From a virus (taxonomy: Duplodnaviria; Caudoviricetes): a stretch of 64,000 nt of DNA. The notes beneath the pieces were generated by a model. The model was not told the origin of the DNA. It ran no database searches and saw nothing but the letters and a program-made list of their open reading frames with translations. The DNA is taken from the IMG/VR virus record IMGVR_UViG_2933206877_000003, positions 10,092 to 74,091 of that record. One strand, 5' to 3'. Below, one piece after another: positions 1 through 64,000 of this stretch (positions are counted from its first letter, which is position 1; each line of letters starts with the position of its first letter). A program made the position numbers and the translations under genes.

Positions 1-2
1 AC

Positions 3-704
3 GATGGCCTGCCCCCACGAGGTGGGCAGCGTGAAAGTGACCTCCGACGGCGACACGTGGCCCTGCACGCCGAGCGCCGGGCCTGCCGTGGACTCGTTGA
101 GCGTGGGAAAGCCACCGGGCCGGGTGGACTGGCTGACAAGCCGGAGCGTCGGCGACCGCTTCCCGTAGTCGCCAGACGTCAGCCTCCGCAGGCGGACGGT
201 GGCCTTGGTGACGGTGGCACCGGACAGCGATCGTGGCTTGCTGCCGTAGAACGCGAAGCCGCTGTTGCGGCCCAGGGAGCTGCCGCCGTATTTGCCTTGG
301 AATGTGTCGGCGCTGGTGGAGGAGCCGGTGTCGGTTCGCCAGCTGCCGTCTCGCCATGTCGACGTCGCTGTTGGGGTGCACACCAGGGAGCCCGTCGTGG
401 TCGTCGGCTTGGGTGGCGGCGAGCTGTCGCCGAGGGAGGTGACCGGGGGATCACCGGCCGCTGGCGGAGTCGGCGGCAGCGCTGGCGCAGCGCTATACGC
501 GGCGAGAGCCCAGTACGTCGAACCGCGGCGGGCGATCAATAGTTTGTCGCCGACACTGAACGACAGTCCGGTGACGGTTCGGACGGTTACCTGAATGCCG
601 CCGATGCTGGCAAGGCACGCCCCGCTCACGGCCGTTGTGACAGCGACGGCTTCGATGGTTCCTTGGCCGGCGAGACTGACCCGGGTGTCGGCGAAGTCCG
701 CCAT
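3..704 (-). CDS. Minor tail protein (runs off left edge)
   Basis: Manual translation from ATG 704 (MADFADTRVSLAGQG...FYGSKPRSLSGATVT...), GAGGGG RBS, position after tail genes. Confidence 0.7.
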   Translation of the reverse strand, partial: MADFADTRVSLAGQGTIEAVAVTTAVSGACLASIGGIQVTVRTVTGLSFSVGDKLLIARRGSTYWALAAYSAAPALPPTPPAAGDPPVTSLGDSSPPPKPTTTTGSLVCTPTATSTWRDGSWRTDTGSSTSADTFQGKYGGSSLGRNSGFAFYGSKPRSLSGATVTKATVRLRRLTSGDYGKRSPTLRLVSQSTRPGGFPTLNESTAGPALGVQGHVSPSEVTFTLPTSWGQAI

Positions 705-714
705 GATGCCCCCT

Positions 715-1791
715 CTACAGGACTCGGACGGTCAGGCTCATTTCGCCTGGTGAGTAGGGCAGCGACAGCGTCTCGATCACGCACGGTGCGCCGACGAGTC
801 CGGCTCCGGTGGCGGAGATGACGTCACCGGTCACCAGGCCCGGGTGAGGAACCATGCTCACCGCGAGGCGGCGGGACGAAGCGCGGCGCAGCTGGAGGAG
901 CTGGGCGGCTGCCGCGGCGCGGCACTGAGAGACGGTCGTCATCAGCGGTGACGAGAACACGTACGGCACGGGCAACGGGTTGAAAGGACCGCCGTACCGG
1001 TAGGGCGAGGCGCTGTCCAGGTCGTAGACGACGCCCTGGAGCTGGTTGCCGCTGCTGTCCTCGCCTTGGGCGATGACGACGTTGAACGCACCGTCGCGGT
1101 TTCCGCTCCCCTGCCAGCGCACCACGGTGCCGCCGACGCCGTCCGTGAGGGTCAGGACCGGGGTTCCTCCGTCGATGAGCTTCTCGACGAGGAGGATGCC
1201 GTCCTCAGTAACGTAGGCGTCGGCCGCCCAGGCCGACAGGAGTTCGGTGAGGCCACCGAGGCGGTCGCTGTCCCACTGCATCCCGACGGGCACGGACTGG
1301 TCGGTGAGGAGCCCGTCGACCTGCACGGTCAGTGCGGGCTCGACGAGGGAGCGCACGGTCGACGAGAACGTGCCGGAGGGCTGGAACGGGGAGACGAATT
1401 TCGCCTCGTCGATCAGGGTGAGCAGTCCCTGGGCCGTGACGCTGACGGTGTCGCCGTCGGATCCGACCTCGGTGATCACGAACCAACCGCGATCGACCCA
1501 CTCAAAGTCGCCGCCGACGTCGACACCGTAGGAGATGTGGAGCTGCTGCCCGAAGGCGGCGAGTGGATGGTCGGGATCGGCCTGCGGGTCCCAGTTGAAG
1601 CCCCTGTCGCGGCACGGCACGCTGAGGGAAACCCTCTCGGGGATGTTCAGCGAGCGGTCGCGGTCCTCCTGGCCGCCGGCAACGGGGATGTCGGCGGCCA
1701 GGAGTTCACCGTCGCGCCAGGACTCGGCGCGGACCTGCATGGTGTAGCTGCGCTGGACGATGGCCAGCGCAGCATCGGACATGTCGAGCAC
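715..1791 (-). CDS. Minor tail/baseplate hub-like protein
   Basis: GTG start just after upstream stop; position downstream of tape measure. Confidence 0.7.
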   Translation of the reverse strand: MLDMSDAALAIVQRSYTMQVRAESWRDGELLAADIPVAGGQEDRDRSLNIPERVSLSVPCRDRGFNWDPQADPDHPLAAFGQQLHISYGVDVGGDFEWVDRGWFVITEVGSDGDTVSVTAQGLLTLIDEAKFVSPFQPSGTFSSTVRSLVEPALTVQVDGLLTDQSVPVGMQWDSDRLGGLTELLSAWAADAYVTEDGILLVEKLIDGGTPVLTLTDGVGGTVVRWQGSGNRDGAFNVVIAQGEDSSGNQLQGVVYDLDSASPYRYGGPFNPLPVPYVFSSPLMTTVSQCRAAAAAQLLQLRRASSRRLAVSMVPHPGLVTGDVISATGAGLVGAPCVIETLSLPYSPGEMSLTVRVL

Positions 1792-1795
1792 GGCA

Positions 1796-3253
1796 TCACC
1801 CGAAGTCGTAGAGGGCGATGGCGAGCAAGCTGCTGAAGTCGGCCGCCAGGTCGGCCAACGTGCTGTAGTTGTTGGCGATGTCCTGGAGGGTGAATCCAGC
1901 CGCCTCCAGGACGTCGGGCCAGTCGTCGGCCCGGACGACATTGAGCTGGAACCACCTGAATTGGTCGTACCAGGTGGGGCTCTCGGTGTCGTCGAGCAGG
2001 GCGTAGGAGCCGTCCAAGCGCGGCAGACTCACCTGCCGCCGGATCAGCAAAACGCCCTCGGTAACGTGGTCGAGCAGATCGTTGAGGGCATCGCCGTCCT
2101 CGTCGGTCTCCGTGCGCACCGTGACGGTCGTCGAGGGCGCAGAGCGGGGCCGACCGACGACGACGATCCGGCCGCCAACGTTGAACGTCGTGGCCTCGCG
2201 GTCGCGTTTCCAATCCAGCGGCGATTCGATGTGCACCAGAGCGCCGACGCCACGGATCGCGTCCGAGACGACATCGGCGTCCACGGTCGAGGTGATGGGG
2301 TCGGAGTAGACCGTCCACTGCTGCCCGTACAGGTCAGTCAGCACGGCCGCGTAGGTCATCGAGACCCCGAACGGCTGCTCGGCGTCGACTCTCAGCAGGG
2401 AGGACTGCCCAGTCACATCGATGCCGGTCGCGGCCCTGACGGCCGTCAGGTTGGTGTCGACCTGTCGATACAGCGTCACGGTCGTGATGTCGTCGCCGGT
2501 CAGACCCGTCGCGGACACGAGGTTCCGTGGCGGAAAGGCGGTCTGTGCGATCGCGGCGACATCCGAACTGGCCTCCCGGATACGGAGCGCGCCGGCGACA
2601 CCGACGGACGCTGCCGCCAGGGTGGCGGTGATCGTGGGAGCCACCTGCGCCGTACCGGATGAAACGGAACAGGTAGCGAGCGCACTCGACAGCCCGTTGC
2701 CCGTGGTGACAGCGGCGTCGGCGCGCTCGGTCACCGTCCCGAAGGTGATTCCCGCCGCGGTGACTGCCTCGGCCGTGTAGGAGTCCGCGCTGGAGGCGAC
2801 GCCGTACCCGAGGACGACGAAATCGCCGGCCTTGAATGTCAGAGCCATACCGCCGACCACGGAGAATGCCGTGCCGGAGGTGCTGTCGTCGGCGCCGGAT
2901 GCAGCCCACCGCCAGCCGGTGCCGGCGGTGCGGGCCAGGCTGATGATGCGGGCCGCGATGACGGACCCCGCCGAGCCCGAGGGGATGACGGTGGTCGGGT
3001 TCGGCTCACCTCCGGCCAGGACGCGCGCGAACCACGTCTGCCTCCGCGGGCCGGCGGAAGCGCCGAAGGTGCCCCCGCCGCCCGAGAAACTGCTGATGAG
3101 CGACCAGCCGGACGGGGTGGTGGGAATGCTGTCACTCGGGTGCCCGGAGAGCACCTGCATGAGCGCCAAGTTGCCGGCGGAGCCCACGAGCGCAGGGGTC
3201 ACCGTGTCGGTATGGACCGCCTGCGCACCCGTGCTCCCGAAGGTGATAGTCAC
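1796..3253 (-). CDS. Minor tail (distal tail-like) protein
   Basis: 485 aa, Ser/Thr/Gly-rich N-terminal domain, overlaps tape measure stop. Confidence 0.7.
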   Translation of the reverse strand: MTITFGSTGAQAVHTDTVTPALVGSAGNLALMQVLSGHPSDSIPTTPSGWSLISSFSGGGGTFGASAGPRRQTWFARVLAGGEPNPTTVIPSGSAGSVIAARIISLARTAGTGWRWAASGADDSTSGTAFSVVGGMALTFKAGDFVVLGYGVASSADSYTAEAVTAAGITFGTVTERADAAVTTGNGLSSALATCSVSSGTAQVAPTITATLAAASVGVAGALRIREASSDVAAIAQTAFPPRNLVSATGLTGDDITTVTLYRQVDTNLTAVRAATGIDVTGQSSLLRVDAEQPFGVSMTYAAVLTDLYGQQWTVYSDPITSTVDADVVSDAIRGVGALVHIESPLDWKRDREATTFNVGGRIVVVGRPRSAPSTTVTVRTETDEDGDALNDLLDHVTEGVLLIRRQVSLPRLDGSYALLDDTESPTWYDQFRWFQLNVVRADDWPDVLEAAGFTLQDIANNYSTLADLAADFSSLLAIALYDFG

Positions 3254-6200
3254 CCCCCTGCCCTCCGTCCAACGCGCGCGCGGTACGCCTGCCGGTTCTC
3301 GGAGGTGCGGATCATCGGCTGGACGGTTCCCTTGATGACGCCGATGAGTTCACCGGAGTCGAGCACCAGCTGACCGTTCACCTCGTGCGGCCGGCTGGCC
3401 TGAGCCTCCAGCGCCGCTGCCAGCCGATCCCACAACTGGTCTTGACCTTGGTTGCTGCCACCGGCAGTCGGTACGTAGCGGCGACGGATGGACACACCGG
3501 TAGCGGTGTTGGCGAGCCGCTGGGTTGCGGCACCGACGAGGTGGCCGTGCATGTCGATGCCGTGGGCCATTCCGAGGACGATGTTCTTGCCGACCTCGTC
3601 CCGGAACACCTGCGAGGGGCTCTTGATCTTCAGGGCCCTTTTGATGGCCTTGACCAAGTCCTTGGCCACGGAAGCCATCTGCTTGCCGAGCGCCTTCTCC
3701 TGCGACTTCAGGCCGGCCAGGAATCCCTTGCCCGCGTCTTTGCCGCTGTCGTACATCATGTCGGCCATGGACCGGCCGAACGATGTGGCGAGCTTGCCGC
3801 CGCTCTTCACGAGCTTGTTCAGCTTGGCGATGTCCTGTGTCTTGACGCCCTTGCCGCCGAGGATGGTCGCGAGCTGACTGCCCGGCCCGGCGTCGGCAAG
3901 CTGTTGCAGCAAGGCCTTCGACGCACCGCGCGCCTTCAGCCTCTTCGTCAGCGAAACGAAGCCCCGGGCGGTCTTCTGCTGGCCCCCCATCTGGGAGATG
4001 AGGTCGCCGACGTTCGACGCGGACGTCCCGCTGATGGACAGAAAGTCGTTGATGCGCCCGGCCTGGTCGCTGGCGTACTGATTGGCCGCTGCGATCTTCG
4101 CCTTGACCGAGGCCCGCTTCGTGGCGAGCGCTTCGAGCTTCGACCCCTTCTTCTCGACGGATGCCGCCGTCCGGTTGTAACCGGCGTTCAGCAACTTCGT
4201 CGCCAAGGACTTGATGGCCGAGGCGATCGACGACGACGTGCCCGTCGCCAGGGACTTCTGGAGCCCGGTGGCAATCGAGTTGGAGATCGAGGTCTTCGCG
4301 GACCGCTGGGCGTTTCTCAACGCGATCTCGGCGGCCTTCAGCTCCTTCTGGGCGGCCTGGAGGCGCTTCTCCGCCGCGGCCTCGCCCTTGTGCCGCCGCT
4401 TGGCGCGGGATACCGCGTCCTTCGCGTCCTCGACCTTCTCCTTGTCGCGGCGGACCCGGTCGGCGGCGTTCATGATCGTGCCGCTCGCGTACCCGGGCAG
4501 CTTGATGCCGTGGGTCTTGGCGAACGCCATGGAGTCCTCGTGGTTGAGGACATCCTCCCCGCCCTTGAAGTTCACCAGCTCGGCGCCCTTTTCGCCGACC
4601 CAGGCGAGGCCCTTGGCGGCGCCGCGCGTGCCCTTCGCGTACCAGTGCGGCGACCGAGCCAGCCATTGCGAGTAGGCGTTGAGCGGGTTGCCGTACCGCT
4701 CGGCGATGTACGACAGGCCCCACTTGATCTGGGTGGCCGGGTTGGTCTTCCAGTCGGCACCGGCCGACGCCATCTTGCTAGCGGGGAGCGACTGGGGGAT
4801 GCCGTAGGCGCCGCTGCTGCTGTTCAGCGCGCGCTCGTTCCAGCCGCTCTCCCCGTTCCACAGGTTCTTCAAGGCGGCCCACTGCGGGCCGCTCCAGCCG
4901 CGGAGCGCGGCGAGGGTGGCGCCGATCTTCTGGTTGGCGGACGAGCCGCCTCCTCCGCCACCGAGCCCGAGCATGCCGAGGACATCTCCGCCGAGACTGC
5001 CGAGGGCCTTGAGGGCCTTCCCGGGCAGCGACGAGACGGACACCAAGCCCTTCTTGACGATCGACGCGAGGGCCTTGGGCATGCTGCCGAACACCTTGTG
5101 AGCGATCGCGGCGCCGCTGGTGCGGGACATGCCCTTGATCAGGCCGGTGACCAGGTGGCCGCCGATGCCCATGAAGACGCGGCTCGGGCTCTTGATCCCG
5201 AAGAAGTGCTTGACGCTGTAGACGACGGGGTCGACGACGACGCTCTTCAGCCAGCTACCGATGCCCCGCATCCTCTGTGAGACACCGCTCTTCAAGCCTG
5301 CGATGAGGGCGGAGCCCTTCGAGATGAGCCAGGTTCCGGCACGCGTGAAGGCGTTCCGTGCCGGGGCGGTGACGTGGGAGGTCATCCAGCCACCGATCGA
5401 TTTTCCGATCGAGTTCGCCCCGGACTTGAATCCGGACACCATCGCGCTGCCCTTGCCGGTCAGCCAGGACCCGGCGCGGGCGAAGCGGCTGGTCACCGGT
5501 GTCACAAGGTGGCTGACGATCCAGCCGCCGATGCCCTTGGCCGTGTTCAGGACGCCGTTCTTGAATCCGGCGACCAGATTGCCGCCGATCCCGGTGAATA
5601 CCTTCGACGGGGATGCAATTCCGAAGCCGCTCTTGACCCAGCGGATGACAGGGTCGACGAGGTGGCTCTTCATCCACGAGCCGATGGATTTCAGTTTCGA
5701 CCAGGCGCCGCTGATCAGCGACTGTGCCAGGTTGAGGCCGGTCTGATAGAGGGTGAATCGGCCGAACGTCTTCACGATGGCACGGATAAACCGATTGCCC
5801 ATGCCGGGCACTTTGTCGACGATCGCAGATCCCAATCTGGAGATCATCTCGCGGCCCTTGCGGACCAGTGCTCGACCCAGGTCTTCGAGACGGACCGGCA
5901 ACAGGAGCAGCTGGTCACTGAACCACTGCGCAACCTTGGGGAAGCGTGACGCGAATGCGTCACCGAACTTCGAAACGATCCTGCTCACGAAGCGGTAGAT
6001 CGCTCCGAAGAACTTGGGGGCGAGTTCCCCGATCTTTTCGCCGAAGGGGAGGATCTTCCCCCACGGGATGCGGGTGAAGATCTCGCCGAGCTTCCCCCAG
6101 GGGATCCGCCCGAAGAGCTTCCCGACTACTCCGAAGAGCTTGCCGAACGGCACGATGGCGATGGTCGCCAGAATCACGTCGAGCCAGTGCTTCTCCCAGA

Positions 6201-8016
6201 ATCTGGCGGTGAAGAGCGGCTGGAACAGGTTGTTCACGAAGCCGATGGCGAAGGGCAGCGCGATCGCGCCGAGGCTCTTGCCGACGTCGACGAAGTCGAT
6301 CTGGCCGATGGCCTTGCCGAGCTTGGCCGACAGCTCAGCACCGTGGCCGACGATCCACCCGAACGCCTTGCCCAGACCGGCTCCGAGGACGGGCCCGAAC
6401 TTGCCCCAGTTGACGTGCATGATGCCGTCGGTGAACGCGATGCGGACCTGCTCGCCGATCTGGCGGGCCAGCGACTTCGGGGCCTTCGGCACCTTCGGCA
6501 TCTTGATCAGTGGCGCGCTGAGCCCCGACCCTCCGTGCGGCAGCGGAGCGAGCGGCGCGCCGAGCCGACCGGCCTCGGGCGCGACTTGACCGGCCCCGTA
6601 GTGCGGGAGCCGCTGCATGGCCCGTCCCGTCCCCCTGGTCGAGGACGTCTGAGCCGAGCCGAGGTGCGGCGTGTCCAGCACCGTGGTGGGGAACTTGTCG
6701 ATGGGTGACTTCGGCACCGCCGGCGCCTTCACCTTGGCGCCCGTCAGGCCACCGATGAAGTCGCCGATCCCGCCCTTCCCGCCGAAACCGCCCAGGAAGC
6801 CGGAGACGACCGACTTGGCCTCGCCGATCGCTGACTTGATGCGATCCACCGGGATGATCTTCCCGACGGCGTCGGCGAAGCGGTACGTGGCGGGCATGGC
6901 GTCAGTGGCAAGGAAGTGAATGAAGCTGGTCACCGGCGGCAGCACCTTGGTGCCGACCCGGATGCCCATTACCTCCAAGTTGCTTGTGAGCAGGTGCCAT
7001 TGGGCTTCAGCGGTCTTCCGCTGCTGTTTCACCGCGTCGTCGAACTTGCCCGTGCTGCGGTTGATCTGCTCCTGCTTCTTCTCCAGCACGTCCAAGTTGT
7101 TGAGCATGAGCAGGATGCCGGAGCTGGACCGACCGCCACCGAACGCCCTGGACAACAGCTGCGACTGCTTCGACGCCGACATCCCCGACTTGTCGAGGTG
7201 CTCCTTCAACAGTCCGATTGCGCCGATCAGACCCTTCGGACCGCGCATGGCCTCCGCGAGGTCGAGGCCGGTCAACCCGATCTTCTTCAACTGCTTCTCG
7301 GCAGCCCCGGACGGGGCGCCGAGCAGCGAGAAAGACATGCGCAGGCGAGTTGCGGCGCTCGCACTGTCGATTCCCTCATCGGTCATGAGGGCCAACGCGG
7401 CGCCGACTTGTTTCATGGAAAGACCGAAAGTTTTCGCAGAGGGCAGGATGCCAGTGCCAATTGCCGCATTAAATTGGTCCATTGACATATTTCCAGCGCC
7501 GATAATTGCATTTACGGTGCTGACTGCCTCATGAAAACTCGTGGCGCCCTTAATGCCCGTACGCCAGGCGCCCGCCAGAGCATTTGTGGTTTCTTCCAAA
7601 TTGGCGTGACCGACGGCCGCCAAATCAGACGCTTCCTTGAGCGCCTTCATCGCGGACACGTTGTCCATGCCCACCGACTTGAGGTGGTACAGGGACTCGG
7701 CAAGGTGCTGCGGGCCCTGCTGCGTAGTGGTGCCCAGGTCGAGGACTTGCTTCGAGAGGAGCTTGACGTCTTTCTGGGTGGCACCCGCCTGCGTGGAGAT
7801 GCGGGTCATCTCCGCCTGGAACTCCATGGCCGACTTCGCGCCCTCGGCCAGTCCGGCGGCCAGGCCGACCGCCACCGCCTCGCCGACCACCTTGGCGGTC
7901 TTGCCGAGCTTGGCCAGGGTCGACTCGGTGCCGCCGGCTGCTCGGCCGACCTGACGGAACGTGCGCGACGCGGCATCCCTGGCGATGAGGGTGTAGATGA
8001 TGCCGGTGCTCGCCAT
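3250..8016 (-). CDS. Tape measure protein with lytic transglycosylase-like domain
   Basis: ~1590 aa Ala/Gly-rich, periodic W/F repeats, ESGWN...AYGIPQ...NPATQIKWGLSYIAERYG motif. Confidence 0.95.
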   Translation of the reverse strand: MASTGIIYTLIARDAASRTFRQVGRAAGGTESTLAKLGKTAKVVGEAVAVGLAAGLAEGAKSAMEFQAEMTRISTQAGATQKDVKLLSKQVLDLGTTTQQGPQHLAESLYHLKSVGMDNVSAMKALKEASDLAAVGHANLEETTNALAGAWRTGIKGATSFHEAVSTVNAIIGAGNMSMDQFNAAIGTGILPSAKTFGLSMKQVGAALALMTDEGIDSASAATRLRMSFSLLGAPSGAAEKQLKKIGLTGLDLAEAMRGPKGLIGAIGLLKEHLDKSGMSASKQSQLLSRAFGGGRSSSGILLMLNNLDVLEKKQEQINRSTGKFDDAVKQQRKTAEAQWHLLTSNLEVMGIRVGTKVLPPVTSFIHFLATDAMPATYRFADAVGKIIPVDRIKSAIGEAKSVVSGFLGGFGGKGGIGDFIGGLTGAKVKAPAVPKSPIDKFPTTVLDTPHLGSAQTSSTRGTGRAMQRLPHYGAGQVAPEAGRLGAPLAPLPHGGSGLSAPLIKMPKVPKAPKSLARQIGEQVRIAFTDGIMHVNWGKFGPVLGAGLGKAFGWIVGHGAELSAKLGKAIGQIDFVDVGKSLGAIALPFAIGFVNNLFQPLFTARFWEKHWLDVILATIAIVPFGKLFGVVGKLFGRIPWGKLGEIFTRIPWGKILPFGEKIGELAPKFFGAIYRFVSRIVSKFGDAFASRFPKVAQWFSDQLLLLPVRLEDLGRALVRKGREMISRLGSAIVDKVPGMGNRFIRAIVKTFGRFTLYQTGLNLAQSLISGAWSKLKSIGSWMKSHLVDPVIRWVKSGFGIASPSKVFTGIGGNLVAGFKNGVLNTAKGIGGWIVSHLVTPVTSRFARAGSWLTGKGSAMVSGFKSGANSIGKSIGGWMTSHVTAPARNAFTRAGTWLISKGSALIAGLKSGVSQRMRGIGSWLKSVVVDPVVYSVKHFFGIKSPSRVFMGIGGHLVTGLIKGMSRTSGAAIAHKVFGSMPKALASIVKKGLVSVSSLPGKALKALGSLGGDVLGMLGLGGGGGGSSANQKIGATLAALRGWSGPQWAALKNLWNGESGWNERALNSSSGAYGIPQSLPASKMASAGADWKTNPATQIKWGLSYIAERYGNPLNAYSQWLARSPHWYAKGTRGAAKGLAWVGEKGAELVNFKGGEDVLNHEDSMAFAKTHGIKLPGYASGTIMNAADRVRRDKEKVEDAKDAVSRAKRRHKGEAAAEKRLQAAQKELKAAEIALRNAQRSAKTSISNSIATGLQKSLATGTSSSIASAIKSLATKLLNAGYNRTAASVEKKGSKLEALATKRASVKAKIAAANQYASDQAGRINDFLSISGTSASNVGDLISQMGGQQKTARGFVSLTKRLKARGASKALLQQLADAGPGSQLATILGGKGVKTQDIAKLNKLVKSGGKLATSFGRSMADMMYDSGKDAGKGFLAGLKSQEKALGKQMASVAKDLVKAIKRALKIKSPSQVFRDEVGKNIVLGMAHGIDMHGHLVGAATQRLANTATGVSIRRRYVPTAGGSNQGQDQLWDRLAAALEAQASRPHEVNGQLVLDSGELIGVIKGTVQPMIRTSENRQAYRARVGRRAGG

Positions 8017-8043
8017 GACGCCTCCCCTCAACGGGTGTCGGTG

Positions 8044-8256
8044 TCATGGCCAGTTGCGCTGCGGCTTCGCCGCCGGGGAGGAGGAGCTGTCGTTCGTGGC
8101 CTTCTCGTCTTCCTCAGCTTCGAGGGAGTAGAAGATCTGCCACTCGATCAGCTCTCGGGCTGAGATTCGTCGGAGGAGTTCGGCGACGGTGTACCCGAGG
8201 GCTCGGGCGAGGACGAAGTGGAATCGTCGCCCGGACTCGGGGTCTCGGAGTTTCCC
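8044..8256 (-). CDS. Tail assembly chaperone -1 frameshift extension (gpGT-like)
   Basis: Slippery heptamer GGGAAAC at 8250-8256 (minus); -1 frame reads LARALGYTVAELLRRISARELIEW. Confidence 0.8.
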   Translation of the reverse strand, partial: GKLRDPESGRRFHFVLARALGYTVAELLRRISARELIEWQIFYSLEAEEDEKATNDSSSSPAAKPQRNWP

Positions 8257-8621
8257 TCCATCTCCTCCTGCTCGTCCTCGGACAGGCCGGACAGGGTCTG
8301 TGCCACGTCGTACAGCCGCTCCAGGACCCGGCCGGACTTCGCCCCCAGCTCGGCCGCCTCGGAGTCCTGGAAGAGGCGCTCGCCGTGGTCGTCGACGAGG
8401 CACTTCACCAGCAGCTTGGCGTGCATGCCCTGCTGGATGAGCACGGGCTCCATGCCCCGCCCGTCCATCGACCGGCGGAACTGCCTGATCGAGCCCTGGA
8501 AGTCATCCAGCTCGTCACCGGTGAGACCGCGCACGATGACGTCACCACCCCACTCGGGGACGGGCACGGTCTCGGTGGGGATGTCGTTCGCCTGCACGAT
8601 GGCATCGCGGGAAAGCGCCAC
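8148..8621 (-). CDS. Tail assembly chaperone (gpG-like)
   Basis: VPVPEWGGDVIVRGL motif; between tail protein genes and tape measure. Confidence 0.85.
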   Translation of the reverse strand: MALSRDAIVQANDIPTETVPVPEWGGDVIVRGLTGDELDDFQGSIRQFRRSMDGRGMEPVLIQQGMHAKLLVKCLVDDHGERLFQDSEAAELGAKSGRVLERLYDVAQTLSGLSEDEQEEMEGNSETPSPGDDSTSSSPEPSGTPSPNSSDESQPES

Positions 8622-8629
8622 TGCTGCTC

Positions 8630-9103
8630 CTAGCTGATCTCTCGGGTGATGTCGTCCAGGACACGGCTCACAGCCCGGCGGGCGAGTGGGCCGGCGGTCC
8701 GGACGGCGTTGTAGAAGTACGGCTGTTTCGGCTGGTCGACCCAGACCTCGCGGTTACCGAACACCGGGTGCCGCCACCGCTTCGTGCCCTCGACCATCGA
8801 CGGCAAGGACTTCATGCGGCTGGGCATTTTGCGGCCGTCGACACGAATGGCGACACCCGCCTCACGGCCGGAGGTCTTGACCTCGATGCGGGTCGCCCGA
8901 GCCAGCGCGGCTCGCAGCCCGTCGGGGCTGTAGGCCTGCTGGGAGGGGATGTTGCGGATGCTCCGCCGAACCTTCGGCACGAGCGGCTGGGCCGCCTTGC
9001 GCAGCTCCCGGCGGAACTTGGCCTTGAGCTTCTTGTCGTCCATCGCGCGCAGCTCCCGGACGATCCTCCGCAGGTCACCGCTGTCCCGGACGAAGATGCT
9101 CAC
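8630..9103 (-). CDS. Basic tail-completion/HK97 gp10-like protein
   Basis: Arg/Lys-rich 157 aa with EGTKRWRHPVFG...QPYF; position in tail module. Confidence 0.6.
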   Translation of the reverse strand: MSIFVRDSGDLRRIVRELRAMDDKKLKAKFRRELRKAAQPLVPKVRRSIRNIPSQQAYSPDGLRAALARATRIEVKTSGREAGVAIRVDGRKMPSRMKSLPSMVEGTKRWRHPVFGNREVWVDQPKQPYFYNAVRTAGPLARRAVSRVLDDITREIS

Positions 9104-9579
9104 GGGATGGTGACGTTCTCGGCCGGCACGTTGGTGATCGTGTACTGGAACGTCATGGATGCCGGGTTCTCGATGTCGCGGGACTTCGGGACCGAGCTGA
9201 CCTTGACGGGGAAGACGTCCATCTTCTGCCCGGTCACATCCCCTTCGGGGAAGATCACGATGTAACCGGCAGCGTCACGCGGCATGAGCGTGCGCGCGTC
9301 CGAAGAGTTCGAGGACGCGTACAGGGTGATGCTGGAGTCGTCCGCGGTGATCCGCCCCGGGATCTTCTTGACGAACCGGCTGCCCAGATCGGGGGTGTCC
9401 TGCTGGTCGGACGATGTGGCAAAGCCGGAGACGGCGCTGACCTCGGCGGTGAGGTCGGAGCCAGCGTTCAGCTCGGCCCGGCTCGGGGACAGGTAGTTGC
9501 TGATGCTGGCGACCCAGTAGTAGCGGGTTGTGCCCGGCGGGATGTACCGCGATGTCGGGGCGATCGGCGTGGCCACCAT
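9100..9579 (-). CDS. Major tail protein
   Basis: PSRAELNAGSDLT...TPDLGSRF..IPGR motif typical of actinophage major tail proteins. Confidence 0.85.
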   Translation of the reverse strand: MVATPIAPTSRYIPPGTTRYYWVASISNYLSPSRAELNAGSDLTAEVSAVSGFATSSDQQDTPDLGSRFVKKIPGRITADDSSITLYASSNSSDARTLMPRDAAGYIVIFPEGDVTGQKMDVFPVKVSSVPKSRDIENPASMTFQYTITNVPAENVTIP

Positions 9580-9582
9580 GGC

Positions 9583-9918
9583 TCAGCTCTCCTCTTCCTG
9601 GGGGGCCTTGGCGCGCCGCGCCGGCCGCTTCTTGGGTTCCGCCGACTCGTCGGTGCCCGACGTGTCTGCTGCGGCGGTGTCGGTGTCGGTGTCGACCGAC
9701 AGTTGCTCGGCCTCGTCCTGGGCCTGAGGCTCCTGGTCGGCCTGCTCGGCCGCGGCGGCGGCCGCGGCCGCCGCCGCGAGGGCCGCGCGCTTGTCGAGTT
9801 CGTCTTGGGGCACCAGCTGCCAACCCGCCGCGGTGTAGTGCGGCATGGCGTCCCGGCGCACCTCGATCTCCTGCTCCGCGGGCAGGGTCGGGTGGCGCAA
9901 GACGATGGTGTCGCTCAC
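9583..9918 (-). CDS. Hypothetical virion-module protein
   Basis: GTG overlapping upstream stop; LRHPTLP...AAGW motif with acidic/Ala tail. Confidence 0.6.
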   Translation of the reverse strand: MSDTIVLRHPTLPAEQEIEVRRDAMPHYTAAGWQLVPQDELDKRAALAAAAAAAAAAEQADQEPQAQDEAEQLSVDTDTDTAAADTSGTDESAEPKKRPARRAKAPQEEES

Positions 9919-10253
9919 GGGACCCTCACCACCGCGACGGTCACGGAGGCCGTGGCCGAGTAGTTGATGGTCGCGAGCCCCGTCGTCGGATCGGCGTACA
10001 GGCCGGGGATGAGCGGGATGATGCCCAGGCCGGTGGTCGCGCCGACGGAGAAGGTGCTGTCGGCGATGGCGAGGCGGCCGTCGACCTGGCCGGGCGTGGT
10101 CAGGGTCACGGTGACAGCGGACCCGCTGGCGTTCTTCACCAGGAGGAAAGTCCCGGCGCCACACGCTGCGGTGTCTCCGTTGGTGGCGGCCACGGGGGCC
10201 GAGCCGACGTCGAGCCCGACATTGGGCACGACCTGGGTTACGAGCGCGGTCAT
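9915..10253 (-). CDS. Small virion structural protein
   Basis: 112 aa beta-rich, AGGAGG RBS. Confidence 0.65.
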   Translation of the reverse strand: MTALVTQVVPNVGLDVGSAPVAATNGDTAACGAGTFLLVKNASGSAVTVTLTTPGQVDGRLAIADSTFSVGATTGLGIIPLIPGLYADPTTGLATINYSATASVTVAVVRVP

Positions 10254-10290
10254 CGCGCCTCCTGTCTGGGACGGACGGAGCAGGTGAGGG

Positions 10291-10755
10291 TCAGCGGCCG
10301 GTGAAGGCGTCGCAGGTGACGGTGAAGGTGATGGCGGCCTGGGCGCCCTGGTCGACCTGGCCCTGGGAGAGCTGGTGGGCGGAGACCATGGCGCTCATCA
10401 CGGCGCCGCCCAGCGAGCGGTCTGTGGCGATGGCTGTCGCGGCCGCGGTGAACAGCTCGTACGCCCGCTTCCGGGCGGCGGCCAGGTCGGTGCCGCCCTG
10501 GAGCACGGCGGCAACGCAGCGGATGGTCAGCTGCTCACGGTCCGGGTTGCCGCCGAGCCCTTCCCGCATCACCAGGGCTTCGGCGTCGGAGGCACCGTCC
10601 TCGCCGGTGTAGGCGACCGTCACCACCTCGGTGACACGGGCCTGGGACACGGAAGCGCCGTCGCGGATCGCGACGCCGGTGAGGCCCTCGGCCGTGGTGA
10701 AGGCGCGCACCAGGGCGTCGATGGCGGCGGGAAGTGTCGACGTCCAGCCGGGCAT
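10291..10755 (-). CDS. Tail terminator/completion protein
   Basis: DRSLGGAV motif, follows adaptor. Confidence 0.7.
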   Translation of the reverse strand: MPGWTSTLPAAIDALVRAFTTAEGLTGVAIRDGASVSQARVTEVVTVAYTGEDGASDAEALVMREGLGGNPDREQLTIRCVAAVLQGGTDLAAARKRAYELFTAAATAIATDRSLGGAVMSAMVSAHQLSQGQVDQGAQAAITFTVTCDAFTGR

Positions 10756-11300
10756 CAGGCCACACCCGGGAGCGGGGTGTCGAGCAGTTCCAGCGCACGG
10801 TTCGGGATCGCGTAGCCGCGGCTCGGGGTGTACGTCTCCGTGTCGCCGCCGAACTGCACCTGCATCATGCCGCGCTGTGTCTCCCACAGGTGCTGAATGA
10901 TGATCTTCGCGGCGAGGCGGACGTTGGCCCCGACCACGGTGAGGCCGGCCTGGTAGATCCCGACCGCCGTGCCCCTGATCGTGGCTCCGAGGAGAGTGAC
11001 ACGGCCCGACTCTGGGTCTACGTGCGCGGCGCTGGGACTGACGTCCCAGGAGTGTGAGCCGTCGAGAGAAGTCAGCGACGTAAGAGAGATGACCGGCACC
11101 GACCGGAGCAGGAACGACCGCACTGGCCGGTGGAAGTCGAGTTCGTCGACGATGGTGCGCGGCTCGACGACTTTCCCGAGCTGCTTCTCTACCGCTGCGG
11201 TGGCCGCGTCGATGAAACCGAGGAGTTCGACGTCGTCGGCGGTGTTGTCGTCGGGGATGTTCAGCTGTGCTTTGGCGGCGGCCAGGCTCACTATCGCCAC
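10755..11300 (-). CDS. Head-to-tail adaptor
   Basis: IVSLAAAKAQLNI...DDVELLGFIDAAT...HLWETQRG. Confidence 0.85.
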   Translation of the reverse strand: MAIVSLAAAKAQLNIPDDNTADDVELLGFIDAATAAVEKQLGKVVEPRTIVDELDFHRPVRSFLLRSVPVISLTSLTSLDGSHSWDVSPSAAHVDPESGRVTLLGATIRGTAVGIYQAGLTVVGANVRLAAKIIIQHLWETQRGMMQVQFGGDTETYTPSRGYAIPNRALELLDTPLPGVA

Positions 11301-11316
11301 GTGGTCACCTCCGAGG

Positions 11317-13203
11317 TCAGGCCGGCATGAGTTGCCGGATGGCGGTTGTGATCCGGCGGGCGAGGTAGGCGTGGCCGGCGTCGTTGGGGTGGACGGAGTC
11401 GGCGCCGATGTAGCCGGCCTGGTTGGCGCTGTTGATGAACGCGCCGTGGGTGGCGACGAGGTTGCCTGCGCTGTCGTAGCAACTGCCGGTGAGAGGGCTG
11501 ACGAACGGGATACCGGCGCCTGCGGCTGCCGTTCGCAGGGTCGCGTCCGTGTTCTGGAGTGACGCCGCTGGGCTGGCGGTCGGGGACCAGCAGCCGAGGA
11601 CGTACATCTGCGCGGACGGCAGTCCGGTTTTGATCGTCGCGTACAGGCTGTCGGCCGCCGTCTTGATCGCGGGCTGGCTGGCGCCGTTGTCGTTGTAGCC
11701 CGCCCAGATGATGACCCGGTCCGGGGCATTGCCGATGACGTCTGTGGCGACGCGGTCGGCGAGGATCGCGTAGGAGCCGGCGGTCACATACCCGGTGCCG
11801 CCGCGGGCCTCGTCCCAGACGTCCGACCAGCCCATCCGGCGGGCGAAGCGCTGCACCCACGTACCAGCGCCGCCGCCCACATTGTTCGAGGAGCCGTCGG
11901 ACAGAGAGTCCCCGAAGAGGACGGTGCGGCCGCCACCCGGGGCGACCGGCCACAATGCCGCGGTCGGTGGGAGGTAGATCCCTCCCAGGGGGACGGTGTA
12001 GAAGTCGAAGCGGACGGTGCGCAGGGCTGCCGAGCCGAAGTCGACCGTCATCAAATGGGTGGAGCCCGCGGTGGTGCCGCCGATCGGCTGCATCGTGTCG
12101 GTGAGCTTGCGGCCGTCGACCGATATCCGGTAGGCCCCCGCGATCTGGTAGTTGAAGCGCAGCTGGAACGCGGAGGCGTCGGTGGTGAACTCCATCGACC
12201 ACACGGCTTGGCTGCTGGTCAGGTTGCCGCGCGTCCACGGGTAGCGGCTGGTGGGGAGTACGTACGTCGAGTCGGGGGTGCCGGTGCCGATCTGGAAGTT
12301 GCCGGCGCCGAGGTAGGTCCACAGGCCGGTCACGTCGGAGCCGCTCAGGGCGACACCGGGTGGCGCCCACTTCACGTAGCCGCTGGTGGGCGTTGAGGTC
12401 TGCGCGACACTGATCGTGGGCGCGGTGCCCGTGTAGACGCTGTCCGCCACGCTGCCGTCCGGCAGGTCGCGGCGACGCCACGTCGTCAGGGGAAGGAACC
12501 GGGCGGCCGCGTACGCACGGTCGCCGTGTGGGTCCGCAGCCGCTGCGTGCGAGCTGACCTTGTTCGTCGCGTCCGCGGCTGCCGCGGACTGGGCTGATGT
12601 CGCCGCGCCGCTCGGATCCGCCTGTACGTCCGAGGCGCTGAGATTGACGATGCCCTGCTTGCCGTTGACCGAGGTGACCAGGTTGGTTGCCGGGTCGCCC
12701 GGGTCACCCTTCGGGCCCGTCGCACCGGTGGCACCGGCCGCTCCGGCGGCCCCCGGCGCCCCCGGAGCGCCTGGCGGGCCCTGAGCCCCGGTGGCACCGG
12801 CAGGTCCGGGCTCCCCCGGGTCTCCCTTGGGCCCGACGACGGGCACGAAGTTGCCCTGGAGCGGGTCGGGGACGACGACGTCGGCCAGGACGACGGTCGG
12901 CGCGCCTTTCGGGAGAGCGATGTAGCGGACCCAACCGGGCGCGTTGGTGAACATCGCCGTCACGCGATACGTCCACCCCGTCGGTGACATGCCGGTCACA
13001 TCGTTGGCGGCGAGCTCCACGGAGAACTCGCCGTCCACCAACGGCACCTCGACGGCACCGCCGAGGAGGACCTGCTGCCCGTCCACCGTCACCACGTCGG
13101 GCCCAGCGAACAGGATCCGGCCCTCAAACGGCGTCCCGTCCGGCAGGCACAGCCGCCGACCGGAGGAGACCGTCACCCCGTCTACACCAGCAGGCAGTGG
13201 CAC
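11317..13203 (-). CDS. Collagen-repeat protein with C-terminal SGNH/GDSL hydrolase
   Basis: Gly-X-Y run (GPKGDPGEPGPAG...); SGNH blocks GDSL, GGTG, GYND, DSVHP. Confidence 0.8.
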   Translation of the reverse strand: MPLPAGVDGVTVSSGRRLCLPDGTPFEGRILFAGPDVVTVDGQQVLLGGAVEVPLVDGEFSVELAANDVTGMSPTGWTYRVTAMFTNAPGWVRYIALPKGAPTVVLADVVVPDPLQGNFVPVVGPKGDPGEPGPAGATGAQGPPGAPGAPGAAGAAGATGATGPKGDPGDPATNLVTSVNGKQGIVNLSASDVQADPSGAATSAQSAAAADATNKVSSHAAAADPHGDRAYAAARFLPLTTWRRRDLPDGSVADSVYTGTAPTISVAQTSTPTSGYVKWAPPGVALSGSDVTGLWTYLGAGNFQIGTGTPDSTYVLPTSRYPWTRGNLTSSQAVWSMEFTTDASAFQLRFNYQIAGAYRISVDGRKLTDTMQPIGGTTAGSTHLMTVDFGSAALRTVRFDFYTVPLGGIYLPPTAALWPVAPGGGRTVLFGDSLSDGSSNNVGGGAGTWVQRFARRMGWSDVWDEARGGTGYVTAGSYAILADRVATDVIGNAPDRVIIWAGYNDNGASQPAIKTAADSLYATIKTGLPSAQMYVLGCWSPTASPAASLQNTDATLRTAAAGAGIPFVSPLTGSCYDSAGNLVATHGAFINSANQAGYIGADSVHPNDAGHAYLARRITTAIRQLMPA

Positions 13204-13233
13204 AGGTCACCCCCGATTCGTTGGCGCTGGGAA

Positions 13234-13590
13234 CTACTTGCTGTCGGCCGGCTTGGCCGCGGCCGACTTCGACGCGGTGGTCTTGGCCGCCGTGGCCTTC
13301 TTCGCGGGGGCCGGCTTGGTGTCCGCGTTCGCGGGCCGAGGCTGGGGCTCGACGGCGGCCTCGGGGGGCCGCGCGGCCGCGGTCGTCTGCGGCGCTGACT
13401 CCTTGGCCTTCGTCTCGGGCGCCGACTTCTTCTCCGCCTCCTCGGCCTCCTCTTGCTTGTCGACGTCGTAGCCGTACTGCTCGCGCAGCACCTGGGCGAC
13501 GTACTCGGCGTCCTTCGTTCGCTTTGCGCGGCGGTAGGACTCGTATTCGTCGATCAGCGCTGTCTTGTAGCGCTCGTCGATGACCTTCAC
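13234..13590 (-). CDS. Hypothetical protein with Ala/Lys/Pro-rich tail
   Basis: GTG overlapping upstream stop; typical codon usage. Confidence 0.65.
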   Translation of the reverse strand: MKVIDERYKTALIDEYESYRRAKRTKDAEYVAQVLREQYGYDVDKQEEAEEAEKKSAPETKAKESAPQTTAAARPPEAAVEPQPRPANADTKPAPAKKATAAKTTASKSAAAKPADSK

Positions 13591-14288
13591 AGCGGGCTCA
13601 CCTGCTCGATGTCGGGGAGTTGGGCGTAGTACTGGTCCTTCGCGGCGCGACGCATCGCGGGCCGCTGCCGGGTGCGGTGCTCCAGGCGGACGTCCCACAG
13701 CGGCAGGGCGGGGGCAGCGCGGTGCACGGTGTCGTTGCCGACCAGGACCCGGGTGCTGCCGTCCTCGGCCGGGGCGGTCACGACGTAGTGGGCCTGCTGG
13801 ATGCGGATGCCGGGCAGCGCCCGGAACGCGACCCGGATCGGGAACTGCGAGTCCTGGCCGTCATCGATGCCGCGCTCCCACATCGTCACCTCGGCAACGT
13901 CGTGATCGGTCTCCGTGAGCTGCTTCTTCGTGTCGGCGGGCACGCTAGTGAACACCTCGTCGGCGTCGACCCGGAGCAGCCAGTCGGTGCCCGGCTGCGC
14001 CATCGTCATCGCGAGCCGGAACATGTAGTCCCGTTTGCCGACTTCGCCGCCCCACCAGGGCTCGCGGGGAACATGGATGGTGCAGCCGATCCCCGCACCG
14101 GCCGCGGTCCGTGCGATCGTGTCGGCCTGCTCGGAGCCGGACGCCGGTTTCCGGGTGGCCCCGGGGAAGCGGGCGTACGGTCCGTCGACCGCGATCAGGT
14201 GGTCGCAGAGCTGGGCGAGTCCGGCGACGCACTCGGCGAGCCACGGCGCGGGCTCTTCGTACCAGGACAGCAGCCCGATGACCTTCAT
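13587..14288 (-). CDS. Glycosyltransferase (GT-A/GT2-like)
   Basis: LIAVDG and WLLRVDADE (DxD) motifs. Confidence 0.75.
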   Translation of the reverse strand: MKVIGLLSWYEEPAPWLAECVAGLAQLCDHLIAVDGPYARFPGATRKPASGSEQADTIARTAAGAGIGCTIHVPREPWWGGEVGKRDYMFRLAMTMAQPGTDWLLRVDADEVFTSVPADTKKQLTETDHDVAEVTMWERGIDDGQDSQFPIRVAFRALPGIRIQQAHYVVTAPAEDGSTRVLVGNDTVHRAAPALPLWDVRLEHRTRQRPAMRRAAKDQYYAQLPDIEQVSPL

Positions 14289-14785
14289 GCGTGGATCCCC
14301 AGCCAGGCGCCCCGCGGGTTGCGCAGGGACATGCCGGGCTGTCCGGTCTGCGCGCACGCGAATCCGATCTGTGCGTGCACGGACGCCGGGATGTGCCCGT
14401 TTCCGGCGTCGTGCACGAGGACCACGGAGCCCGGCTTCCCGTGCTCGGCCCACAGTGCGATCTCGGCGAAGCGGACGTCGACGTCGCTGTCGAGGATCAC
14501 GAAGTCGGCCTCAGCCATGTGGTCGGCGGTCGGCGTCACGAGGTCCGGGTGTGCCGGCGGCCGCCGCCATGCCGGGTCCGACTCGACGCCGAGGAACTGG
14601 CAGGAGGTGAGGTCGAGATGGTCGGTGATGCGGCCGATCCCGACACCGGTCTCCAGGACGTGCTTCGGCTGGAGCATGCGCTGGAGCAGCCCGGCGAACC
14701 GGCAGAAGTCTTGCTCGGGCGACCATTCGTCCCACGACAACCAGCCCGGCTGGGCGTGCCGCGTGTACTGCTGCTCGTCGTGCAT
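14285..14785 (-). CDS. Class I SAM-dependent methyltransferase
   Basis: VLETGVGIG motif I, FVILDS, VLVHD. Confidence 0.75.
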   Translation of the reverse strand: MHDEQQYTRHAQPGWLSWDEWSPEQDFCRFAGLLQRMLQPKHVLETGVGIGRITDHLDLTSCQFLGVESDPAWRRPPAHPDLVTPTADHMAEADFVILDSDVDVRFAEIALWAEHGKPGSVVLVHDAGNGHIPASVHAQIGFACAQTGQPGMSLRNPRGAWLGIHA

Positions 14786-14800
14786 GGGTCTCCCGGATCA

Positions 14801-14830
14801 GGGGGGGCCGGGCTGGGTGCCCGGCCCCTC
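14801..14830 (-). terminator. GC-rich hairpin after major capsid gene
   Basis: GGGGCCGGGC-TGGGT-GCCCGGCCCC inverted repeat. Confidence 0.55.
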
Positions 14831-14837
14831 AGGCGGA

Positions 14838-16226
14838 TCAGAAGGACGGGGCGATCAGGCCTGTGCCGCCGATCTCGACGACCGACTGGGGGTACCGAGC
14901 CGCGGTGAAGGCCAGGTAGCCGTAGACCTGGAGTCGGACGGTGAGGTTGCCGGAGCCGACCTCGGGCAGGACCCGGGAGCGGATGCCCGACTCGTAGAGG
15001 ATGACGTCCGACGCCCGCAGGACGTGGATGACGTCCTCCGTGGTGGAGGCGCCCAGGTTGGTCGGCATGCTCGGGTCGGTGACGACCGGCAGGCCGTGCA
15101 TCGAGCCGACGACCTGCTGCGAGCCGACCACGCCGAGCGTGGCGACCGCGTTCTGCGGGTTGCCGCTGTTCGGGACAACCAGGGGGCGGCCGGTGGAGTC
15201 GGATGCGGCGAGCAGGTACGCCCACCGGCGCGGGTGCATGACGATGACCGTCGGCGCCATGAAGCGGAGGGTGTGGACCCGCTGCACCGCGTCTGCGATC
15301 TTGCTGTAGAGCTTCGCGACGGACGGGGTGGCGTCGGTGTAGCTGACCGTGGTGATCCCGGCCGTGTTGCGGACACCGGTGACCTGGCCGGCCGAGCCCG
15401 AGCCGGAGATGACCTGGAGGTCGACCTTCGTGGCGTAGTCGGCGACCAGGTCGCGGAAGATGACCTCGTCGAAGCTCACCGGGGACTGGTCGAGCAGCTG
15501 GATCGCGACGTCCTGCTGACCGGCGATCGTGCGTACCGGCGCGTTGATGAACGTGTCGGTCGCGTCGGTCTCCTGCACCGGGCCGTTGTCCGCGGTCTGC
15601 ACCCCGGTGGCCGTGCCGGTGGCCACCTTAGGGATGTTGATGCTGTCGGTTCCGCCGGGCAGCGGCTGATTGTTGACGACGTTTGCGTACGCGCGGCCGG
15701 CGCGGGCCAGCTCGATGTACTGGTCCATGAGCCACAGCGGCGGCACGAAGTATCCGCCCTGCCCGTCGGTGCGGGTCAGGTCCCGGTACTCGGGGTCGGT
15801 GGCGACGTCCTGGGCGTGGCGCTGGAGCCGCTCGCGGGCGGTGCCGTCGTCCATGTTCAGCTGGACGCGGGCGAGGTCCTGGAGGTAGCTGCGCCCGTTG
15901 CCCTTCGCGTAGGTGCGCTCCTCGGAGACGCTGGACACGCGGGCCTTGGCGCGCTTCACCGCGGCGGCGCCGGCGGTGACGGTGGCGGAGCGCTCCGCTT
16001 CGGCGGTCAGCTCCGAGATCCGCTCGTCGAGCTGCGTGAGCTGCCCGTCGAAGTCGGCGATCTGGCCCGTAAGCTCGCGGAACTCGGAGTCCTCCTCGGG
16101 GAGGAGGTCCTCGCGAGCCTCCTCCTCGGCGAGGTCGGTGATGGCCTTGCGCTTGGCGAGGGTGTCCTCGCGCTGCTGCGCGATCTGCTCGCGGCGGGAA
16201 AGAAGCCGCCGGAATCGCTCATCCAT
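14838..16226 (-). CDS. Major capsid protein, HK97 fold with N-terminal scaffold domain
   Basis: Coiled-coil N-terminus, GGYFVPP, VMHPRRW, GLPVVTD. Confidence 0.95.
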   Translation of the reverse strand: MDERFRRLLSRREQIAQQREDTLAKRKAITDLAEEEAREDLLPEEDSEFRELTGQIADFDGQLTQLDERISELTAEAERSATVTAGAAAVKRAKARVSSVSEERTYAKGNGRSYLQDLARVQLNMDDGTARERLQRHAQDVATDPEYRDLTRTDGQGGYFVPPLWLMDQYIELARAGRAYANVVNNQPLPGGTDSINIPKVATGTATGVQTADNGPVQETDATDTFINAPVRTIAGQQDVAIQLLDQSPVSFDEVIFRDLVADYATKVDLQVISGSGSAGQVTGVRNTAGITTVSYTDATPSVAKLYSKIADAVQRVHTLRFMAPTVIVMHPRRWAYLLAASDSTGRPLVVPNSGNPQNAVATLGVVGSQQVVGSMHGLPVVTDPSMPTNLGASTTEDVIHVLRASDVILYESGIRSRVLPEVGSGNLTVRLQVYGYLAFTAARYPQSVVEIGGTGLIAPSF

Positions 16227-16365
16227 GAGCGGGTGCCCTTCTGGCGATACGGATCATGACGGCGGCCAGTGCCAGGCCGTGATGAGCCGTCGAGCGCCAG
16301 TGCCAGGCGGGCGACAGCGGACCGTGATCAGTGCCTGATCACGGGTGGAGCGGGGGTGCGCCGGG

Positions 16366-17421
16366 TCAGGACCCGGCGTCTTCGAGGTGGCGGCGCAGGT
16401 GCCGCTCGACGGCGGCCTTCTGCTCGTCGGGCATGTCGGACTGCGGGAGCAGCGACAGCGCATGCCGGACGGCCGGCAGTGATGCCGGCGATCCGAGACG
16501 GGGCTCGTGGTGCGGGAACCGGTACGACTCCGCCGAGGCCGGGTCTCCGGCCGGATCGACGTACGCGTGCACGTACCGCAGGAGGATCGGGTTGCCGTCT
16601 GCTCCTTCGATCGCCGCGCGCCGGTCGAGGGCGACGATGTCGGTGGCCGTCGCGTGCGCGGGGATCTGCTCGGCCAGCTGGACGACGACGCTGCCCTCCG
16701 CGATGGCGCGCGCCTCGGCGACGGTAAGACGGCCGCTGCTGGTCTTCTTCGGCTCGGGCCGCATCCGCCGGTGCATCGCCGCGACGGTGTCGCGGGCGCG
16801 GGTCAGGCGCTCCAGATCGATACCGTCGGATCGGATCTCGGCGAGCGCGGCCTCCGGGTCGAGCGTGGCCAACAGCTCCAGGGCCTCGCTCGCGCTGTTC
16901 AGCTGCGCGGATGTCGCCGGGTTGGCCCCCCAGTTGACCACGCTGACGTCGCCCTTGTGGAGGGAGACCTCCAGCAGCCGGCGCTCGGTGTAGTCCTCGG
17001 ACCACTCGTCGTCCTTGACGCGGAACCCGAAGCTCATCTCGTCCATGTCGCCGCGCTTCATCTTCGGCACGAGGCTCTGCACGTCGGGGTCAGACGGATC
17101 GAGCCCGGCTTCGACGTGCAGACCGGTCGTGTCCGTGGCCAGTTTCAGCGTGCCGGACTTCGTACGGGCGAGCGGCATGCCGGCGTGGTTGATGAGCAGG
17201 TGGGTGTCGGCGCGGGCAGCGAGGGTCGTGTCGAACGCCTTCCGGTCGACGACCTCGGTCCAGCCGTACGGCGGGCCGCCGTACACCTCGTAGGGGCTGT
17301 CGAAGACGGACGCGTAGCCGGTGAGGAGGAGCTGACCGCCTCCCATCTCGCGCAGCTCGAAGCGCCCGGACGCGATGCCTCGCCGCTCCGGGGAGTCCCT
17401 GAGCTGCTTGCGGTCAACCAT
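16366..17421 (-). CDS. HK97-family prohead protease with C-terminal extension
   Basis: GYASVF, LLINH, MSFGFRV, DVSVV motifs. Confidence 0.92.
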   Translation of the reverse strand: MVDRKQLRDSPERRGIASGRFELREMGGGQLLLTGYASVFDSPYEVYGGPPYGWTEVVDRKAFDTTLAARADTHLLINHAGMPLARTKSGTLKLATDTTGLHVEAGLDPSDPDVQSLVPKMKRGDMDEMSFGFRVKDDEWSEDYTERRLLEVSLHKGDVSVVNWGANPATSAQLNSASEALELLATLDPEAALAEIRSDGIDLERLTRARDTVAAMHRRMRPEPKKTSSGRLTVAEARAIAEGSVVVQLAEQIPAHATATDIVALDRRAAIEGADGNPILLRYVHAYVDPAGDPASAESYRFPHHEPRLGSPASLPAVRHALSLLPQSDMPDEQKAAVERHLRRHLEDAGS

Positions 17422-18700
17422 GGTTCCCCCTCGGGGCTTTGACGAGGCGCAGCCCGGCGTCGTGTGGCGGCCGGTCGCCGCGGATCTGCGGCACGTGGAT
17501 GGCGGAGCCGGCCTGGATCGGCAGCGGCGTGTAGTCCTGGCCCTTGCCGTCAGGCAGCGGCGCCTCGTCCTCGCGGGCCCGCAGCTCGTCGAGGTTGTTC
17601 AGGCCGATCAGGCGGGACTTCTCGTACACCGAGTGCCGGGTGAGGATGTCCACCCGGATCAGGGCGTCGGCGTTGAACTTGATGAACTGGCCGCGCGGGA
17701 GCAGCTCCGAGAGGTGGTTCTCCAGCTTCACCAGGTACGGCAGCAGGGCGTCCTGGATGAATTCGATCTGCCGCTGCTCGGGCGAGCTGTAGCTGTAGCT
17801 CCCGCCCGTCTCGCCGCCGATCTTCTCCGGCGGGATGCCGTACACCGCAGCGATCTGCGTGGCCGTGAGCCGCTGCGTCTCGCAGAACTGCGCCTCCTGG
17901 ACAGAGACGGTGATCGGCGCGTACTCCCAGTCCTTGCCGTAGACGATCGGTTCGTGGGACCGGATCGCGGAGACGAGGCGGCGCTTGATGGTGTTCGCCG
18001 TGGACTGGTCGATGGTCTGGGTGGTGTTCCTGAAGTGGCCGGGCGGCTGGCCACCGGAACGGAAGTAGTCGTCCACGAACCGCTGTGCGGCGAGGCCGGT
18101 CGACACGGTTACCGCGTAGGCGGCGAGCGGCGACAGGCCCCAGGTCCGGCCGGGCATCGTGATCCAAGGGATGTGCACGATGTCGTACGTGGGGATCTCG
18201 ATACCGCAGTACGTCCAGACCGGGTCGGTGAAGGAACCGCGCTGCCCCAGCGGCATACGGTCCTGGACGTAGACGAGCGCCGGGTTCAGCCACTCGATCC
18301 GCGTCGGGTACTCCAGCCAGTCCCGCTCCATCACGAGCCCGACCGCGTTGCCGCGGTAGACCAGCGACGTCATCGCCCGGCCCAGCCAGTCGTCGATCGT
18401 GCCCTGCGCGGACGGCTTCCGGAACAAGGTGCTGAGCGGGAGCTTCGTGGTGGCGTCGCCGACCCGCCGGTACTGCTGGATCGGCAGCGACGACACACCG
18501 GACGACAGCGCCCGGCCGGCGGCGAACACCGGGGTGAGTGCGAGCGCTCCCCGTTCAGAGAGGGCGGCTGGGGACGCGATGTCGCTAGTCGGCCAGGACA
18601 CGTTGTCCGGGCCGAGGCTGCGCTGCTCGCCCCCGCCCCGCGCCGGCGAACTGGTGCCGCGCGTCCAGCCCCAGCGGCGGAAGGAGAGGGGGTTGCGCAC
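17414..18700 (-). CDS. Portal protein (HK97 type)
   Basis: SSLPI, RGNA, GLSPL, IAAVYGIPPEKIG, ELRARED. Confidence 0.95.
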   Translation of the reverse strand: MRNPLSFRRWGWTRGTSSPARGGGEQRSLGPDNVSWPTSDIASPAALSERGALALTPVFAAGRALSSGVSSLPIQQYRRVGDATTKLPLSTLFRKPSAQGTIDDWLGRAMTSLVYRGNAVGLVMERDWLEYPTRIEWLNPALVYVQDRMPLGQRGSFTDPVWTYCGIEIPTYDIVHIPWITMPGRTWGLSPLAAYAVTVSTGLAAQRFVDDYFRSGGQPPGHFRNTTQTIDQSTANTIKRRLVSAIRSHEPIVYGKDWEYAPITVSVQEAQFCETQRLTATQIAAVYGIPPEKIGGETGGSYSYSSPEQRQIEFIQDALLPYLVKLENHLSELLPRGQFIKFNADALIRVDILTRHSVYEKSRLIGLNNLDELRAREDEAPLPDGKGQDYTPLPIQAGSAIHVPQIRGDRPPHDAGLRLVKAPRGNHG

Positions 18701-18746
18701 GATGGCCCCCTTCCGGGATCTGTCGAGGGCCGTCGGGCGGCTGCGG

Positions 18747-20273
18747 TCAGAAGATCGAGGCGAGCGGGTCGTATTCGCGGGCCGTGAGCAGGTGGGAGCG
18801 GGAGACGTAGCTCCAGCGGGCGACGCTCATGGCGACGAGCGGGGTGATGTCCACGTCGCTCTTGACCGGGGTCCAGGCGATGGTGTCTCCGGAGGCCTTG
18901 GTCTTGGCGCCGGCCACGGCGACGTCGAGGTGCCGGTTCGGGATGACCCGGAACGTCTGCTCGCGGACCCCGTCGAGGACCTGTCCGGCCGCGGCCGCCA
19001 TTTCCAGAGCGCCGGTCACCGCCAGGTCGCCGGGGTCCGGCTCCTCTGGGTCGTCGGGGAGCTGGAAGTCGGCCTTGTCGAGCGCGGTCTTCAAGAACGC
19101 GTGGGTGCCGCGGCCCATGGCGATGGCGATCGGCTCCAGCGTCTCGCGCAGCTCGATCAGCCGAGGCAGCAGCCACCTCGTGCCGGGCCGATAGTCGGCG
19201 ACCTGGACGTGGCCGAGGCCGTCCGCACGGTTGCCGTAGACGACGATCGCGGCCGAGTCGCGCAGCGGGCTGATGTCGACGCCGAGCGCGAGGCCGGTCT
19301 CCCGGTCACGGACGCTGCCCTCGTCGAGCATCCGCGCCCACTTCGCCGGGTCGATGACCGTCGAGCCCTCGGCGCGCTTGGGCCAGATTCCGAGGATCTC
19401 GCGAGCGAAACCGGCGTCACCCATACCGCGCCGGTCACGTGCCGTGGCCTCTTCGGTGACTCGGTATCCCCATGCAGGGTTGGTGGCCGCCCACAGCTCC
19501 GGATCATCGAGGTCGACGTCCGCGAGGTGCTCCAAGTCGCCGCCGAGACCCCAGTCCCGGTAGCCGAGCGAGGCGTCCCCTCCAGCTTCGGCTCGCTCGC
19601 GCAAGTGGTACATCACGTCGCCGGTGTCGCCGGAGAGCGGCGGCGTCGAGGTGTAGATGATCTGCGGGTTCTGGACGGCCCGCATGGTCGGCATGAGGGC
19701 TTCGTTCTGCTCCCACGAGTAGGCGAACGCCTCGTCGATGATGTTCGTGGTGCCGGTGAAACCGCGGCCGCTGCCCTTGCTGCGGGCGATGAACTTCAAC
19801 TCGGCGTTCGTGTCGAGGCGCTCGAAGCCTTCCTCGCCATTCGTGTTCGAGATCTTGATGCGGATGCCGTCGACCTCGAGCAGGTTCTCATTGGCGCCGA
19901 CCTGCTTGCCGAGCCGCTTGAGCAGCTGCTTCATACGCCGGAACGCGCGGATCGCGGTCTTGTATTCGTGGGCCGACCACATGATCAATTGCTCGCCAAG
20001 TAGCAAGAACCCGGCGAGCGCCCTGATCTCCAAGATGGCGCCCTTGCCGTTCTGGCGCGGCACCCACTCGGCGAACTCGAAACACGCCCACCTCCCGTCC
20101 GGGCGGACGGACATCATCAGGTCGAGGCTGTCCGCCTGCCACGGGTCCGCGGCCAGGCCGGCCCGGCGCGCCAGCTCGCAGGCCTCGGGCCCGAGCGTGT
20201 ACGCGGCCGGCGGGGCGAGTTCAACCCTGGGCCTTGCGCGCGATGCGGGCGGTGAGGTCGGAGACACCCGCAC
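18747..20273 (-). CDS. Terminase large subunit
   Basis: PRQNGK Walker A, IIDEA Walker B, GVDISP nuclease, DITPLVA. Confidence 0.95.
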   Translation of the reverse strand: MRVSPTSPPASRARPRVELAPPAAYTLGPEACELARRAGLAADPWQADSLDLMMSVRPDGRWACFEFAEWVPRQNGKGAILEIRALAGFLLLGEQLIMWSAHEYKTAIRAFRRMKQLLKRLGKQVGANENLLEVDGIRIKISNTNGEEGFERLDTNAELKFIARSKGSGRGFTGTTNIIDEAFAYSWEQNEALMPTMRAVQNPQIIYTSTPPLSGDTGDVMYHLRERAEAGGDASLGYRDWGLGGDLEHLADVDLDDPELWAATNPAWGYRVTEEATARDRRGMGDAGFAREILGIWPKRAEGSTVIDPAKWARMLDEGSVRDRETGLALGVDISPLRDSAAIVVYGNRADGLGHVQVADYRPGTRWLLPRLIELRETLEPIAIAMGRGTHAFLKTALDKADFQLPDDPEEPDPGDLAVTGALEMAAAAGQVLDGVREQTFRVIPNRHLDVAVAGAKTKASGDTIAWTPVKSDVDITPLVAMSVARWSYVSRSHLLTAREYDPLASIF

Positions 20274-20595
20274 CTCCCGCCGGATCGACGCTGGTCGGCG
20301 AAGAGCCGTACTGGCCCTGCCGGATCTCCGCCAGAAGCGCCTTGAGTGCTGCCGACTGCTGCCGGGATTCCCCCAACAAGGCCGGAATTTCCGCTAGTTG
20401 CGCCGGATCGTCCTTGACATTGCCCGTGACGGCGCGCAGTATGGAGTCGAGCCATTCGAGCCGGTCGGCGATCCGACAAGCCTCCTCCAGCAGCACCAGA
20501 TGCGCCGGAGTCAGAGACCAGATCGCCAGGGAGTCCCGCCACATCCGGCGGCCCCGCTCAGCGAGACCAGCAGGCTCCTCCACCATGATCACCAC
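20221..20595 (-). CDS. Terminase small subunit
   Basis: GRRMW...LEEACRIADRLE motif; directly upstream of terL. Confidence 0.8.
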   Translation of the reverse strand: MVIMVEEPAGLAERGRRMWRDSLAIWSLTPAHLVLLEEACRIADRLEWLDSILRAVTGNVKDDPAQLAEIPALLGESRQQSAALKALLAEIRQGQYGSSPTSVDPAGGAGVSDLTARIARKAQG

Positions 20596-20723
20596 TCCCT
20601 CCAGGGGCCGCTTTGGGCTGCCCCAAAAATCGCGGGGGGAGAGGGAGGGTCAGGTGGGGGCGGGGTCAGCCAGGCTCTGATAAAAAATCCCGATCTTCCC
20701 CCGGAGTCGGGGATTTCCGCAGG

Positions 20724-21050
20724 TCAGAGGCTTGTCGCGTCGACGGTGAAGCTGGGGCGCGGCCGCTGCGCGGCGCGCAGCTGGTTGTTCCTCGCGGTGT
20801 TGCAGCGCCGATGGGCGAGGCGGCAGTTCGTCCGGTCCAGGGGGTCTCCCCCGAGCCAGAGTGGGTGGACGTGGTCGACGGTGCGCGCCCAGGGGTGGGT
20901 GGTGCCGGGTAGGGACTGGTCGACCCATCGGTGGCAGATCCAGCAGTGGGTCTCCTCCGCGAAGACCCGTGTCTGCACCCTCCGCCAGGGCCGGCCGCTT
21001 CGTGCCTGTCGAGTGCGGCGCTCGATCTCCTGCTCGGTGAGCTGTGCCAT
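20724..21050 (-). CDS. HNH endonuclease (packaging-associated)
   Basis: CWIC...VDHVHP...HRRCN; adjacent to terS. Confidence 0.9.
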   Translation of the reverse strand: MAQLTEQEIERRTRQARSGRPWRRVQTRVFAEETHCWICHRWVDQSLPGTTHPWARTVDHVHPLWLGGDPLDRTNCRLAHRRCNTARNNQLRAAQRPRPSFTVDATSL

Positions 21051-21057
21051 GCGGTGG

Positions 21058-21186
21058 TCAGCGGGCAGTGAGGCGGTCGGGGTGCAGTGGGTCCGGGTAG
21101 AGGGCGAGCACACCGTCGGGCAGGCGTACCCAGATGTAGGACTTCCCGAAGAGGACGGTCAGTCGGACGAGCCTGATCTGTTCCAT
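21058..21186 (-). CDS. Small hypothetical protein
   Basis: MEQIRLVRL... with GGGAGG RBS. Confidence 0.4.
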   Translation of the reverse strand: MEQIRLVRLTVLFGKSYIWVRLPDGVLALYPDPLHPDRLTAR

Positions 21187-21301
21187 GCGTCCCTCCCTGG
21201 ATACGACGAAGCCCGGCGCGTAGGCCGGGCTGGAGTGGTGGGAGGGCGGAGAGTCCACGTCTCGGCGGGAGACCTGCGGGACAGCGATGCCAACGTCTCA
21301 C

Positions 21302-21330
21302 AGAATGAGCGCCCGCCGATCTTCTGTCAA
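21302..21330 (-). promoter_or_regulatory. Putative promoter of packaging/structural operon
   Basis: TTGACA-17nt-CATTCT on minus strand. Confidence 0.6.
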
Positions 21331-21341
21331 GCCTTGGCAGG

Positions 21342-21593
21342 TCAGGCCTCTTGACAGGCGGCACGCTGCGGGAGTTGGCGCAGGGCATCGTTGATGTCGG
21401 CGAGGTCCCACAGAGCGAGGGCCTGGCCCCGGCTGGGGTTCGGCCGGGACCCGGCCGGGGCGATGCCGCGACGGCGCGCCCAGCCGCGGAACTGCTTAGG
21501 GTCCATGCCCAGGGAGTACGCGGCTTGGGTGGTGGTGACGAGGGCGCGGCCGTCCCGGCCGACTCGTGAGGTGCTCACGCCCGCCAGTGTCAC
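21342..21593 (-). CDS. Small HTH DNA-binding protein
   Basis: LVTTTQAAYSLGMDPKQFRGWARR. Confidence 0.65.
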   Translation of the reverse strand: MTLAGVSTSRVGRDGRALVTTTQAAYSLGMDPKQFRGWARRRGIAPAGSRPNPSRGQALALWDLADINDALRQLPQRAACQEA

Positions 21594-22606
21594 ACCTCGT
21601 CGAACACGGATACCTCGTCTGCCTCCGGCGCTCCGCCTGCCGGGCCGGGCCAGGTCCGCTCCCCGAACGGTTCCTGTGGGTTCCAGTTCTTCTGGAAGTT
21701 GCGTTCCTGGAGTTCGCGGATCTCGTCGGCACGCGAGGCGCGCAGACCAGACTCGATGACGAAGTGCCGCGCCCAGTCGTAGTCATCCGCGGTCAGCTCC
21801 CGCACCGAATGCAGGTTCACAAAGCGCTGGCTGCCGTCGCCGTAGCCGTACAGCGGCGGGGTCATGATCCGGAAGCGGGCCACGCTGGGGTAGTCGATGC
21901 CGAGCGAGATCACGCGCAGTGCGTCCTGAGCCGCGGTGGCGAAGTTGCTGAGCTTCTTGAGCCGACCGTTGGTCTGGCTACTCGCGCCGTCCACGCGGGG
22001 CTGGTCGCCCTGGTAGACCTTCGAGCCGAACTTGAAGGGCGACGGTCCCATGGTGGGCCGGTCGCCCGCAGAGTAGTGGTCCAGCAGGGCGTCGAAGGCG
22101 AGCACCAGGCCAGCCATCGCCATGGGATAGTCGGCGATGTCGGCGTGCGTCTGAGCCTCACGCAGCAGTCGGACCGTCTCGGGCTGGGTCAGCAGGTCGA
22201 CCATGTCGATGGAGTCGAAGTCGACCCCGAAGACCTTCGGCGTGACCGTTGTGAAGAAGTCCTCCACGGTCCGGTGGGCCTGCTCGATCTGGTGCTCAGA
22301 GGGGAACGTGCCGTTGTGCTTGAGCGCCACGCGAGCGTCGTTGAGACGCTTCATGGAGTCCTTCTTCGGCAGCTCGAACTCCGGCTTGATCAGAGCCCAA
22401 TACTGGATGAACTCGGGCGCCTTGTTCACGTCGATGCCCAGGTGCTGGACGACGGTTCCGAGGTAGTTCTCAACGGCGTCGTGGAAGGACGTGATGGCGC
22501 GCGAGCGCAGCGGCGCAGGCTGGCGGCTCTGCTCGATGCCCTCGCGGTAGAGGAAGCGGACATACGCGAGGCGCTGTACGACGTCCGGATTCAGGGTGGG
22601 TGCCAC
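21590..22606 (-). CDS. Hypothetical protein with HEPN-like N-terminal domain
   Basis: Helical domain with FHDAVE and RVALKH (Rx4H) motif. Confidence 0.55.
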   Translation of the reverse strand: MAPTLNPDVVQRLAYVRFLYREGIEQSRQPAPLRSRAITSFHDAVENYLGTVVQHLGIDVNKAPEFIQYWALIKPEFELPKKDSMKRLNDARVALKHNGTFPSEHQIEQAHRTVEDFFTTVTPKVFGVDFDSIDMVDLLTQPETVRLLREAQTHADIADYPMAMAGLVLAFDALLDHYSAGDRPTMGPSPFKFGSKVYQGDQPRVDGASSQTNGRLKKLSNFATAAQDALRVISLGIDYPSVARFRIMTPPLYGYGDGSQRFVNLHSVRELTADDYDWARHFVIESGLRASRADEIRELQERNFQKNWNPQEPFGERTWPGPAGGAPEADEVSVFDEV

Positions 22607-22935
22607 GTGAACTCCCGATAATTGTGCTGGTGTTGTGATTGTGGGGGTTCGCCCGAGACCGGCGCACCCAGATATCCGGCAGCCCGGTCGGTCCGTACGG
22701 CGCCGCGGCCTCTCGTACGCAGAGGCGGCGTCAGACACGGTTACCGGCGTTTCTGGCCAGGGCGCGCTGTGGTGAGTGCCAGGACACGCCGCCGTTCCGG
22801 AGTTGAACCGGTGCTGGCCAGCTGTGGACGACGGCCCTCGTCTGCCGACGGCGCTCCCGACTGTGTGCGCGGGCCCCGAGGGCCTTCTCCCGGAGGATCG
22901 GCGTGCGCGCCCTGCCGTGTTTTCAGCGTAACTGG

Positions 22936-23112
22936 TCAGCGCGGGCTCTGCGGCACGATGATCCGCGCGTAGGCGTCGGCCAGATCCTTCAGTGCCCCGG
23001 CCTGGTTGCTGGGATTGAGCTTCACCGATTCCTCGGCAGCCTGCGCGATGCGCTTCATCAGTGCCACCCGGGCGTCTTCGACCGCGTCTTCGAACTCGTT
23101 GGTGTTCGACAT
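22936..23112 (-). CDS. Small hypothetical protein
   Basis: GGAGA RBS, helical 58 aa. Confidence 0.55.
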   Translation of the reverse strand: MSNTNEFEDAVEDARVALMKRIAQAAEESVKLNPSNQAGALKDLADAYARIIVPQSPR

Positions 23113-23200
23113 GGTTCTCCGTTGCTGGTAAGTGATGGACATCGTCCGGTCGGGGCCCTGGCTTCGCCGATACGAGCGGCAGAGCCAGGGCCCGGCTGCG

Positions 23201-23353
23201 CTACAGCGCGGCGCTGATGGCGTAGCCGATCAGGCCGACCGCCACTACGGGCAGACCGAGCGCGGCGCCCTGCTGCTTGGCGACCTTGCCCAGGTATGCC
23301 TGGGCGGCCAGAGCGGCGAGCATGGCAACGACCGTCTTCTGCTTCTTCGACAT
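23201..23353 (-). CDS. Small membrane peptide
   Basis: AAGGAGGTG RBS; two hydrophobic segments. Confidence 0.6.
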   Translation of the reverse strand: MSKKQKTVVAMLAALAAQAYLGKVAKQQGAALGLPVVAVGLIGYAISAAL

Positions 23354-23499
23354 GTTCTTCACCTCCTTCCATTGAGAGTTGGGAGGAAGGATCGCACGCG
23401 GCACTGACAATGACCCTGCGATTGGGAGGCGTTGTCCGGCCGCAGGGCCCTGACCTGGCTGCTTGCTAAATCACGCTGGCCGGGTGCACCTTGCACGGC

Positions 23500-23706
23500 A
23501 TGCGCTACTACGTGATGAGCGGCCCGCACCAGGGCGACACGGGCGAGATGACGGACGGGGTGGGTGAGATCCGGCTCCCCCATCCCACGACCGGCGGTGT
23601 CCACTGCCGGTACCAGGTGAACACCTCGGACGCACTGATCGAGCAGGCGGGGTTCGAGCCCGGCGTGCAGCTGCACTACGCCGGCGACGTCCCGCGTCTG
23701 GAGTAA
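23500..23706 (+). CDS. Small hypothetical protein
   Basis: High GC3 ORF on + strand. Confidence 0.5.
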   Translation: MRYYVMSGPHQGDTGEMTDGVGEIRLPHPTTGGVHCRYQVNTSDALIEQAGFEPGVQLHYAGDVPRLE

Positions 23707-23747
23707 CCCGGCGTGCGCCGCGCGGACCCCCGGCTCAGGCTGGTCGC

Positions 23748-23963
23748 ATGGCCGGTGCCCGCGTCATCGTCTACCCGCCGTCCGAGACGGGCGCCCGCAG
23801 GGTGACTGTCGACGGCGTCCTGCTGGGTACCGCCTTCAGCCTGCACGACATGGCCGTCCTCCTGGAGCGCGCCGGCCTGGAGGGGTGGGACGAACTCGAC
23901 GTCGCCGCGCACGCCGGGCTGATCGAATGGCGTGGGGGCGGCCCGGACACGTGGGAGACCTGA
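23748..23963 (+). CDS. Small Streptomyces-type hypothetical protein
   Basis: VYPPS..GARRV.VDG..LG...IEWRGGGPDTW pattern. Confidence 0.7.
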   Translation: MAGARVIVYPPSETGARRVTVDGVLLGTAFSLHDMAVLLERAGLEGWDELDVAAHAGLIEWRGGGPDTWET

Positions 23964-23990
23964 GCGGGCGCAGCGTCGTCGGCCGTCGGT

Positions 23991-24734
23991 TCAGCCGGGC
24001 CAGACCGTGTAGACGGCGCGGACCGCCTTCGCCACGGCGGGGATGCCGGTCCACTTCTCCCGGTAGCTCGCACCTGCGGGCAGGGTGTCCGGCGCGTTGT
24101 CGGACGCACCAGTGCCACCTCCCACGATGCTGCCCTTCGCGTCGTACAGGACGACCTGTTGTGTCACTCCGCCCGAGACCGCTGCGCGCGTGCCGTTGGT
24201 GGCCTTCACCGCCAGGTCGTAGGCGTACGGCGCGCCGGTGTACTGGTCGCCGCTGCTGTCGCGGGTCAGCGTCTGGTCGCTGGTGGCCAGCGCGCCCAGC
24301 TCGCTGATGCCGGCCTGCCCGGCGGTCTTGTTCAGTGTGACCTGGACCTTGGCGGGGACGCCGGTGAGTGCTGCGGAGAGTCCACCGCCGAGGTCCCCGA
24401 AGTAGTCGAAGGTGGCGCCGGCCGGGACCCTTGGCAGGCTGGTCTCGGCGGAGCCGACGATGGTGCCCGACTTGTCGAGGGCTTGGGCGTCGATGACGAC
24501 CGCGGCCGCCGACTTGCTGTCATTCCTGACACGGGCCACGTACCAGACTTCGGGATCGCTGCCGTTCTTCGCCGTGTGATTCCAGGCGAGCCGTACGGAA
24601 GCGGTGCTGGCCGGCGCAGCGGGCTTCCTCGGGATACGCGCGTCCACGGCCGGCCGACCCTCGCTGCTGCCGCATGCGGTGAGCCCGACGGCCGCCAGGA
24701 CAGCGGCGATGGGCAGGCTGACGGCACGTTTCAT
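23991..24734 (-). CDS. Lipoprotein with two FxLYD-like domains
   Basis: Lipobox LTAC; ALDKSGTIVG and VLYDAKGSIVG repeats. Confidence 0.75.
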   Translation of the reverse strand: MKRAVSLPIAAVLAAVGLTACGSSEGRPAVDARIPRKPAAPASTASVRLAWNHTAKNGSDPEVWYVARVRNDSKSAAAVVIDAQALDKSGTIVGSAETSLPRVPAGATFDYFGDLGGGLSAALTGVPAKVQVTLNKTAGQAGISELGALATSDQTLTRDSSGDQYTGAPYAYDLAVKATNGTRAAVSGGVTQQVVLYDAKGSIVGGGTGASDNAPDTLPAGASYREKWTGIPAVAKAVRAVYTVWPG

Positions 24735-24990
24735 GGTCCCCCCAGAGTGTGCGTGCTGGGCGGGATGCTCCCACCAGCTCTACGGGGGGTCAACTGGATC
24801 TAGAAGAGGGGCCGTTCTCCTCGGGGGCAGGTAGCGGCAGCGGCTACGACGCGGGCTCACTGCCCTCAGTCCCCGGTCGTGCGCCTCACGCGCCCAGAGG
24901 CGCTCTGGGCGCGGCGCAGAGCGGGCAGGCCGGCGTGGAGCAGCGCGGCTTCCGAGCACGGGGCTCCAGGTCGCACGGTGACGGGGTTGG

Positions 24991-25254
24991 TCACTCCTCG
25001 ATCGGCCGGCCGCCGACGGCCTGCCCGTCGCGTACGAGCAGGACCAGCGGCCGGGGGACGTCGCTCTCCTCAAGGCCGCCCTCGGGCACGGACGCCCCGC
25101 CGGTGAAGGGGTCCCGGGTGCTCCCTTCGCTGGCGTAGTCCCACACCCACTTGGGGTGGTTCGAGCGGACGCGGAGGTTGCCGGCCGCGTCGAGTACAAC
25201 GTCGCCGGGCTTCCAGGTCCCGTCGAGGCTGGTGATCTTGTGCACGGGTTCCAT
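24991..25254 (-). CDS. Hypothetical protein
   Basis: GGAAGGA RBS; WKPGDVVLDAAG...LVLLVRDG. Confidence 0.6.
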   Translation of the reverse strand: MEPVHKITSLDGTWKPGDVVLDAAGNLRVRSNHPKWVWDYASEGSTRDPFTGGASVPEGGLEESDVPRPLVLLVRDGQAVGGRPIEE

Positions 25255-25291
25255 GGCCGTATCCTTCCTCACTGCACTGACAACGGGGCCG

Positions 25292-25705
25292 TCAGGTGCG
25301 GTCTGTTGTTTCGTCGCTCTTGCGGTAGGCGCGGCGCCCGACGAGTGCCTTGGTGATGGTGGCGCCGTACCAGCGGTGCGCGCGGCTGGATTCGTCGTCC
25401 GGGGCGGGCCAGCGGCCCTTCGAGCGGTCGGCACGGATGGTGGCGGCGGTGATGCCGGTGAGGTTCTCGATCTCGCGCGCGCTGTACAGGCGGCGGGGCT
25501 CCAGCTCGGCGGCCGGGCGGTCGACGTGCGCGGCGACGAACCGGTCCACGGCGGCCGGGTCGAACAGGAGGAATTTGCCGCGCTTCCGGGACAGCGGCTT
25601 GGGCCACTCCGGGTGCCGGGCCCACTGGTTGCGGACGGTCGTCTCGGCCCGGCCATGGCGGGCGGCGATCTCGGCGTACGTCTCGCCGGGCGGGGTGTCT
25701 ACCAT
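25292..25705 (-). CDS. DNA-binding protein with two HTH-like repeats
   Basis: TYAEIAARHGRAETTVR and YSAREIENLTGITAATIR. Confidence 0.7.
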   Translation of the reverse strand: MVDTPPGETYAEIAARHGRAETTVRNQWARHPEWPKPLSRKRGKFLLFDPAAVDRFVAAHVDRPAAELEPRRLYSAREIENLTGITAATIRADRSKGRWPAPDDESSRAHRWYGATITKALVGRRAYRKSDETTDRT

Positions 25706-25811
25706 TGTCGTGTCCGTCCTTCGTGGATGGTTGGTGACCGGCAGGGGTATTGCGCCGGGCGCTGTGCGCCCGTGGGCTTCGGCCCGGCCCCTGCCGGTTG
25801 ACTCTGCTTGC

Positions 25812-25845
25812 GCCAGGGCCCCCGGCTGGCTGCCGGGGGCCCTGG
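25812..25845 (-). terminator. Intrinsic terminator hairpin
   Basis: CCAGGGCCCCCGGC...GCCGGGGGCCCTGG immediately after stop. Confidence 0.75.
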
Positions 25846-25849
25846 TGTG

Positions 25850-26233
25850 TCACTCGTCCGGGTCGTCGCCCAGGAGCGCGTCTTCCACGGCGTGGAGACC
25901 GTCGTGGGCGGTCACGATGTTGAGCCGGATCTCCAGGGCCACGATCCGCTCGGGCTTCTCCATGTACCTGGTGAAGAGGTGGGAGGCGGAGAGCCAGTGG
26001 AGGCCCGCTCCCCAGATCCCGGACTGGATGAGTTCGTGGACCGGTTCGTCGGTGACGACTTCCACGAGTCGGGTGACTGCCTCGTTCATCTCCTCCCCGT
26101 TGAGCGTGTCCCCGGTGAAGTCGGGGAGCTGGACGGGGACCGGGAGGAGCTGGCACACCCGGCGGAGCAGGAGGTAGACGGCGACGATCGTGTTACCCAG
26201 CATCTGGGTCTCCCGCTCGAACTCGTCAGACAT
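25850..26233 (-). CDS. Hypothetical acidic helical protein (moron)
   Basis: GAGAGGA RBS; own promoter and terminator. Confidence 0.75.
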   Translation of the reverse strand: MSDEFERETQMLGNTIVAVYLLLRRVCQLLPVPVQLPDFTGDTLNGEEMNEAVTRLVEVVTDEPVHELIQSGIWGAGLHWLSASHLFTRYMEKPERIVALEIRLNIVTAHDGLHAVEDALLGDDPDE

Positions 26234-26309
26234 GTTGTCCGTCCTCTCTTGAATTGTGGTGGTTGGTGAAGGAGTTCGGAGATTGCGGCCCCTCGTTCCT
26301 TCTGTCTCT

Positions 26310-26339
26310 ATTATGGACCCTTCACGCACTGATTTGCAA
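26310..26339 (-). promoter_or_regulatory. Housekeeping-sigma-type promoter
   Basis: TTGCAA-18nt-CATAAT in an AT-rich gap. Confidence 0.65.
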
Positions 26340-26402
26340 CACATCCAACCGAGAAACTGGCCCCAACCTCCGTACAGATCAGGGCCGTTGTGTTCAGCGT
26401 GG

Positions 26403-26621
26403 TCAGGCGCGCTGCCAGCCGGACAGCCGGCCCTCGTCGCCGACCTCGGCGGTGAGCCTCTGCCCGGCCAGGTCACTGACCGGGATGTCGGTGGCGGCCG
26501 CGATCTCGGCCGCCGGGTACCGCTCCGGCTCGCCGCGGTCTTCCGGCGGAACATCGGCGACGATTTCGGCCTGGTCGCCGAACAGCAGCAGGACTCGGAC
26601 GGTGACACGCTCAGTCGTCAT
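26403..26621 (-). CDS. Hypothetical protein
   Basis: ATGA overlap, RBS. Confidence 0.6.
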   Translation of the reverse strand: MTTERVTVRVLLLFGDQAEIVADVPPEDRGEPERYPAAEIAAATDIPVSDLAGQRLTAEVGDEGRLSGWQRA

Positions 26622-26926
26622 GGGGTCATCCTCTCGTGATGTCCGATAGGCGGCGCGATGACGCAGCGACTGGGCTGACCGCTCAGCCAGCCCGTGCCGG
26701 GCATTGCGCACATGATCTCGGCCGGGTGCCGGTCGACATAGTTGTAGACGCCGGTCAGCCCGTCCATGTGCTCGTTGCAGACCAGGGAGAAGTGGCCAGA
26801 CGGGGCCAGGAGCCAGGCGACGTGCCAGGTGGCGGTGTCGGGGCAGGCCGGGTCCATTGGCCAGGTACGGGCGTGACAACGGAGTTCGCCGTCGTACGGA
26901 CGCGGATCGCGGGGTGGGGTCCTCAT
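26618..26926 (-). CDS. Cys/His-containing hypothetical protein
   Basis: Coupled ORF. Confidence 0.55.
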   Translation of the reverse strand: MRTPPRDPRPYDGELRCHARTWPMDPACPDTATWHVAWLLAPSGHFSLVCNEHMDGLTGVYNYVDRHPAEIMCAMPGTGWLSGQPSRCVIAPPIGHHERMTP

Positions 26927-26933
26927 TCGAACC

Positions 26934-27902
26934 TCACTGCCGGCCGTCGGCCGCAGGCTGCTCCTCGAAGGTGCACAGGTTGTGCCCGGCAGGCTTCTGG
27001 CACTGGAGACCGTATCCGTCGGCCTCGGAGCGCGGGCACTGTTCCGGCGGCCGGTTCGGGTTCATGAAGCACGTGTCGGGGTCGACGCCATCACAGTTGC
27101 TGCACGCGTGCTCGTCTTGCTGCGCTGCGGTGGTGGGCATGAGGAGCGGCCACGGCCCCGGTCCTCGTCCGGTCAGCCGCTGCTCGGGGTGGACCGCCGT
27201 GAAGTGGGCGCGCGCTCCGGAAGGGGTGTGGAGGGTGAGGGGGTAGGGGCAGAGGGGGCAGATCGCCGGGCCGCCCCTAAGGTCAAGAGCGGCCTCGCGC
27301 TCCTCGTCCTGCTGCGCCTCGCCAGCTAGACGACGCAGCAGCGTGGCGTCGGCGTGCATGACGCTGCCGCCGTCCGGCCAGAGCTGATCGGCGGAGCGGG
27401 TGAGGTGGTCGGCCACTCGCAGCAGGAGTGCCGGGTCCACGGCCAGCGGCTCGGCAGTCTGCTGGGCGGGCGCGGGCAGCACGGCGGCGCTGTAGGTGGC
27501 GGGCGGCTCGGTCACGATCTGCACCGGGGTCCCGGCGGCCGTCATCCGGTCGATGTCTGCCTCAGTGAGATCCGTGTCGTCGGGCTCGGGCACGTCTTCC
27601 GGGGTGTGCGCGGAACAGTGATGCTTGCAGCCATAGCAGGGGCAGCGGCACGGGTTCGGGCTGGTTTCGTAGCCGGGGCAGGAAGCGATCGCGTCGTCCC
27701 GGTCGGTGGCGGGCGCCGGGCCGGCAGGAGAGACGGGCGCCACCTCGCTGATGATCTCGGCGACGGTGCGACACACCCGCTCGTGCTGTTCCATGAACGT
27801 CGGCGTGCGCGGGCCGGGAATAGCGACCGCGTCCCACAGGGCGTCGGCGTGCTGCACGGACAGGCCGTGCGTCGGGCTGCCGCTGAGGCTCTCGTTGGTC
27901 AT
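26934..27902 (-). CDS. Mosaic Cys-rich hypothetical protein
   Basis: Several CxxC/Zn-finger-like modules. Confidence 0.65.
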   Translation of the reverse strand: MTNESLSGSPTHGLSVQHADALWDAVAIPGPRTPTFMEQHERVCRTVAEIISEVAPVSPAGPAPATDRDDAIASCPGYETSPNPCRCPCYGCKHHCSAHTPEDVPEPDDTDLTEADIDRMTAAGTPVQIVTEPPATYSAAVLPAPAQQTAEPLAVDPALLLRVADHLTRSADQLWPDGGSVMHADATLLRRLAGEAQQDEEREAALDLRGGPAICPLCPYPLTLHTPSGARAHFTAVHPEQRLTGRGPGPWPLLMPTTAAQQDEHACSNCDGVDPDTCFMNPNRPPEQCPRSEADGYGLQCQKPAGHNLCTFEEQPAADGRQ

Positions 27903-27907
27903 GGTGA

Positions 27908-28690
27908 TCAGCCCCTCGTGAGGGCTGGCATCGGCGGGATGACAGCAGCGAGCCAGGAGTCCGGCCCTGTGGTGAAGTGTGGCGCGCCGGTCGTCTCCCA
28001 CCAGGAGCGCACCGCCGTGGTGCGAACGAGCTGCTCCGTGCGCCTGTCGACGTATTCGACGGGTCGCTCACCGGTGCGACGCACGGTGACGCGACCACGT
28101 TTGCAGCCGTCCGGGTAGTCGTTCCAGTTCACCTTGGCCTCGGACCAGAGCAGCTCCTGCATGCCGTTGGTGTCCACGCCGAACAGCCGCCGGTGGGAGA
28201 AGCTCGCCTGGGCGGCCATGGCGATGGAGTTGCGGACCGCGTCGCGCTGCCGCCACACGAAGTAGTTCGCCACCTCGACGGGGTCGGACAGCGTGAACAC
28301 GCGGGCGTCGAACAGGGCTGGGCGGTGCGCGGGCCGGCGACCGTTGAAGGCCGCGGTCGCGGCAGAGGCGGCGATGCTGATCACCTTGGCGACCACTCCC
28401 CCGAACCACGGCTCCGTCTGCTCGGTGGCGAAGTCGCAGGCGAGGATGCTGATCTCGTCGGACTGGGTGTAGGCGAACACGGCGCCGGAGATCTCCTTGC
28501 AGAGCGCCTCTGCGGTCGCGTCCATGTCCTCCATGAACTGGAGGTCGAACGGCTTGACGGCGCCTCGCAGGTAGGTGTGGAACGCTCGGCCGTCGACCCG
28601 GATGACGGTGTACGTGCGGCGCGGCAAGACGGCCTGGTAGGCGGCCTCGTGCCGCTTCATGCGGTCGCCGAGGGCGGTGCGGTCGGTCAT
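27908..28690 (-). CDS. tRNA(His) guanylyltransferase Thg1-like protein (3'-5' polymerase)
   Basis: RVDGRAFH, YTQSDEISI, FDARVF, YFVWRQRDAVRNS. Confidence 0.92.
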   Translation of the reverse strand: MTDRTALGDRMKRHEAAYQAVLPRRTYTVIRVDGRAFHTYLRGAVKPFDLQFMEDMDATAEALCKEISGAVFAYTQSDEISILACDFATEQTEPWFGGVVAKVISIAASAATAAFNGRRPAHRPALFDARVFTLSDPVEVANYFVWRQRDAVRNSIAMAAQASFSHRRLFGVDTNGMQELLWSEAKVNWNDYPDGCKRGRVTVRRTGERPVEYVDRRTEQLVRTTAVRSWWETTGAPHFTTGPDSWLAAVIPPMPALTRG

Positions 28691-29004
28691 CGTTGTCCCT
28701 TTGACGGCGGGTTGACGAGCTGGAGTGTGGCTGCGCCCGCACGGACCATCCGGAGCGCCAGGGAGCGCAGGGCGCCGAGCGGGTGGCGTGCGAACCCGGC
28801 ACAGATAGCGGGCGCCGGAGTGTCGAGGGTGGCGTGGCAGACGACGTGTCCTTCGGCGGCGATGGCGGCCTGGGTCATCTCCTGGACGCGGCCGGCCGCC
28901 AGGTGCGCCAGGTTGCCGGGCCGGTAGATGCAGGTGTCGCACAGGGTGGCGCACTGGCGCACGGTGCCGGTGTCCGGATCGGCGACGGGCGCGTCCCGGC
29001 TCAC
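28687..29004 (-). CDS. Cys-rich hypothetical protein
   Basis: CxxxCxxC...CH...CAG. Confidence 0.6.
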   Translation of the reverse strand: MSRDAPVADPDTGTVRQCATLCDTCIYRPGNLAHLAAGRVQEMTQAAIAAEGHVVCHATLDTPAPAICAGFARHPLGALRSLALRMVRAGAATLQLVNPPSKGQR

Positions 29005-29450
29005 CGGTCGCCGTCCCAGCCGGGCACGACGGTGACGGGGATGCCCTCCTCTTCCCAGAGCCGGATCACGTTGGGGTTGTCATCCCAGGCGGCGACCGGC
29101 CGGTACAGCTGGCGGATGCGGGCGAGGATGCCGCGCTTGACGACGTAGTCGGGCCTGAAGTCGCCCGGGCCGCGCATCCACATCGCCTCCGACGGCACCT
29201 GGTGCAAGGCGAGCCACCATGCGGTGACGTGCCGCCACTTCGCTGCTCGGCCGGTCACGATCAGGACCGCGCGGCCGGCGGCGTGCTCCCGGCGTGCGGC
29301 GGCGACGACGTGGTCGTGGGGCGGGCAGTCGATGGAGGCGGCGTGGAAGGTGTCGAAGCGGCCCGGACCGTCCAACAGGTGACGGATGCCGCGGACGTCG
29401 CACAGGGTGCCGTCCATGTCGAAGATGACGGCCTCGGGCAGCTCAGGCAC
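29001..29450 (-). CDS. HAD phosphatase, T4 PNK phosphatase-domain-like
   Basis: IFDMDGTL, VTGR, MR..DFRPDYVVK, WDDNP. Confidence 0.85.
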   Translation of the reverse strand: MPELPEAVIFDMDGTLCDVRGIRHLLDGPGRFDTFHAASIDCPPHDHVVAAARREHAAGRAVLIVTGRAAKWRHVTAWWLALHQVPSEAMWMRGPGDFRPDYVVKRGILARIRQLYRPVAAWDDNPNVIRLWEEEGIPVTVVPGWDGDR

Positions 29451-30339
29451 GCTTCGCCGCCTCGGTGTACAAGTGGGCGCGCACCCGGCGCAGCCACGCC
29501 TCGGCGGCTGCTTCGTCGGGCTGGTCCGGCAGGACGGACCGGTTCTCGTTGAAGGCGGCCTCGTACTCGGCGAGCAGCGGGCGCGCGGCACTGGAGTCGG
29601 CGGCCACCTGCTCCCCGAAGTCGTGGTACTCCTGCGGGTCCGTGACGCGGATCGTGAGGTGCCCGGTGGTGTACAGCTCCAGGCCCTGGTGGCACAGACG
29701 CTTCAAGTGCCGGGCGTGCTTCGCCGTCCGCTTGCGAGTGTCCGCGGAGAACGAGCCGTCGCCGCGGTTCTCCAGGCGCCGGAACTGCTGGGTGGCGTAG
29801 CCGAGGTAGGCGTCCCGGACCCGCGTCGCGGAGAGGAACGACCGGCGGATGTCGATCAGCTCGTTCCCCAGGGGCGTACGCACCTCGTACAGTTCGGGCG
29901 GCAGCCACACCAGCTCCATCACGGTCGGGTTGCCTCCGAGGGCGAGCCGGCACCACTTCGCGGCTTCATGCAGGGTGCGGTCCGGGCCCGTGGTGACGTG
30001 GGACTCGGTGGGCCGGTGAAGGCCGTGCAGCTGCTCGGTGGGTACCGCATAGATGCCGAGCCGGTCGACGTCGGAGCCGGGCCGGGCGAGGCCGTACGCG
30101 GTCGAACCGACGATGCCGGACAGCAGGACCCCCGGAACGGCGAGCCTTGAGGGCACCGGCCGCGCCAGCTTCTCCGTCGCTGCGTCCGACTGATCGGGCG
30201 AAGGGTCGACCACGTTGTGCAGCTCGGCAAGGCGGGCGTCCCACCATCGGGCCAGCGACGTCCCGAAGGGAGGCGGCCCGGCCTTCACCCACTGTTCGTA
30301 CAGGGCGGCGGCGCGGTCGGGCGGCTGGCTGGCGGTCAC
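29443..30339 (-). CDS. Nucleotidyltransferase (RlaP/YcgL-like, Pol-beta superfamily)
   Basis: GSTAYGLARPGSDVDRLGIY, GNPTVMEL, KHARHLKRL. Confidence 0.88.
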   Translation of the reverse strand: MTASQPPDRAAALYEQWVKAGPPPFGTSLARWWDARLAELHNVVDPSPDQSDAATEKLARPVPSRLAVPGVLLSGIVGSTAYGLARPGSDVDRLGIYAVPTEQLHGLHRPTESHVTTGPDRTLHEAAKWCRLALGGNPTVMELVWLPPELYEVRTPLGNELIDIRRSFLSATRVRDAYLGYATQQFRRLENRGDGSFSADTRKRTAKHARHLKRLCHQGLELYTTGHLTIRVTDPQEYHDFGEQVAADSSAARPLLAEYEAAFNENRSVLPDQPDEAAAEAWLRRVRAHLYTEAAKRA

Positions 30340-30557
30340 AGTCGGCCTCCGTTCTGGTGCTGGGTGATGTGGGCGTTGGCGGCCGCCATGCAGGCCTGCC
30401 AGCCCGCGCGGTCGAGGGTGGCCGAGCGGCCGATGAGCAGCGGCACTCCCCCGCTGCCGCAGGGCCGGCAGGCGGCGGTCCAGGCGCGGCCGGCCGGTGC
30501 GGTGCTGAACCCGACGGGCGGGAAGTCGGCGGCGCTGACACGCAGGGGGGCGTTCAC
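30336..30557 (-). CDS. Hypothetical protein
   Basis: Overlap-coupled ORF. Confidence 0.5.
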   Translation of the reverse strand: MNAPLRVSAADFPPVGFSTAPAGRAWTAACRPCGSGGVPLLIGRSATLDRAGWQACMAAANAHITQHQNGGRL

Positions 30558-30793
30558 CGCTTCGGCTCCTGGCCTGCGGTCTTCCGCGGCTGCCCGAACT
30601 GGGTGGTCAGCTGGGCGGTGATGTCGGCCTCGGTGCGTCCGCCCATGAGCAGGATCTTCATGGGCTTCAGGCCGAGTTCGGCGAGCTGCACCACGATCGG
30701 CTCGTCGGCCATGAGGCGGGCCATGTTCTCGCCGGACAGCCCGAGGACCACGACGGCCTGTCCACTGGGCTCGCGCAGGATCGCTTTGATCAT
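30554..30793 (-). CDS. Hypothetical protein
   Basis: Overlap-coupled ORF. Confidence 0.65.
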   Translation of the reverse strand: MIKAILREPSGQAVVVLGLSGENMARLMADEPIVVQLAELGLKPMKILLMGGRTEADITAQLTTQFGQPRKTAGQEPKR

Positions 30794-31494
30794 TCGCCGA
30801 TCACCTCCGCGTCGTCGGCGAGCTGGAGGCCGGCGCGCTCACAGAACTCGGTGAGGTCCATGTCGCCGCCGTACTGCTCGCCGGTGTCGAAGATGGCGAT
30901 GCGCCCCTCGGGCGGCTGCGTCCACTGCTCGCTGTCCTCGGTGTCGTACGCGTCGACGGTGCCGATGCCGGACCGGTAGCGCAGGTAGAGGTACTGGCCT
31001 TCGACGGTCCAGGCGTTCCACTGCGAAGGGACGGCTGTGCAGGTACGCACGGCCCGGGCCAGGATCAGCGGAGCGTCGGGCCGCAGCGGCAGCAGCGTGC
31101 ACGCGTGCTCGATCCCCCCGGCGCACCGTACGCCGCGGCGGGTCGCGACGTGGAGGTGCTTGCCGGCCTTCACGGCCTGGTCGACGATCGCCGCGGTGAT
31201 GGCGGCCTTACCGGTGCGGCGCGGGTGCTCGACGAGGACCTGGCGTCCGGAGCCGAGCCTGAAGACGCGGCCGAAGTCCATCAGGGCGGCAACCGCAGGG
31301 TTCCGGGCCCACGTCTCGGCGCAGTCCCGGCAGGACACCAGGCCGAGGCCGCGCGTGCACACCGGCTGTCCGCCCTCGATGGCGTGGCGGTTGACCGGAT
31401 GGGCGCAGGCAGGGCACGGCGTCGGCTCGGGTGCCCGCCCACGCCGCTCTTGGGCCAAGGCGCGTTCGCGGTTCGGGTACGGGCGGTAGTTCAC
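30790..31494 (-). CDS. Hypothetical protein
   Basis: Overlap-coupled; CTAVPSQW...YLYLRYRSG domain. Confidence 0.65.
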   Translation of the reverse strand: MNYRPYPNRERALAQERRGRAPEPTPCPACAHPVNRHAIEGGQPVCTRGLGLVSCRDCAETWARNPAVAALMDFGRVFRLGSGRQVLVEHPRRTGKAAITAAIVDQAVKAGKHLHVATRRGVRCAGGIEHACTLLPLRPDAPLILARAVRTCTAVPSQWNAWTVEGQYLYLRYRSGIGTVDAYDTEDSEQWTQPPEGRIAIFDTGEQYGGDMDLTEFCERAGLQLADDAEVIGE

Positions 31495-31829
31495 GACTCG
31501 CCTCCGACGGGCCCGTACTTGCGCTGCCAGTCGTCGTCCTTCTGGCCCAGCCCGTACTCATGCAGGGTGCGGTCGCACACGACGGCGGTGAAGGCCTTGT
31601 CCAGTTGCTCGATCGTGTGCGCCATCGTCCGGGCGATGTTGCTCGGGTCGCTGGACCATTCGGTGTGCTGCGCCAGGTAGTCCAGGCCCTTGAGGCGTCG
31701 TTGGTGGTGGTAGAGGAACGCGTCGCACTGCCGGGCCAAGACTCCGACCAGGGTGGCGAAGTGCGCCGCCGGATCGTCTTCGACGTAGGTGCGGCCGGAC
31801 GCAGGGTGGGTGAAGCTGTTGTCAGGCAC
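31491..31829 (-). CDS. Hypothetical protein
   Basis: GGGAGG RBS. Confidence 0.6.
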   Translation of the reverse strand: MPDNSFTHPASGRTYVEDDPAAHFATLVGVLARQCDAFLYHHQRRLKGLDYLAQHTEWSSDPSNIARTMAHTIEQLDKAFTAVVCDRTLHEYGLGQKDDDWQRKYGPVGGES

Positions 31830-32259
31830 CCGGTGCCTCCCAGATGACGGTGATGGGCGCGCCATGTCCCTGGGCGACTTTCACGACACCCGGATTGATC
31901 CACATGACGGTCTTCATGGGCAGGTCGAGCGCCTTCAGCTTGAAGCCGGCCTTCTCGGCGGCATCGGCCAGGACGTCGTCGGGACCGTAGTCGACCCCGA
32001 TCGAGCGCATGTAGGAGCCGAAGTCCGGTGCCTCTGAGCGCCAGCTGTACTGCGCGATGTGCTGCTCGATCTCCTCGGCCAAGGCTTCACGGAAGGCCTC
32101 GATGTCGGCCTGGCTGCGCTGCCGGCGGACGAGAGCCGAGACCGAGTTGGCCGGAGTGCTCGACTCGGCGGCGCCGCGGCCCAGGTCGTGGCCCGGCGGC
32201 TCGGCGAGCGTCTTCGCCCACCAGTTGGCGGCGGCGACGGCTTCGGGACGTGGGCTCAC
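31822..32259 (-). CDS. Hypothetical protein
   Basis: AANWWA...VDYGPD..LADAA...LPMKTVM. Confidence 0.7.
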   Translation of the reverse strand: MSPRPEAVAAANWWAKTLAEPPGHDLGRGAAESSTPANSVSALVRRQRSQADIEAFREALAEEIEQHIAQYSWRSEAPDFGSYMRSIGVDYGPDDVLADAAEKAGFKLKALDLPMKTVMWINPGVVKVAQGHGAPITVIWEAPGA

Positions 32260-32876
32260 GCGGTGCGTCCTTTCGTGGGTACGGGCTTGATCGCGTTCAG
32301 GAAGCGGATGGTGGCGTCTACGACGTTGCCCGTGAGTCGGTCCCTCTGCGGGTCACCGAATGCGAGGTACTGCATGACCGGTTCCGCGGCCTCCGGCATC
32401 GACTCGTCGATGCGGGCGCTGCTGGCCATGTACCGTCCGCCGTCGGCGTCCACCGCAGTCATGCATCGCTGCTCGACGCGGCCGGGGATCTCCTGGAAGC
32501 GGGGCACCGATCCTCCGACTGCCTTGCGGCGCAGGGCTTCCTGAACGGCCGGCTCCGTGGACCCTCCGCTGATCGCGTAGGCCTCGTACCGAAAGGCGGC
32601 GCCGATCAGCCGTCCGACGCCTGGCCTGACGAGCGGGTGTGATCCGTCCGGATGGCGGGGCAGCTGGAGCGCGACAGCGGCCAGCGCGGCAACTGTGGTC
32701 GGTGGATGCCCGGGGGTCGCCCAGACCAGCTCCGGGACCGGCAGCTGAGCGAGGCTCGCGCCGCTGGTGGTCTCATGGATGGTGAACAGCGCCGGTTGCT
32801 CGTCCCACTCGCTTCGCGTACGCAGATGGTCGACAAGCTCGGTCTGCACCGCGTTGACTGTTGCCTGACTGATCAC
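32256..32876 (-). CDS. Hypothetical protein
   Basis: Overlap-coupled ORF. Confidence 0.6.
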   Translation of the reverse strand: MISQATVNAVQTELVDHLRTRSEWDEQPALFTIHETTSGASLAQLPVPELVWATPGHPPTTVAALAAVALQLPRHPDGSHPLVRPGVGRLIGAAFRYEAYAISGGSTEPAVQEALRRKAVGGSVPRFQEIPGRVEQRCMTAVDADGGRYMASSARIDESMPEAAEPVMQYLAFGDPQRDRLTGNVVDATIRFLNAIKPVPTKGRTA

Positions 32877-33397
32877 GACGTCCTTCCTCCCCTGTTGCGC
32901 TGGTCCTCGAAGTGATCAGCGAGCGAGCGGATCGCGGCGCGCGCCACGGCGACGTTCTGCTTCGGGTCGTCCGCCGCACCGCGGACGCCGCGAAGGACGG
33001 TGAGGGCCTGGCGAAGCGGCTCGTCGAGGACGAGTACGAGCGTGTCGCGGTCGCCGTCGCCAGGCGCCGGCGGTGTCTCGTCCGAACCGTCGCTCGTCTC
33101 GCCGGTGTCGCGCGCCGTCTCCTCGGCCGCCTCGGCTTCCTCGCGCTCGGCGGCCGCGATGTCGCGTCGCACCGTGTCCTTGGAGACGCCGAGCCTGTCA
33201 CCGATCTCCCGCAGCGACAGACTCTCGCGCGACAGTCTCAGCGCCTCGATGCGCCGTCGCGCGACGTCGAGCGGCTCGGACGGCGGCGGCTTCGGCGGCT
33301 CAGCGAGGCCCGGCCGTAGCGGTATCACCGGTGTCTCATGCGACGTCTCAGCGCCGTCTCGCGACTGGCGCGCGACGCTGCCTTGGGTGGTGTTCAC
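32873..33397 (-). CDS. HTH DNA-binding protein
   Basis: LSLREIGDRLGVSKDTVRRDI. Confidence 0.8.
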   Translation of the reverse strand: MNTTQGSVARQSRDGAETSHETPVIPLRPGLAEPPKPPPSEPLDVARRRIEALRLSRESLSLREIGDRLGVSKDTVRRDIAAAEREEAEAAEETARDTGETSDGSDETPPAPGDGDRDTLVLVLDEPLRQALTVLRGVRGAADDPKQNVAVARAAIRSLADHFEDQRNRGGRTS

Positions 33398-33648
33398 CGC
33401 TCCCCCTCGCTGCCGCGTCCGGTGTACGACGTCTCGGCGCCGTCGCGCGACGGCGTCTCACTCGTGGCCGGCCGGGCCGGCGCCGTCTTGTCGGTGGGAC
33501 AGAAGTCGCCGGCGGTGTCGCATCCCCAGCCGTGCCGCATGCGGGCCATCCGGCGGGCATGCGCGGCGTTCCGGGTCCGCTCCACAGTGACCTTGGCGCG
33601 GCAGCCCCGCCGGTCGCAGAACAGGGTGTGCGCGTAGCCGATCGCCAT
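33394..33648 (-). CDS. Small Zn-finger-like protein
   Basis: CDRRGC...GW...DFCP. Confidence 0.55.
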   Translation of the reverse strand: MAIGYAHTLFCDRRGCRAKVTVERTRNAAHARRMARMRHGWGCDTAGDFCPTDKTAPARPATSETPSRDGAETSYTGRGSEGER

Positions 33649-34505
33649 CACGTGCCTGCCTCTCCGGCCGCGATCCGTTGCGCGAGCGGCCACGCCTCGG
33701 CGAGCGGGAACCGGGTGTCTGTGCGCTCGGGCTCCCGAAGGTCCTGGCGCTCGTGGACGAAGCCGTGCACGCGGTGCCAGCGGCGGCCCTCACGGTCGCA
33801 GATGGCCCACCGGTCGCCGCTGGCAGTGCTACGGCGCAGCTGGAGAGGCAGCGCCGAGCCGGTGCACGGGATCTCGAAGACGGTCACGTGCGCCAGCAGT
33901 CCGGAGAAGTCGGGAGTGGGCTCGCCCGTGTGCGACTGGGGACCGCCGCTGGTGCCCTTCTCCCGTTCCGCGTCATCGGCCATGGCCTGGACGATGTCCC
34001 GGCAGTGGCGCCATGCGTCGGCGTACGAACCAGCGTTCAGCGTGCCCTTGAGGTGGTCGGGGAGCTGCATCGCGGCGAGCCGCTCGTCGACCTGGTGCAG
34101 CGTCGTGGTGCGGGCCGCATCGCGTTCCACCTGGGCGCCGAGGATGGCGACGAGCGCGTCCTGCAGCGCGGTCTGTCCCTGGCGAGCGCGCGCGGCGTAC
34201 CGGTCGGCGGCGCCGGCGAGCGAGAGGGCGCGGGTGCGGCACAGCTTCCACGCCGTGAGGTAGCGCTCGGCGCGGGCCTCGGCGTCGAGCAGGCGGCGCA
34301 GGACGGCGGCCGCGCGCTCGCCCATGTACGCGGCGAGGTTGAGGCAGTACCAGTCCTCGCTCTGGGTGGTGTGGTCGTGCTCGCGACGGCCCTGGACGGA
34401 CTTGCCGAACGATATGAGCAGACTCGCCCGGGCAGGCTGCGTGTCGCCGAGCTGGGCAGCGAGCGTGGCCCGCTGCTCGGCCGATAGTTCGTCCCGGGCG
34501 CTCAT
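33648..34505 (-). CDS. Hypothetical protein
   Basis: Coupled 285 aa ORF. Confidence 0.65.
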   Translation of the reverse strand: MSARDELSAEQRATLAAQLGDTQPARASLLISFGKSVQGRREHDHTTQSEDWYCLNLAAYMGERAAAVLRRLLDAEARAERYLTAWKLCRTRALSLAGAADRYAARARQGQTALQDALVAILGAQVERDAARTTTLHQVDERLAAMQLPDHLKGTLNAGSYADAWRHCRDIVQAMADDAEREKGTSGGPQSHTGEPTPDFSGLLAHVTVFEIPCTGSALPLQLRRSTASGDRWAICDREGRRWHRVHGFVHERQDLREPERTDTRFPLAEAWPLAQRIAAGEAGT

Positions 34506-34873
34506 CGGTGCTCACCGCGCTCGGCGTGGTCGAGGAGGAGCTGGGCGGCCTGCTTGGCGGACATCAGCCCGTTGCGGTCCCTGAGGGCCCGCTGGATCAG
34601 GGCCGCCTCGGCGGTGAGCCCGTGCTCCTCCAGCAGCCTGACGGTGTGCTTGGCGTGCATCCCGCGTTTCTGGACAGCCGCGCGCTGGATGAGACTGACG
34701 GCGGGACTGCGGTCGACTCGGGCCTGAATCCAGGCGGCAGTGCGTGACCGGTGGAAGTCGGTGCGCTCGCGGGTGCCGCCGTGGCTCATGCACGGCTGGC
34801 CGACGGCCGCGCCGCAGCCCTCCGGCGCGGGCGGGCAGGACACGGTGCGGGGTGTGTGCTCCGGCGTCGTCAT
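34502..34873 (-). CDS. Zn-finger protein
   Basis: VSCP....C.A..GQPC....FHRSR. Confidence 0.6.
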   Translation of the reverse strand: MTTPEHTPRTVSCPPAPEGCGAAVGQPCMSHGGTRERTDFHRSRTAAWIQARVDRSPAVSLIQRAAVQKRGMHAKHTVRLLEEHGLTAEAALIQRALRDRNGLMSAKQAAQLLLDHAERGEHR

Positions 34874-35136
34874 GTGTCGTCGCCTCCCTTGCGGCGCGGC
34901 TTGTAGACGCCGGCCACCTCCTGCCAGGCCTTGTAGTCGTCGAGGGGCATGCCGCCTTCGTCGTGCGAGTTGTCGTTGAGGGCGGTGGCGGCGGCGGTGG
35001 CCAGCAGGGCGTGGCCGATGGCCTCGGTGGCCAGTGCCTGTCCGGTGACCGGGTCTGCGCCGTCGCCGTAGGTGTAGTGGTGGGCGCGCGCGAGCAGCTG
35101 CTCGGCCTCCCGGTAGTGCTCGGGTCCATGGGCCAT
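34870..35136 (-). CDS. Hypothetical protein
   Basis: GPEHYREAEQLL...HALLA pattern. Confidence 0.7.
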   Translation of the reverse strand: MAHGPEHYREAEQLLARAHHYTYGDGADPVTGQALATEAIGHALLATAAATALNDNSHDEGGMPLDDYKAWQEVAGVYKPRRKGGDDT

Positions 35137-35711
35137 CAGCCCTCGGCTCCCTTCACGGTGTCAGAGCCGAGCTGGGCGGCCCAGTCGGCGAGGATGGTGA
35201 AGTCGTGGTCGGTGAGGCCCTTGCACGGGTCGACCCAGTGCAACAAGGCGGGGCCCGGGTGGTGCTCGGCGACGTAGGCCCGGTCGATGTCGCCGTGCTG
35301 GTCGTCGACCCAGGCGAACGGCCGGCCGGCCGCGTACTCGACGATGCGGTGCGTCTTGACGTACGTCCCGTCCGCGCGGTGGGCGAACTGGCTGCCGAAC
35401 TCGATGACCGGAAAGTTCTGCGCACGCGGGAGACCGATGCGCCAGCCGATCCACTCGTTGGCGTCGTGCTCCCACGTGGTGGCCCAGACCAGCTCGAACG
35501 GCAGGCTTAGGAGTGCCGCGCCGTGGGCCGGGTTGAGCCACACGCGCAGGGGCTTCACCAGGTGCTCGGGTACGCCGTGGTGCTGGGCAACCCAGGTGTC
35601 CGGCTTCATCCGGTGCGTCCGGTAGCCGGCGGGACGCCGGTGGGGCGGTGCACCGAACGGGTTCAGCGGCCCGTCCACGTCCAGCAGGAGCAGTGGCGCC
35701 GCGCTCGTCAC
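35136..35711 (-). CDS. HAD-family protein (Swiss Army Knife RNA-repair-type HAD)
   Basis: LLLDVDGPLNP, VWATTW, FAWVDD. Confidence 0.8.
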   Translation of the reverse strand: MTSAAPLLLLDVDGPLNPFGAPPHRRPAGYRTHRMKPDTWVAQHHGVPEHLVKPLRVWLNPAHGAALLSLPFELVWATTWEHDANEWIGWRIGLPRAQNFPVIEFGSQFAHRADGTYVKTHRIVEYAAGRPFAWVDDQHGDIDRAYVAEHHPGPALLHWVDPCKGLTDHDFTILADWAAQLGSDTVKGAEG

Positions 35712-36253
35712 TGTCCGGTGTCCTCTCGCGGCGTGCACCGGGGCGCGCCCGGGCACGGGCCGAAGCCGTCGTGCTGCGAGCACTGGAACTGCGACGGGTA
35801 GGGGCCGCCGCCCTCGGCCGGGTCGATGTGCGCGGATGCGAATGCCCAGGCCTGGTCCCGCTCCTTCGTGCGGTACTCGGTCATCAGGTCCTCGGCCGCC
35901 TCATGCGCGGCCGCGCCACCGATGGCCTGCTGGTAGAGCAGCACCCTGTCCTCGGCAAGGATCCGGCGCAGGTGCTGGTCAACCTCGGCCGGTGTGGCGT
36001 CGAAGCGTCCCGGGAGGGCGACAGGCTCGGTGGGCGGCCGGGCGGTGGCGGCCCGTGCGATCCAGGACGCGATTACGGCGACCGTGGACCACTCCCAGTG
36101 GGACAGCCAGTCGATGATGACGCCGTCGTACTCCCCCAGGTCGACGCCGGCGGCGGCGAGCGTGTCCCGGAGGAGTGTCGCCTGCTCCTCCCCGTACCGG
36201 AAGCCGGCGGGCGGCTTCTCGACGGGGCCGGCCGGTATCTCTGTGGTGGTCAT
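35708..36253 (-). CDS. Hypothetical protein
   Basis: GVDLGEYD..II.WL..WE pattern. Confidence 0.65.
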   Translation of the reverse strand: MTTTEIPAGPVEKPPAGFRYGEEQATLLRDTLAAAGVDLGEYDGVIIDWLSHWEWSTVAVIASWIARAATARPPTEPVALPGRFDATPAEVDQHLRRILAEDRVLLYQQAIGGAAAHEAAEDLMTEYRTKERDQAWAFASAHIDPAEGGGPYPSQFQCSQHDGFGPCPGAPRCTPREDTGQ

Positions 36254-36465
36254 GATGGTCCTTCCATGTCTCGCGGGTGGGGTGCGCCGTCGCTCTTGCC
36301 GGGCCAGTCGTGCGCCTTCGGGGCGCCGCACCAGCCCTGTTCGCCGCTGCCGAGCGTCGGGAGGGTCTCGGGCTGGCTTCGGTCGGCGGCGGCGCGGCGG
36401 CGCCACTTCGCGGCCGAAGAGTTCTCGGCGGCGCGAAGAGCGCGGATGCGCTTCGGGTTGGCCAT
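36250..36465 (-). CDS. Small basic hypothetical protein
   Basis: Fills gap, ATGA overlap. Confidence 0.5.
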   Translation of the reverse strand: MANPKRIRALRAAENSSAAKWRRRAAADRSQPETLPTLGSGEQGWCGAPKAHDWPGKSDGAPHPRDMEGPS

Positions 36466-36466
36466 G

Positions 36467-36844
36467 TCAGTCGTCGAAGCCGGGCAGCCCGCGCGTGTTG
36501 AGGCCCAGCGGGCTTGCGGCGGCGTGCGCATGGTCCAGAGCGGCGCCGAGCAGCTTTGCGGCGGCCTCGGCATTGGCCAGGGCGGTGCGCAGGTGCTCGA
36601 CCGCATGGCCCGGGGTGCCGCCCCCGTCGACGGTGACGCGGCCCTCTCCGTGCGTGCGCTGCACGGGCCGCATGGACTGCTCGATAGCCTGCGGCAGCAT
36701 CCGCACCAGGTAAGCGAGGGATCCAATCGCGTCGTACGCGTGCGGCGGGTACTGCCAGCCGTCGCCGGTGTTGATGGTGTCGTGGTTGAAGGCACGAACC
36801 AGGTCACCGGCCTTGGACATGGTGTGTCCCGGCGTAGTGCTCAT
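36467..36844 (-). CDS. Hypothetical protein
   Basis: VRAFNH.T pattern, AGGAGA RBS. Confidence 0.65.
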   Translation of the reverse strand: MSTTPGHTMSKAGDLVRAFNHDTINTGDGWQYPPHAYDAIGSLAYLVRMLPQAIEQSMRPVQRTHGEGRVTVDGGGTPGHAVEHLRTALANAEAAAKLLGAALDHAHAAASPLGLNTRGLPGFDD

Positions 36845-37473
36845 GAGGGTGTCTCTCCTGGAATCTCGAGTAGGGATTCGACGGCGCGTACGGCTTCGAG
36901 GTCGAGGACCTGGCGCAGGAGCGCCGCCTGTTCGTCGGTGAGGCGGGGCCGGGCTGCGGCGCGCACGGGGCGCTTCATCAGCACGGGCACGTCGAGGCGG
37001 ATGCCGAGCACGGCGCCGTCGGGGCCGTAGGCGATCTCGTAGCCGGACGGGGTGATGTACCAGGCTTCGTACGCCTCGGCGGGCTTTCCGGCGCGCGATG
37101 CCTGCACGGCGACCAGGGCGGCCACGGCGGCGGGCAGCGTCGTCCGGTACCGGTCCATCGAGCCGTTCAGCATCGGGCAGACGGCGACGGCGTAGTCCAG
37201 GCACTCGGGGTGCATGCCGGGCTCGTCGACGTAGCCGACGCCGGCGTCCGCCGGGCGCACGACCAGCCCGATGCGGCGGCCGAGCGGCTGGCGGCAGAAC
37301 TGGCAGGCCCGGTGCGTGATGCACTGGATTCGGCGGATCGGGAAGTTGATCCCGAAGGACGGGCGGCCGTCGAACCAACCAGTGATCCACGGGACGGCCA
37401 GGCCGCCGCGGCGCGGCAGGGCTGCGGCACGCGCGGGCGGTCGGACCGCTCGTGAGCGGCGGGGCTTCGGCAT
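36841..37473 (-). CDS. Cys/His-containing hypothetical protein
   Basis: GLAVPWI..CQFC...MHPEC.....CP. Confidence 0.7.
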   Translation of the reverse strand: MPKPRRSRAVRPPARAAALPRRGGLAVPWITGWFDGRPSFGINFPIRRIQCITHRACQFCRQPLGRRIGLVVRPADAGVGYVDEPGMHPECLDYAVAVCPMLNGSMDRYRTTLPAAVAALVAVQASRAGKPAEAYEAWYITPSGYEIAYGPDGAVLGIRLDVPVLMKRPVRAAARPRLTDEQAALLRQVLDLEAVRAVESLLEIPGETPS

Positions 37474-37568
37474 GGTGGGATCTCCAGGTGGGGCCCCGGC
37501 GGCGGGAAGCGCGCGCCAGCGCGCCGAAGCGCGGGTCGCGTGTCCGGCCGCCCGGGCGGTCTAGCCGG

Positions 37569-37997
37569 TCAGCTCTCGGCGATCTCACGGAGGCGGTGCA
37601 GCGCCGTGGAGGCGTCGGCGTAGAAGAACGTCTCGCCGGGCTTGAGACCGAGGACCTCTGCCCCAACCTGGGCGATCAGGCGGCGCTCCTCGCCCTTCTG
37701 CGCGAACGTGCGCACGGTGACCGTCTCATCGGTGCCATCGGGCTGTCGCACCAGGACTTGCGTCCTGCTGTCGTCGTCGAGGGCGACGATGGTCCAGCCC
37801 GCCGCGCGGGCAGCCCATCCGGCGGCGCACAGCGTCGTCCCACATTCGGGCTCGGCGTCCGGAGGCAGCTGTCCAGCGTCGGGGAAGTAGACCCAGTCCT
37901 CCATGTCGAAGGCGTGGGGCTGTGCTTCGATCGCGTCGAGGACTGCCGACGCGACGGCGGCGGGCGTGGCGGGGTACTTCGTGACCGTGTCGGTCAT
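37569..37997 (-). CDS. Hypothetical protein
   Basis: CGTTLCAAGWA motif, GGAG RBS. Confidence 0.7.
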   Translation of the reverse strand: MTDTVTKYPATPAAVASAVLDAIEAQPHAFDMEDWVYFPDAGQLPPDAEPECGTTLCAAGWAARAAGWTIVALDDDSRTQVLVRQPDGTDETVTVRTFAQKGEERRLIAQVGAEVLGLKPGETFFYADASTALHRLREIAES

Positions 37998-38029
37998 GGC
38001 AACTCCATTACCGTGGAGAGGCGTTGGAG

Positions 38030-38102
38030 TGGTGCTGGCGGGACTCGAACCCGCGACCCAGGACTTATAAGATCCGCGCTCTGCCAACTGAGCTACAGCA
38101 CC
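38030..38102 (-). tRNA. tRNA with UAU anticodon (nominal Ile, reads AUA); CCA not encoded
   Basis: Cloverleaf GGTGCTG-TA-GCTC-AGTTGGCA-GAGC-G-CGGAT-CTTATAA-GTCCT-GGGTC-GCGGG-TTCGAGT-CCCGC-CAGCACC-A. Confidence 0.88.
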
Positions 38103-38199
38103 GTGTTATTGAGTTGTGGGGTGGGCCGCGCCTCGCAGAGCGGGGCGGGAGCGCGGGGCGCGGCCCTGGCGGCGGTAGATCGCTACGGCCGCCGGTCTG

Positions 38200-39405
38200 T
38201 CAGGCCCGGGTGAGCAGCATCAGCCGCTTGTGGGCCTTGTTCTTCATGTCGTCGTCGGCGCCTTCGAGGGCGGCGGTGGCGCGGGCCATCTCCTCGGTCA
38301 TGGTCTTGCCGGGGCGGCGTGGGGCGACGTGGTCGAGGTAGCCGGTGATGGCCCGCTCGGCGGCGTAGGCGGTGCGGCCGACGCGCTCGGTCTCGGTGCG
38401 GAAGACGTCGTCGAGGGCGCCGAGCCGTGCGGCGTGGTTGTTCTTGGTCCTGTCGGTGGCGTCGTCGTCGAGGGGCCACAGATCGGCGATGACCTTGCGG
38501 AAGTCGGTGACGGCCATGTCCGTCCGGGCGAGCGCGGTCTCCTCGGCGGCGTACTTCTCGAAGTAGTCGAGGGACAGACCGAGGGTGCGGCGGGCTTCCT
38601 TGATCTGGTCGACGGCGCCTGCGGTGTGGCGGACGGCCCAGCGGGTGTGTGCGTCGCGTACGGCGAACCGCTCGGTGTTGGCGCAGACGGGGCGCCACGG
38701 GGTGACGACGCACTGGAAGGTGCCCTGCCCGGTGTGGTCGTTCATGACGGCCACGTACGGGACGATCGTGTCGTTGATGCCGTCCGCCTCGATCGCGACC
38801 GTTTCGGGGAGCCGGATGGAGATGAACACCCGGCGACCGCCCTTGATGACTCCGGCGGACTCCCAGACCACGTCGTAGCGTCCGACCAGTTCCTGAAGGA
38901 ACTCGAAGCCCTGCCGGTTCTGGATCGGCTCGTATCGGCGGCCGACGACGCCGAGCGCGGCGCCGCTGTCCTCCCGGACCGTGTGGAAGTGGTCGGAGTG
39001 CTCGCGGAGTTCGCCGCCCCACTGGTACAGGGCGGGGACGGTGGTGACGGTGAAGTCGAGACCGCCCGCGCGGAGCACCGTGTCGATGTCGGTGATGCCG
39101 CCGGGGATGATCTGACCGAGGCCGTGCCAGGCCGGGGACGACGCGTACAGGGCGATCGTGCCGTCCGCCCGGGAGTCGAGGCCGTGGTTCGCGAGGATCG
39201 CGTCGATGGCGCCCTGTGCGTTCCGGGAGACGGTGAACCGCTCGCCCCGGTCCCAGCCGGTGAGTACCTCGTACTGCTCGCCACCGACGAGGCGGATCTC
39301 GCCCCGGTCGATGCGGGCCTGGAACGCCTGCTCGCGGCTTCGCGCGGCGTCGATCTGGTGGGTCTTCTCGTCGGCGAACGCGGTGTTGACGTCGGTGATG
39401 GTCAC
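38200..39405 (-). CDS. DUF932-family protein
   Basis: PAWHGLG, LGVVG.RY.PIQN, ESAG...GGRRVF, RPVCANT, RHT. Confidence 0.88.
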   Translation of the reverse strand: MTITDVNTAFADEKTHQIDAARSREQAFQARIDRGEIRLVGGEQYEVLTGWDRGERFTVSRNAQGAIDAILANHGLDSRADGTIALYASSPAWHGLGQIIPGGITDIDTVLRAGGLDFTVTTVPALYQWGGELREHSDHFHTVREDSGAALGVVGRRYEPIQNRQGFEFLQELVGRYDVVWESAGVIKGGRRVFISIRLPETVAIEADGINDTIVPYVAVMNDHTGQGTFQCVVTPWRPVCANTERFAVRDAHTRWAVRHTAGAVDQIKEARRTLGLSLDYFEKYAAEETALARTDMAVTDFRKVIADLWPLDDDATDRTKNNHAARLGALDDVFRTETERVGRTAYAAERAITGYLDHVAPRRPGKTMTEEMARATAALEGADDDMKNKAHKRLMLLTRA

Positions 39406-39436
39406 GGTGACCCCTTCGGATGGTGGGTGTCTGTCG

Positions 39437-39511
39437 TGGTGGGCCCGGTCGGAGTTGAACCGACGACCGGCGGTTTTAAGGCGCCTGCTCTGACCGCTGA
39501 GCTACGGGTCC
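39437..39511 (-). tRNA. tRNA with UAA anticodon (bldA-type anticodon) on a short-variable-loop body; CCA encoded
   Basis: GGACCCG-TA-GCTC-AGCGGTCA-GAGC-A-GGCGC-CTTAAAA-CCGCC-GGTC-GTCGG-TTCAACT-CCGAC-CGGGCCC-A-CCA. Confidence 0.85.
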
Positions 39512-39560
39512 GGGTGGCGGCCGGGCCGGGGGGGGATGAGCCCGGCCGCCGGTCTGTTGC

Positions 39561-39806
39561 TCAGCCGCAGGCGGCGGAGCGGGTGAGGGATTCGCGGCGG
39601 ACGTGGTGCGGGCCGGGCCGTTCGCCCCAGGGGTCGCCGAGCGCGAAGCGGGCGTCCGGCAGGCCGAGGACGTCCATCGCGCGGCAGATCTGGCAGGGGC
39701 ACGGGATGGCGAGCCAGAGACCGTGCAGGGACCGGATGGACCCGTGGTAGATGACCAGGTCTCCCGGCTCGATCAGATCGAGTGACCGGATCAGCGTGTC
39801 CGACAT
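39561..39806 (-). CDS. Hypothetical protein
   Basis: GDLVIYHGS...CPCQIC...HVRRES. Confidence 0.65.
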   Translation of the reverse strand: MSDTLIRSLDLIEPGDLVIYHGSIRSLHGLWLAIPCPCQICRAMDVLGLPDARFALGDPWGERPGPHHVRRESLTRSAACG

Positions 39807-39831
39807 GACTCCCCCTCGGGCGATCGGTGGG

Positions 39832-40191
39832 CTACGGGTGGTTGCGGACGGGTCCGTTGCCGGGCGTCCACCGCATGGCGTCGCCGCTGACGAACGTGGC
39901 CCGGTGGGGACGCACTGTCGGTGCGGCGGGGATGTGGCGGTGTCCGGCGGTGCGGCCGTATCGGTCCCACGCGGCCCTGAGAACGTGGGTCTCTTCCGGC
40001 CGGTAGGCCATGACCTTGCGGAATCGGCCGTTGATCCACCGGAAGGCTCGGCCGGGTTCACGCCGGTAGCTCTGCCGGTAGATCTCGGCGGCGACTCGGC
40101 CGAGCGGAGAGCCATAGCGCCAGTCGGCCGGGAGACCCCGCTGAACGAGGTATTCGGCGACCGTGATTCGGCGGCTGACCAGCACAGACAT
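39832..40191 (-). CDS. Basic hypothetical protein
   Basis: GGGAGG RBS; first gene after promoter. Confidence 0.65.
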   Translation of the reverse strand: MSVLVSRRITVAEYLVQRGLPADWRYGSPLGRVAAEIYRQSYRREPGRAFRWINGRFRKVMAYRPEETHVLRAAWDRYGRTAGHRHIPAAPTVRPHRATFVSGDAMRWTPGNGPVRNHP

Positions 40192-40233
40192 GGCTTCCCT
40201 CCCCGGTTCGGAGTCCCTTGCTTCTCTTCCAGG

Positions 40234-40271
40234 ATAGGCCGAGAATGCGGCCTATGGAAGGGGTAAGTCAA
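40234..40271 (-). promoter_or_regulatory. Promoter with palindromic operator over the -10 box
   Basis: TTGACT-18nt-CATTCT; ATAGGCCG-N6-CGGCCTAT brackets the -10. Confidence 0.6.
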
Positions 40272-40305
40272 AGAAAGTACGAGACATTCCGAGAGGGTCT
40301 TTGAC

Positions 40306-40629
40306 ATGACGACACTGCACGACAGGCCGGGTATCTGGCCTACGGAACATGCGATGATCAACGCCATGGCCCGCAGCAACTACGAACCGCCCGACGATGC
40401 GGCCGAACTTTTCGCCCGGATCAAGAGGGCTCACGACACCCTCCGGGAACTGCGCGGCCCGCTCCAGGAGATGGCCGTCCGCGAGATGCGGGAGGGCGGG
40501 GCCACCGTCGGCGACCTCGCCCGTCTCACCGGCTACGACCCGGAGAAGTACCGGCTCATGGCCAGGGCCGCCGGCGTCGAGCGCCGGCGGCCGCCGACCC
40601 GGGGCCAGGTCAGCGACTCAAGCGACTGA
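40306..40629 (+). CDS. Small HTH regulator
   Basis: ATVGDLARLTGYDPEKYRLMAR; divergent from tRNA cassette. Confidence 0.7.
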   Translation: MTTLHDRPGIWPTEHAMINAMARSNYEPPDDAAELFARIKRAHDTLRELRGPLQEMAVREMREGGATVGDLARLTGYDPEKYRLMARAAGVERRRPPTRGQVSDSSD

Positions 40630-40640
40630 CCCTCCCAACA

Positions 40641-41207
40641 TCAGCCGACATGGTTCGCCGTCAGCAGGTACAGCCGGGTTCCCTCGTAGCGGGCCGGCTG
40701 CCCAGTCTCGCCGTCCTCACAGGCATCGTTGATGCACCAGGCGCGCGGCCGGTCATCGTCCGCGCGGCCATACACGGTCCGCTGCCCACACGTCAGGCAG
40801 AGGGCGTGCCGGAAGTGCACGCTGGGCCCGCGCAGGCCCAGCACGGTGAGCACCGTGCCGTGCCACCGGCTGACCAACTGCCGTACCTCCGGCTCACGAC
40901 CAGCATTCTCGGCGCCCGGCGGAATCGCGGGCAGAGCCCGGTACCAGGGCTGCGTGTGCGGCGAACCGCGCAGCTCGGCGTCCAGCTGCACAGCCTCGCT
41001 CTTAATGCGCTGCGACCACGAGACGGCCTCCAGTGACGTCGGCGGTCGGGATCCCGGTGGCGCGTGGCCACCGACGGCTGGCTGCCGGGTACGGAGGCCG
41101 AGCGTGTCCAGCCGATGGAGGAGCCCGGGGCCGTCGTCGCCGGGGTGCTGCTCGTCGCCGGTGTACCGGCTGATGAGGTCGGCGACCAAGCCGTCAAGCG
41201 TCTGCAT
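40641..41207 (-). CDS. Hypothetical protein with C-terminal Zn ribbon
   Basis: PGSRPP motif, CLTC...CINDAC. Confidence 0.65.
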   Translation of the reverse strand: MQTLDGLVADLISRYTGDEQHPGDDGPGLLHRLDTLGLRTRQPAVGGHAPPGSRPPTSLEAVSWSQRIKSEAVQLDAELRGSPHTQPWYRALPAIPPGAENAGREPEVRQLVSRWHGTVLTVLGLRGPSVHFRHALCLTCGQRTVYGRADDDRPRAWCINDACEDGETGQPARYEGTRLYLLTANHVG

Positions 41208-41967
41208 GAGCCGCCCTCGTCTTCCGTGCCCAACGTGATTTGCCGCGCTCGGACTCGCAGGCGCGGCAAACGCGTTCGCCGCGCCTGCCTGGCTTCGGGT
41301 TCGGTCGGCGGTAGGTGTTCTCCGGGGTCATCTCGTGCGGCCCCTTACCGCCCTGGCAGTGCGTCGCCAACGGCTTGGTGCGCGAGCCGACCCGGCGGTC
41401 CGTACCCTTCACCGGTGGTGCGGTCTCCGGCGCGTACCAGTGAGCGCGGAACCTGCGACGGGCGGAGGTCATGCGCTGCGTCAGCGTCGAGTACTTGATG
41501 CCGAGCGCGTCCGCGGCGGCCTGGTAGTCGCCGTGCACAGCGAGCGCGACGACGGCCTCCCGCTCGGTTTCCGTGAGCACGCCCAGGATCTGCGGTACGG
41601 CAACGCGTTCGGCGATGCCCTCCTCCGGGCGTGCGGGCGGCAGGGTCCAGTACTGCCGGAACCGCTGCGACGAGGCGACCTCGTTGGTGCCGTCCTTGTC
41701 GCGTTGCCCGAACAGGTGCCGCATCTCGCGGACCTCGGCGTAGATCGCGCGCCAGCCGACGGTGAACAGATCGTGCCACTCGGGCGGCTCGGCCGCGGAG
41801 CAGAGGGCCTCGGCGATGGCGGACCAGGCGACGTCGTAGCGGGTGGTGGCGTCGGAGGCCATCGACCGGTCGTAGGAGCAGCTGGAGGCTGCCAGTTTGT
41901 GGAGGTCGCGCAGCGAGTAGCCGTGCGCCACTGGAAGTTCTGCCGCCAGGTTGTTCAGGCTGTTCAC
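41194..41967 (-). CDS. Sigma region-4-like HTH regulator with C-terminal Zn finger
   Basis: LTETEREAV...YQAAADALGI...RMTSARRRF; C..HEMTPENTY..CRAC. Confidence 0.7.
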   Translation of the reverse strand: MNSLNNLAAELPVAHGYSLRDLHKLAASSCSYDRSMASDATTRYDVAWSAIAEALCSAAEPPEWHDLFTVGWRAIYAEVREMRHLFGQRDKDGTNEVASSQRFRQYWTLPPARPEEGIAERVAVPQILGVLTETEREAVVALAVHGDYQAAADALGIKYSTLTQRMTSARRRFRAHWYAPETAPPVKGTDRRVGSRTKPLATHCQGGKGPHEMTPENTYRRPNPKPGRRGERVCRACESERGKSRWARKTRAAHADA

Positions 41968-42473
41968 CGTGTTCCCTCTCTCATCAGCGTGAACAGGTCC
42001 TCGATCTCGACGATGTCGAGCCGATCCCACGTGGCGAGGGCGTCGCGCAGCTTGACGTCCAGCTGGGCGGCGAGGGCGGCCTGCGTCCAGTGAAGGGCCA
42101 TGTCGCGCGCCTCGTCGGGCGACAGCGCGCCCTTCATGGAGCCCCGGCCGATGTGCACATACGGCTTGCCGGTCTTGGCGCCGGCGACCGCGGCGATCCG
42201 GAGAGCGCACCGGCCCTCGGGCATCGGCCGGCGCCCGCGGACCATGCCGAGCACGCCACCGAGAGTGTCGTCGTCGGCATTGAAGTCCTGCCGGAACGTC
42301 TCGATGAGGGCGATGTCGGTCTCGGCTGCGCTCGCGGCGGCCATCAGCTCGCGAGCCGTGTTCAGCACGACGAAGACGGGGATGACCCCGCCGGTGCTCC
42401 CCCACCGCATCAGGCAGGCCGGCTGGCCGTCATCGTCCAGGGTCGACTGGATCGTGCATATCCCGTCAGGCAT
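41964..42473 (-). CDS. Hypothetical protein
   Basis: Coupled ORF. Confidence 0.6.
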   Translation of the reverse strand: MPDGICTIQSTLDDDGQPACLMRWGSTGGVIPVFVVLNTARELMAAASAAETDIALIETFRQDFNADDDTLGGVLGMVRGRRPMPEGRCALRIAAVAGAKTGKPYVHIGRGSMKGALSPDEARDMALHWTQAALAAQLDVKLRDALATWDRLDIVEIEDLFTLMREGTR

Positions 42474-42933
42474 CGGTGCCCTCCCCTGCGCTCCAGCGGA
42501 TGTTGCGGATGCCGTGGGCCAGCACTTCCATGCCGAAGCGGTCTCGCGGCAGCTCCACCCGGGCGCGCGGGTAGATGCGGTACCGCTCCAGGTCGAAGGT
42601 GCAGACGGCCTCCGTGCCGCGGCCGTCCGGGTCCGGCTCATAGCGGACCGGCCAACGGGCCACGAGCCGCCGGGCGTACCAGCGGCGGGCGTGACGTGCC
42701 TTCCACATCTGCCAGGTGGACGCCGGCACCTCGTACGGCACGCGAGTGCGCTGGGTAAGGCGCTGAGGCGGCAGGTCGTCGGCGAGGATCCTGGTCCGCA
42801 ACTGGAAGAGGAACTGCCGGAAGAGGACCTCTCGCTGTACTGAGACGTCGAGGTCCAGGAGCAGCTCCTCGGCGACCGCGAACTGCATTGCGTACTGCTT
42901 GAAGGCGAGCGTGACCCGCTCTTCGTTGAGCAC
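42466..42933 (-). CDS. Hypothetical protein
   Basis: PASTWQMWK motif. Confidence 0.6.
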   Translation of the reverse strand: MLNEERVTLAFKQYAMQFAVAEELLLDLDVSVQREVLFRQFLFQLRTRILADDLPPQRLTQRTRVPYEVPASTWQMWKARHARRWYARRLVARWPVRYEPDPDGRGTEAVCTFDLERYRIYPRARVELPRDRFGMEVLAHGIRNIRWSAGEGTDA

Positions 42934-43103
42934 TACTCGCCTCCCTCGGAACGGGAGGCGGTAATCAGCGCCTTGAGGAGTTCCAGGGCCTGCTTCTCGG
43001 TGAAGCCGGCCTCGATCCATGCGAGGAATACTTCGTGATGCAGGGCAGCCTGAGCCGCGAGTTCGGTGACCGGCGAGTCGCAAGGCTCGAAGTCGTCGGG
43101 CAC
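42933..43103 (-). CDS. Small hypothetical protein (not in ORF track)
   Basis: Manual translation ...HEVFLAWIEAGFTEKQALELL. Confidence 0.65.
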   Translation of the reverse strand: MPDDFEPCDSPVTELAAQAALHHEVFLAWIEAGFTEKQALELLKALITASRSEGGE

Positions 43104-43104
43104 G

Positions 43105-43491
43105 TCAGGCCTTCCCGTGGTTCAGGATCCGCTCGGCCGTCGACCAGGTGCCGCATGGCCAGGTGATGATCGAGCCTTGGACGGAGCAGGCCGAGCACAG
43201 CGCGCCGGGTTTCGTGGGGTCGGCGTGGGGCTGGGGGCGGTGGCTGTCGCGGAGCGCGGCCAGATCGGTGCGCACGCGCGTGATCTCGGCGCAGGCCTGG
43301 CTGCCGGCCATCAGCCCCTGACGCACGCTCTCCATGACAGCCTTGGCCTCGGCCGGGCTGGGGGTTGTGCCGGGTTCCCGGATCATCATTCGGACCATCC
43401 CGAGGACCGCGTCGGCGAGGGCCGTGTTGACCTTGTCCAGGTCGAAGGGCTGCGGGCTCGTACTCGGAGGAGTGAAGGGCAGGTCAGGCAT
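43105..43491 (-). CDS. Hypothetical protein
   Basis: H.P...CSAC...WPC motif. Confidence 0.6.
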   Translation of the reverse strand: MPDLPFTPPSTSPQPFDLDKVNTALADAVLGMVRMMIREPGTTPSPAEAKAVMESVRQGLMAGSQACAEITRVRTDLAALRDSHRPQPHADPTKPGALCSACSVQGSIITWPCGTWSTAERILNHGKA

Positions 43492-43744
43492 CGGTGGCCT
43501 CCGTGTCGGTCGGAGCAGCGCTCGTGCGTGCGTCGGCCTCGGCGCGTCGGGCGTCGAAGGTGACGATGACGTGCTCGTCGTCGGCGGACACGTAGACATC
43601 ACCCGTCCACATGCCGCCTGCGGCGAGCTGGCTGCGCTGCTGGTTGGCGACGGCCATGGCCTTGTCGACCTCGGTGTGGTGGGCCGGCCCCTTCATCTGC
43701 CACACATGCCGGTCGATCGTGATGACGTGGTGCTCGGCGCCCAT
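43484..43744 (-). CDS. Hypothetical protein
   Basis: Coupled ORF. Confidence 0.55.
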   Translation of the reverse strand: MGAEHHVITIDRHVWQMKGPAHHTEVDKAMAVANQQRSQLAAGGMWTGDVYVSADDEHVIVTFDARRAEADARTSAAPTDTEATDA

Positions 43745-44124
43745 CAGGACTCCTCAACGGTGTAGTTGGTGGTCACGTGGACCAGGCGGAACTCGAATTC
43801 GGGGTGACGCTGCCTACGTCTGGTCAGGTCGTCGGCGGCCCGCTGCCGGTCGGAGGTGGGTCGCACGGGCAGCCAGACGTCGGCGTGGCGGTACTCGACT
43901 CGCCATGCCTCGCGCGCCGGATGTGCCTCGACGGGTACCGCCGGCCACTCCACGGTCGCGCCGTGGTAGCCCTCCAGCAGGTGTTCCAGCGACGTGGCGA
44001 CCGTGGCGAAGCCGTACTCGGGGTCATCGAGGACGAACACGCGGCCGGAGGGGAACTCTGCGCCGTCGAGGTACTGACTGTCGGACAGGTGAAGGCGGAA
44101 GCCGCGGGTGAAGACGGGTTGCAT
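43744..44124 (-). CDS. Hypothetical protein
   Basis: Coupled ORF. Confidence 0.6.
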   Translation of the reverse strand: MQPVFTRGFRLHLSDSQYLDGAEFPSGRVFVLDDPEYGFATVATSLEHLLEGYHGATVEWPAVPVEAHPAREAWRVEYRHADVWLPVRPTSDRQRAADDLTRRRQRHPEFEFRLVHVTTNYTVEES

Positions 44125-44495
44125 CAGCTTTCTCCGCTCGCACGCATCAGGCGCTCGTAGATGGAGGCGCCGCTGAGCCGGTCCTCGATGTGGCCGGACC
44201 GGCCGCGTCCGGGGTCGGTGAGGCCACTGATGGCGCGGGCCACGGCGAGAGCGGGGCACGGCAGGTTGAACAGGTTCCGCCGGCTGTCGCAGTAGCCGCA
44301 CTCGCTGTCGGGCAGGTGGATGACGGCTGCGTCCTCCAACCATCGGATCAACGGCTCACGAGCGCCCAGCAGGACCCGGATCATCTCCAGCAGTTCGCGA
44401 CTGTTGCAGTCGACGAGGAAGCCATCGCAGTTCCGATCGTCGCGGAGCCGGGCCGCGGCCGCGCGCAACTCCTCGGCTGGGTTGGTAGTGGTCAC
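44124..44495 (-). CDS. Hypothetical protein
   Basis: PAEELRAAAARLR...ALAVARAI. Confidence 0.6.
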   Translation of the reverse strand: MTTTNPAEELRAAAARLRDDRNCDGFLVDCNSRELLEMIRVLLGAREPLIRWLEDAAVIHLPDSECGYCDSRRNLFNLPCPALAVARAISGLTDPGRGRSGHIEDRLSGASIYERLMRASGES

Positions 44496-44809
44496 TGGTC
44501 ACCTTCCTGAGTGCTGAGCCACTGCGGTTCGGGGGCGATGCGGAGCAGCGCCGTGCGATCCTCTGAGGCCGCGAACTCGGGGGCTTCGGGATCGACGTAC
44601 CGGTGGCCCTGGTCGTTGCGGAGGTAGGCGGTGTAGCGAATGACCGGCCCGAATGCGGTGGGCTCGATGACCATCTCGGAGTCCACCGGCACGTCGATCG
44701 GGTCGATGCCGTGCAGACGGAGCCAGCGCTGTACGGACCGGAGCCCGTCGGGCTGGCCGATCACCCTGTCCAACAGCTCGTGGCAGTCGATAACAAGACG
44801 CTCCATCAC
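44492..44809 (-). CDS. Hypothetical protein
   Basis: WLRLHGIDP.DVP motif. Confidence 0.6.
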   Translation of the reverse strand: MMERLVIDCHELLDRVIGQPDGLRSVQRWLRLHGIDPIDVPVDSEMVIEPTAFGPVIRYTAYLRNDQGHRYVDPEAPEFAASEDRTALLRIAPEPQWLSTQEGDQ

Positions 44810-45072
44810 GGCAGTGACACCTCCAGCCGCCGGCGCCCGCTGCGGTCCTGCTGCGTGGGCACGACATGGAAGCCGCCGCTGCGTAGCTCGGCCTCGATCC
44901 CCTTCAGCTGGTCGGCCTCTCCCGGGCCGTCCCAGAAGACGGTGACCATGCGCCGTCCGGCCTGGGCGACACGTACGCCCGGGTCCCAGTCACCGCCCTC
45001 GAACTCGCTGAACTCGTGGCCCTGCGCGCGGAGGTAGTCCTCGACCATCGCGGCCCTGATGCGCCGTGCCAC
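44806..45072 (-). CDS. Hypothetical protein
   Basis: Coupled ORF. Confidence 0.55.
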   Translation of the reverse strand: MARRIRAAMVEDYLRAQGHEFSEFEGGDWDPGVRVAQAGRRMVTVFWDGPGEADQLKGIEAELRSGGFHVVPTQQDRSGRRRLEVSLP

Positions 45073-45073
45073 G

Positions 45074-46213
45074 TCACACCTGCCGCTCGTGCAAGAGGCG
45101 GCACGCGGACGCGGCATCGTGCAGGACCTCGTCGAGGCTTACGCCGCTGGCGAGCGCGGTCAGGACGCGGGCGTGCTGATTCTCGACATGGGCGGCCAGT
45201 TCGCTGCGAGGGAACTGCGGAGCACCAGAGCAGTAGGGGCAAGCCTGCGTGTCGTTGGCGCCCAACGAGCCTTGCTCGGGCGGCTCGATGCGGTACCTGA
45301 GGCAGCCGCACTTCAGACAATGGCGGAACAGGGCATCGCTATGTTCAGGGTCGATGTGCCCGCACGCGCAGGGCGTGTACTCCGGTCCCTCGGGGGGCGG
45401 CAACTGGTCGTCGATGACGGGGTACACGGCCACGGTGTCGGACCAGTGGAAGCCGTGCTCGTCGATGTGGTCGCCGCGGTGCTGCGCAGCTCGGATGCAC
45501 TGGCGCTTGTCGTTGCTGAAGCGGGTGTATAGCGCCGAGCACTCGGCGGCCGCCACGTCGTCCACCCCTGACAGATCTCTGGCCTGCGCGTTCGCCTCCG
45601 AGTGGACGACTTCTGCGTCTGCGGCTGCGGAGTCGTCCAGTTCGTCGCGCAGCTCGGCGCCGGCGGCCCGCACGAGGAACATCGACGCGCCATGCGCGGC
45701 CTGCCAGCGGTCTGCCAGCTGGTAGGCCCGCCCGGCCGCCCGGCGCGCGCGATCCCGCTCTCGCTGAAGCTGTCCAACAACCAGCATCACAGCGTCGACG
45801 GCCTCCTGGGGGACGTCGACCAGGCAAAGGTGCTCGTCTCGAGCGAAGTTGATCGCCCGCTCGATCCGCCGGCGGAGGACCTCTCGTTCGGCGCCGGGGC
45901 CCGCCATCCAGCCGGGCACGTCGAAGGCCTCGACGATGTCGGCGGCCAGCTGCTGGCGAGCAGCGGTTACCTCGTCGGCCCACAGGATGCGGGTGGCGCC
46001 GCCGTGGCCGTGGATCTTTTCGAAGGGTGCCGAGCCCTTGTTGTGCCAGACGTCGGTCTTCGGCTCGTGCATCGGCGGCTGGTCGAGCCAGTGGGTGACG
46101 ACCCAGCCGTCGGAGAACTGCACGCCCTCGGCGATGACACCCTCACCGGAGATGCCGGACACGTCCTCGTCGCGCTGGGCGACGAAGGTCCGCGGGAAGC
46201 TCGGTTCGCTCAT
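45074..46213 (-). CDS. Mosaic hypothetical protein
   Basis: RDEDVSGISGEG.IAEGVQFSDG...IHGHGGAT domain plus Cys modules. Confidence 0.7.
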   Translation of the reverse strand: MSEPSFPRTFVAQRDEDVSGISGEGVIAEGVQFSDGWVVTHWLDQPPMHEPKTDVWHNKGSAPFEKIHGHGGATRILWADEVTAARQQLAADIVEAFDVPGWMAGPGAEREVLRRRIERAINFARDEHLCLVDVPQEAVDAVMLVVGQLQRERDRARRAAGRAYQLADRWQAAHGASMFLVRAAGAELRDELDDSAAADAEVVHSEANAQARDLSGVDDVAAAECSALYTRFSNDKRQCIRAAQHRGDHIDEHGFHWSDTVAVYPVIDDQLPPPEGPEYTPCACGHIDPEHSDALFRHCLKCGCLRYRIEPPEQGSLGANDTQACPYCSGAPQFPRSELAAHVENQHARVLTALASGVSLDEVLHDAASACRLLHERQV

Positions 46214-46470
46214 CGGTTGTACTCCCCTGCTTCGGCACGGTCGATCAGGAGCTGGATGTAGGTGCGGGCCTTGCAGAGGTCCTCGATGCCGTTCTTCTTC
46301 CGCCAGCGGAGCAGGTATTTCAGGGCGTTGCCCTCGTAGAAGTCCAGGCTGAAGGCGTTGATCACGTCGAAGGGCTGCATTCCGGTGCCGCGGTAGTGGT
46401 CCGGTGTCCAGTCCTTGGGCCCTGGCGCCAGCGGCGTGCTGGCGGCTTTCACGGTCTTCTCATCGGCCAT
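46210..46470 (-). CDS. DUF3310-family protein
   Basis: PDHY...GNALKYLLR..KKNGIEDL.KA..Y. Confidence 0.85.
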   Translation of the reverse strand: MADEKTVKAASTPLAPGPKDWTPDHYRGTGMQPFDVINAFSLDFYEGNALKYLLRWRKKNGIEDLCKARTYIQLLIDRAEAGEYNR

Positions 46471-47975
46471 CAGGCGATTCCTTCCGGCTGGAGCGAGCTC
46501 GTGCGCTGGCGCGGGATGGGCACGGTGAGGGTCGTCTCCGTCTCGGGGTCGAGCAGCTTCGCGACGGGGATCTGCACGGTGTCGTCGTCCAGCAGGCCGG
46601 CGGGTGGGCTCACGGCAGCCGGCTCCATGAGGGCGACCTCGGCGCCGTTCTGGCGGGTGCCCCAGCCTGTGCGGGCGCAGGTGGCCATGCCGTACCAGCG
46701 CATGGCGCGCAGGACGGTCCAGCCGGCGACCACCGCGAGAGGCATGAGCAGCCAGGTGACGAGCCGGCCGCCGAAGGCCTCGTCGTCCCGGGCAATGGAC
46801 AGATACCGCAGACCCTGCGCCCAGCCGATCAGGAACGGCACGACCAGGAAGCTGGCGGGCGGGGTGTGACCGTACGCGGCGGGCTCGACGACCAAGAGCC
46901 ACCCGAGGACGGCGGTGGACAGGGCGACCTGGAACCAGCGCAGCAGGTGGGCCCAGTACGCCCAGCTGGTCAGCGGCAGGTACCGGAACCGCCACACGGA
47001 GCGGATGGTGGAGCCGCGCATCCAGCGCAGGTACATGCGTAGGAAGTGGGATGGCCGCTCCGGAAGGGCGGTGAAGACGATCGCGGTCGGCTGTTGCACC
47101 GTGCGGCCGCCGAGCAGCGCGTACAGGGTGAGTAGGGAGTCGTCGGAGAACATGACCGGGCGGCCCATGAAGCGCTCGTTCAGGTAGCCGTCGAGGTTCT
47201 CCCGGATGATGGCGGCCCGGTAGGCGGCCAGCGGTCCGGAGTTCACGAGGACGGCGCCCATCGCGGACAGTGCGGAGCGATCGGTGAGCTGCCCAGTCGT
47301 GAACCACAGGTCGGTGATGCGGGTCAGGAGGTTCGCACGGTGGTTGGTGGCGAGGACGACCCCGGCGACGGACTGGACCCGGGCCTGCGCGAAGGGGAGC
47401 AGCAGCTCCTCCAGAGCGTTCGGGGCGAGGCTGGAGTCGGAGTCGACGGTGACGTACACGTCCGCTTGCGGGCTCGCTGTGACGGCGGCGGCCTGAGCGT
47501 GGCGCTTGCCCTGGTTGTCGGTTCGCTGCCACGTGGTGACGATGTCCGCCGCGGCCGCCGCCTTCGTCCACCAGGAGCGGACGGCGCTGTAGTCGCCGCT
47601 GGACGAGCCGTCATCGACGACGTGCACGGAGTCGGGGCGGCGGGTCTGGGCGAGGATGCTCTCCAGGCCGAGCCGCAGGTAGCCGGGGTCCTCGTTGTAG
47701 ACGGGCAGCAGGATGGCGACATGCAGGGCGCCGAGCTGCCGGCGGGACCGCGGAGTGGTACGCCGGGGACGCTCCCAGTGGTACATCACGGTCTGCGTGA
47801 TGAGCAGCAGGAACGTGACGCCCCAGACGGCGGCGAGCCGCGAACTGGTGGGGCCGCCGTACTGGGCGGCGGCTATGCCGTGCTGGGCGGCCCACCCTGC
47901 GGCGCCGGTCAGGCATATCGCGCCGGTGAGCAGGACGCCGGAGCGGTGCCGGTGCGCGGTCAGGGGTCTGGTCAC
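46470..47975 (-). CDS. Membrane GT2 glycosyltransferase, hyaluronan synthase/NodC-like
   Basis: PVYNE, VDDGS, GKRHAQ, TVDSD, SGPLAAYR, SDDSLLT, YLRWMR; N- and C-terminal TM helices. Confidence 0.88.
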   Translation of the reverse strand: MTRPLTAHRHRSGVLLTGAICLTGAAGWAAQHGIAAAQYGGPTSSRLAAVWGVTFLLLITQTVMYHWERPRRTTPRSRRQLGALHVAILLPVYNEDPGYLRLGLESILAQTRRPDSVHVVDDGSSSGDYSAVRSWWTKAAAAADIVTTWQRTDNQGKRHAQAAAVTASPQADVYVTVDSDSSLAPNALEELLLPFAQARVQSVAGVVLATNHRANLLTRITDLWFTTGQLTDRSALSAMGAVLVNSGPLAAYRAAIIRENLDGYLNERFMGRPVMFSDDSLLTLYALLGGRTVQQPTAIVFTALPERPSHFLRMYLRWMRGSTIRSVWRFRYLPLTSWAYWAHLLRWFQVALSTAVLGWLLVVEPAAYGHTPPASFLVVPFLIGWAQGLRYLSIARDDEAFGGRLVTWLLMPLAVVAGWTVLRAMRWYGMATCARTGWGTRQNGAEVALMEPAAVSPPAGLLDDDTVQIPVAKLLDPETETTLTVPIPRQRTSSLQPEGIA

Positions 47976-48142
47976 TGCTCTCCCGCCCCTCGGCCGTGGC
48001 GGAAGCCGAGGCGGATGCAGATGGCGCCGACGGTGACGACGGCCAGGGCGGCGGCGAGCAGCCACCAGCCGGTGACGGCGACTCCGCCGACGACGAGGAC
48101 TCCGGCGGTGCCGGTGCGGGCGAGCTGTGCGTTGTCGGACAC
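47972..48142 (-). CDS. 56-aa LAXTG sortase-signal-like membrane mini-protein
   Basis: MSDNAQ-LARTG-hydrophobic stretch-RLGFRHGR; stop overlaps GT start. Confidence 0.7.
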   Translation of the reverse strand: MSDNAQLARTGTAGVLVVGGVAVTGWWLLAAALAVVTVGAICIRLGFRHGRGAGEQ

Positions 48143-48152
48143 GGGTTCTCTT

Positions 48153-48380
48153 TCAGGGCTGCTGGTGGTCGGGGTCGTGCGTGCCGAGCGCGCCGATGGC
48201 GCGGCAGGTGCTGAGGTCGTCTGATCTGGCACGGCGCCGGGTGCGGCGCGAGCGGGCCCGGGCGGCCAGGTCGTCGCTCGCGGCGAGCATGCCGAGGGCG
48301 CAGACCACGACCAGGGCCAGGCCGAAGGAGCCGATGGCGCCCCCGACGGCGGCCACGATGAGGACCTGGAGCGGCGTCAT
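48153..48380 (-). CDS. Small membrane protein
   Basis: N-terminal TM, basic tail. Confidence 0.55.
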   Translation of the reverse strand: MTPLQVLIVAAVGGAIGSFGLALVVVCALGMLAASDDLAARARSRRTRRRARSDDLSTCRAIGALGTHDPDHQQP

Positions 48381-48619
48381 CGCTGCCTCCGCTGCCGGGT
48401 GGCGGCGTAGATCGAGTAGGTGGCGCCTCCGGCGCACATGGCGCCGCTGACGAGGAAGGAGAGCGCCCACAGCCGCAGGTCGCGGTAGGCGGCGTCGAGG
48501 CCGCCGAGCAGGCACGCGAGGGCAAGCAGCGTGCAGAACCAGTGGTCGGCCAGGCCGAAGCAGAGGCCTGCGACGGCGGCCAGGGCGATGCCGATCGCGA
48601 TCAGGCTCAGGGTGGACAT
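48377..48619 (-). CDS. Small multi-TM protein
   Basis: Three hydrophobic segments. Confidence 0.6.
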   Translation of the reverse strand: MSTLSLIAIGIALAAVAGLCFGLADHWFCTLLALACLLGGLDAAYRDLRLWALSFLVSGAMCAGGATYSIYAATRQRRQR

Positions 48620-48828
48620 GGGGTGCCTCGGGTGGGGTTGTAGTTGTCGATGGGCGGGAGGGTGTCGATGTCGCGGATGCGGCCTCGGAGGATGACCGCT
48701 CGGCCTTCGGCGATGTCGTCGGCTGTGCGGAGGTCGTCTTCGTCTGGCTCGTCTTCCGCGCAGGGGCAGTAGCCGTGGGCGTCGCAACCGCCGTGCGGGC
48801 AGATGAAGCGGGCGGGTTGCTCGGTCAC
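48607..48828 (-). CDS. Hypothetical protein
   Basis: Coupled ORF. Confidence 0.5.
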   Translation of the reverse strand: MTEQPARFICPHGGCDAHGYCPCAEDEPDEDDLRTADDIAEGRAVILRGRIRDIDTLPPIDNYNPTRGTPCPP

Positions 48829-49532
48829 GACGCTCTGGCCGCTGCGTTGGGGATGAGGCCGAGGCGCTCACACACGCGCTGGACGGATGGCACGCTGACG
48901 GCCATGGCGCGAGCGATGGCGATATCGCTCAGCCCGGACGCCCACAGGCTGTAGACCCGCCGCTCGTGTGGCGTTTCACCGCGGGACTTCGGGCGGGGCT
49001 TGCTGCTCGCCTGTGTGCTCCGGGTCGGTGCAACCACGCGGGGTGCGGCGGCCTTCTTCTTCGGCGCGATGACCTTTCTCTTCGTGCTGGACCGCCTGTT
49101 GGCGGCGCCTGTGGCCTGGCTGAGGCGCTCGCGGCGTACTTCGGCGCTCCAGCATGTGGAGTCGACGCGCTCCCCGAACCACAGGTGCCGGAGCAGGGCG
49201 GTGTATGTACCGCAGTCCGGGGCCGGCCCGGTGAAGACGAGGGCAGGCTTGTCGCTGTGGCCGGGGGCGCTGGCGTCGAGACGCCAGCGTTCGTGCGCGG
49301 TGAGTCCGGCGACGACTCCGTCGCGGCGGACCTCGGCCTGGCCGTTCTCCAGGTTCTTCACGTTGGCCAGGCAGGCGGTGCGCACGGGGCAGCGCACGGC
49401 GCAGATGAGGCGCGCGTTGTGCTCGTGCTCCTGGTTGGAGAATGTGTCCGGGTCCTCGGTGCGGCAGGCCATGTGTGCCATCCAGTCGAGGCGGTGGCCC
49501 CCGGTGTCGGGTACTGATCCGGTGTAGGCCAT
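48825..49532 (-). CDS. WhiB-family regulator with C-terminal HTH
   Basis: W...AC...C..RCPV...C...GVVAGLT..ER; GLSDIAIARAMAVS. Confidence 0.85.
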   Translation of the reverse strand: MAYTGSVPDTGGHRLDWMAHMACRTEDPDTFSNQEHEHNARLICAVRCPVRTACLANVKNLENGQAEVRRDGVVAGLTAHERWRLDASAPGHSDKPALVFTGPAPDCGTYTALLRHLWFGERVDSTCWSAEVRRERLSQATGAANRRSSTKRKVIAPKKKAAAPRVVAPTRSTQASSKPRPKSRGETPHERRVYSLWASGLSDIAIARAMAVSVPSVQRVCERLGLIPNAAARAS

Positions 49533-49535
49533 GGC

Positions 49536-49901
49536 TCACTCCGCGGTCTTCCGGCTGCCCTTGGCGGCTTTGCGGATGGTGACCTTGCGGTCGCGGCGGC
49601 GGACGGCGTCGGCGAGGTGGTCGGAGACCCGCAGTCGGACGACCTGGTGGGCGGCTGAGGTGAACGTCTCCCCGGTCTGGGGGTTGCGGCGCGTGGCCCG
49701 CTTGACGCGGTGCGAGATGAACGTGACGAAGTTGGTGATCGCCACGTCGTGACCGGTCGCGTTGGCACGGGCGATGACGTCGAAGGTGGTCATGATCGTG
49801 TCGCGGACGGCGCTCGGAGTGGTGCCGAGGTCCGCGGCGACCGCCTCGATCAGCTTGGTGGTGTTCAGCCGCTCGGTGATACGGGTGGGCTGGTTCGGCA
49901 T
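49536..49901 (-). CDS. HU/IHF-family DNA-binding protein
   Basis: LIEAVA...ITNFVTF...RRNPQTGE. Confidence 0.88.
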   Translation of the reverse strand: MPNQPTRITERLNTTKLIEAVAADLGTTPSAVRDTIMTTFDVIARANATGHDVAITNFVTFISHRVKRATRRNPQTGETFTSAAHQVVRLRVSDHLADAVRRRDRKVTIRKAAKGSRKTAE

Positions 49902-49952
49902 ACGAAGCTCCAGGAGTTGGAGCGCGGGGCAGCGACGCCGCCCCGCGCGGTG

Positions 49953-50522
49953 TCAGTGCTTGGGGGCGTCGAGCTGGGGGACGCTGGCGTAGAGCTTGAT
50001 CGGCTGGCTGCTCACCAGGAATGGCTGGTCGGTCTCGACGAGCGTCCCGTTCGTGGTGAAGAAGAACACCCCGCCCTCGCCGCCCTCGTCGGGGCCGTAG
50101 GAGCCGTCGTCGCCGATGGCGTTGTTGGTGCAGGTGATGTTGTCGCCGCCGTAGCCGCAGTGGACGTTGACCTGGGTGGAGGTCATCTGCGAGCTGGTCG
50201 AGGAGACCTTGCCGCGGATGACGTAGTAGCCGATGACCTTGTCGGTCATCCCCGCGAACACATAGACGTAGTTGGTGTTGCCCTTGGAGTTGTACTGGGT
50301 GAGGCGCCGGGCCAGGTTCTTGCGCTCCAGCGGGTCGGAGGGCATCCCGTTCGCGTACGGGTACGGCACGGCCTGGTTGAACTTCTGGGCGGTGCCGGCG
50401 GCGAGGTCGTTCTGCTTGGCCTGCTGCTTGCTGGCGTTGTTGTCGCTGGTGCAGCCGGCGAGCGCGAGCAGGGCGGCTGCCAGAGCGACGGCGGCCGCGC
50501 GGCGACGGTAGGTGGTGGGCAT
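49953..50522 (-). CDS. Lipoprotein
   Basis: Lipobox LAGC; DDGSYG...FFFT. Confidence 0.8.
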   Translation of the reverse strand: MPTTYRRRAAAVALAAALLALAGCTSDNNASKQQAKQNDLAAGTAQKFNQAVPYPYANGMPSDPLERKNLARRLTQYNSKGNTNYVYVFAGMTDKVIGYYVIRGKVSSTSSQMTSTQVNVHCGYGGDNITCTNNAIGDDGSYGPDEGGEGGVFFFTTNGTLVETDQPFLVSSQPIKLYASVPQLDAPKH

Positions 50523-50525
50523 GGG

Positions 50526-50969
50526 TCAGCTCCCGCAGTAGGAGTCGGAGTCGATGCGTGCAGGCAGGCCCTCGGGCACCCAGGGCGCGCCGAGGGTCGA
50601 GGCGGCGTCGGCGTTGTACTGGGCGACGTCCTGGAGGCAGTTGTTCTGGGCGCCCAGGTAGTTGGCCTGGTCCTGGCCGGTGGCGCTTTCGGCGTCGGCC
50701 TGGTGCTTGAGGGTGGCGACGATGCCCTGGTCGGCCTGGATCTGCTGGAACTCGGCGTTGAACGTGGCGGACCAGTGCTCGCGGTTCTTCGCGCCGTTCT
50801 GGTCACGGCGGACGTCGCCGGCGCCCTTGGCGCCGGAGGTGAAGACGCCGAAGGCCCACAGGAGCGAAGCCACGATCAGGGCGACGGTGAGGGTGGCGAT
50901 CACGAGGACGGTGCCGGCGCCGAGTCCGGTGGCGGCGTCGCCGACGTCGCGGCGTGTGATGCGGGGCAA
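50526..50969 (-). CDS. Membrane-anchored protein
   Basis: N-terminal TM, coiled coil, C...YNA motif. Confidence 0.7.
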   Translation of the reverse strand: MPRITRRDVGDAATGLGAGTVLVIATLTVALIVASLLWAFGVFTSGAKGAGDVRRDQNGAKNREHWSATFNAEFQQIQADQGIVATLKHQADAESATGQDQANYLGAQNNCLQDVAQYNADAASTLGAPWVPEGLPARIDSDSYCGS

Positions 50970-51042
50970 GGCTTCTCCTTACGTGAGGGTCAACCGCAGA
51001 TGCAGTGGACGCGCCTGCATCGGTGGCAGACGGGGACGCCGT

Positions 51043-51798
51043 TCATGGCAGGAGCCGCTTGTGCCGGGCTGCGGTCAGCCACGTACCGAAGTCGCGGGTG
51101 ATGCCGTCGTAGAGCGCGCTGTCGGGCAGTCCGGACGGGTTGGCCCCGGCGTGGAAGTACGAGGCGTTGTCGACGAGGCGGCCGCCCATCTGCTTGAGCT
51201 GTCGAAGGAAGCCGACCTCGGACCGGCCGAACCCGACGAACGACCAGAAGATCGGCAGCTTCGACGCCTGGGCGAGCTGGAGTCGGGCGGCGTCCTTGTC
51301 CTGGGGGTCGCCGTCGGTTTGGAAGATGACCAGGGCCGGGTCCGTGGCGCCGCTGTGCATGTAGTGCTCGATGACCATGGTCATCGCGATTGCGTACTGG
51401 GTACCGCCCATCGTGGCTTCGCCGCCGTGCAGCCGGTGTTGGTAGTCCACGACGCCCTGGTAGCGATCAAGGCTGATGTCCACCAGCGGGTAGGGGCGGC
51501 TGTCGAAGAACACCATGGGCACGGTGCCGTCGTCGTCGAGGTTCGCGGACAGACCCAGGGCCTGGTCGGCGAGGTTCTGTACGGCGCTGCTGCTGAAGTA
51601 GTCCTTCATCGAGTACGAGCGGTCGATGACCAGATACACGGCGGCCCGCTGTCCAGCGGGCACGCCCGCCTTGGCCAGCGAGACGCCGGCGGTCTTCACG
51701 AGCGAGACGAGTCCGGCCGGGACACCGACCGTGGCCGGCGCCTGGGCGACCGCGGGCTCTGCCGGGGTGGTCGAGGACTTCTTGAAGCGATCGAACAC
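51043..51798 (-). CDS. vWA (TerF-like) domain protein
   Basis: MIDAS DRSYSM, DDDG, FQTDGDP, PIFWSFVGFG, LVDNA. Confidence 0.85.
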   Translation of the reverse strand: MFDRFKKSSTTPAEPAVAQAPATVGVPAGLVSLVKTAGVSLAKAGVPAGQRAAVYLVIDRSYSMKDYFSSSAVQNLADQALGLSANLDDDGTVPMVFFDSRPYPLVDISLDRYQGVVDYQHRLHGGEATMGGTQYAIAMTMVIEHYMHSGATDPALVIFQTDGDPQDKDAARLQLAQASKLPIFWSFVGFGRSEVGFLRQLKQMGGRLVDNASYFHAGANPSGLPDSALYDGITRDFGTWLTAARHKRLLP

Positions 51799-51875
51799 GG
51801 GTACTTCTCCTTGCGGTGGTGGTACCGCCCGCCGTCGGGGCCGGTGACATCCGCGGCGGCGGGCGGTGGCTCGGG

Positions 51876-52316
51876 TCAGGCGCTCGCGCGCCAGGCGGTG
51901 GCGGTCTGGTCGGCGAACTCCTGCACGCCGTCGGGTAGCGCGCTTGCGTCGTCGGCCGGGGACGGCCCCAGATGCAGCGACCGCATCGCGTGAGCGTTGT
52001 CGAGAGCGGCGCGGAGTTCGGTGATCTGCCGCCTCAGACCCGCGGTCTCCTGGAGGTGCCGACCCTCGGCCTGCTCCAGCAGGGCGGACAGCTCACCGCG
52101 GTCCACCTCCAGGCCGGCGATGTACTGCCCGGCACCGGCCAGCTGGTGGCGGGCCTGGCGAAGTTCGTCCCGCAGCTGGCGACTGGTGATCCTGCGGGCG
52201 CCGCTGCCTTCGAAGGCCTTTCGCGCGGCCTCGATCGGGCCGTAGCCGTAGCGGACGGCCACGACCACGGCACCGGCGCCGAGACCGCTGACACCGAGGA
52301 ACAGGTAGGCGATCAC
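51876..52316 (-). CDS. Membrane-anchored coiled-coil protein
   Basis: N-terminal TM plus heptads. Confidence 0.6.
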   Translation of the reverse strand: MIAYLFLGVSGLGAGAVVVAVRYGYGPIEAARKAFEGSGARRITSRQLRDELRQARHQLAGAGQYIAGLEVDRGELSALLEQAEGRHLQETAGLRRQITELRAALDNAHAMRSLHLGPSPADDASALPDGVQEFADQTATAWRASA

Positions 52317-52558
52317 GCTGCCCCCTCGACGGGTGCCTGCGGAAGGCTGCCGAAGGGCTGCTCCGGGTCGAAACGCGCTGGGCCGGTGCGCTCGCGCAGT
52401 TCTCGGTCGGCTGCCTCGTTCGCGGCCTGGAGGTCGGCCAGGCGCCGCTCCAAGCTGCGGTTGCGGGCTTCCGAGGTGGCAAGTTGGACGCGGAGCCGGT
52501 TGGCCTGCGCGTCGCTGAGGCGGTGCCGCCAGCGGCGGATGAGGCTCGGGGCGGTCAC
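52313..52558 (-). CDS. Hypothetical coiled-coil protein
   Basis: RLADLQAANE. Confidence 0.55.
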   Translation of the reverse strand: MTAPSLIRRWRHRLSDAQANRLRVQLATSEARNRSLERRLADLQAANEAADRELRERTGPARFDPEQPFGSLPQAPVEGAA

Positions 52559-52845
52559 TCGGCACCGTCCTGAATCTCGCTCACGTGCACCAGGTGTCCG
52601 AACCCTCGGTCGCACCTGCCGTAGATGACCTGGTTGTCGGTGGGCAGACTGCCTTCCGCCGATCGCATCGCGTAGGCGAGCGATGCCGGGTGACCTTGGT
52701 AGGTCATCCACGACTGGCCGAAGACCCGGTCGTGCCAGTCCTCCAGCCGGATCTGAAGCTGCTCGGTGCCCGAGTAGGTGAAGAGCGGGGCGGCGGGCTG
52801 AACCGTGACGGTCTGCCCGGCCAGCGGGTGGGGTGCGTCGTGCAT
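52555..52845 (-). CDS. Hypothetical protein
   Basis: EDWHDRV.G.SW...GHLVHVSEI. Confidence 0.65.
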   Translation of the reverse strand: MHDAPHPLAGQTVTVQPAAPLFTYSGTEQLQIRLEDWHDRVFGQSWMTYQGHPASLAYAMRSAEGSLPTDNQVIYGRCDRGFGHLVHVSEIQDGAE

Positions 52846-52847
52846 GG

Positions 52848-54029
52848 TCAGTGGCCTCTGCTGGTGGTCGAGTCGATGCGGCGGGAGAAGGCGTCGAGGT
52901 CCTCGGTCAGGCCCGAGGTGAGCGACTCGCGGACGTCGTCGCGTGGGAATGCGTCGTGGGTACGGCCGTCGAGCTGCCGTCCGGCAGCGCTCTTGCCGAC
53001 GCGGACGGCGATGGTGTCGGCGTCGAGCATCACGGTGCGGCGGGTACGGTCGCCGGGCCGCATGAGCCGAGTGGAGCCACCGCGGAAGTCCGTACCGCGC
53101 TCGCGGATCGTCGCGGAGTGGCGGCCGCCGAGGGGGCTGTCGTACGCCCGGCCTCCCGCGTACTCCGGATCGTCCACGACCGGGGCACTGAGGTACTCGC
53201 CCCACTGCTTGAAGAAGAACGGCACGCCCGCCTGCTGGCATTCGTCGCGCAGATCACGCGCCGACTGCGGGTGCATGGGCCTGGCCCGGGGCCCGGATTC
53301 GCCGCCCACGATGACCCAGTCGATCCGCGTGCAGCGGTCGTCGTGGTGATGGTGAGGCGATCGAGGGCAGCCCGCAGTGCCGACGCCGTGGTGCGCGCCG
53401 TGGCATCCGCGCTGGCCCGCCGCCGCAACCAAGTTGACCGGGCTTAGCAGCGGCTCGCAGCTGAGGAATCGAATAGCGGCCGGAGTCTCCAGCAGGGCCG
53501 GGATCCGAATGTCTGCCCACCGCTGGTTCTCAACGGACACCCCGAGCCAGATGTTGGCCGGCGGCCCCGCGGCGCGCGCCCGAGCGTCTCGGGCTGCGGG
53601 GCTGTTGCGCATAGCCTCGGTCGGGCACTGGTCGAACTTGGCCGCGTACTCCTGCTTGGCCCTCTGCCGGGCCTGCATGAAGGACCGCATCCGGGCGTGC
53701 CGCTTGGTGAGGACGAGGAAGGTGTGGCGACGGTTCAACCCGGCTTCCATCACGTCGAAGATCCGGGTGATGAACTGGTCCGGCACGCTGTCGTGGAAGA
53801 GGTCGGACATCGAGTTCACGAAGACCCGGCCGGGCTTCTTCCATCGGTACGGCTGGTCAAGGCGGTCATCGTGCAGGGTCACCTTGAAGCCGTCGGGGAA
53901 GGCCTTCGACCCGGCGAACCGGTGCGCGATGTTCTCGGCATAGCAGTTGTCGCAGCCAGGGCTGACCTTGGTGCAGCCGGTGACCGGGTTCCACACCCGG
54001 TCGGCCCACTCGATCTTCGTTGTGCTCAC
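52848..54029 (-). CDS. DUF5131 / phage Gp37-Gp68 family protein
   Basis: WNPVTGCTKVSPGCDNCYA, FVNSMSDLFH, WVIVGGESG, FFFKQWG. Confidence 0.92.
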   Translation of the reverse strand: MSTTKIEWADRVWNPVTGCTKVSPGCDNCYAENIAHRFAGSKAFPDGFKVTLHDDRLDQPYRWKKPGRVFVNSMSDLFHDSVPDQFITRIFDVMEAGLNRRHTFLVLTKRHARMRSFMQARQRAKQEYAAKFDQCPTEAMRNSPAARDARARAAGPPANIWLGVSVENQRWADIRIPALLETPAAIRFLSCEPLLSPVNLVAAAGQRGCHGAHHGVGTAGCPRSPHHHHDDRCTRIDWVIVGGESGPRARPMHPQSARDLRDECQQAGVPFFFKQWGEYLSAPVVDDPEYAGGRAYDSPLGGRHSATIRERGTDFRGGSTRLMRPGDRTRRTVMLDADTIAVRVGKSAAGRQLDGRTHDAFPRDDVRESLTSGLTEDLDAFSRRIDSTTSRGH

Positions 54030-54286
54030 GCCAGCCCTCCCTTCGGGTGGTCGACGTAGCGGACGTAGAGGTCGGCGCCGTCCTGCGTGACCTCGGTGCG
54101 CGCCCTGAAGGAACCGGCGGGACGGTAGGCGGGGATCCGCTCGCCAGTGCGCACCTGAAGCGATGCGGAGACAGCGCTGGCCCGGGTGCTGTACAGGCCG
54201 GCAAGGACCCACTGGCCCGGCATCTGTCGGGCCAGGCGGGCCGCCTGCTGGTGGTCGGTGAGAGCCCTCACGGTGTGGCCGCTCAC
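54026..54286 (-). CDS. Hypothetical protein
   Basis: PGQW...Y...AYRPAGSF.AR....YVRYV. Confidence 0.65.
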   Translation of the reverse strand: MSGHTVRALTDHQQAARLARQMPGQWVLAGLYSTRASAVSASLQVRTGERIPAYRPAGSFRARTEVTQDGADLYVRYVDHPKGGLA

Positions 54287-54615
54287 CGCTCGCCGCCGTT
54301 CAGGGCGGCGGGCATCGGCGTCACGTGCTCGCGCAGTACACCGCTGGTCACGTGGTAGTCCTGGGCCCTGCTCCAGTCCGCGAGTGGGAAGGCCTCGCGG
54401 ATCAGGGAGGCGACCTGGCGGGCATGGCCGGGCAGTGGCACTTCGCGCCGGCCTGCCGTGAGTGCCATGGCGCACCACACGGTGCCGTCGCCGTAGCGGG
54501 CTGGCGTGATGCGGATCTCTGCCACCGAGCTGCGAGTGATCTCGTTCAGCGCCGAGACGAGCCTCCTGCGGGTCCGCTGGCCGGCCGTCAGATGGTGGGG
54601 CCGAGGCGCGCTCAT
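54283..54615 (-). CDS. Hypothetical protein
   Basis: FP.ADWSRAQDY.V.SG.L. Confidence 0.6.
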   Translation of the reverse strand: MSAPRPHHLTAGQRTRRRLVSALNEITRSSVAEIRITPARYGDGTVWCAMALTAGRREVPLPGHARQVASLIREAFPLADWSRAQDYHVTSGVLREHVTPMPAALNGGER

Positions 54616-55028
54616 CGCTCGCCGTCCGCGTGGAAGCAGCTGCTGACGTCGCCGAGCAGCCGGTTGTACTGGGCGGAGGTGCGCGGACCCCACCGGTACT
54701 CGGGGCCGTGGACGTCGCGGAACCAGCTGTCGCAGGCGGCGAGCAGCAGGATCTCGCGGTCGGCGTCGCGGGCGGCCTGGCCGCCGTCGGCCGGGGTGAC
54801 CGCGTTGGGGTGCTCGGCGGCCAGCCGCACGAAGGCGGCCTCCAGGGTCGGCGCTTCCAGGGCGTAACGGTCGGGGTCGTCCAAGGGCAGTGTGTCGTGC
54901 AGCTGCGCGAAGAAGACGGCCTGGACGCGGCGGAAGTGCCGCAGAGCGAAGGCGTCCCAGCGTTCACGGAAGCTGGCGCGCGGGCGGTTCGGGGTGATGC
55001 GACGGCCGATGTGCATCGTTGCGGTCAT
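54612..55028 (-). CDS. Hypothetical protein
   Basis: GAGGAG RBS. Confidence 0.6.
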   Translation of the reverse strand: MTATMHIGRRITPNRPRASFRERWDAFALRHFRRVQAVFFAQLHDTLPLDDPDRYALEAPTLEAAFVRLAAEHPNAVTPADGGQAARDADREILLLAACDSWFRDVHGPEYRWGPRTSAQYNRLLGDVSSCFHADGER

Positions 55029-55045
55029 CGCCGTCTCCTCTCGGG

Positions 55046-55357
55046 TCAAGTGGTGCTGTTGATGTCGGTGTTGTGCAGGGCCGCGCGGGCGGCGGCGGCC
55101 CCTCGGTGGGCGGTGTCGGGTCCGGGCGGTCGCCGCCGGTGGCGCCAGGCGTCCGGTCGCGCGGCGAGAAGGTCGGGGGGCTCGGCGTCGGGGTCGGCGA
55201 TCAACTGGGTGACCGTGACCAGGACGCGCCCCCAAGCCATGCCTGCCGTGCGGGCCTGGGCGAGGACGTCGCGGAGCTGGTCGACGGACCAGTCCGGGCG
55301 GCAGGTGGCGGCCAGGGCGAGCAGCTGCATGGTGGCCGGGCGTGGGAGGTCGTTCAT
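55046..55357 (-). CDS. Hypothetical protein
   Basis: LA...RPDW motif, coupled to rep gene. Confidence 0.6.
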   Translation of the reverse strand: MNDLPRPATMQLLALAATCRPDWSVDQLRDVLAQARTAGMAWGRVLVTVTQLIADPDAEPPDLLAARPDAWRHRRRPPGPDTAHRGAAAARAALHNTDINSTT

Positions 55358-56526
55358 GTCGGCCTCCGGGGTGGCGCGGTGGCCGTACTCAGCGGGTGCG
55401 CGGGTATCTCCGTGCAGGCCTTGCACGGGGCTCCGGTCCACCGCATGACGCCGTCGTCGCAGTCGGCGAGGCCGCAGCTCGACGCGCGCCGCGCGGGAGG
55501 CTTGAGAGCGGCACCAAGCAGCCACCGTCCCGCGTCACGGATGTCCTCGGTGGACGCATACCGGAACTCCAGGCGAGCCCGCAGTACTTCACCGTCCGCG
55601 CCCTGATTGAGCTGGCGGCCGATGTCCCGCGCAGCCTGCCGGACCACGTATGGCGACAGCCCGGCCAGCAGCGGCTTCACAGGTTCGAGGACTCGCCAGA
55701 TCCGCGGAGCGAGACTCAGCTGCGGTCCCGCGTACGCGCGGCGGAACGTCGGCGGGAGCGCGGGGTTTTCCACAGGCTCTCGCGCTACTACCTGCTCTCG
55801 CCTACGGCGGATGTCCACGGCGGCAGTCGGCGGATCATCGGGTGAGTCAGTCAGGTGGTCTTCCTCATACGCGAGGGATCCCCCGCCAAGATCCCCACCC
55901 GATCCCTCATCAAGATCCGCACTCAGCGGGCCCTGGAGTGGTTCGTCGTGCACGGTGTAGACGTGACGGCCGCGATATCCGGCCCGCCGGTCGACGCTGA
56001 TCCAGCCCAGGTCCTCGAGGACTCGCAGGATGCGGCGCACCGAGCGCGAGTCCAGAGGCTCGCCAGCCTGCTTGCCGGACCGGTGCCGGAGCACGCGGCC
56101 GAGGTCGGTCAGGCTCATGTGGTGTCCGGTCGCCGTGGCGTAGGCGAGAGCGGCGTACGCACGCAGTTGGCGGGGGCTGAGCGCCTCGGCGGCCCGGGTT
56201 GGCACCCAGGCGCCGTGCTCGGCCCGGGAAGGGACCCGGATGCGGCGTACGGCGGTATGTCCGCGCCCGCCGCGGTGGGTGCGTCGGTAGCTGGTGACCT
56301 CGGCGATGTCGTCGTCCGGGGCCGGCCGCATCAGTTCGGTCAGGGCCCGTTCGACGGTGGACCGGGACAGGCCGAGTAGCCCGGCCAGGTAGGCGACCCC
56401 GGCCTCGCAGCCGGTCTCGCGCCGGGAAAGGGCGGCGACCTTCACGTACACGGGCAGCGCGGCATCGGCGTAGTAGCCGACGAGGATGCGCAGCGGTACA
56501 CGGACTCGCTGAGGCATGGGGGTCAC
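55354..56526 (-). CDS. Replication initiator-like protein with two winged-HTH domains
   Basis: LAGLLGLSRSTVERALTEL and SVRRILRVLEDLGWI; internal iteron-like repeats; C-terminal Zn motif. Confidence 0.7.
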   Translation of the reverse strand: MTPMPQRVRVPLRILVGYYADAALPVYVKVAALSRRETGCEAGVAYLAGLLGLSRSTVERALTELMRPAPDDDIAEVTSYRRTHRGGRGHTAVRRIRVPSRAEHGAWVPTRAAEALSPRQLRAYAALAYATATGHHMSLTDLGRVLRHRSGKQAGEPLDSRSVRRILRVLEDLGWISVDRRAGYRGRHVYTVHDEPLQGPLSADLDEGSGGDLGGGSLAYEEDHLTDSPDDPPTAAVDIRRRREQVVAREPVENPALPPTFRRAYAGPQLSLAPRIWRVLEPVKPLLAGLSPYVVRQAARDIGRQLNQGADGEVLRARLEFRYASTEDIRDAGRWLLGAALKPPARRASSCGLADCDDGVMRWTGAPCKACTEIPAHPLSTATAPPRRPT

Positions 56527-56583
56527 CTCCCTTCGGGATCAGGCGGGGTCGGTCATGGACGCCTCATGGGCGCGTCATGTGGG

Positions 56584-56760
56584 TCAGTGGTGCTCGCGGC
56601 GCCCTTGGGGTGGCTCGGCGACCAGGTAGGCGCAGCCAAGCCAGGTAAGGACGACCGCTGCGCCTGCGGTGATGGCAGCGAGCTGGAGGTCCAAGCTCAT
56701 GCCGTAGGTGATGACCCCGGACAGGGCGCCGAGCAGCAGGCCGGCGGCGACGATGGACAT
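56584..56760 (-). CDS. Small two-TM membrane protein
   Basis: Manual translation MSIVAAGLLLGALSG... Confidence 0.55.
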   Translation of the reverse strand: MSIVAAGLLLGALSGVITYGMSLDLQLAAITAGAAVVLTWLGCAYLVAEPPQGRREHH

Positions 56761-57272
56761 CAGTCCTCGCTGTCGTGGTCGCGGGCGGTGTCGAGGACCG
56801 CGGTGAGTCCGTCGGAGAGGGCCTGCATCTCGTGCCGCATCTCGGTCACGGTGAGGTCCGGGCCGCGCATCAGCCGCTGCGCGTACTCCCGCCAGTGCGC
56901 GAGGCCCGCGCGGAGCCGGGCGGTCTCGATGAAGGCGAGCATGCCGCCGGTCAGCCGCAGTGTGGAATCGGCGAGTTCGAGCTGTCCGCCGTCGTCGAAC
57001 GTGCCGTGTGCGGTCCGCTGGAGGTGCAGGAAGCGGAGCGCATCGCGGACGGCGTCCTCCTGCTCTCTGTTGGGCAGCTCCAGGTGCACGATGCGCACCT
57101 TCACCGACGGCTCCTTCTCCGTGCCCGGCGCGGGTTCCGTCCGCTCGATGTGCGCGAACTCGCCGACGAACAGCCGCCGCGCACCGGGCTGGTCGTACAC
57201 GGGCCGCACGTGCGACTCCAGCGCCTCCTGTGCGGACGCCGAAACCTTGGCGTCGAACTTCAACTGGGTCAC
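56760..57272 (-). CDS. Hypothetical protein
   Basis: AAGGAG RBS; coupled. Confidence 0.65.
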   Translation of the reverse strand: MTQLKFDAKVSASAQEALESHVRPVYDQPGARRLFVGEFAHIERTEPAPGTEKEPSVKVRIVHLELPNREQEDAVRDALRFLHLQRTAHGTFDDGGQLELADSTLRLTGGMLAFIETARLRAGLAHWREYAQRLMRGPDLTVTEMRHEMQALSDGLTAVLDTARDHDSED

Positions 57273-57754
57273 GACGTCGTCTCCTTGGGCTGGGTCAGGC
57301 GCCACACGCGGATGACGGCGCCGGGGTGCGAGAGGGTGTCGGCACCGGTGAGCACGTACCGCTTGGCAGCGACCGTGTCGGTCACGACGGAGTCGTCGAG
57401 GAGTACGCCCGCGTCTTTCAAGGCGTCTTGGGTCGAGCGGAGCAGCTTGTCCGTGTCCGGCTTGCCGGTCGGATGCTGCGGAGCGGACGGCTTGACCACG
57501 CCCGCGTTCCGGCCGGTGCCGAAGTGGCTCTTCGACCGGGGCAGCGTGAAGACGACCTCCAGCCGGACGGCCTCACGGAGCGGCTGCCACGCCTCGTCGT
57601 AGGCGAGTGCGTCCAGCGCGGCCGACTTCACGGCCTCGCGCCACGGCTTCACCTTGGCTGACGACTCGTACAGCGCACCGGCGGCATTGCGGTTCTTCGA
57701 GCCCTGCGGGCCCGGGGTGCCGTGCACGGTGATGGAGAAGGCGGGAGCGGTCAC
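57269..57754 (-). CDS. rusA: RusA-family Holliday junction resolvase
   Basis: GTPGPQGSK, KPWR, KPDTDKLLRSTQDAL, DDSVV. Confidence 0.9.
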   Translation of the reverse strand: MTAPAFSITVHGTPGPQGSKNRNAAGALYESSAKVKPWREAVKSAALDALAYDEAWQPLREAVRLEVVFTLPRSKSHFGTGRNAGVVKPSAPQHPTGKPDTDKLLRSTQDALKDAGVLLDDSVVTDTVAAKRYVLTGADTLSHPGAVIRVWRLTQPKETTS

Positions 57755-58110
57755 GGCTGCTCACCGCCGCTCGCGCGCTGGTCCAGCTCGTCGGCGGCCA
57801 TCTGGAAGATTCCGGCCAGCTGAGTGCCGTCCAGGTTGTGCAGCTCCGCCAAGACCCCGCCGGCTCCCCCGGCAGCCAGCAGCACGGTGGCGATGTCGGC
57901 CAGGGGAAGGTCGACGACCGCGGGGATCTCCCGGGCGAGGTGCTCGGCCGCGTGGCCCGCGAACTGGACGCCAGGGTCGTTGGCGTGGCGCCGCCGGTTC
58001 TCGCGGACGGCGTCAAGGATGCCCTGCCGCGTGTAGGTCTCGGCGGTGAAGGCACGCCTGCCTCTCCGTGCCAGTTCGCGGATGACGGCCTCCCGCTCCG
58101 CGCTGCTCAC
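57751..58110 (-). CDS. Hypothetical protein
   Basis: Coupled ORF. Confidence 0.6.
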   Translation of the reverse strand: MSSAEREAVIRELARRGRRAFTAETYTRQGILDAVRENRRRHANDPGVQFAGHAAEHLAREIPAVVDLPLADIATVLLAAGGAGGVLAELHNLDGTQLAGIFQMAADELDQRASGGEQP

Positions 58111-59021
58111 TGCTCTTCACCGCCCTCGGCGTCACGTGCGCCAGAGCCGGGCTGGGCAGCGGCCGGCCAGGATGCGGCGGCCGCCGGGTGCTCGCCATCG
58201 CCGGGCTGGTCGTCGCGGGAGATGACGGTGCCCCGGATGACGGGCGGCACAGTGTGCGCGTCGTCGAGGTCGTCGTCGTGCTGGATCAGCTCGGCCAGCT
58301 CGGTCGACGTGGGCACGACCTTGCGGAGCCGGAGCACCGCACTCTTGGCCCACATGGCGTCGAAGTCGGTGTGCCAGGCCGAGTCCCTTTTGCCGTTGCT
58401 CTCGGCCTTCTTGTACGCCTTGGAGAACTTGTTGCGGATGCCCTCGGCCTGTGACCGGTTCAGGATGATCACCTGGGAGCGGCGGCCGTCGATCCACGCG
58501 AAGGCGTAGGCCAGGATGACCTTCCCTCGCTCCTCGTCGGTGAGGTCCACGCGCGGCTTGTGGTAGAAGTCGCGCGGGCTCGGCTCGGTCGGGGTGTAGT
58601 CCCAGGCGTCGTTCTCCCGAACCCAGCCGAAGTGCACCGAGTCGACGCGCGGGTGTCGGTACATCAGCTCGATGTAGCCCTCGTACATCGGCTGGAAGGT
58701 GGCCACGCCGCTGTAGGGGACGATGGCGGCCTGGCGGCCGTCGGGCTCCAGCCCGAACCGTGCGCAGGCGAGCAGCGCGGTATGGATGGACGCCGGGGTG
58801 CAGTTCTTCAGGTCCTCCATGCGGGCCTGCGCGACGGCCATGAAGTGCGCTCGGTCCACGTGCCGGGGCAAGGCGTCCGTGAAGTAGGTCTCGCGGCGTA
58901 GCAACCACTGTCGGGCGCTGTCGTTCACGGCGAGGTCGGTAACCGGCTGGTGGTCCGGCTGAGGCTCGTCCGCACCGGCGGCGGCCTTCACGCGGTCCTT
59001 CAGGCTGTCGGGCATGGTCAT
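58107..59021 (-). CDS. recT: RecT-family ssDNA annealing protein
   Basis: CTPASI...GLEP...IVPY...YEGYIEL...W.TDFDAMWAKS. Confidence 0.92.
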   Translation of the reverse strand: MTMPDSLKDRVKAAAGADEPQPDHQPVTDLAVNDSARQWLLRRETYFTDALPRHVDRAHFMAVAQARMEDLKNCTPASIHTALLACARFGLEPDGRQAAIVPYSGVATFQPMYEGYIELMYRHPRVDSVHFGWVRENDAWDYTPTEPSPRDFYHKPRVDLTDEERGKVILAYAFAWIDGRRSQVIILNRSQAEGIRNKFSKAYKKAESNGKRDSAWHTDFDAMWAKSAVLRLRKVVPTSTELAELIQHDDDLDDAHTVPPVIRGTVISRDDQPGDGEHPAAAASWPAAAQPGSGARDAEGGEEQ

Positions 59022-60262
59022 CCTTCCGAGGGCACGCGGAGCACGCGGGCCCGGTACTTGCGGTAGGTCTCGGGGTGCTCCTGGGCGAGCCGCTCGGTGT
59101 CGACGGCTGGGACCAGGTGGGTGTACTGGGCGGCGAGGTCCGGCTCGGCGTCGCGTAAGCGAGCGGCAGCGAACTGGCCGTTGCGGCGCCAGGTGTAGGC
59201 CGGGCGGCCGCCGATGGTGGCGACCTCGGCCTCCCCGGCGTTGGCCCGCAGTTGGTTTTCGGCCTCGGTGAGCTGGTCCCCGAGGTAGGCGATCTCTTCC
59301 TTCAGTTCGCGACGGCGCTGCTTCAGGAGCATCGTCTCGACCGGATCGACCTCGACGGTGGCTTCCTCGCGGGTGTCCCACAGCCGGGCGAGCAGCTCGG
59401 CCGTGGCCTGCGAGCCGTCCGGCTTCGGCGGGACGCCGGCGAGTACGTGGTTGTGCCAGAACCGGTCGACGGCGTCGGCGAGCAGGGCGCTCAGTTCCTC
59501 GTCGCGCTCCAGGCGGAACCACGTCAGGTCGTCATCGATGAGACCGGCGACGTACGCGCACCGGTAGCCCGTGACGGTCAGGTACCAGTGGGCCTGGATC
59601 GCGGGCCGATCCGGTGCCTGCTCGCCGTGCCAGCCCTCGATGCGGGCGGAGCGCCAGGTACGGGACTTGCACTCCAGTACGCCCAGCTCGTCACGGGCCT
59701 GGTCGTCGGGCGCGACGGTGAGCCGGTCGGGGTTGGCGATCCAGTGCGGGTGGTCGACATGCTGGAGGGTGCCCGGCGAGTCGATGACCGTAAGACCGGA
59801 GTCCTCGGCGAAGAACTCGGCGACGAGGCCCTCCAGCCGGTGGCCGCGCCGGGCGGCTCTCTCCAGCCGCGCATTGTGGCGCTCTGAGGCCTGGCCGGTC
59901 TTCTCCAGCCAGACATGCAGCGGTCCGCGGTAGGCGTCCATGCCGAGGATGGCGGCCACGTCCGAGCCGCCGGCACCACCGGCCCGCGCTTCACGCCAGG
60001 CTTCCTCGGAGGCTCCAGCGGCGAGCAGTAGCCGCGCGGTCGGGGCGACCGGGTCGGAGACGCGGATGGTCGTCTCTGACCCGGTCGCGGTCCCGGACGG
60101 CGCAGGCAGGGTCTCGGGGGCCGGGGTCAGTCGTCGTGACGGCCCCTCTCCTGCCTTCGTTCCCGTTGCGGCCGCGAGCAGCTCCGCTGCGGGTGGCGTT
60201 GACGCCGTCCGGGAGGTGTGGGACTCGCCCGGAGCAGGCGGGGTCTCAGGTACCGAGTTCAC
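59018..60262 (-). CDS. YqaJ/lambda-exonuclease-family recombination nuclease (repeat-derived N-terminus; start uncertain)
   Basis: GGSDVAAILG, GHRLE, ANPD, LECK, QAHWY. Confidence 0.9.
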   Translation of the reverse strand: MNSVPETPPAPGESHTSRTASTPPAAELLAAATGTKAGEGPSRRLTPAPETLPAPSGTATGSETTIRVSDPVAPTARLLLAAGASEEAWREARAGGAGGSDVAAILGMDAYRGPLHVWLEKTGQASERHNARLERAARRGHRLEGLVAEFFAEDSGLTVIDSPGTLQHVDHPHWIANPDRLTVAPDDQARDELGVLECKSRTWRSARIEGWHGEQAPDRPAIQAHWYLTVTGYRCAYVAGLIDDDLTWFRLERDEELSALLADAVDRFWHNHVLAGVPPKPDGSQATAELLARLWDTREEATVEVDPVETMLLKQRRRELKEEIAYLGDQLTEAENQLRANAGEAEVATIGGRPAYTWRRNGQFAAARLRDAEPDLAAQYTHLVPAVDTERLAQEHPETYRKYRARVLRVPSEG

Positions 60263-60592
60263 TGTGCGGTTCCTCTCCTGCCTTGGATCCCGCTGCGGCC
60301 GTGCTCTGTCCGGCGGCGGGTGACGTTGACTCCGGGCGAGTGGTCTGGGGCCCGTACGGCGCAGGCGGGGTCTCTGGGGCCTCGAAATCGGAAGGCCCCT
60401 CAGCCGCCTTCGCTCCCGCTGCCGTATCTCCCAGACCGGCAGCAGGTGACGTTGACGCCGTACGGGTGGCGGGGGACCCGCCCGGCGCAGGCAGGGTCAC
60501 GGGCGCGGAACGGTGCGCCTCTCCTGCCTTGACCTCCACGGCGGCCGCCCTCCTCAAGGCGGCGGCGGCAGACGGCGTTGACGCCGGACGGG
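60099..60592. repeat. Four degenerate ~126-132 bp tandem repeats with internal hairpins
   Basis: GCAGGCRGGGTC at 60102/60234/60361/60487; GTTGAC at 60198/60325/60451/60577. Confidence 0.85.
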
Positions 60593-60602
60593 TGGTCTTC
60601 AC
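60246..60602 (-). CDS. Low-complexity repeat-derived ORF (may be non-coding)
   Basis: GTG overlaps upstream stop; made of repeat units. Confidence 0.35.
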   Translation of the reverse strand: MKTTRPASTPSAAAALRRAAAVEVKAGEAHRSAPVTLPAPGGSPATRTASTSPAAGLGDTAAGAKAAEGPSDFEAPETPPAPYGPQTTRPESTSPAAGQSTAAAGSKAGEEPHSELGT

Positions 60603-61069
60603 GGCAGCCTCACCGACCGGATGGTGAGGCGGGGGCTGGGCGCGGTGCGGACGTGCTCTGCGACCTCGCGAGTCTGCTCGGCCCAGGATGGGGAGAAGTC
60701 GCGTGGGGTCTGACCGTTGATGGCCTTGAGAACAGCACCATGCACGGTGTCGAGGAAGTCGGTGGGGCGAGGCATGGAGCAGATCTCGGGCAACCCTCGC
60801 GCCGTGCACGTGGGGTCCCATCCGGTGAGGACGATCGGTCCGGCGTACGGCTGGAGACGGGCGCCGAGTGTGATCAGGACGCAGGAGCCGACGACGTTGC
60901 GTGGGTACTGGTCCGGGAAGCGGAGGCCGTCGTCGCTGACCCAGCCGGTGACGGCCAGGCGGGGCAGGTGAACGCGGGCCTTGCCCTCGGTGCCGACGAG
61001 CGCGTCCCAGTCGGGCTGGTCGTCGTGGTCGGTGAGTTCGCCGTCCGACGTGATGAGCGCGTACCGCAT
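60599..61069 (-). CDS. Hypothetical protein
   Basis: GWVSDDGL....RN...QPYAGPIVLTG. Confidence 0.7.
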   Translation of the reverse strand: MRYALITSDGELTDHDDQPDWDALVGTEGKARVHLPRLAVTGWVSDDGLRFPDQYPRNVVGSCVLITLGARLQPYAGPIVLTGWDPTCTARGLPEICSMPRPTDFLDTVHGAVLKAINGQTPRDFSPSWAEQTREVAEHVRTAPSPRLTIRSVRLP

Positions 61070-61440
61070 CAGCGGCCCCCAATCCGGGCCTTGTTGCTGG
61101 GCCGGTTCGCCGCGCGCGGCGCACTGCGGCGGATCTTGTCCGCTCGCACCCAGACGCCCCAGGTAAGACCGGAGTCGTTGTCCCAGTGGACGAAGACCAT
61201 CGGCTGGTCGTGTGCCTTACCGGCCAGGCAGACGGCGCTCGGCTCGCCGGTGAACAGCCCGGGGACGTGCTGGGGCTGATCGACGGCGACGGTGCCCTGG
61301 CGGCCGCAGGCGTGTACGACGCGGGAGCCGACGGGGTGCTGCTCGGCGAGCTCGCGCAGCCGGGCTCGTACGGCGTTGCCCTCCGGTCCCTTTCCGTCGG
61401 GCATCACGGTGCCCCGCCAGTCGAGCGTCAGGGCGCTCAT
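61069..61440 (-). CDS. Hypothetical protein
   Basis: GGAGG RBS. Confidence 0.6.
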   Translation of the reverse strand: MSALTLDWRGTVMPDGKGPEGNAVRARLRELAEQHPVGSRVVHACGRQGTVAVDQPQHVPGLFTGEPSAVCLAGKAHDQPMVFVHWDNDSGLTWGVWVRADKIRRSAPRAANRPSNKARIGGR

Positions 61441-62096
61441 GACGCCTCCAGTTCCAGGGTGGTGGGGGTACCGACGTAGCGGGCGCGGACGCCGTGGGTG
61501 CCGTCGCGGGTGAATGCCTCGGACTCCCAGCGGCCGACCGGGCGGAAGGCCTTGAAGGAGCCCGTCCGGAGGCGGTAGGCGCTCTGCCGGGCTGTCGGGC
61601 CGCTGTCGTAGAAGGCGACTACGCCCCACTCGCCGGGCGTCTCGCGCAGTGCGGCCGCGCGCTCCCGGTAGGTGTTGCGGGCCACGACCCGTGACATGCG
61701 ACGTGGCTGTGCCGGGAGGGTGAGAGCGCCGGTCGGGAACCAGCCGTTCAGGAGGCAGATGGCGATTGCCGTCGCGGTCGAACGGACGCCGAGTCGTCGC
61801 ATGGCCCCTTGCCGGTGCTTCCTCACGGATTTGGGGTCGATGCCGAGCTGCGGGCCGATCCGCTCACAGGTCTCGCCGTTGGTAGTCCTGATGAGGACCT
61901 CCAGCTGCCGACGGGTGAGAGGGCACTCCACGTCGGGGTCCCACTCGGCCAGCACCTGCGGCGACTTGAGCCGGTCGATTTCATCCAGCAGCTGCCGGAC
62001 AACGACCGCGGACGGGTGGCTGGGGTTGCGCTCCACGCTGGTCCGAACGCGGGCGAGGGCGAGTGGACTGAGCGGTTTAGCGGTCACGGCGGTCAC
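61437..62096 (-). CDS. LuxR-type HTH regulator
   Basis: LTRRQLEVL...GET..RIG.QLGI..KSV..H...RRLGV. Confidence 0.85.
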   Translation of the reverse strand: MTAVTAKPLSPLALARVRTSVERNPSHPSAVVVRQLLDEIDRLKSPQVLAEWDPDVECPLTRRQLEVLIRTTNGETCERIGPQLGIDPKSVRKHRQGAMRRLGVRSTATAIAICLLNGWFPTGALTLPAQPRRMSRVVARNTYRERAAALRETPGEWGVVAFYDSGPTARQSAYRLRTGSFKAFRPVGRWESEAFTRDGTHGVRARYVGTPTTLELEAS

Positions 62097-62382
62097 CGCC
62101 CCGTACGCGCTCCAGGTCACGCAGGCGGGCCAGGAGGGAGCGGATCTCGTCCCGCTGTCGGGCGACCTCACCGACGTACCGGGGCAGGGCTTCGCGGGCG
62201 TGGCCCACGAACTGGACGACGGGCAGCTGGTATTCGTCGGACGCCGTCTCCAGGAAGCTGATCGGCCCGACAGCTTCGGGCACGCCGTAGTCGTTGGGGA
62301 TCAGCTCCCAGGGGCCGGCGGGGACGGCCGCGATGTGCTGCTGGGTCAGCTTGAGGTAGTCGTCGGTGAGCGGCTCAGGCAT
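62077..62382 (-). CDS. Hypothetical protein
   Basis: PAGPW...FVGHARE.LP. Confidence 0.6.
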   Translation of the reverse strand: MPEPLTDDYLKLTQQHIAAVPAGPWELIPNDYGVPEAVGPISFLETASDEYQLPVVQFVGHAREALPRYVGEVARQRDEIRSLLARLRDLERVRGGDRRDR

Positions 62383-62659
62383 GGCTGCCGTCCTCGCGCA
62401 CCTTCTGGCGGATGAGTTCCGTCTCCCAGGCGATGCCCAGACTGGCCTTGCCGTCGAGGACGTCGGTCAGGGTGCCGACTACGAGCAGCGCACGCGAGTC
62501 GAGCATCGTGGGCCGCCGGTGACCGGGCGGAACGTCGAGAGCGTCGCGGACGGCCTTCAGCAGGTCGCGGAGATCGTTGCGCTCGATACGTGTGCGGTCG
62601 GCCTCGGCATACGCCAGGGAGTCCGGGGTCAGGGTGGATTGTGGGATGCTGGGACGCAT
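62375..62659 (-). CDS. Hypothetical protein
   Basis: GAGG RBS. Confidence 0.6.
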   Translation of the reverse strand: MRPSIPQSTLTPDSLAYAEADRTRIERNDLRDLLKAVRDALDVPPGHRRPTMLDSRALLVVGTLTDVLDGKASLGIAWETELIRQKVREDGSHA

Positions 62660-62844
62660 CGGGTCCACCTCGTTCCTCTCAAGGTGATGGGTGGTGGGCC
62701 GAGGGCTCGCCGGGTGCACGGCGGGCCCTCAGCACGTTCAGGGCCGCGGGGTTCGGCAGCGGCGGCACTCGAACCGGAAGACCGGATTGCGGTGGCCGCA
62801 TGTGCCGCAGAGCCAGCGGCAGATGATGTCGATGGGGGCGCGCA

Positions 62845-63030
62845 TCAGGCCGCCGCTCTTACTGCCGATGTCGGGGCCGCCGGGTGGCTGAGCAGGATCA
62901 CGAGCCGTGCGATCTCGGTGTCGGTCAGACCGCACTCGGGGCACACACCGGGGTCGGTGTCGTGGTCGCACTTCTCGTCCCAGCCGGCCTGAAAGGCTTC
63001 TTCGGCCGTGCGGCAGATGCGCGCGGACAT
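62845..63030 (-). CDS. Small hypothetical protein
   Basis: Coupled to Cro-like gene. Confidence 0.55.
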   Translation of the reverse strand: MSARICRTAEEAFQAGWDEKCDHDTDPGVCPECGLTDTEIARLVILLSHPAAPTSAVRAAA

Positions 63031-63278
63031 CAGGCGGGCCTCTGCGGCTGGGTCTTGGCGTGGAACTCGGCGTCGTCTTCGGGCAGCAGGTCTGCGATTT
63101 CGCATCCCAGGGCCTCGGCGACCTTGGCGAGAGTTTCGGGGCTGAAGTTCGCCCTGCCGAGCGACACCGCACTCACGAGCTGCTTGGTGACGCCGACCTT
63201 GCGGGCCAGGGCGTTCTGACTCAGTCCCGCTTCCACCCTGCGTCGCGTGAGTCGCCGGGGGTCTATCGGGGTTCTCAT
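63030..63278 (-). CDS. Cro-like XRE HTH regulator
   Basis: GLSQNALARKVGVTKQLVS...LAKVAEALGC. Confidence 0.88.
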   Translation of the reverse strand: MRTPIDPRRLTRRRVEAGLSQNALARKVGVTKQLVSAVSLGRANFSPETLAKVAEALGCEIADLLPEDDAEFHAKTQPQRPA

Positions 63279-63285
63279 GTTCGAG

Positions 63286-63314
63286 ACTGTATGTGACTGA
63301 CTCTGACAGTACAA
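63286..63314 (-). promoter_or_regulatory. Early lytic promoter, probably leaderless cro transcript
   Basis: TTGTAC-17nt-TACAGT, 7 nt before ATG, no RBS. Confidence 0.55.
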
Positions 63315-63484
63315 GCCTTTACTGGTCGGTAACTCGCACATTCTTTGACATTCAGATTCGGCCTCGCACTGGGATCGTCCGAATGTGGGGGTTGTGTGCG
63401 GAGCCCTGTACAGCAGGATTGCCCTGTCCGGTACAGTCCAAGAAAGTCCAACACCGCATATAGAGCAGGCAGGGGCAGACGGGC

Positions 63485-64000
63485 ATGGGAGCACCGGCGA
63501 CACCCCCACCGCCGGCGGAGGCGACGCTCATCCGCCTCGCGCGCGAGGCCTCTGGGCTGAGCCCCGAGACGGCGGCGGCACGCATGGAGGTCAAGTTCTC
63601 GGGCAGCCGATGGCGCCAGATCGAGAGGGGCTACCGGCGCGACTCTGACAGTCAGGTGACCGCGCCGCACGCCACCCTGGCTCACATGGCGTGGGTCGTG
63701 GGCATCGATTCCACCCGCCTTGCCGAGACGGGCCGGACCCAAGCCGCGGACATCCTGCGGGAGCTGGAGCGATCCAAGGCTCCTGCCCCCAGCCCGGCGC
63801 CAGAGGCCGGCCCCCTGGCGCAGTTGGAGGAGTGGCAGCAGAAAGTCATCCTGAACGCGCTCGACGAGCGGCCGCGGTCCGCCCAGGAGAAGGCGCTGCT
63901 CCTGCGGACCTTGGCGGCCCAGATCGAGGCGGAGGCCGCGCGGCAAGGGGCCACTGACGCCCCGCTCGCCCGGGAAACGCCAGGTCGTAGCACCTCGTAG
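63485..64000 (+). CDS. XRE-family immunity repressor
   Basis: IRLAREASGLS...WRQIERG; divergent from Cro. Confidence 0.8.
   Translation: MGAPATPPPPAEATLIRLAREASGLSPETAAARMEVKFSGSRWRQIERGYRRDSDSQVTAPHATLAHMAWVVGIDSTRLAETGRTQAADILRELERSKAPAPSPAPEAGPLAQLEEWQQKVILNALDERPRSAQEKALLLRTLAAQIEAEAARQGATDAPLARETPGRSTS

Follow-up and report, generated by a model that had tools for sequence, protein, structure and literature searches.

A conserved, covarying nucleic acid module with a kink-turn-like loop in actinobacterial phages and prophages, repeated in tandem at the start of a YqaJ-type exonuclease gene

This study demonstrates that the four tandem repeats at the start of a YqaJ-type exonuclease gene in the window, namely the whole 64,000-nt stretch of viral DNA that was analyzed, are copies of a conserved module of ~110-125 nt that folds autonomously and is found in actinobacterial phages and prophages. 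It further demonstrates that the sequence of the module is constrained by its fold, without constraint by the peptide. Searches for structured RNA address almost solely intergenic DNA, and here covariation of riboswitch grade was observed in tandem copies inside an ORF; this in-ORF position at the start of the exonuclease gene is unusual.

Results

Array and genes in the window

The array occupies 60091-60593 on the minus strand, which is also the gene strand, and its units are 118-124 nt each. The sequence-only reading had placed four tandem repeats here, and this was confirmed by direct-repeat families (spacings 127/126/126 and 132/127/126), by Tandem Repeats Finder (period 127) and by the covariance model; the conserved blocks and the four different inner stems that it had listed are also all present. 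With boundaries set by the covariance model, unit 1 lies at 60476-60593 (three-way junction, 81.7 bits to model R2) and unit 2 at 60350-60467 (106.5 bits), both supported by model and folds. Unit 3 lies at 60223-60341 (119 nt, 105.5 bits; model, frame analysis and sequence) and unit 4, in the YqaJ frame, at 60091-60214 (97.9 bits; ORF list, model and frame analysis), all on the minus strand.

Upstream of the array, the ORF list contains a 156-aa ORF (60599..61069, minus strand) with a strong GC3 signal, for which a Pfam search returned no family and a search of viral contigs returned no relatives. The TGA stop of this ORF (60599-60601) overlaps the GTG (60600-60602) that opens repeat ORF-A (118 aa, 60246..60602, minus strand; translation and frame analysis), so that stop and start together read GTGA. 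ORF-A spans units 1-3 and has its TGA stop in unit 3. Directly 3' of the last unit, a GC-rich hairpin (60045..60088, minus strand), detected as an inverted-repeat pair and by folding, has 18-nt arms that are 94% complementary and an 8-nt loop, and it lies within the YqaJ frame. After the array, relatives have a hairpin in the corresponding position, with another sequence.

The YqaJ-type exonuclease ORF (59018..60262, minus strand; ORF list and Pfam YqaJ, PF09588) contains its Pfam domain at residues 89-233, counting from GTG 60262, and no canonical in-frame start was found by reading the codons between unit 4 and this domain. It is followed by the gene for a RecT-family annealing protein (58107..59000, minus strand; Pfam) and, further downstream, by a 119-aa ORF and RusA (57269-57754). 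A simple scan of 59500-61500 for sigma-70 promoters and U-tailed terminators gave none at the array, and no initiator gene was identified next to it.

Fold and covariation

Each unit is a three-way junction composed of a 12-13 bp closing stem P1, the junction, and hairpins P2 and P3. The junction reads (G)UCAACGYCAC between P1 and the variable hairpin P2, and GA-N-C-N-A between P2 and P3. The sequence of P1 differs in every unit of the window, and two inverted-repeat pairs are complementary at 12/12 positions. The block AAGGCAGGAGAGG is a conserved structural element of every unit, comprising P3a and one strand of the internal loop of P3. The kink-turn consensus consists of a C=G closing pair, a 3-nt bulge and tandem G.A/A.G, and the P3 loop, as read from its sequence, shows all three and is called kink-turn-like here. 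The best register gives a 3-nt bulge in 59/71 units, with G at position 1b in 70/71, A at 2b in 71/71, A at 1n in 67/71 and G at 2n in 63/71, and the pair that closes the canonical stem beside the bulge is C at -1b in 68/71 and G at -1n in 70/71. No L7Ae-type kink-turn-binding protein (PF01248) was found in the provirus.

On the minus strand, units 1-4 fold with z-scores of -4.0, -2.9, -5.3 and -3.6, and the plus-strand scores are weaker (-0.2 to -2.5). Folding of the entire 581-nt array gives four separate modules and a terminal hairpin (z -5.9), and 0/100 shuffles were as stable. Complementarity of at least 5 nt between P3b loops was observed in 12.5% of pairs within arrays vs 11.8% between arrays; given this lack of enrichment, kissing loops between units of one array were rejected.

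Pattern scans and the covariance model yielded ~80 units in ~50 loci of actinobacterial phage, prophage and soil metagenome origin. About 50 of 78 genome matches and ~40 of 62 metagenome matches to the pattern were dropped as chance, having no closing stem or a sub-model score; L076 (31 bits), which lies within another ORF, and four rows of alignment A6 that score 23 bits were also treated as false. Across 38 units, RNAalifold, a check that the sequence-only reading had proposed, identified compensatory changes in 21/30 pairs. The 56 model-aligned rows pair in 94.0% of cells vs 75.5% in shuffles, a value that 0/500 shuffles reach, with double changes in 24/28 pairs and only 32-49% pairing in slid controls. 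Independent metagenome rows, absent from model building, gave 91.0% vs 69.8% in shuffles (again 0/500). Part of the invariance was imposed by the search pattern itself (GTCAACG, AAGGCNG, GACNCNGCCTGC), and units found without it show that compensated changes extend to the 'invariant' P3a stem (AUGGCC../..GGCCAG, AAGGGCGG/CCGCCCUG).

The outer-stem pair that had been noticed as A-T, G-T or G-C among the window units is alignment pair 123/179. The claim that nucleic acid structure is under selection likewise held up, with strong covariation in the wide alignment and with related single units that are noncoding. Units of the window resemble same-position units of other loci (0.75-0.83 identity) more than one another (0.64-0.71).

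A typical RNA family has a clear excess of G.U in its stems, and here G.U and A.C were counted 34 vs 36 times in alignment A5 and, in A5 and A6 pooled, 24 vs 18 in coding and 29 vs 25 in noncoding units. This parity is neutral or tilts to structure at the DNA level. It is among the observations that would fit a structure forming in single-stranded DNA, as an orientation-specific priming or strand-initiation site or another recombination or replication site, which we regard as unlikely but deserving of consideration. The fold would then arise on exposure of the region as a single strand, for which the phage's own exonuclease is one candidate, and an ORF would tolerate it, much as gene O accommodates the lambda origin; for a DNA element, being embedded in frame requires no extra assumption. 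The occurrence of one locus per phage genome and the location of many loci within recombination modules (YqaJ/RecT, Rad52 plus exonuclease, RusA, AAA_24) fit as well. However, the asymmetric GA/AG loop with a 3-nt bulge is a classic RNA motif, the minus, that is, sense strand folds better than the plus strand, and some loci follow capsid genes, far from replication functions. Loops resembling the anti-Shine-Dalgarno sequence, and a position with a stop codon on one side and a terminator-like hairpin on the other, belong to the transcript level and also speak against a DNA site. The constant sense orientation relative to neighbor genes counts only weakly in this respect, since phage genes are mostly co-directional.

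Reading frame and the exception in the window

In Streptomyces-type prophages, 1-4 units stand in frame at the very start of a YqaJ or RusA ORF, or form a short ORF alone. An ATG or GTG lies 6-12 nt before the first unit and overlaps the upstream stop, an overlap of the form NTGA in 20/21 loci. The AAG-to-AAG spacing is divisible by 3 in 22/23 cases, a stop in the relevant frame occurs in 1/42 in-frame units, and the ORF into which the array frame continues is YqaJ in 11 loci and RusA in 2. Judged from these sequences, the units in Streptomyces-type prophages are translated. The suggestion that the array is an untranslated leader upstream of YqaJ was not supported, because the frame and the overlapping start are maintained in this way, and in relatives the YqaJ or RusA ORF has the array, in frame, as its 5' portion.

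The exception among the 23 spacings is the 127-nt spacing of the window, which had been reported as breaking the frame. The break is real in the assembly, as the contig of a public DNA run is identical there at a depth of ~136 with no indel, although this run is not independent support because it is probably the source sample; it is nevertheless a lone exception. Its source is an extra base, a 1-nt insertion, in the P3b hairpin of unit 3, and because of this frameshift ORF-A ends at the TGA in unit 3 and GTG 60262 is the only in-frame start left for YqaJ. The sequence-only reading had also proposed that one stem hides the ribosome-binding site of the exonuclease. AAGGCAGGAGAGG is a structural block in every unit and not a dedicated site of this kind, yet by accident the GTG (60260-60262) sits 9 nt after the unit 3 copy of the block (60272-60284). 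For the unit 3 stop, programmed +1 frameshifting was weighed and set aside, as reading the sequence revealed no slippery or RF2-like site.

The array is a natural case of one sequence under two codes, with indels in multiples of three apart from the spacing just described. Codon-position entropy is 0.74/0.81/0.91 in the units and 0.49/0.45/0.83 in the adjacent YqaJ body, and the noncoding single units in A5 contain stops in the corresponding frame in 10/13 cases. Selection on the fold is concluded from this near-flat variability together with the plainly noncoding single units outside the Streptomyces-type group. Among the findings that the sequence-only reading had named as counting against it, preservation of the frame in homologs was observed, but an absence of covariation was not, nor was conservation at the protein level, given the entropy values.

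The maintenance of the frame, the lack of stops in 41/42 in-frame units, the fusion to two different nucleases, YqaJ and RusA, and the recurrent peptide blocks STSP, KAGE and PETPPAP might suggest that the repeats matter as protein, as a disordered Pro/Ala/Thr-rich N-terminal domain of the nuclease in which pairing is secondary. We consider this highly improbable. The three peptide blocks are conserved nucleotide blocks read in one frame, which in noncoding single units appear with stops and in other frames, and the three codon positions hardly differ in variability, unlike in the YqaJ body. Moreover, compensatory changes in the stems alter residues on both arms (TRPA...APGG in unit 1, TRTA...APYG in unit 2), and the exonuclease of the closest cultured phage has no such extension.

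Distribution

In other actinobacterial phages, the module occurs as a single noncoding unit directly after a stop codon. It lies between Rad52 and an exonuclease in L013 and between a recombinase and an exonuclease in L092, and it directly follows the major capsid gene in four loci (L030, L070, L140 and L152). By reading, a strong GC hairpin comes immediately after ~14/27 single units. Every unit is in sense orientation relative to at least one adjacent gene, and the neighbor genes are mixed, including exonuclease, RusA, AAA_24, HNH, WhiB and capsid genes; one of the exonucleases is that of phrog_35747. The provirus contains one locus, five host genomes contain 1-2 each, and four viral records contain one each, and units were present in 6/151 sampled Streptomyces genomes. 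The closest cultured relative of the exonuclease is that of Streptomyces phage TurkishDelight (39.5% identity), which has no array before this gene and no unit anywhere in its genome. A blastn search of the array against 50,697 phage records gave no match.

Such an element might be selfish, a palindromic sequence that inserts at gene junctions in the manner of Rickettsia palindromic elements (RPE), survives where the frame stays intact and has no function for the phage. Its in-frame and intergenic sites, its unrelated neighborhoods, and its dispensability, seen in the closest cultured phage and in the sampled Streptomyces genomes, are consistent with this. We nevertheless hold it to be very unlikely, as a genome carries one locus instead of numerous scattered copies, the units are not accompanied by a transposase or conserved terminal sequence, and the P1 arms differ in every copy. 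Further, the copies are old and each is kept foldable by compensatory change, and across families of Actinomycetota there is hardly any variation in the nucleotides of the junction and the kink-turn-like loop; together, these observations argue for purifying selection on a function.

Discussion

Possible function

The best explanation, put forward as a tentative guess from position and architecture and with somewhat less than even confidence, is that the module is a cis-acting mRNA valve at a cistron boundary. It would act in the sense-strand mRNA, where the folded units and the GC hairpin after them would keep ribosomes from entering independently and exonucleases from degrading the message past the boundary. 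Synthesis of the downstream nuclease would then depend entirely on ribosomes that come from the upstream cistron and unwind the array, and the number of units would set how much passes. The conserved junctions and the kink-turn may form a compact tertiary fold recognized by a factor, be it a protein, an RNase or the RNA itself. In the window, the 1-nt insertion in unit 3 has split the ORF, and YqaJ would have to restart at GTG 60262 with GGAGAGG of unit 3 as its Shine-Dalgarno sequence. A stable fold within an ORF does not sit easily with an RNA element, since ribosomes melt folds, and a single regulatory logic is not evident given the mixed gene contexts (exonuclease, RusA, AAA_24, HNH, WhiB and the sites after capsid genes).

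The compact fold, the conserved junction nucleotides and the kink-turn-like loop would also suit units that are processed from the transcript and act independently as RNA, whether as self-cleaving ribozymes or as unit-length small RNAs or decoys; the array would then be mRNA and precursor at once. Known self-cleaving ribozymes occur in tandem copies and in varied contexts in phage operons, as do the units, and some single units are flanked by hairpins on both sides. In addition, the P3b loop shares a stretch of at least 5 nt with the anti-Shine-Dalgarno tail of 16S rRNA in 16/27 noncoding single units vs 4/27 for the P2 control. We judge this processing improbable, although plausible enough to be weighed: a cut separating the start codon from the nuclease domain would ruin a carefully framed message, the anti-Shine-Dalgarno-like loop occurs in only 5/44 in-frame array units, no known ribozyme or sRNA family matches, and loop-loop complementarity is no commoner within than between arrays. 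A more specific form, a coding precursor whose transcript is translated as the nuclease N-terminus and also yields up to four kink-turn RNAs, as a new ribozyme class or as trans-acting or decoy RNA, is quite doubtful.

The anti-Shine-Dalgarno-like loop of the noncoding relatives would be compatible with imitation of the 16S tail, the mimic either binding to ribosome-binding sites or diverting a host ribonuclease.

If confirmed as RNA, the module would be a new kink-turn family for Actinomycetota and their phages, and would offer a handle on how phages dose potentially toxic recombination nucleases. If it proves to act as single-stranded DNA, phage recombination would be linked to a complex DNA fold of a kind seldom seen. 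With the covariance model and the ~50 loci, the choice between RNA and single-stranded DNA can be put to the test in Streptomyces lysogens.

Comparison with known elements

The Rfam search that had been proposed gave no matching family. With Rfam 15, the window segment 59500-61200 yielded only chance-level miRNA and sRNA matches of 15-22 bits at E<=10, ten loci with noncoding units yielded nothing on the element at E<=1, and twelve further loci yielded only tRNAs at the gathering score. No likeness to tRNA or tmRNA was found at the array or beside single units. The passages of the literature consulted, including those of PMC5737381, PMC2864571, PMC7157519 and PMC10690425, do not describe the element, and on this basis the module is apparently undescribed so far. 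A close counterpart is the catalogue of PMC10690425, which drew ~8,500 candidate structured RNAs from intergenic regions of IMG/VR, the same data source, and mentions candidates upstream of RusA and capsid genes; the noncoding form of the module may be among its candidates, and an intergenic-only pipeline would miss in-frame arrays.

Among known architectures, the module shares several features with riboswitch-type aptamers, namely a multi-helix junction closed by P1, conserved junction nucleotides, a C=G / 3-nt bulge / G.A-A.G loop in one arm and often a terminator-like hairpin afterwards. The SAM-I, T-box and lysine aptamers are folded RNAs that contain a kink-turn, and some riboswitches are known in tandem. 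Unlike these, the module has no Rfam match, no metabolic theme downstream and up to four copies in a translated ORF, and the genes next to it (exonucleases, RusA, AAA_24, HNH, WhiB, capsid) do not belong to one pathway or ligand.

RPEs are in-frame palindromic insertions in protein genes, and the module resembles them as a ~100-150 nt sequence with paired ends, in frame or noncoding, that gives a tolerated low-complexity peptide. Presence in frame in protein genes was found in both cases, but the many dispersed copies per genome expected of RPEs were not, as the module forms a single, undispersed tandem locus per genome, and its strong covariation and conserved core, in contrast to RPEs, point to a function.

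Phage intercistronic RNA elements include the RNase III sites of T7, the put antiterminator RNAs of HK022 and the downstream element of Mu-gpT. Like these, the module is a structured sense-strand element at cistron boundaries, including the sites directly after the major head gene and just before terminators; unlike them, it is translatable, has a different and larger fold, and shows no similarity to them in sequence or model.

The order of tandem repeats, hairpin and nuclease gene is also that of ToxI in type III toxin-antitoxin systems, in which tandem RNA repeats of ~36 nt precede a hairpin and then a nuclease gene. Here, however, the units are 110-125 nt and translated, and no ToxN/AbiQ-type endoribonuclease was found after the repeats; the downstream genes encode YqaJ, RusA, HNH or the phrog_35747 exonuclease, which are DNA nucleases (YqaJ, RusA, HNH) as opposed to RNases of the ToxN type. 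A packaging RNA of the phi29 type was also considered and rejected, since complementary P3b loops, which in such RNAs link copies into a ring, are no commoner within arrays than between them and there is no Rfam match. Iteron-type origins within an ORF, of the lambda ori type, contain repeats of one conserved double-stranded binding sequence; here, three short blocks of the unit are conserved and most of the unit consists of covarying arms that differ between copies.

Results and Discussion

The 74-kb provirus record containing the window has 70% G+C, and all genes around the array lie on its minus strand in the order GerE/LuxR regulator, two small ORFs, repeats, YqaJ-type exonuclease, RecT, a 119-aa ORF, and RusA. 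Third-position GC is 0.85–0.95 in the flanking genes and flattens to about 0.7–0.8 in all three phases over 60000–60600. The small ORFs upstream of the array (60599–61069, 156 aa, and 61069–61440, both minus strand) match no Pfam family. The 156-aa ORF is kept beside the array in L009, L010, and L017, and a peptide-pattern search of viral contigs found no relative of its product.

The repeats (60091–60593) were present as the sequence-only reading had claimed, with direct-repeat families at spacings of 126–132 nt and its conserved blocks in the units. Beyond the inner hairpins described there, each unit is closed by a 12–13 bp stem of different sequence per copy (inverted-repeat pairs I6 and I7, 12/12 complementary). 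Single units of the minus strand folded four times into an identical three-way junction of closing stem P1, hairpin P2, and hairpin P3 (z-scores −2.9 to −5.3), and plus-strand folds were weaker (−0.2 to −2.5). The whole 581-nt stretch resolved into four separate modules and a terminal hairpin (z-score −5.9), with 0 of 100 shuffles equally stable. This hairpin (60045–60088; 18-nt arms, 94% complementary) comes directly behind unit 4 and is still within the YqaJ frame. A hairpin of other sequence, e.g., GGGCCGGAGGC...GCCTCCGGCCC, occupies the same spot in L010, L012, L019, L125, L159, and L166.

In two viral contigs whose exonucleases are related, the position of the window array is occupied by one unit (L009) or by three (L010). 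A search pattern of the three conserved blocks matched 9 viral, 78 genome, and 62 metagenome stretches, most of the genome and metagenome matches being, as estimated in advance, chance ones without the closing stem. Two covariance models were constructed, one of which (R2, cut-off for solid units at least 55 bits) set apart 55 solid units in 32 loci and about 20 further units in 16 metagenome loci; whole-genome searches added units not matching the pattern. The hosts are Streptomyces, Nocardiopsis, Kribbella, a propionibacterium, Pseudonocardiales, Acidimicrobiales, and other Actinomycetota MAGs, together with one Acidobacteriota MAG. The element occurred in 6 of 151 sampled Streptomyces genomes, with one, occasionally two, loci per genome or viral record. 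Window units resemble their positional counterparts in the arrays of other prophages (0.75–0.83 identity) more than their neighbours within the array (0.64–0.71), indicating that the array is old and that the foldability of each copy is maintained separately. No Rfam family matched the window array or ten noncoding loci. An earlier description of the element was not found in the literature searched; the IMG/VR intergenic-candidate catalogue (PMC10690425) may include the noncoding form.

The proposal that nucleic-acid structure is under selection was borne out by covariation of the stems in wide alignments. With 38 units in a plain MAFFT alignment, RNAalifold detected compensatory changes at 21 of the 30 pairs. 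In a 56-row alignment, which was fitted to the model and had seed units pre-selected by the P1 stem, 94.0% of cells pair versus 75.5% in column shuffles, a test inflated by related rows; double changes occur in 24 of 28 pairs, the observed values were reached by 0 of 500 shuffles, and slid partners as a control gave 32–49% pairing. The metagenome rows, unused in model building, showed 91.0% pairing versus 69.8% in shuffles, none of 500 being as high. Units found without the pattern carry compensated changes even within the pattern-fixed stem.

Across 71 units, the P3 internal loop keeps a constant asymmetry. C=G is the closing pair of the inner stem (C in 68, G in 70), followed on the 3' strand by exactly three unpaired bases (59/71) and then GA (G 70/71, A 71/71), opposite which stand G (63/71) and A (67/71). 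The pattern imposed only GAC and AAGGCNG in this region and left bulge length, closing pair, and opposing GA free. This arrangement (C=G, 3-nt bulge, GA facing G and A) is that of the kink-turn consensus. One pair further out, there is either covariation or an A.G pair, as is common at that position.

The sequence-only reading had placed the array upstream of YqaJ-RecT as a structured nucleic-acid element; the kept frame, the start codons, and continuation of the frame into YqaJ or RusA correct this and indicate that the arrays are translated. Over all arrays, 22 of 23 AAG-to-AAG distances between neighbouring units are divisible by three; the frame-breaking 127-nt spacing reported earlier is true of the window but is the sole exception. 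L125 and L159 add three spacings of 126, 123, and 126 nt. The array frame is stop-free in 41 of 42 units, and an ATG or GTG lies 6–12 nt ahead of the first unit, forming NTGA, in 20 of 21 loci, the other being truncated by a contig end; in the window, this start and the upstream gene's stop overlap. YqaJ is reached by the frame in 11 loci and RusA in 2; in the remainder, the frame stops at the start of the next gene. The frame is split in the window by one surplus base in unit 3, and ORF-A (60246–60602, 118 aa) spans units 1–3. No canonical in-frame start occurs between unit 4 and the YqaJ domain; the sole possible YqaJ start is GTG 60262, 9 nt past the GGAGAGG of unit 3. A second assembly, probably of the same sample, has the identical sequence at a depth of about 136.

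That the units are a protein repeat is the fourth-ranked alternative. Against it, variability by codon position is near-equal in the units (0.74/0.81/0.91) and follows the usual pattern in the adjoining YqaJ body (0.49/0.45/0.83), and stem compensation alters residues on both arms. Single units outside the Streptomyces group have stops in the corresponding frame (10 of 13 cases in the unit alignment A5), read their blocks in differing frames, and are preceded by a stop codon and followed by a separate ribosome-binding site. The repeat peptide is thus not the conserved feature, and frame-keeping reflects the requirement that translation arrive at the domain or start codon that follows.

Units lie directly past a stop codon, in sense orientation relative to their neighbours. 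In recombination modules, the partners are YqaJ/RecT, RusA (L021, L085), or AAA_24 (L039), and a unit separates Rad52 (L013) or a recombinase (L092) from an exonuclease of phrog_35747. Elsewhere, units directly follow the major capsid gene (L030, L070, L140, L152) or a Mu-type protease (L034), or precede HNH and terminase (L015) or WhiB (L027). By reading, a strong GC hairpin that lacks a U tail immediately follows about 14 of 27 noncoding units; arrays are likewise trailed by a hairpin, here translated in frame, which may be part of the module. The P3b loop (inner P3) of noncoding units is pyrimidine-rich; in 16 of 27 units it has at least 5 nt in common with the 16S rRNA anti-Shine-Dalgarno tail, compared with 4 of 27 when P2 is taken as the control and 5 of 44 for the P3b loop of array units.

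Sense-strand RNA is the favoured form of the folded strand: the units point the same way as their neighbours, stand between stop codons and hairpins, fold better on the minus strand, and carry both the kink-turn-like loop and the P3b loop motif. The same features weigh against the second-ranked alternative, a single-stranded DNA site; G.U pairs, however, are no commoner than A.C in the stems, which counts against RNA and leaves room for single-stranded DNA structure. For a sense-strand RNA, we infer a cis-acting mRNA element gating passage across the cistron boundary, which would enforce translational coupling, would determine how much of the downstream nuclease is made, and might stabilise the upstream message. 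The foremost alternative is that the units are processed into free RNAs acting as ribozyme, sRNA, or decoy; third in rank is a selfish palindromic element.

Several loci have further features. In L111, L149, L070, and L132, a strong hairpin also lies less than 10 nt upstream, so the unit is bracketed and a promoter cannot fit between. L090, L100, and L139, from Actinomycetota MAGs or metagenomes, have another conserved stretch in common, about 50 nt long (GGGCCGCGAGCGGGCCGG..GGCGGAGCGAGCGGC) and 15–25 nt downstream of the unit, with no Rfam or tRNA match. In Streptomyces kronopolitis, five consecutive opposite-strand stop-to-stop frames of exactly 255 nt each lie upstream of the unit (L075, oriented 4763–6031), indicating a 255-bp tandem repeat beside it, and a second, similar unit is on another contig of that genome (L087). 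In the provirus itself, ARAGORN predicts an unusually long tRNA-Ala(CGC) of 94 nt (44363–44456), and two ordinary tRNAs, Ile-TAT (38029–38102) and Leu-TAA (39437–39511), are also present.
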